The notes under the pieces are model-generated. The model made no database searches. It worked only from the letters and a program-made list of their open reading frames with translations, and was not told where the DNA came from. A stretch of DNA of 20,000 nucleotides, taken from assembly GCA_049512315.1 (NCBI GenBank), contig JBEKXF010000017.1, forward strand, positions 49,018 through 69,017. The letters run 5' to 3'. The stretch comes from Candidatus Aminicenantales bacterium. GTDB lineage: Bacteria > Acidobacteriota > Aminicenantia > Aminicenantales > Saccharicenantaceae. Below are positions 1 through 20,000 of this stretch, piece by piece. The first letter of the stretch is position 1. The number at the start of each line of letters is the position of its first letter. The position numbers and the translations under genes were made by a program.

Positions 1-468
1 CTCGCGTGGTCGGAGATCGACTTCCGTAACCGCCTGGTGCATGTTATCAAGACCAAGCGGAACAAGAACCGACTGATTCCGATGAACAACATCCTGTACA
101 GAACGCTTCAGGAGCTAAGGTCTGAGGCCAATGGTTCCGAGAGGGTCTATCCGTTAAAGCATGTCCAAGGCGCCTTCGAGACGGCCCGGACGAAGGCAGG
201 CCTCAGCGGGCTACGGCTTCATGACCTCCGCCACACCTTCGCTACGCGTCTCATCCAATCGGGTGTCGATGTCTTCACGGTGCAGAAGCTTCTCGGCCAC
301 AGCACGATCACGATGACCATGCGGTACGTGCACTCGTTTGAGGCCCAAATGCGTGATGCGGTGGCCCAACTCGACAAAAAGTTTGCTCAATCTCTGCTCA
401 ATTCTCAACCTGGCCTCTCCCCCACTTCGGGGGAGAGGCAGGTATCTCAAGCAGGATCAGTGAATTAA
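1..468 (+). CDS. Tyrosine recombinase/phage integrase, C-terminal catalytic part (5' end outside the window)
   Basis: The frame is open from base 1 (LAWSEIDFRNRLVHVIKTKRNKNRLIPM...). It contains the catalytic motifs TK, HDLRH (HxxR), LLGH and MTMRY (nucleophilic Tyr). Stop TAA at 466-468. Confidence 0.95.
   Translation, partial: LAWSEIDFRNRLVHVIKTKRNKNRLIPMNNILYRTLQELRSEANGSERVYPLKHVQGAFETARTKAGLSGLRLHDLRHTFATRLIQSGVDVFTVQKLLGHSTITMTMRYVHSFEAQMRDAVAQLDKKFAQSLLNSQPGLSPTSGERQVSQAGSVN
384..402 (+). repeat. Direct repeat TGCTCAAT x2 (11-bp period), candidate integrase arm-type sites
   Basis: TGCTCAAT at 384-391 and 395-402, inside the C-terminal tail of the integrase and about 75 bp from the tRNA. 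Confidence 0.5.
413..439. repeat. Perfect 11-bp inverted repeat (hairpin) in the integrase 3' end
   Basis: GCCTCTCCCCC-ACTTC-GGGGGAGAGGC, with no U-tract on either side. Confidence 0.7.
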
Positions 469-476
469 CCATGAAC

Positions 477-571
477 GGGAGGGTCAAGGTCCCGGTGGGC
501 CTTCCGGACTTCAAATCCGGTATGGGGCTATCAACGTCCCGGGTGGGTTCGACTCCCACACCTTCCCGCCA
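477..571 (+). tRNA. selC: tRNA-Sec (selenocysteine, anticodon TCA), 95 nt
   Basis: 8-bp acceptor stem GGGAGGGT/ACCTTCCC followed by GCCA. Long D stem AAGGTCC/GGGCCTT with a 4-nt loop. Anticodon arm CCGGA-CT-TCA-AA-TCCGG (TCA at 511-513). Long variable arm TGGGGC/GTCCCG. T arm GTGGG-TTCGACT-CCCAC. This is the bacterial 8/5 tRNA-Sec fold. Confidence 0.97.
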
Positions 572-591
572 CTCCCTCTGATAAAGCGCAA

Positions 592-604
592 TATCAGCGA
601 CTTA
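592..604 (+). promoter_or_regulatory. IHF-binding-site consensus match just downstream of selC
   Basis: TATCAGCGACTTA matches WATCARNNNNTTR and lies 20 nt after the tRNA CCA end, a common position in att arms. Confidence 0.5.
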
Positions 605-642
605 ACAGATCTATCCGCGGTCCCGGCTGCTCGTTTCGGAGC

Positions 643-672
643 TTATGCGGTTTTATGCGATTTTAAGCCATT
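643..672 (+). repeat. Three imperfect 10-bp tandem direct repeats, candidate Xis/RDF sites
   Basis: TTATGCGGTT / TTATGCGATT / TTAAGCCATT in helical phase. Confidence 0.45.
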
Positions 673-745
673 TTCTGATGTGGGATGGGACGTCAAAAAC
701 ACGCCAGTTGGTTTCGACCAGGGAAGAGGCCGGGGAAGGCAGGGC

Positions 746-784
746 AAAAAAAGCCCCCTTCCCCCCGGTGGGGGGAGGGGCTTT
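746..784 (-). terminator. Rho-independent terminator of the TonB-dependent receptor gene
   Basis: The minus strand reads AAAGCCCCTCCCCCC-ACC-GGGGGGAAGGGGGC-TTTTTTT, about 27 nt after the stop codon. Confidence 0.85.
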
Positions 785-811
785 GAGCTTCTGCTTCTGC
801 GAGGGATCAGC

Positions 812-3800
812 TCAGAACTGGAACCGGACGCCTAACCGCATGACAAGGGGGTTCAGGATCTCGTAGGCCTGGTAGTTGTGGGCATAGGGCGAGAAGCTTG
901 TCGTCCCGTCCGTGTAGATGTAGTACGTGCCTTCCCTCATGTCGTACCGTCTGTTGATGGTGGCGGCGTTGGTCACGTTGAAGGCGTCGGCCATGAGGTA
1001 GATGCGGCCGGTATCGCCGAGCTTGATCATCTTCTCGAGGCGCAGGTTCAGCTGGTAGAAGGTGGGGAGCTTCGTCGTCCCGAAGATATCTAGATAGGCC
1101 TGGCGGTAAGGCTTGACTTGGGTCAGCGGGTTGGGCCACGTGTAGTCGACGATGTACATATAGTGAGGGATAGGATGGCCGGCGCGGGCGTTAAAGGTGA
1201 AGGAGATGTCGAAGCCCAGGGGCAGTTGGTAGAGGCCCTCGAGCTTGAGCAACCAGGGGGAGAAGATGTACGCGTCGACAATCTTCCCCGAGCTCAGCCC
1301 CATGGCCGGAGCAAAGAGTTGGTCCTGCAGAGCCCAGAGATTCGTCGCGTCTATATAGCCGTTGCCGTAATGATACTTCTGGCCCTGGTAGGACACGGAG
1401 CCGTCCAGCATCCACTTGTTGGACAGCCGCTTGTTGAAGCTGAGGTCAATGCCCCAGTATGTTTCGTAGTCGGTATTGAGCGTGTGGTAGGAGTACGGGG
1501 TGCCGGTATACGTGGGATCCAGCATGTAGACCGTGTGTCCGGGGCCGGCGCCCAGGCTGACGGTATGCGTACCACTATCATCCGTGTAAGTGATCGTCGA
1601 CGGGATCGTGGCGGCGGAGTCGGGAAGGCTAGCGTCCGGGCCCAGGATCACATTCTGGCCATCGATACTGTAGTTACCGTACGGGCCATCGGCGTAATAG
1701 GCGGGATCCCAGCTGAAGTGGTTGTACTTTCTATAGGTGGCGTTCAGGCTGACGCTGAAGTCGGGCAGGAGCTCGTGATCGATCGTGAACAGCAGCTCCC
1801 AAGTCCGGGAGGAACCGGCCTTCGGATCCACCGTATAAGCCGAAGGCCCGGCCGTCGAGGAATTGGGGGTAAAGCCCCACCATTGGTTGAACTGGGTGTT
1901 GTCACGGTAAACCGGATTCACCGCGCCGTCGACGATCAAGGGGATGGGGGCATAGGTCGTTGGGTCGTTGCCGTAGAGCTCGTTGGCTTGGGCCTTACCG
2001 TCGCCGTTAGCATCCCGCCACCAGAAGTACATCTGGGCGCCGCCTCCAAAGTATGGTGGGGCGCCATAGGGGTTGAAGAGGTAGTTCGAAGAACTCGTGC
2101 CCATGAAGTCGCCGTACATGGAAGCGCTCAGCTTGAGGATGGTCTTGCCGGTGCCGAAGAGATCATAGGTGATCCCGAGGCGGGGAGACAAGACATTCCA
2201 ACGGTAGTTGGGCTTGATGTTGGGGACTAGAGTGCCGGGAAAGAAGGCGGCGAGGGCCGACTTGACATCCGAGTCGAAATACTGCGCCCAGACCGGGTTG
2301 TTATCGACCGTCGTGTAATTGCTGGAGTTGATCGACGGCATCTGGCGGTCGTAGCGAATGCCCAGGAGGAAGTTGAACCGGCCGGTCGTGACGGTGTCCT
2401 GCAGGAAGGCCGACAGCTGCTTGACGCTAAAATCAAGGTTGGACGCGGCGGCGAGCATCCACTGTGTCATGCCGGGGGTGAAACCCGGATTGCCCGAGGA
2501 GGAGTCGGGGGCAAGGTCCCACCACATGTCGGGATAATTCAGATTATACATCTTCAGGAGCTGCCCGGGGGCCGTGGAGTCCGAGGTCACGCGGCGGGTC
2601 GAATACTCGACGCCCAGCTTGATTTCGTGGCTGACGCCGAACAGTTTGTCGTTGTAGTACTGGGTGTGAAAATCATAGTCATACATCGGCCGCGTGGTGA
2701 TATAGTACCCATACTCGTAGTTGACGTCATTGGTCACATCCCATTGCCACAGATTTTCCAGGTTAGGGTCATTGTGGGGGATCAGCTGGAACGAGGGGTT
2801 CGAGTAGGCGAATTTGGCGGACAGCAGGAGGTCGCTCCCGACCATCTGCTCGTCCTGCAACTTGACGATGGGCGAACCCCAGTGACCGGGCTGGCCCTGG
2901 TCGTACCCCTCCGGGTATGACGGGCCCGCGCTCCGCCCCATGAACGTCTTGCCGCCCGCAGTCCACAGGAACTCGAACCGGTTCGAGGAGATGAGCTGCA
3001 GGTTCACCTTAAAGTTATAGTTTGTGAGGAGCGGCTTCTGAAGGGTGCCAAAGGCATTGACCGCGTTGATATCCTGGACGCCGTAAGACCCCCACAGCCA
3101 GGCCCTGTCCTTGACCACCGGGCCGCCCAGGTTGAAGCCGTAGTCCTTGATCTGGTTGATCTTGTTGGTGCCCGTAAGGCCTAGAGCCCGCAGAGCAGGG
3201 GTCAGATTGCTCGCCTGGAAGGCGCTGTCGGTCAGGTAGAAACGGCCGCCGAAAGTGACCTTGTTGCCGCCGCGGCGGGTGACCATGTTCAAAGCGACGC
3301 CGCCCGTCTGGATGGTGACATCCGCGCCGCCGGTGACGATGTTCATTTCCTCGAACGCGTCGAAGTCCCAGTAACCCGGGGACGAGAGGCTGGCCGGGTC
3401 GGTGACGACGATGCCGTCAACCGCCCAGACATTGTTGTTGCCGCCGGTCGAATCGCCTTTGGCATAAAAGCCGGCCTGCTGGCCGGATTCGCTGCCGCCG
3501 ACGTTATCGCGGTCCATCTGGATCGAGGGCGCGAACATCATGACATTCCAGGGGTCTCTGGCCGTCGGCAGGGATTGCAAAGTCTCCTGGTTGACGTTCT
3601 TGCCGACCGAAGTCTTCCTGGCGTCGACCGTCGGTGTGACGGCGACGACCGTCACTTCCTCTTCCAGCTTGCCCTGCTCCAGTGTCATGTCGATCTTGGA
3701 TTGCGTTCCCAAGGTGACAATGATACCGGTCTTTTCCTGCTTCTTGAATCCCTGGAGCTCCGCCGTCAGGGCATATTTGTTGCTCGGCTCCAAAGAGATG

Positions 3801-3994
3801 AACCTGAAAATGCCCTGTTCGTCGGTGACGACGATGAAAGGGGCGCCAAACGGGGACCTCAGAGTCACGGAGACGCCCGGAAGAGGCGCGCCCTGCGTAT
3901 CGGTGATATGCCCCCAGATGGTGCCGGTCCTCACCTGAGCCGCAAGGGATGCGGAAAGAAGCAAGACAGGAAGTACGATAATGCTCTTTTTCAC
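812..3994 (-). CDS. TonB-dependent outer-membrane receptor (Oar-like) with an N-terminal carboxypeptidase-regulatory-like domain
   Basis: 1060 aa with a signal peptide. N-terminal motif GTIWGHITDTQGAPLPGVSVTL...YALTAELQGFK. Plug motifs LQSLPTARDPW and GGVALNMVTRRGGN. Barrel strands (SPRLGITYDLFGTGKTILK) and a C-terminal Phe (GVRFQF). GTG start preceded by GGAGG. Confidence 0.93.
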   Translation of the reverse strand: MKKSIIVLPVLLLSASLAAQVRTGTIWGHITDTQGAPLPGVSVTLRSPFGAPFIVVTDEQGIFRFISLEPSNKYALTAELQGFKKQEKTGIIVTLGTQSKIDMTLEQGKLEEEVTVVAVTPTVDARKTSVGKNVNQETLQSLPTARDPWNVMMFAPSIQMDRDNVGGSESGQQAGFYAKGDSTGGNNNVWAVDGIVVTDPASLSSPGYWDFDAFEEMNIVTGGADVTIQTGGVALNMVTRRGGNKVTFGGRFYLTDSAFQASNLTPALRALGLTGTNKINQIKDYGFNLGGPVVKDRAWLWGSYGVQDINAVNAFGTLQKPLLTNYNFKVNLQLISSNRFEFLWTAGGKTFMGRSAGPSYPEGYDQGQPGHWGSPIVKLQDEQMVGSDLLLSAKFAYSNPSFQLIPHNDPNLENLWQWDVTNDVNYEYGYYITTRPMYDYDFHTQYYNDKLFGVSHEIKLGVEYSTRRVTSDSTAPGQLLKMYNLNYPDMWWDLAPDSSSGNPGFTPGMTQWMLAAASNLDFSVKQLSAFLQDTVTTGRFNFLLGIRYDRQMPSINSSNYTTVDNNPVWAQYFDSDVKSALAAFFPGTLVPNIKPNYRWNVLSPRLGITYDLFGTGKTILKLSASMYGDFMGTSSSNYLFNPYGAPPYFGGGAQMYFWWRDANGDGKAQANELYGNDPTTYAPIPLIVDGAVNPVYRDNTQFNQWWGFTPNSSTAGPSAYTVDPKAGSSRTWELLFTIDHELLPDFSVSLNATYRKYNHFSWDPAYYADGPYGNYSIDGQNVILGPDASLPDSAATIPSTITYTDDSGTHTVSLGAGPGHTVYMLDPTYTGTPYSYHTLNTDYETYWGIDLSFNKRLSNKWMLDGSVSYQGQKYHYGNGYIDATNLWALQDQLFAPAMGLSSGKIVDAYIFSPWLLKLEGLYQLPLGFDISFTFNARAGHPIPHYMYIVDYTWPNPLTQVKPYRQAYLDIFGTTKLPTFYQLNLRLEKMIKLGDTGRIYLMADAFNVTNAATINRRYDMREGTYYIYTDGTTSFSPYAHNYQAYEILNPLVMRLGVRFQF

Positions 3995-4114
3995 ATTTCC
4001 TCCCTAGGCGAAGATTGCCCACTTGACCCTGGAGTGGCTGGCCACTCCTGCCATTCCCCTCCATGCGGGCCGGAAATAGAAATAATTCTCACCTCCCTTC
4101 ACGGCTTCAAATAG

Positions 4115-4130
4115 AGCAACATTCGTGCCA
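4115..4130 (-). promoter_or_regulatory. Sigma-54 (-24/-12) promoter for the TonB-dependent receptor
   Basis: Minus-strand TGGCACGAATGTTGCT matches TGGCAC-N5-TTGCW exactly, about 120 bp upstream of the start codon and correctly oriented. Confidence 0.85.
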
Positions 4131-4382
4131 TATAAACTGAGGCATGCCGATGAGTAGAACGTTGCTGAATATAAGTTGGGCCTTATCCAGTTTCTTGGCT
4201 TTTGCTCTTAGCCGGTCGGGGTCCGTGCCTTCATAAGTATCTGATGTTTCGTACGACCTTTCCTACGGATGGGCTATAGTCAGGTAGATGTGGACTTCCG
4301 CCGCAATGGAGGGAAATTCAATTAATCGGACTTATCCAAAATTCCGAAGGAAAACGGCCCATCTTTCCCGAACTGATGTTTG

Positions 4383-4477
4383 GGACCTCATCCCTAAAAA
4401 ATGGACCAAATCAGGGGGTAGGTTCAGAGATTTTCAAGCTCACATTATGTCTGGACCATTTTTAGGGGATGAGGTCC
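4383..4477. mobile_element. 95-bp miniature inverted-repeat element or internally deleted IS remnant
   Basis: GGACCTCATCCCTAAAAAATGGACCA (4383-4408) and TGGACCATTTTTAGGGGATGAGGTCC (4452-4477) are inverted repeats matching at 23/26, around a 43-bp core. The right end abuts a 5'-truncated gene. Confidence 0.6.
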
Positions 4478-4478
4478 G

Positions 4479-4715
4479 GTCCTCCTGGCCACTCCCCTCC
4501 TGGCCGCCGAAACCTACACCGGCAAGGGCATCGGCGTCACCGACGGCGACACGATCTCCGTGATGAAGTCCGACAGAGCAGTCAAGATCAGGTTGGAAGG
4601 TATAGATTGCCCGGAACTGGGTCAGGATTTTGGGACAAGGGCCAAGCAGTTCACATCTGGCATGGTGTTTGGGATGGAGGCTGCTCTCTCTACTTGGAAG
4701 CCGGCAAAATCGTAA
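4479..4715 (+). pseudogene. Thermonuclease (staphylococcal nuclease-like) gene fragment
   Basis: Not in the ORF track. The frame translates VLLATPLLAAETYTGKGIGVTDGDTISVMKSDRAVKIRLEGIDCPELGQDFGTRAKQFTSGMVFG..., with SNase motifs DGDT and RLxGIDxPE. There is no upstream start codon (in-frame TGA at 4470). Similarity is lost near 4676 and the stop is at 4713-4715, so the C-terminal half is missing. Confidence 0.88.
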
Positions 4716-4810
4716 AGGAAAGTACGGCGGGCAACGCAAACGGGCTACCAGACGTTATTGGAGGTTTAGGTCAAAAATACATTTCTAGAGGATGACCTAA
4801 CAGATGGAAC

Positions 4811-4838
4811 TTGACAATAAGCCATATTGGATTATTCT
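4811..4838 (+). promoter_or_regulatory. Sigma-70-type promoter for the kelch-repeat lipoprotein
   Basis: TTGACA-16 bp-TATTCT, 36 bp upstream of ATG 4875. Confidence 0.55.
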
Positions 4839-4874
4839 TGAGTGTCAGGAATCCATTTATTTAAAAGAGGTCGT

Positions 4875-6281
4875 ATGAAGAGCGCATTGAAGTTGCTGAT
4901 ATTAGTCTTTTCATTTTTGGCGCTGCTTTCAGCCTGCGGAGGCGGCACCGGAGCATCGCCGAATTCCTCACCGGTGCCAACCTGGATGTCCGGCAGTAAT
5001 ACCAAAAATCAGGCGGGTACCTACGGCACCCAAGGCACAGCCGCTTCGTCAAACGTCCCCGGGGCAAGGTCCGGGGCCGTGTCCTGGAGCGATTCCAGCG
5101 GCAACCTCTGGCTCTTCGGGGGATATGGCCGTGATTCGGCCGGCAATCTCGGCTATCTCAATGATCTATGGAAGTATGACCCGACAGCCCTTGAATGGAC
5201 CTGGGTATCAGGCAGTAATATAATGAATCAGATGGGCGTCTACGGTAACCAGGGCGCAGCCGCTCCGTCAAACGTCCCCGGGGCAAGACAGCATGCTGTA
5301 TCCTGGCTCGATTCCAGCGGCAGACTCTGGCTATTCGGAGGGACTGGTTTAGATTCGGCTGCCACGATTGGGCGTCTCAATGACCTGTGGAAGTATGACC
5401 CGACGACTCTTGAATGGACTTGGGTATCGGGCAGTGATAGCTTTGGTCAGAAGGGCACTTACGGCACCCAGGGCGTAGCCGCCCCGTCAAACGTCCCCGG
5501 GGCAAGGTCCGGGGCCGTATCCTGGCTCGATTCCAGCGGCAGACTCTGGCTATTCGGAGGATTGGGCTACGATTCTGCTGCCTATAATGGCGATCTCAAT
5601 GACCTGTGGGACTATGACCCCACAACCCTCGAATGGACCTGGGTATCAGGCAGTAGTGCCATAGATCAGTCCGGCACCTATGGAACAAAGGGCACAGCCG
5701 CTTCGTCAAACGTCCCCGGGGCAAGAGATGCGGCTATATCCTGGATCGATTCCAGCGGCAAACTCTGGCTCTTCGGAGGATCGGGAAATGACTCGGCTGG
5801 CACTGTCGGCCGTCTCAATGACCTGTGGAAGTATGACCCGACAGCCTTGGAATGGACCTGGGTATCAGGCAGCAATACGATCAATCAGGCGGGCACCTAC
5901 GGTACCCAGGGCACAGCCGCTTCGTCAAACGTCCCCGGGGCAAGAGATACGGCTGTATCCTGGATCGATTCCAGCGGAAAGCTCTGGCTCTTCGGGGGAT
6001 ATGGGAATGATTCGGCCGGCAGTATCGGCTATCTCAATGACCTGTGGAAGTATGACCCGGCAGCCCTTGAATGGACCTGGGTATCCGGCGGTGATACCGT
6101 AAATAAAACCGGCACCTACGGAACAAAGGGCGCGGCCGCTTCGTCGAACATCCCCGGGGCAAGAGCGAGTGCCATACCCTGGCTCGACTCCGGCGGCAAG
6201 CTCTGGCTCTTCGGGGGAGAGGGTATAGATTCGGCTGGCGCATACGGCTATCTCAACGACCTGTGGCAGTTCACCCGCTAA
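4875..6281 (+). CDS. Lipoprotein with six kelch-like repeats (beta-propeller)
   Basis: Preferred start is ATG 4875 (AAGAGG RBS). Signal peptide with lipobox LSA|C and a Gly/Ser/Pro linker. Six 73-aa repeats containing PGAR...LWLFGG...LNDLWKYDP...WTW, a kelch GG..Y..W pattern. Confidence 0.9.
   Translation: MKSALKLLILVFSFLALLSACGGGTGASPNSSPVPTWMSGSNTKNQAGTYGTQGTAASSNVPGARSGAVSWSDSSGNLWLFGGYGRDSAGNLGYLNDLWKYDPTALEWTWVSGSNIMNQMGVYGNQGAAAPSNVPGARQHAVSWLDSSGRLWLFGGTGLDSAATIGRLNDLWKYDPTTLEWTWVSGSDSFGQKGTYGTQGVAAPSNVPGARSGAVSWLDSSGRLWLFGGLGYDSAAYNGDLNDLWDYDPTTLEWTWVSGSSAIDQSGTYGTKGTAASSNVPGARDAAISWIDSSGKLWLFGGSGNDSAGTVGRLNDLWKYDPTALEWTWVSGSNTINQAGTYGTQGTAASSNVPGARDTAVSWIDSSGKLWLFGGYGNDSAGSIGYLNDLWKYDPAALEWTWVSGGDTVNKTGTYGTKGAAASSNIPGARASAIPWLDSGGKLWLFGGEGIDSAGAYGYLNDLWQFTR
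4980..6278 (+). repeat. Intragenic tandem repeat, 219-bp unit x6
   Basis: The anchor AAACGTCCCCGGGGCAAG recurs at 5051, 5270, 5489, 5708 and 5927, with a variant at 6146. Spacing is exactly 219 bp with no indels. Confidence 0.95.
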
Positions 6282-6352
6282 ATAGCTACGGGCACTCTCA
6301 ATAATCGTCACGAAGCGGCCCCGGCCGGGAGGACCCGCACCTCGGATGTCGC

Positions 6353-9175
6353 TCACCTCTCCGCCGGCGGCAGGGCGTTCCAATTGAGGAGGGCGTTCCA
6401 GAGGAACCGGAAGTCCGAGCGGTTGAGGTCCCTGTGGATCGGCTCGAAGTTGTAGGCGATGACCCGGCCCTTCCCCGCCGGAAGGTCGAGGATCGCGGGC
6501 CGGCCCTCCAGATCGTCTTCCCCCTTCAACGCGCCGGCGACGAGCATCTTGACTTCGTCCTTCTTGGCCTGCTCTTTCGCGTCTTTCGGCTTTCCGGCTT
6601 CAGGTCCAGGCTCTTCGCGATCCTCCGCCCGCAGCTTCGTGCCCCACTGAAGAACGACGCCGCGCCGGCCGGCGACGGCGATATCGTAAACGGGAAGCCC
6701 CGTACGGAAGGCGGACACGATCTCTGGATAACCGTAGGCCAGCGGATGGTCGGGCCGCACGAACTTCACCCTGAGCTCCGAGCCCGGAGTGAAGAAGGCG
6801 CCGGATTTCCGGTAGACATCCCGGACGAGCCCCCCGTCGAGGGCCAGGGTCGAGCCGTTTCCGAGAGTGATGAGCAGCCCTCCGTCGGCGAGATACTTCT
6901 CGAGGTTGGCCATGCCGGCCCAGCCGATCCCGCCCGTGATATCCTCCGAGGCATCGGGAACCCCGTGGCTGGGAAATTCCTTGGTCTTCGTGTAGGCCAT
7001 CGGCCCGTACTTCTTGTCGATCCCCTGGATCTGGTCCTTGAGATCAAGATAGTTGTGGCCGAAAATGACGACGTCGTAGCGCTCGCGGAGGCGGCCGGCC
7101 CGGATATCGTCGTCGCGGATATAAGAATACGGGATCTTCTCCCGGTCGAGCACGTAGCGGACCCAACCGGTTGCCTCGGTGTCCGCCCAGGTGTGCCAGA
7201 CGGCGAGGCGCGGCAGCTTCGACTCGTGGCGACCGACATCCGGGACGGCGGTCGCGCCCTCGAAGTCCACGGCCAGCTCGGCCGCGGCCCGCTTCAGGGC
7301 CTCCGCCAATCCCATCTGGTCGGAGATGATCCAGGAGCCGGCCGGATAATCCGCGCCTCCTGATTTGAACATTCTTTCGGCGACCTCGACCTTGAAGGCC
7401 GCGAGGCGGCTCCGGAGCGCGAGGAGCGCCTCCTGCCCCGTATCTTTCAGCAGGTAGACCGGCCCGGCGCCGTTCACCTTTCCCTGAATCTCAAAGCCGG
7501 CCTGAAGCGTCGTGACCGGCACGTCCTTGATCCTGGCGTCATCGATCCGCTTGGCTTCGATGCCGTAATGGACGGGCAGCGACCAGGACACGTCGTCATA
7601 GGGCTCATAGGGAGTGTCGGGCGGGAACTCCTGGGGCAGGAGCAGGTCCACGGCGTAGTTCCGGTAGGGCTGGTCGAGCTTCACGACATAGGTCCCGGCG
7701 GCGAATTCCCCCTCATCGACTTTGAAGGCCGCGGCCGCCCGCGAGATCTCGATCCCGTGCCACATCAGGAGCTTGACCAGCTCGGCCACGCGCCGGCGGT
7801 CGCCCTGGTCCTCACGGATGGCGAAGGCGAAGGGAGCGCCCTTCACCCCCTTCTGCCAGGAGTTATATCCCTTGCGGTAGAAGTTGCGGAGCATCTCCTT
7901 GGCATTCTTGGCGGTGTAGTCGAGGATGGCCAGGCAACCGGTTTCCATGTAGTTCGTGTTGTCCCTAAGGGACCAGACGAATTTTCGCGGCGGGGGCAAC
8001 GGCCGGTACCATTCCCGGCTCGTGACGGGGCGCCCGACGTAGCGCTCCTCGTTCGACCGGAGGACGCGCTCCATGGTCTCGGCAGAGGCATTCCCGTACG
8101 TCTCGTAGCCGCGGCCCATGCTGTTGTGGTTGACAGCGAAGGAGTCGAGGTAATGATGAGTCCAGCCCTCGCCGAACCCCCAGGTCCAGACACCCGGCAT
8201 GCCCATGGAGGTCATGGTCCCAATCTCGGCGAAGGCCATCTCAAAGAACTCGTCGATGAGGATCGCGTCAAGGTTGTTATTGTACGGGCCTGTGCCGTTC
8301 CAGGTGTGGAGGAGCGGGATGGACTCGTGGAGGTCGTGGATGACGGTCGGGTGGAAGTCGAAGAACATCCGGGTCACGGCGCGCGTCAGCTCGAGGGCCT
8401 GCTGGTGTGTGTCGCGGTTGTTGTCGTGGAAAACGTAATGGCCCCAGTAGGGCGGAGAAACCGGCGGCAGGCGGTCGAAATCCGTCTTCCCCTTGAGGTA
8501 GCGGTAGAACCAATCCACCATCTTGTCGCGGCCGTCCGGTTCGGATTCCGGGTTAATGAGGACGATGACGTTGCTCCGGATCCTTTGGATCATCGGCTGG
8601 TCGGATACGGCCAGGCGATAGGCGAGCTCCATGACCATTTCCGGGCTGCCTGTCTCCGTCGAATGGAGGCCGGCGTTGAAATAGTATATGGGGCGGGCAG
8701 AGACGATGAGGGCCTCGGCCGCCTCGGGGGTTGTCTTTCGAGGGTCGGCCAAGGCTGCGGTCGCGGCTTTCAGCTTATCGAGGCTGCGGATTCCTTCCTC
8801 ATCGGCGACGACGGCGAGGAGGATGTCCCTCCCCTCTTCGCTCCGGCCGATGGTCTGAACGCGGACGCGCGGCGACGCCTCGGCCAGCTTGCGGAAGTAG
8901 CCGTAGATCTTGGCGGTGTTCGAGAGCTCCCCCGCGGCCCCGATGACATGGCCGAGATATTTGGTCGGCGAGGGCACAGTATCCGACGCCGGCACGTAGG
9001 CGACCCAGGGGTTGCCGAAGCGGGCCTCTGTCGTGAGCTTGGCGATCGCCTCGACCGACCCCGGTTCGGGAGTGTCCGGGGCGTATGGATTTTTTTCCTG
9101 AGCGGCCGCGGAGACGATGAACGCGGCGCAGAGAAAGGGCAAAAAGAGCCGTGGACGCCGGGAAGAATTTTTCAT
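6353..9175 (-). CDS. Secreted M14-family zinc carboxypeptidase-like protein with a C-terminal GATase1-like region
   Basis: 940 aa with a signal peptide. Motifs IGRSEEGRDI, GLHSTE (HxxE zinc ligands), DNNRD and HDLHE. C-terminal LRERYDVVIF...LEKYLADGGLLITLG. Confidence 0.88.
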   Translation of the reverse strand: MKNSSRRPRLFLPFLCAAFIVSAAAQEKNPYAPDTPEPGSVEAIAKLTTEARFGNPWVAYVPASDTVPSPTKYLGHVIGAAGELSNTAKIYGYFRKLAEASPRVRVQTIGRSEEGRDILLAVVADEEGIRSLDKLKAATAALADPRKTTPEAAEALIVSARPIYYFNAGLHSTETGSPEMVMELAYRLAVSDQPMIQRIRSNVIVLINPESEPDGRDKMVDWFYRYLKGKTDFDRLPPVSPPYWGHYVFHDNNRDTHQQALELTRAVTRMFFDFHPTVIHDLHESIPLLHTWNGTGPYNNNLDAILIDEFFEMAFAEIGTMTSMGMPGVWTWGFGEGWTHHYLDSFAVNHNSMGRGYETYGNASAETMERVLRSNEERYVGRPVTSREWYRPLPPPRKFVWSLRDNTNYMETGCLAILDYTAKNAKEMLRNFYRKGYNSWQKGVKGAPFAFAIREDQGDRRRVAELVKLLMWHGIEISRAAAAFKVDEGEFAAGTYVVKLDQPYRNYAVDLLLPQEFPPDTPYEPYDDVSWSLPVHYGIEAKRIDDARIKDVPVTTLQAGFEIQGKVNGAGPVYLLKDTGQEALLALRSRLAAFKVEVAERMFKSGGADYPAGSWIISDQMGLAEALKRAAAELAVDFEGATAVPDVGRHESKLPRLAVWHTWADTEATGWVRYVLDREKIPYSYIRDDDIRAGRLRERYDVVIFGHNYLDLKDQIQGIDKKYGPMAYTKTKEFPSHGVPDASEDITGGIGWAGMANLEKYLADGGLLITLGNGSTLALDGGLVRDVYRKSGAFFTPGSELRVKFVRPDHPLAYGYPEIVSAFRTGLPVYDIAVAGRRGVVLQWGTKLRAEDREEPGPEAGKPKDAKEQAKKDEVKMLVAGALKGEDDLEGRPAILDLPAGKGRVIAYNFEPIHRDLNRSDFRFLWNALLNWNALPPAER

Positions 9176-9288
9176 TGTTTGACTTCCTGTTTTGATAAAG
9201 AGCTTCGGGGCGCTCCGAGGACCGGATTCTTATCCTGATCGTATCCCGACCCCGCCGGGCAAGCGCCTTTCCAGTCGCGCATGGAGGG

Positions 9289-9318
9289 AGCATATCGTCT
9301 CCGCTTGAAAAAAGTCAA
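9289..9318 (-). promoter_or_regulatory. Candidate sigma-70 promoter for the M14 peptidase
   Basis: Minus strand TTGACT-18 bp-TATGCT. Confidence 0.4.
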
Positions 9319-9359
9319 GCTGAGGGGCCTCGGGGACTCCTTCACGAAGTCCGGCTTCC

Positions 9360-9389
9360 TTGACTTGAACGAGCGGCCGAGGATAGCAT
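9360..9389 (+). promoter_or_regulatory. Candidate sigma-70 promoter for the glycoside hydrolase cluster
   Basis: TTGACT-18 bp-TAGCAT, 34 bp upstream of ATG 9424 and divergent from the peptidase promoter. Confidence 0.4.
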
Positions 9390-9423
9390 CATGGCGATAT
9401 CGAGGTGGAGTGAGGGCATGGAT

Positions 9424-12400
9424 ATGAAAAAGCGCTTCCTCGTGACGTTCACCCTGACGTTTTGCGCTGCGGCGGCCGCTTGCGGCTCCCGCCCGTCCGA
9501 CCCGCTGGCCCGGGGATTCGCAGCCCCTCCTGGCGAAGCCCGGCCGTGGGTCTACTGGATGTGGATGGACGGCAACCTGAGCCGCGAGGGCATCACCGCG
9601 GACCTCGAAGCGATGAAAAGCGCCGGCATCGGGGGCGCCATCATCTGCGAGGTGAACGTCGGCGTTCCGCGGGGTTCGGTCGAGTTCATGAGCCCGGAGT
9701 GGCGGCGGTTCTTCAAGCATGTCGTCATCGAAGCGGAGCGGCTGGGCCTCGAGATCACGCTCAACGCCGGGGCCCGGCTGGACGGGAAGCGGCGGACCGT
9801 GGGTTAAGCCGGAGCAGTCGATGCAGCACATCGTCGCGAGCGCCACGGAGGTCAGGGGGCCGGGACGTTTCGACATCGTCCTGCCGCTCCCTAAGCGCCG
9901 GCCGACTTTTTTCGGAGACGGCGCCCTCCCGCCGGACCAGGAAAAGGCGAAAAACGATTTTTACCGTGATGTGGCCGTCCTGGCCTTCCCGACGCCTCGG
10001 GGCGGCGGCACGATCACGGACATCGATGAGAAAGCCCTCTATGTCCGGGCGCCCTATTCGTCCCAGCGCGGCGTGAAACCGTTCCTGCCCTCCCCGGCGG
10101 ACTATCCTTCCGTGCCGCGGACCGCGGCCATCGATCCCTGGCGCATCGTCGACCTCTCCGCGCATCTCGGGACGGGCGGTCGCCTCGCGTGGGTCGTCCC
10201 GGAAGGACGCTGGACGATCCTCCGCTTCGGCCGGACCAGCACGGGCGCGAACACCCGGCCCGCGCCTGTCCCGGGGCTCGGCCTCGAGTGCGACAAGCTC
10301 GATCGGGCGGCGCTCGACGCGCATTACGACGCTTTCGTCGGGACTCTTCTGCGGGAGATCGGACAGCACAAAACGGCTGGCGGCGCCGGTTGGACCTTCC
10401 TCCACATCGACAGCTGGGAAATGAGCTCCCAAAACTGGACCGGAGCTTTTCGCGAGGAGTTCCGACGCCGCCGCGGCTATGACCCGCTCCCCTATCTCCC
10501 CGCATTGACGGGCCGGGTCGTCGATAGCCTCGAGATCTCGGAGCGCTTCCTCTGGGACCTTCGCTTCACGGCCCAGGAGCTCGTCGTCGAGAATCACGCC
10601 GCCCATCTCAAGGAGCTCGGGCGGCGCGACGGCTTCGGGCTGTCCATGGAGCCCTACGACATGACCCCGTGCGCGGATATGACCCTCGGCGCCGTCGCCG
10701 ACGTGCCGCAGGGCGAGTTCTGGCTCTACGGGTTCAACACGGCCCACAGCGTCGTCGAAGCCGCAAGCATCGCGCACACCTGCGGCCGGCGGGTCGTGGG
10801 TGCCGAGGCCTTCACGTCGAGCGACGCCGAGCGCTGGCAGGCCCACCCGGCCTCGATGAAGGCGCTCGGCGACTGGGCCTTCGCGGCCGGCGTCAACCGC
10901 ATCGTCTTCCATCGCTTTCAGCACCAGGCCGGGCTCGACCTCCGGCCGGGTATGACCATGGGTCCGTACGGCGTGCATTGGGAACGGACCCAGACATGGT
11001 GGGACATGGCCCCCGCTTACCATACCTACCTGGCCCGCTGTCAATACATGCTGCGGCAGGGGCTGCCCGTGGCGGATGTCTGCTATCTCGGCGCCGAGGG
11101 CGCCCCGCAGGTCTTCCGGGCACCGGCTTCGGCGCTCCGCGGCAGCCCGCCGGACCGGCCCGGTTGGAACTTCGACGCCTGCGCCCCAGAGACGCTCGTC
11201 GCGGCCATGTCCGTCCGGGACGGCCACCTCGTCCTTCCGGACGGCATGAGCTATCGCCTGCTCGTCCTTCCGGAACGCGAGACGATGACCCCGGGCCTCC
11301 TCCGGAAGGTCAGGGACTTGGCCGCGGCCGGGGCCACGATCGTCGGGCCGCCGCCGCGGAAATCGCCCGGTCTCGTTGGGTTTCCCGTCTGCGACGCCGA
11401 GGTGAAGGCGCTGGCCGGCGAGCTCTGGGGGAATTGTGATGGTGTTCGCATGACCGAACATGTCATAGGCAAAGGCCGGGTCATCTGGGACCGCCGATCT
11501 CCGGCAGGGGCGAAAAACGGCTCCGAGCCGGATCCGGGCACGGGGCGGGCCGGCATCTGGAATGTCGGCGCCCCGCCGCTTTCGGAACCCGAACAGTACG
11601 GCGACTACGCCATCGTCGCCCGCATCCTCTCCGAGGCAAATGTGCCGCGGGATTTCGAGTCGGACGCGGCCCTGCGCTACACCCATCGGCGGGACGGCGA
11701 CGAGGACATCTACTTCGTCGCGAACGCCGAGGACCGAGCCCTGGCCGCGGAATGCATCTTCCGCGTGGACGGCAAGCGGCCCGAGCTCTGGGACGCGGTG
11801 ACCGGCGAGATCCGGGACCTCCCGGAGTTCACGGAATCGGGTGGCCGGACCGTCTTGCCGGTAAGTTTCGAGCCGCATCAATCCTTTTTCATCGTCTTCC
11901 GGAAGCCTGCGGGCGGAGCGAAGCCCTCGGGAGGGGCGAAGGCCTTGGCGCTGGCGGGGCGGCCGGTCAGGAATTTCGGCCGCGTCGAGGAAACCGGGAA
12001 GCTCGAGGGACCGTGGGAAGTCACGTTCGACCCGAAATGGGGCGGGCCGGAAAGGATCACGTTCGAGGGTCTCGAGGACTGGAGCCTCCGCCCCGAAGAG
12101 GGGATCAAGTACTACTCTGGCCTGGCGACCTATCGGAAGGCCTTCGACCTGCCCGGGGCGCCGGGCCGGGGCGCCTCCCCGCGCCTCTGGCTCGACCTCG
12201 GCACCGTGAAAAATATCGCCCGGGTGCGGCTCAACGGCAAGGAGCTCGGGGTCGTCTGGTGCGCTCCTTGGCGCGTGGAAATCACCGGGACGGTGAAGCA
12301 AAAGGGAAACCGGCTGGAGATCACCGTCGCCAACCTCTGGCCCAACCGCCTTATCGGGGACGAAAAGCTCCCGCCCGACTGCGACTACGGGCCGGGCGGG

Positions 12401-12556
12401 AATCTCCTCCGCTGGCCGGAGTGGCTCAAGAAGGGGCAGCCGCGGCCTTCAGCCGGTCGCTTCACCTTTACGACTTGGAGACACTTCAGCAAGGACTCGC
12501 CCCTTCTCCCCTCCGGACTCCTGGGCCCTGTGACCATCCGGGCAGATAAGCTATAA
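9424..12556 (+). pseudogene. GH106-type glycoside hydrolase (alpha-L-rhamnosidase-like) lipoprotein, split by a 1-nt frameshift near 9770
   Basis: The N-terminal part (MKKRFL...AAA|CG lipobox; RPWVYWMWMDGNLSREGITADLEAMKSAGIGG; AERLGLEITLNAG) continues in another frame as PGWTGSGGPWVKPEQSMQ, with HIDSWE, GAEAFT, GVNRIVFH, WLDLGTV and ANLWPNRLIGD. Removing one G from GGGG at 9769-9772 gives a single ORF. Confidence 0.85.
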
Positions 12557-12565
12557 TCGAAGCCG

Positions 12566-13447
12566 ATGGATGACTTTGGGCAATCCTTCGTGCACAATTT
12601 CTATTTGACGGAGGAGTATGCCCGTTTTTGCTCGAAGATCGCGAATATCCCCCTAAAGAAAAGAACCGTTGACGGCCAGGTCATTTATACCCTTAAAAAC
12701 AAGAACGTCGCGATCAGCAATTACCCCGGCGATCTTTGCCGGGAATTCAAGAGGCAGAAAATCACCCATCTCCGCGTCACGCCCGAGTTCAACGATCTGG
12801 CTCCCCGCCCTTCCCTCATGGAATACTCCATTTTCCATAAGACCACCTACGAAGAAGCTTTCAAAAAATACCGGACGTCCTTCTTCCACGGCTTGAGGGA
12901 AGGCAAGAAATTCCCCCATCAGATCCGGATTGTTCGCCGGCCCGACGGCCAGCTCGTCGGCGATATCTATCGCATTTACACGGATCAGATGAAACGTCAC
13001 AATTCCTACCATTTCCCCTTGTCTTTCTTTGAGACTTTCCTGGCCAGCCCTTCGGCCCTGTTGTTCCTGATCGAATATCAGCAGCAGGTCGTCGCCTACT
13101 TCTGCTGCTTCCAACACCACGACAATATCTACGCTTCCATTGGGGGCGGCAACCCCCGTTACTTTTCCCACAAGAGCTCCAACAAGCTCTATGACGAGCT
13201 CATCCGCTACGCCTGCCAGAACGCCCTCACCATCCATTTGGGCATCGGAGAACATGCCGCCGGCTACCAGAAGTTCAAGCGGAACGCCGGGTTGAGCTGT
13301 TATCGGGTCGAAAGGTTTCCCGATGATGATAACGTGCTCAGGCTGTCGATCCCATTCTTGAAGTTCCGGCTGACGGGAAAGGTCCTCGACGCAGCCTCGT
13401 CCCTTTTCCCTCACCTCGTTACCTACATCTCGATGCCGTTCACGTAA
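12566..13447 (+). CDS. GNAT-fold protein, FemAB/FemX-like (Acetyltransf_6 type)
   Basis: 293 aa. The pattern IYRIYTDQMKRHNSYHFPLSFFETFL...LFLIEYQQQVVA...SNKLYDELIRYACQN...GYQKFKRNAG resembles the C-terminal GNAT domain of Fem-type transferases. It starts 9 bp after the GH stop. Confidence 0.7.
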   Translation: MDDFGQSFVHNFYLTEEYARFCSKIANIPLKKRTVDGQVIYTLKNKNVAISNYPGDLCREFKRQKITHLRVTPEFNDLAPRPSLMEYSIFHKTTYEEAFKKYRTSFFHGLREGKKFPHQIRIVRRPDGQLVGDIYRIYTDQMKRHNSYHFPLSFFETFLASPSALLFLIEYQQQVVAYFCCFQHHDNIYASIGGGNPRYFSHKSSNKLYDELIRYACQNALTIHLGIGEHAAGYQKFKRNAGLSCYRVERFPDDDNVLRLSIPFLKFRLTGKVLDAASSLFPHLVTYISMPFT

Positions 13448-13451
13448 ACCG

Positions 13452-14468
13452 ATGAAACGCGTTTTTTCGTCCCCGGTCCTCAGAATAGCTTTCGGTTTCG
13501 TCCTGGCCGCCGTCTGCCTGTACTGGGTCTTCCACGGTACGGACTGGAAGACGCTGGCCGGGAATCTGAAGGCTATCGACCCGGCCTGGGCCTCACTCGG
13601 GATCTTGCTCGTGGCGCTGAGCTTCGTCTGCCACGGCCTCCGGTGGCACCTCCTTCTCAAGCCTCTGGGAGCCATCCGGGTCCTCCGCGCTGCCCAGGCT
13701 GTCTATTGCGGAATTTTCTTAGACGAGCTCGTGCCGATGGGGTTCGGAGAAATCACCCGGGCCTACATCGTATCGGTTTGGATGGGAAAGCCATTCGTGT
13801 CCATCATCCCCTCCATGGCCATGGAGCGCCTGCTCGAAGCGGCCTGGCTCGCGATCGGCATCGGCGCGACCGCCCTGGCCGTGCCGCTGCCAAGGGACCT
13901 CAATCGGGCGGTGGGCATCTTCGGCCTGATCGTCTTGGTGCTCGCCGGGCTCGTCCTGTTCATCACGACCAGGAAAAAGAAGGGCGGGGAAAATGACAGC
14001 CCACGAAGGATGCTCCAGGGAAGGCTCGCCCGCCAGCTCAGGTCACTCCTCGGGCGCTTGGGAGACGGGTTCCGGTCCATCGGATTCTCGCGTGATCTTG
14101 GCGCGGCATTCATGATCTCGTTCTTCGTCTTCGCCCTGCGGGCCGCGGCCCTGTGGTGTTTCATGAGGGCCTACGGGCTCTACCTCCCGTTCTGGATGGG
14201 GGCCGCGACGTTCGTCATCATCCTTTTCGGCACGGCCCTTCCCCTGACTCCGGCCAGCATCGGGACGAACCAGTTCTTCTGTGTCGTCGGCTTGTCGCTT
14301 TTCGGCGTCGGGAAGACCGCCGCGGCGGGTTTCTCCATGGTCGGCTACATTCTCATGCTGTTCCCCACGCTGGCCATCGGCGCTTTCGCCCTGGCCAGGA
14401 GCGGGATCACGATTTCCGTTCTCAAGGAAAAGGTCCGCCGCCTGAAGGTGGACAAGGCGCGGAACTGA
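13452..14468 (+). CDS. Lysylphosphatidylglycerol synthase TM-region (UPF0104/flippase-like) membrane protein
   Basis: 338 aa with about 8 hydrophobic helices. Motifs LRWHLLL, LVPMGFGEITRAY, AMERLLE and LPLTPASIGT are typical of the family. Confidence 0.85.
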   Translation: MKRVFSSPVLRIAFGFVLAAVCLYWVFHGTDWKTLAGNLKAIDPAWASLGILLVALSFVCHGLRWHLLLKPLGAIRVLRAAQAVYCGIFLDELVPMGFGEITRAYIVSVWMGKPFVSIIPSMAMERLLEAAWLAIGIGATALAVPLPRDLNRAVGIFGLIVLVLAGLVLFITTRKKKGGENDSPRRMLQGRLARQLRSLLGRLGDGFRSIGFSRDLGAAFMISFFVFALRAAALWCFMRAYGLYLPFWMGAATFVIILFGTALPLTPASIGTNQFFCVVGLSLFGVGKTAAAGFSMVGYILMLFPTLAIGAFALARSGITISVLKEKVRRLKVDKARN

Positions 14469-14492
14469 CCTTCTCTCGATGCCGCCGGGGCT

Positions 14493-15839
14493 TCAGACGG
14501 CCCAGGGTTTCCGGTGAGGATAATCGATCAGGCCGTTGGCCGCGTCGTCGCCGACGAACTTCTCGGCCGCGGGGTCCCAGATGAGCTTGCGTCCGACCTT
14601 CATGGCGATGTGAGCCATCGCGCAGATCGAGTTCGAGCGGTGGCCCACCTCGACGGGCGCCGCGGGGTCCTTCCGGCTGCGCATGCATTCGAGGAAGTCC
14701 TTCATGTGATTGCCGCTTTGGTAGAGCTTGACCTCGCCCTGTCCGGGCTTCCAGTGGAGGATCTCGGGGTCCGAAGCATTGATCTCTCCCCTCTGGACGA
14801 AGATCCAGCCATGGTCGCCCTCGAAGCGGACGCCGGGAGGGTCCCCAGTCTCCAGGGTCATGTGGACGCCGTTCGCATACGTCGCTTCGGCGTGGAATTT
14901 CGTATGGACGTTGAAAGCTCCCCGGTCGGGGAATTCGGCCGTGGCTTCGATCGAGACCGGGCCGGTTTCGTCCGTGCCATTTCCCCATTGGGCGATGTCC
15001 ACCATGTGGGAGCCCCAGTTGGCGACCATCCCCCGGCAGTAGGGCTCCATCTGCATCCATCCGGGCCGGCCGTAGCTCAGCTGGGGATGGACGCGGTCCT
15101 CAAAATAGGGTGCCGGGGGGGTCGGGCCGAGCCAGAACTCATAGTCGAGGTTCCGCGGGACGGGCGTCGGCTGGGCGTTGCCGGTGCCCTGGTCTTCCGG
15201 GAGCCAGACCCGGGTCGTCTGGAGCTTGCCGATCCGCCCGTTCCGGACGATCTCGCAGGCCATGAGGAAGTGGATGGAGGAACGCTGCTGGGAGCCGACC
15301 TGGAGGACCCTCGTATTCTTGCGCACCACGGTGACAAGAGAACGCCCCTCGGCGATGGTGGAGGTCATCGGCTTTTCGAGGTAGATATCCTTTCCGGCCC
15401 TGGCCGCGGCAACGCCGATGACCGCGTGCCAGAAATCCGGACTGACGATGAGGACGCCGTCGATGTCCTTCCGGGCCAGGAGCTCGCGAAAATCATGATA
15501 AGCGGCGATCCCCTTGGAGGCACCCGTGCCCAGTTCCTTCGCGTAGATCTTTTCGGCCAGCCACTGGGCGTTGTCCAGGCGGTGGGAATCGATGTCGCAG
15601 ACGGCGACGACGCGGGCCCCGGCCTCGAGGCCGCGGTAGATGAGCTCCTGCATGTCGGCTTGGCCCTGGCGGCCGACGCCGATGCAGCCGAGGAGCAGAT
15701 CATCGCTGGGCGGGGTCGGGCGGCCGAACACTGACGAGGGAACGATCGCGGGCGCCACGGCCATCGCGGCTGTCGAAACCGCGGCCGTTCTCAGGAAATC
15801 CCTGCGGCTGATTCCATTCCCCGTCTTGGCGTGGGTCAT
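14493..15839 (-). CDS. Tat-exported Gfo/Idh/MocA family oxidoreductase
   Basis: Twin-arginine signal SRRDFLR. Rossmann motif GCIGVGRQG. Family motifs SPDFWH, DIYLEKP, QVGSQQRS and NWGSHMVD. Confidence 0.93.
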   Translation of the reverse strand: MTHAKTGNGISRRDFLRTAAVSTAAMAVAPAIVPSSVFGRPTPPSDDLLLGCIGVGRQGQADMQELIYRGLEAGARVVAVCDIDSHRLDNAQWLAEKIYAKELGTGASKGIAAYHDFRELLARKDIDGVLIVSPDFWHAVIGVAAARAGKDIYLEKPMTSTIAEGRSLVTVVRKNTRVLQVGSQQRSSIHFLMACEIVRNGRIGKLQTTRVWLPEDQGTGNAQPTPVPRNLDYEFWLGPTPPAPYFEDRVHPQLSYGRPGWMQMEPYCRGMVANWGSHMVDIAQWGNGTDETGPVSIEATAEFPDRGAFNVHTKFHAEATYANGVHMTLETGDPPGVRFEGDHGWIFVQRGEINASDPEILHWKPGQGEVKLYQSGNHMKDFLECMRSRKDPAAPVEVGHRSNSICAMAHIAMKVGRKLIWDPAAEKFVGDDAANGLIDYPHRKPWAV

Positions 15840-15893
15840 TAACTTTCCCCTTCCCGCGATCGAGGGTCGGCGGGACGCTCAGGATCCGGACAA

Positions 15894-15923
15894 AAACTAC
15901 CACGCGGAAAACGCCGTTGTCAA
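15894..15923 (-). promoter_or_regulatory. Candidate sigma-70 promoter for the oxidoreductase
   Basis: Minus strand TTGACA-18 bp-TAGTTT, with an extended TG before the -10. Confidence 0.45.
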
Positions 15924-16012
15924 CGGAAGGTCCCCTCTTACGCCTCTACGTCTGTCATCGCATCGCCGGTCAAACGACTGAAGAATTTGATCAAAATGAG
16001 AAGAATTGCCGC

Positions 16013-17977
16013 CTATCGTTCAGGCTTTTTCGCGGCGACCCCGAATTTCTGGATGCGGCTGGCCGATTTTTCGACGATGATAACGTCACCCTTGTCATTA
16101 ACTGCCACGCCGGCCGGGTTGGACATCTGGGCGCCGGAAGGCCTGGTCCCGCCCCAATTGGAGGAAACCAGCTTGCCGTCCGGAGTGAACTTCTGGATCC
16201 GGTTGTTTCCAGTATCGGCCACATAGACATAGCCGTTTTCATCAATGCAAAGCCCAAAAGGTTGGTTCAACTCGCCGTCATCCGAGCCTTGTTTTCCGAA
16301 CTCGGCGATGTACGCGCCGTCAGGGGTGAATTTCTGGACCCTGGAATTCCCGCTATCGACGACATAAATTTCGCCACTGAGACTTACAGCGACGCCGGTC
16401 GGAGAATAGAAATCCCCCTGCCCGGAGCCTTTCTTCCCCCAAAACTTTTTAAAAACCCCGACAGGTGAATACTTGACGACGCGGTGGTTCCTCGTGTCGG
16501 CTACATAGACATCGTTGTTCCTGTCAATGGCGATGCCCGTCGGAGCGTCGAGCTCGCCGTTCCTCGCGCCTCGTCGCCCCCATTTGAAGATCTCCCGGCC
16601 GTTCCTGTCGAATTTCACCACCCGGGAGCTTCCGAAGTCCGTGACGTAAATGTTATCCTGACTGTCGAAGGCGATGCCGGCCGGCAGGTCCAGCTTCCGG
16701 ATCGTCAAGCCGGGGTCGCTCCAGATCTGGATCCCGAATTCCGGAGTGAACTTGCGAACCTTGAAATCGCTCTCGTCGGCGATATAGATGCTCCCAGACT
16801 TGTCCACCGCCACGGCCTTGGGGAGCCTGAGGAACTTGCCGTCCGGCCCGCCCAATTTCCTGAGCTGAACATAATTCTTGACCGTCATGATGGCTGATAC
16901 CTGGAGAGGCCCCGATCCTTCAACGACCTGGCAGGGCCCTTCCCAGTCCGCGTAGTTTTCAAGCGTCAGCTTGAGCCTGTGCTCGGCATATCGGACGTAG
17001 GACAGCTCGCATTCGGTGGTCCTGCCGGTATCCTGGCCGTCGAGGGACACGCTGGCGCCCGGGGGGGTCGAGCTGACTTTGATCGTCCGGCCGACACTCT
17101 GCAGGGAGTAGCTTTTCTCCGAGGCCGTTTCGGTCAGGAAGACGGAGTCTTTGACCGTCCCGTACCCTTCTTTTTCGATCTCCAGGGTGAGTTTTGGATT
17201 CTTTGTCTGGTAGACATAAGGAGAGCTGCCGACGACCTTGCCGTCGATTCTGACGGTCGCTTCCTTGGGTTCGGTCGAGATCGTGTACGTATATTCGACG
17301 ACCAGGCCCTTGTACTGCTTTTCGGCGTTATCGAGGAGGCTGCTGATGGCCGGCTCGGAGATATACCGGGTTATCGATTTGGCGAAAACATAATCTACCT
17401 CGAACATGTTCCGGAACTCACGGATGGCCCCGGAACTGTCTCCCAGCCTCGCTTCCGCGACCCCGAGCAAACAATAGATGTCGCAGGCGGTCTGCTTCTG
17501 TTTCTGACGATCCTCGAGGCTGAAGACCTTGGCGATGAGAGGCCGGAGATTCTCTGCGGCCTGGGCCAAGTCTTTTTCCTGGTTGATCAACTCCTTGTTT
17601 TCCTCGATCCTATTGTCGAGTTGCGCGCCGATTTCCTCCTGGGTTTTGCCCCTATCCGCGGGATTAGCGGCCGTCGCAGCCTCGTTTTCGCTGACTTCCT
17701 CGACGACCTCCTTATGGATGAAACCCGTTATTTTGACCCCGTTTTGTTCCAGGGTCACCTTATAGAATTCCCCTTGTCGGCCCTCGGAATCCAGGAACCT
17801 GTTGAGGGCCACGTTAGCCAGCTTTTGACTGCCCATACTCGGAGCCACCCGAATGGCTGAATTATCAACCGTGACTTTCAGCTTGGCCCCGGCCGCGGGA
17901 GCGGGCCGAAAGAAGACGATCAGGAGGAGCACGACAGCTGAGGAGACCCCGATGATTTGACCCTTTTTTACCGGCAT
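16013..17977 (-). CDS. Exported multidomain protein: SH3-like, TPR-like, 2x PEGA and NHL-repeat beta-propeller
   Basis: Likely start is ATG 17977 (AGGAGG 8 nt upstream); alternatives are 17983 and 18016. Signal peptide; SH3b-like SAIRVAPSMGS...FYKVT...TGFIH; TPR-like IYCLLGVAEARLGDSSGAIREF; PEGA motifs ISTEPKEATVRIDG and VSSTPPGASVSLDG; six NHL repeats (PxGIAxD...YVADT.N.RIQKF). Confidence 0.88.
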   Translation of the reverse strand: MPVKKGQIIGVSSAVVLLLIVFFRPAPAAGAKLKVTVDNSAIRVAPSMGSQKLANVALNRFLDSEGRQGEFYKVTLEQNGVKITGFIHKEVVEEVSENEAATAANPADRGKTQEEIGAQLDNRIEENKELINQEKDLAQAAENLRPLIAKVFSLEDRQKQKQTACDIYCLLGVAEARLGDSSGAIREFRNMFEVDYVFAKSITRYISEPAISSLLDNAEKQYKGLVVEYTYTISTEPKEATVRIDGKVVGSSPYVYQTKNPKLTLEIEKEGYGTVKDSVFLTETASEKSYSLQSVGRTIKVSSTPPGASVSLDGQDTGRTTECELSYVRYAEHRLKLTLENYADWEGPCQVVEGSGPLQVSAIMTVKNYVQLRKLGGPDGKFLRLPKAVAVDKSGSIYIADESDFKVRKFTPEFGIQIWSDPGLTIRKLDLPAGIAFDSQDNIYVTDFGSSRVVKFDRNGREIFKWGRRGARNGELDAPTGIAIDRNNDVYVADTRNHRVVKYSPVGVFKKFWGKKGSGQGDFYSPTGVAVSLSGEIYVVDSGNSRVQKFTPDGAYIAEFGKQGSDDGELNQPFGLCIDENGYVYVADTGNNRIQKFTPDGKLVSSNWGGTRPSGAQMSNPAGVAVNDKGDVIIVEKSASRIQKFGVAAKKPER

Positions 17978-18012
17978 CCCCATTTCCTCCTTCCGTCGGC
18001 TCGTCGACAGTA

Positions 18013-19791
18013 TCAACGAATATTGACGATCTTCCAGGCGCCGGCTACTTTTTTCAATTCCCAGGTTCTCTGCCCCTCAAAGACCATTTTCTTCTTCCCA
18101 TCCCTCCGATCCTTGCCGTATATCCTCTGAGAGAACCTGAGGGTCACGTTCGAGCGGTCGGCAAAAGCGAATGACTTATCATCGTCGATGCGCGACGTGA
18201 TCCCGTCGTAGCCGTTGAACCATTCTTTGTATTTACGCCGGGCCTCAGAGACCAGGGCCGGCGAATCGAAATGGCTGAGCACGGTGGGGAGGTCGTTGTT
18301 TTCCTCCGCCACGCGGTGCTGCTCGAGAATATCTCGGATGTCTTGTCTTGACAGGGCGGTATCCGCTTGGAACAGGTATTTCCGGGCGGCCCCGTTGTTA
18401 CTGTCCAGTTTCAGGACCTTCTCCATGGCCTCGACGCAGGCCGGGAGATCGCCGTTGTTGTAGCTGGCGATCCCCGTCTCCAGGATGGAGGCCACTTGTC
18501 CATTGATCCGCTCGGACCTGGCGCCTTCCCTGGCTTTATCCAGATAATCCCGGGCCACAGGATCCGTCGGGTCCTCGGATAGCATTTTCTCGGCCAGCCG
18601 GACCGTTCCTTCATAGTCCTCACGCTCCAGACCCTCCTTGAGCTTGGCCACCTTTTCTTCGGCCGGGGATACCGCGGGTCCCTGAGACGGGCCCGCCGCA
18701 CGGGTGGCTGGGGTTTTCTCTCCATCTTTCGACGTCTGAAGACCGGCGGCTGCCGTCACGGACCCTCCGCCTCTCCCCCTCGAGAGGATCAGATAGCCGA
18801 CTACAGCCAGGAGGACAAAGACGGCCAGCCCCCCAGCCAGGGCGAGAGGCTTTGTTTTCCTGGCGGGCGCCTTCTCGGGCTCTGTCGTCCCGGATCCGTA
18901 CGCCCGGGTCGCCTCGGCGAAATTCTCGGGGTCGGCGAGAGCTTCGACGAGCTCCCGGCCGCTCTGGTAGCGGTCATCGGGGCTCTTGGCCAGCGCCTTC
19001 TTGATCACGGCCTCATAGCCCCGCGGCAGGCTGTGGTTGATCTCCGTAACCTGCGGCGGCTCTTCGTTAACGATCTTGTAGACGATCGTGGAGAGGTTGT
19101 CTCCCGCGAACGGCTTTTTCCCGGTCAGGAGCTCGTAGAGGATGACTCCCAGGGCGAACAGGTCTGCCCGGTGATCCACGGGGTTTCCCAGGACCTGCTC
19201 CGGCGACATGTAGCTGAGCGTCCCGATGGTCTTCCCCGGCCCGGTCATCGTGGACGTTTCGATGCGGGCCACCCCGAAGTCGGCCAGGAACGGCCTCCCG
19301 CTCTTGTCGAGCAGGATGTTGGCGGGCTTGATATCGCGATGGATGATCCCGTTCCGGTGGGCGAAATCTAAGGCCGCGGCGACCGGCCTGAGCAGGTCGA
19401 TGACCTCCTGAGGCGAGAACCTTTTTCCCGAATCGATCAGCTCCTGGAGGCTCTTCCCGTCCACGTACTGCATGATGATGAAGGTCAGATCGCTCTCCCG
19501 GATGACGTCGTAGATGGTGATGATATTGGGATGGTTGAGGCGGCCCGCGGCCTTGGCTTCCCGGACGAACCGGGCCAGCATCTCTTCTTTCTCCTCGCCT
19601 TCGGTCAACGCGTCGAAGCGGATGGTCTTGACGGCCACCTCCCGCTCGATGTCCGGGTCCAGGCCCTTGTAGACGATTCCCATCCCCCCTCTCCCGAGGG
19701 TCCCGAGGATCTTGTATTTCCCTATTTTTTCTGCGGGAGGCCGTTGGTAGGCCGGCAGGTTGCGCAAGGAAGACGACCTCTTCCCCTTCAT
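18013..19791 (-). CDS. Hanks-type transmembrane Ser/Thr protein kinase with extracytoplasmic TPR and NTF2/SnoaL-like region
   Basis: Kinase motifs LGRGGMG, VAVK, HRDIKPANI, ADFG and GTLSYMSPEQ. One TM helix LALAGGLAVFVLLAVVGYLIL. TPR-like helices. C-terminal IRDILEQHRVAEENNDL...WELKKVAGAWKIV. Confidence 0.95.
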   Translation of the reverse strand: MKGKRSSSLRNLPAYQRPPAEKIGKYKILGTLGRGGMGIVYKGLDPDIEREVAVKTIRFDALTEGEEKEEMLARFVREAKAAGRLNHPNIITIYDVIRESDLTFIIMQYVDGKSLQELIDSGKRFSPQEVIDLLRPVAAALDFAHRNGIIHRDIKPANILLDKSGRPFLADFGVARIETSTMTGPGKTIGTLSYMSPEQVLGNPVDHRADLFALGVILYELLTGKKPFAGDNLSTIVYKIVNEEPPQVTEINHSLPRGYEAVIKKALAKSPDDRYQSGRELVEALADPENFAEATRAYGSGTTEPEKAPARKTKPLALAGGLAVFVLLAVVGYLILSRGRGGGSVTAAAGLQTSKDGEKTPATRAAGPSQGPAVSPAEEKVAKLKEGLEREDYEGTVRLAEKMLSEDPTDPVARDYLDKAREGARSERINGQVASILETGIASYNNGDLPACVEAMEKVLKLDSNNGAARKYLFQADTALSRQDIRDILEQHRVAEENNDLPTVLSHFDSPALVSEARRKYKEWFNGYDGITSRIDDDKSFAFADRSNVTLRFSQRIYGKDRRDGKKKMVFEGQRTWELKKVAGAWKIVNIR

Positions 19792-19824
19792 AACCCTGGT
19801 CCTTTCACACTGATAGGTGATTAA

Positions 19825-19853
19825 AAAATATAAGAGAGGGCCTTTATTGTCAA
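19825..19853 (-). promoter_or_regulatory. Sigma-70 promoter for the kinase operon
   Basis: Minus strand TTGACA-17 bp-TATTTT, 33 bp upstream of the ATG. Confidence 0.55.
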
Positions 19854-19881
19854 GAAGAATGTCAAGGGCTCTTCCCCGGGC

Positions 19882-20000
19882 TGTTGCGGCAACGTGATAA
19901 TTTCCGCTTTGGGCAACGTGAATATTTCCGCTTTTTTGGGCTAAGGTACTCCTCCGGACAGGAGGAGGGCCGGCCCCGTGCGAGAGGAACTGATCACGTT
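19882..20000 (+). mobile_element. Left end of an insertion sequence, IS1202 (ISNCY)-like
   Basis: Starts with TGT, followed by two 23-bp subterminal direct repeats GGCAACGTGA(TA/AT)ATTTCCGCTTT (19888-19910 and 19912-19934). An RBS and an ORF start follow and run off the window. Confidence 0.7.
19978..20000 (+). CDS. Putative transposase N-terminus (partial)
   Basis: AGGAGGAGG RBS followed by GTG CGA GAG GAA CTG ATC ACG TT (MREELIT...). Only 7 full codons are visible, so the identity is inferred from the IS-end context. Confidence 0.5.

Follow-up and report, generated by a model that had tools for sequence, protein, structure and literature searches.

A putative integrative island on the 5' side of selC in an Aminicenantes genome

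In Enterobacteria, selC is an integration hot spot of islands and phages; these elements duplicate the 3' part of the tRNA gene and lie downstream of it. In the 20,000 nt stretch of DNA analysed here (the window), by contrast, a tyrosine integrase gene lies upstream of selC, on the same strand, and ends just before the 5' end of the complete tRNA gene. How did the integrase come to be on this side? The first-pass annotation offered two answers: either the element uses the 5' portion of the tRNA gene for recombination and lies upstream, leaving selC behind element sequence, or its attP carries a whole tRNA-Sec, so that integration yields two full copies. Conserved linkage of the integrase with selC among relatives would instead point to a resident gene.

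The integrase gene and its junction with selC

The features of the locus are collected in Table 1. Positions without a prefix are those of the window, which starts at position 49,018 of contig C17; C1 and C26 are other contigs of the same genome, G000.

Table 1. Features of the integrase-selC junction and of the putative island
Feature	Position	Strand	Basis or remark
Tyrosine integrase, 3' part (155 codons)	1-468	+	Open at the 5' end of the window; Pfam Phage_integrase PF00589, E 3e-26
Whole integrase gene	C17:48103-49485	+	460 aa counted from the first ATG
Paired TGCTCAAT repeats (TGCTCAATCTCTGCTCAAT)	384-402 (384-391 and 395-402)	+	Predicted arm-type integrase-binding sites, right (P) arm
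Conserved hairpin in the tail of the integrase ORF	408-443	+	Fold energy and covariation
Conserved box ATCAGTGAATTAACCATGAAC, with the integrase stop (466-468) and the 8 nt gap	456-476	+	Alignments of right arms
Intact tRNA-Sec gene (selC), putative attR of the island	477-571 (C17:49494-49588)	+	ARAGORN, anticodon TCA; Rfam RF01852
Putative island-borne 5' half of selC, direct repeat of the island	477-515	+	Repeat copies elsewhere in the genome
Anticodon loop CTTCAAA, putative 7 bp crossover (overlap) region	509-515	+	Repeat ends and symmetry of the flanking stem
Putative resident (chromosomal) 3' half of selC	516-571	+	Bases 40-95 single-copy; downstream gene conserved
Putative island, 45,408 bp	C17:4125-49532		5' side of selC; window opens in its right end

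The ORF call, ARAGORN and Rfam place the integrase stop codon and the full tRNA-Sec gene where the first-pass annotation had put them. The integrase gene is whole. Its full ORF matches PF00589 with an E-value of 2.9e-34, joins an N-terminal HTH_17 domain to the integrase and also matches Int_N and Phage_int_SAM_3 in Pfam. It falls in PHROG phrog_1 'integrase' (1.4e-83) and its nearest solved relatives are 5c6k_A 'Integrase' and the HP1 integrase. In the alignment to 5c6k_A the RRGE, HxLRH, GH and Y motifs are kept (as GMRRGE, HDLRH, GHS and RY), and the catalytic Arg, His-x-x-Arg, His/Trp and Tyr of a tyrosine recombinase are all present. There is no close relative in viral contigs, where the top match is 29% over a part. 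selC scores 74 bits against RF01852 (cut-off 47) and is the only tRNA-Sec gene that ARAGORN calls in the genome, which has both selA and selB.

The paired repeats and the 11 bp hairpin reported earlier in the integrase tail are there, at 384-402 and 413-439. The 19 nt paired motif (TGYWCAATCTYTGCNCAAT) occurs six times in the 3.5 Mb genome; all six copies are in arms of this element family, and they are oriented alike with respect to the tRNA piece. Besides the right arm, it is found in the left arm of the island (C17:4257-4275) and in four other left arms. The TGCTCAAT pair is nearly invariant across 10 orthologous right arms while the proteins drop to 68% identity, and we predict that it represents arm-type binding sites for the integrase. 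In the hairpin, GCCTCTCCCCC (413-423) pairs with GGGGGAGAGGC (429-439) to form the inner stem. The segment from 372 to 476 folds at -42.5 kcal/mol (z -5.8), and none of 200 shuffled sequences folded as well. Among 10 integrase-linked copies, compensatory changes on both sides are seen at 10 of the 14 pairs and 87.9% of cells are paired, with G-U pairs being tolerated on the + strand; none of 500 shuffles reached this value and every slid control was lower. In a mixed set of eight right arms, which included integrase-less ones, covariation was not supported (62.8% paired against 64.3% in shuffles). The confinement of the motif to element arms, together with the covariation of the hairpin, shows that these features are not due to chance.

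The spacing at the junction is also conserved. At all nine loci with a tblastn match to the last integrase residue there is an immediate stop codon (TAA, TAG or TGA; TAA in the window) followed by 8 nt and GGGAGGG, and the same is true of G003, a genome of the same genus. In the last 30 integrase codons G000 and G003 differ by 0 synonymous and 9 non-synonymous codons, against 22 synonymous and 11 non-synonymous changed codons in the catalytic domain (Fisher p 0.0004). This indicates that the tail is constrained as DNA or RNA and not as protein.

The gap between the stop codon and selC (469-476, CCATGAAC) literally leaves no room for an intergenic promoter, as had been noted. There is no sigma-70-like site in positions 1-1000 of the window or in C17:47400-49600, covering 2.2 kb upstream of selC. 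Cassettes in relatives have TTGACA-N17-TACCAT at the element end, 12-13 nt before the tRNA; this is absent from the window copy, so an element-supplied promoter is seen, as a sequence motif, only for the other copies. We infer that in the window selC is co-transcribed with the integrase gene.

A direct repeat of the 5' half of selC

When the upstream contig was searched for a second copy of 477-571, a 5' partial copy (477-515, tRNA bases 1-39) was found on the same strand at C17:4086-4124, 45,408 bp upstream, with 38 of 39 bases identical. This supports the first proposal, of an upstream element that recombines within the 5' part of the tRNA gene and leaves selC behind its own sequence. Further copies of the 5' part are present at C26:27324-27285 (with one extra base), C26:23737-23699 (a diverged allele) and C1:281-257 (24/25). 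Past base 39 the copies run not into tRNA but directly into a left arm (AACGATCCC...), which is conserved in eight copies and has a terminator-like hairpin and T run 41-70 nt into it. BLAST found no second copy of bases 40-95 anywhere in the genome, so there is no 3' partial copy. Downstream of selC there is a repeat-protein gene (window 4842-6281), and such a gene likewise follows selC in G003, G006, G009 and G012.

The repeated block spans the 5' strand of the acceptor stem, the D arm, the 5' strand of the anticodon stem and the anticodon loop. All 5'-type repeats stop at base 39, the last base of the loop, and the 3'-type repeats found in relatives begin at base 27-37; the stretch common to both types is the 5' strand of the anticodon stem with the loop, which is flanked symmetrically by the stem strands CCGGA and TCCGG. 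Sublocation classes of tRNA-gene integration were reportedly set out by Williams in 2002, and an identity block that ends at the loop, within a symmetric stem, is what marks the anticodon-loop sublocation. These repeat ends point to a probable crossover in the loop CTTCAAA. The block is made up of bases 1-39 with the island upstream, and not of a stretch reaching the tRNA 3' end with the element downstream.

The signature used by Islander is an intact tDNA, a co-oriented displaced fragment and an integrase between them, and in the passages cited its configuration filter permits a 5' fragment upstream, so that such a layout was foreseen (PMC4383910). All three parts are present here, with the displaced 5' fragment upstream and the integrase in the interval. 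At the right end of the island a serine recombinase gene, an AAA_25 primase/helicase-like gene and the HTH_17-integrase gene are all on the + strand. The upstream scar is preceded by 95 nt that resemble the right arm (80% identical), with no integrase before them, suggesting that the site had been used earlier and that attL is not a virgin chromosomal flank. Taken together, the data suggest, with a probability of about 85%, that the window begins in the right end of a 45,408 bp integrative island 5' of selC, whose attP would carry tRNA bases 1-39 and whose integrase likely recombines in the anticodon loop.

Relatives of the element and alternative explanations

In G003 an integrase orthologue (85% identity) stops 8 nt before an intact selC on a 142 kb contig. 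Its island is 19.8 kb long, carries different cargo and has its own upstream 5' fragment; it has in common with the window island only the left arm, the segment C17:43260-43731, the recombinase region and the integrase gene. Ten selC loci of relatives were compared (nine with an intact selC and one with a 5' fragment), with no near-identical strain among them, and the orthologue is present in G003 alone, being missing at 8 of the 9 intact loci. In metagenomes there are 11 non-identical loci with orthologues of 63-89% identity, eight of which extend past the stop codon. Six of the eight (68-89%) have an intact, co-directional tRNA-Sec gene 8 nt past the stop, in one case on a contig of 2.27 Mb (L076). 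In another, L082, the right arm and tRNA 5' half are joined directly to the left arm, which is the joint predicted for attP or for a tandem array, and in L100 the contig stops inside the tRNA 5' half.

Sister homologues, with 41-50% identity, run into the 3' parts of genes for tRNA-Arg, His, Leu, Lys and Met at 13 of the 14 loci that have at least 77 nt past the match, and also at L037. The anticodon stem is where these 3' parts begin, except in Met, where they begin earlier.

Partial 5' copies of the tRNA-Sec gene (E<1e-5) are present in 9 of 121 genomes of the order, and where one shares a contig with the full gene (G000, G001, G009, G093 and G102) it is upstream on the same strand. A 3' partial copy lies beside the full gene in 6 of the 121. 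In G102 there are two integrase-less units of 1.8 kb and 2.5 kb, each ending in TTGACA-17-TACCAT, 12-13 nt and the tRNA 5' half, followed by the left arm; they encode a peptidase S41-TPR protein and hypothetical proteins and give no integrase match. The segment C26:27285-23739 of G000 holds only a Ser/Thr kinase-TPR gene, and the copy at C26:23737 shows the same layout of promoter-like site and 5' half. selA and selB directly precede the 5' fragment on C1 of G000 and a 5' fragment in G002; in G007 they are 8.4 kb upstream of selC. Neither gene was found within 8 kb of selC at the first 10 relatives' loci; they are found further upstream in the same genus.

The island may be composite. It is possible, though we hold it to be the less probable view, that it has been built from decayed elements, in which case the current mobile unit would be the last ~6-7 kb with the arms, or the whole would now be immobile. 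The GC content varies between 40 and 60%, IS fragments lie inside the island among ordinary-looking metabolic genes, G003 shares no more than the left arm and the right-end module, and integrase-less units and arrays are frequent in relatives. However, there is no internal selC fragment or left arm between C17:4286 and 49398, and attL and attR differ at just 1 of 39 bases.

The second proposal of the first-pass annotation, an attP with a complete tRNA-Sec, is improbable. It could take the form of a T-arm-less tRNA-like gene, with integration swapping halves between two tRNA-like genes. The scar and left arm do align end to end with the Rfam tRNA-Sec model (model 1-91) as a tRNA without a T arm, the four attL copies scoring 30.1, 25.4, 24.2 and 23.6 bits; the acceptor stem is closed by an invariant TTCTCCC of the left arm, and RNAalifold closes the same stem. 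All four scores, however, are below the cut-off of 47, ARAGORN calls none of the copies, and the closing pairs never vary and hence do not covary (the covariation term of +0.58 in the RNAalifold consensus lends no support). The left arm has no primary-sequence similarity to tRNA bases 40-95, and with one full tRNA-Sec gene in the genome and no copy of bases 40-95 the two full copies expected from this proposal are not there. The left arm was also considered as a decayed tRNA 3' half, and local alignment against shuffles gave no signal (the C17 arm was matched by 795 of 2000 shuffles).

Still less likely is a domesticated recombinase that resides beside selC in conserved synteny, the 39 nt copy upstream being an old scar unrelated to it. 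The scar flank resembles an older right arm, much of the 45 kb appears to hold ordinary metabolic genes, and the four sequencing runs that contain the stretch, none of them listed as RNA, do so as short contigs, with branch points at 474/475 and 515, at the repeat, so that flanks cannot be phased and no excised-circle or empty-site joint is readable. Against this, the gene is patchy: none of the other genomes in the 121-genome sample of the order has a homologue of more than 47% identity, and the island in G003, the only one of the 10 relatives' loci to have the integrase, differs in cargo and size. The att-like arms are moreover kept by orthologues from unrelated metagenomes, and the right arm is joined to the left arm in L082. 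The conserved linkage that would have spoken for a resident gene is thus not seen.

Finally, a mis-join at the 39 nt repeat, with the integrase truly preceding the scar and not the intact gene, is hardly credible: the repeat is present 3-4 times in this metagenome-derived assembly of 77 contigs and short public contigs break exactly at it, but the same joint of integrase and intact selC is found on the 142 kb contig of G003 and on six non-identical metagenome contigs, L076 included.

Proposed route of integration and its meaning

We propose that the attP of the free element would be ordered as integrase gene, right arm (paired TGCTCAAT sites, hairpin and conserved box), tRNA bases 1-39 and left arm. 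Strand exchange in the 7-base loop would join the 5' half of the element to the resident 3' half, giving an intact selC (attR), and the earlier 5' half, with any promoter that it had, would be joined to the left arm (attL) as the scar. selC would then probably be the tail of a co-directional transcript of mobility genes (C17:43625-49485), to be released by RNase P, and the terminator of the left arm would halt transcripts from the displaced half-gene. By repeated insertion, selA-selB would have become separated from selC by islands and integrase-less cassettes wedged between them. An identity block directed towards the 5' end places the island upstream, where it must replace the promoter of selC. 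With the resident promoter displaced, selC must depend on element DNA for its expression, and it is likely transcribed from island DNA.

To our knowledge, nearly every island described at a tRNA site restores the 3' end, so that the gene retains its own promoter. The integrase clade of the window does the opposite, at the only tRNA-Sec gene of the cell. The window island has the selC target in common with the enterobacterial elements, but it duplicates the 5' part and lies upstream. It resembles the anticodon-loop tRNA islands in its putative crossover at a symmetric anticodon stem-loop and in forming tandem arrays. It differs from them in the direction of its identity block, which reaches from the loop to the tRNA 5' end, where theirs reaches the 3' end.

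Upstream insertion at a tRNA gene is rare but has already been described. The passages cited on the arg2A-VII type islands of Klebsiella pneumoniae place them upstream of tRNA-Arg, in contrast with the other islands of those authors, and do not speak of promoter and terminator supply by the arms (bioRxiv 10.1101/2020.11.02.365908). Going by those passages, both these and the window island are tyrosine-integrase islands upstream of the target tRNA gene; the former use the D loop sublocation, and the latter the anticodon loop, selC and an Aminicenantes host. SXT at prfC is an island that enters the 5' end of a protein gene and rebuilds it. Islands with dusA-specific integrases also enter a protein gene at its 5' end and rebuild the target (PMC4482086, in the part cited). 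Like these, the window element lies upstream, restores the 5' end of its target and puts the gene behind element DNA; unlike them, on the same partial account, its target is a tRNA gene, in which RNA structure and a promoter, and not a reading frame, have to be restored.

The integrase-less units have a counterpart in CIMEs and site-specific tandem accretion, described in the passages cited as units that keep both att sites and are stacked by an integrase-bearing element (PMC5704250). The units of G102 and of C26 in G000 show this stacking, as att-flanked tandem units without integration genes. As far as that description goes, they differ from CIMEs in that accretion is on the 5' side, with each unit ending in a promoter-like site and a tRNA 5' half. 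In the tRNA-dependent lysogeny of mycobacteriophages, the excerpt cited reports that the tRNA is not rebuilt and that a separate phage tRNA gene complements it (PMC10865867). That system and ours both have a tyrosine integrase that departs, at a tRNA gene, from the rule that the 3' end is rebuilt; compared with what the excerpt gives, selC in the window differs in being rebuilt from an element-borne 5' half, to a gene of 74 bits, and there is no second tRNA-Sec. We found no paper describing 5'-half integration at selC in the open-access literature searched. The island is a mirror image of the usual insertion at a tRNA site, and a rare one.

With this layout, transcription of selC is likely under the control of a mobile element. 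The arms of such an element need signals that classic attP arms need not have: a promoter or processing leader on one side and, on the other, a terminator that blocks read-through out of the orphaned half-gene. Such islands, and with them the cassette stacks between selAB and selC, will escape island finders built to look for a 3' fragment downstream. The closest sister clades (41-50%) retain the common polarity, at seven other tRNA species belonging to five amino-acid types, and comparing them with the 5'-type clade is a natural way to ask what determines polarity when the core site is symmetric.

More tentatively, one clade of HP1/P2-like Aminicenantes integrases may have flipped the polarity of tRNA-site integration, its elements carrying a promoter or co-transcribed leader together with the 5' half of tRNA-Sec. 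If this speculative reading were true, the interval between selAB and selC would be an integron-like platform of stacked single-gene cassettes, each of which would bring its own promoter and half-tRNA at one end and a terminator at the opposite end. The scar and left arm would give rise to a tRNA-like RNA without a T arm, which would have its own function. The only selC of the cell, and hence all selenoprotein synthesis, would hang on the element that arrived last.

The joint between the integrase and selC

There is a single tRNA-Sec gene (selC) among the 49 tRNA genes found by ARAGORN in the source genome (3.55 Mb, 77 contigs), and it lies complete, 8 nt beyond the stop codon of a tyrosine integrase gene (int). 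Pfam, ARAGORN and Rfam confirm this joint, which the first-pass annotation had described, and the TGCTCAAT pair and 11-bp hairpin in the integrase tail are both where it had put them. That annotation allowed either for an element upstream of selC that recombines at the 5' part of the tRNA, or for an attP carrying a whole tRNA-Sec, so that integration gives two full copies. There are four further occurrences of tRNA bases 1-39 in the genome, one on C17 (the contig of the window, which spans C17:49018-69017), two on C26 and one on C1, and the C17 copy places the element on the upstream side. No second copy of bases 40-95 was found in the genome, and with only one tRNA-Sec present the second alternative is not supported.

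The final base of the anticodon loop, CTTCAAA, is base 39. Directly after this base, each copy has a conserved left arm of ~175 nt (AACGATCCCGG...), with five copies in this genome and others in the relatives G003, G006 and G007. Because the tRNA copies run into the left arm at this point, the island is C17:4125-49532, upstream of selC and carrying the 5' half of the gene.

Features of the integrase-selC joint and copies of the tRNA 5' half (window positions unless a contig is named)
Feature	Position	Remarks
Tyrosine integrase, 3' part (ORF)	1-468	Pfam PF00589
TGCTCAAT pair	384-391 and 395-402	
11-bp hairpin	413-423 with 429-439	
Integrase stop TAA	466-468	then 8 nt before the tRNA
tRNA-Sec, 95 nt	477-571	ARAGORN; Rfam 74 bits against a cut-off of 47
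tRNA 1-39 copy	C17:4086-4124	same strand, 45,408 bp upstream; 38/39
tRNA 1-39 copy	C26:27324-27285	one extra base
tRNA 1-39 copy	C26:23737-23699	diverged allele, compensating D-arm changes
tRNA 5' copy	C1:281-257	24/25

The layout is conserved across the family. In G003, a genome of the same genus, an 85% orthologue ends 8 nt ahead of an intact selC and there is a selC 5' fragment 19.8 kb upstream (locus L036, from a named assembly, is the same and was counted with G003 as one). What G003 shares with this island is limited to the left arm, C17:43260-43731, the recombinase region and int. A metagenome scan gave 11 non-identical loci (63-89% identity), eight of which extend beyond the stop. In six of these (L075, L076, L077, L079, L083 and L115) the stop is followed after 8 nt by an intact co-directional tRNA-Sec; L100 ends within the tRNA 5' half; and in L082 the 5' half is joined directly to a left arm, as it should be in the attP of a free element or in a tandem joint. 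The last integrase residue is followed immediately, in the same column, by TAA, TAG or TGA in all nine loci whose tblastn match includes that residue, and a stop follows directly in G003 also. The closest named relatives of the integrase are in Candidatus Aminicenantes assemblies; the public runs holding the sequence are labelled peat metagenomes, and their contigs are short and break at the repeat.

The scar (the displaced 5' half) and the ~40 nt of left arm that follow it can also be aligned to the Rfam tRNA-Sec model end to end, with the T arm missing and the acceptor stem closed by an invariant TTCTCCC (C17:4086-4190, C26:27324-27247, C26:23737-23661 and L065:5528-5450). These alignments score 23.6-30.1 bits, under the cut-off of 47, and the fold has neither covariation nor primary similarity to the true 3' half.

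Polarity of the family and partial copies of selC

Homologues at 41-50% identity have same-strand 3' parts of other tRNAs downstream in 13 of the 14 loci with at least 77 nt of downstream sequence: Arg-CCT and Lys (three loci each), His and Arg-CCG (two each), and Leu, Arg-ACG and Met (one each). These parts start at the anticodon stem (the Met part starts before it), and L037 is another such homologue reading into a tRNA 3' part. In G006 a 38% homologue runs into bases 30-95 of selC, a 3' fragment; 9 kb upstream is the complete gene. That the homologues read into 3' parts argues for the 5' type being a derived state in a family otherwise of the usual polarity, with the same sublocation. The putative crossover is placed in the anticodon loop because nothing beyond the loop and the 5' stem strand is common to the two polarities.

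On contig C36 a 40% integrase paralogue (C36:24152-25650) reads into a tRNA-His 3' fragment, and the same contig has a left arm of the selC type that no selC fragment accompanies (C36:6370-6526), from which it would seem that arms move between elements of different targets. Another tRNA may also be used on its 5' side: in an Acidobacteriota assembly (L049:3001-3338) the 3' end of an integrase is separated by 48 nt from an intact tRNA-Ser(TGA) that follows in the same direction.

The tRNA was matched in 53 of the 121 genomes in the order sample. Nine of the 121 have 5' partial copies at E<1e-5 (the source genome, G001, G002, G009, G012, G061, G093, G102 and G109). Those with the full gene on the same contig are upstream of it on the same strand, at 2.5 and 4.3 kb (G102), 4.5 kb (G009), 16 and 19 kb (G093) and 139.6 kb (G001). 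There are 3' partials beside the full gene in six (G006, G015, G025, G033, G114 and G117). No genome of the sample except the source has an integrase more than 47% identical to that of the island, which suggests that most 5' scars belong to integrase-less units. Such units have one or two genes each, encoding a Ser/Thr kinase-TPR protein on C26 and a peptidase S41-TPR protein and unknowns in G102, and fit the scheme of CIMEs and accretion as outlined in PMC5704250. The intact selC of G012 (L032) has a U-G pair in its anticodon stem (CTGGA, 5' strand; TCCGG, 3' strand) and looks as would a gene with halves from different alleles.

Arms and putative expression signals

Of six copies of the 19-nt TGCTCAAT pair in the genome, one is in this right arm (the integrase-tail end) and five are in left arms, all in the same orientation to the tRNA piece. 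In the island, one pair is 113-131 nt to the left of the crossover and the other 133-151 nt to its right; they match the layout of arm-type sites and are putative integrase-binding sites. In 10 integrase-linked right arms 87.9% of hairpin cells are paired, with compensatory changes in 10 of 14 pairs; this covariation was matched by 0/500 shuffles and every slid control was lower, but it was unsupported in a mixed set including integrase-less arms. That the hairpin admits G-U pairs on the + strand suggests a role at the RNA level. Between the source genome and G003 the final 30 integrase codons show nine non-synonymous and no synonymous differences, against 11 and 22 in the catalytic domain (P=0.0004), suggesting that the ORF tail is shaped by the arm rather than by the protein.

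Right arms are of two kinds, one with the hairpin and one with TTGACA-N17-TACCAT 12-13 nt ahead of tRNA base 1. The latter is at both element ends of the G102 array and at the C26:23737 copy, so other copies do have promoter-bearing ends. In the hairpin-kind right arm there is no sigma-70-like site in window 1-1000 or C17:47400-49600, and in this copy selC would be co-transcribed with the mobility genes. In the left arm a putative terminator, consisting of a hairpin and a T run, lies 41-70 nt past the crossover; beyond it is TTGACA-17-TATTAT, directed into the island.

Contents, flanks and known systems

Among the 54 ORFs scanned, a nuclease and small phage-like unknowns are at the left end of the island, and transporters, sugar-phosphate isomerase-like enzymes, a TonB-type outer-membrane protein, a sulfatase, regulators and IS fragments are in the middle. 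The genes at the right end all have + orientation and encode a serine recombinase, an AAA_25 primase/helicase-like protein and the integrase, whose fused N-terminal HTH_17 domain is kept in paralogues and relatives. GC ranges from 40 to 60%, and the 45-kb interval may therefore be composite. DNA identity to G003 is just 61% in the HTH_17 part (C17:48103-48280) and 93% in the catalytic part, which suggests that the N-terminal DNA-binding module has been swapped.

On C1, selA and selB are directly upstream of the scar on the same strand; the order in G002 is selA, selB, 1.9 kb, 5' scar, and in G007 the pair is 8.4 kb ahead of selC. A repeat-protein gene (window 4842-6281; a 479-aa ORF of ~219-nt tandem repeats) is downstream of selC here, and also follows it in G003, G006, G009 and G012. 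Taken together, these conserved neighbours suggest that both flanks are resident and that mobile DNA now separates selAB from selC.

A stretch of ~4.1 kb that separates selC from the promoter of its conserved downstream neighbour (window 572-4760) is specific to this genome and contains a 1060-aa outer-membrane beta-barrel gene (812-3994, minus strand); no selC 3' fragment marks this stretch. It also holds a nuclease fragment (4480-4657) with 80% identity to the SNase gene of the island (C17:7148-7325). A MITE-like inverted repeat (4382-4477; GGGACCTCATCCCTAAAAAATGG ... CCATTTTTAGGGGATGAGGTCC) has relatives by the C26:27324 scar, by the integrase on contig C24 and in the G003 attL flank. Other short C17 repeats (2356-2493, 2929-3073 and 9688-9735) are on at least 15 contigs.

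The 5' end of a gene is rebuilt by SXT at prfC. An element at dusA is described as rebuilding the 5' end of its target (PMC4482086), the Islander configuration filter, as presented, provides for upstream tRNA insertion (PMC4383910), and the account of Klebsiella arg2 islands calls their upstream insertion at the D loop unusual (10.1101/2020.11.02.365908). The tRNA-dependent lysogeny outlined in PMC10865867 is a different solution from that of this island. The structure is well supported, and the data describe a known kind of island in a new form.
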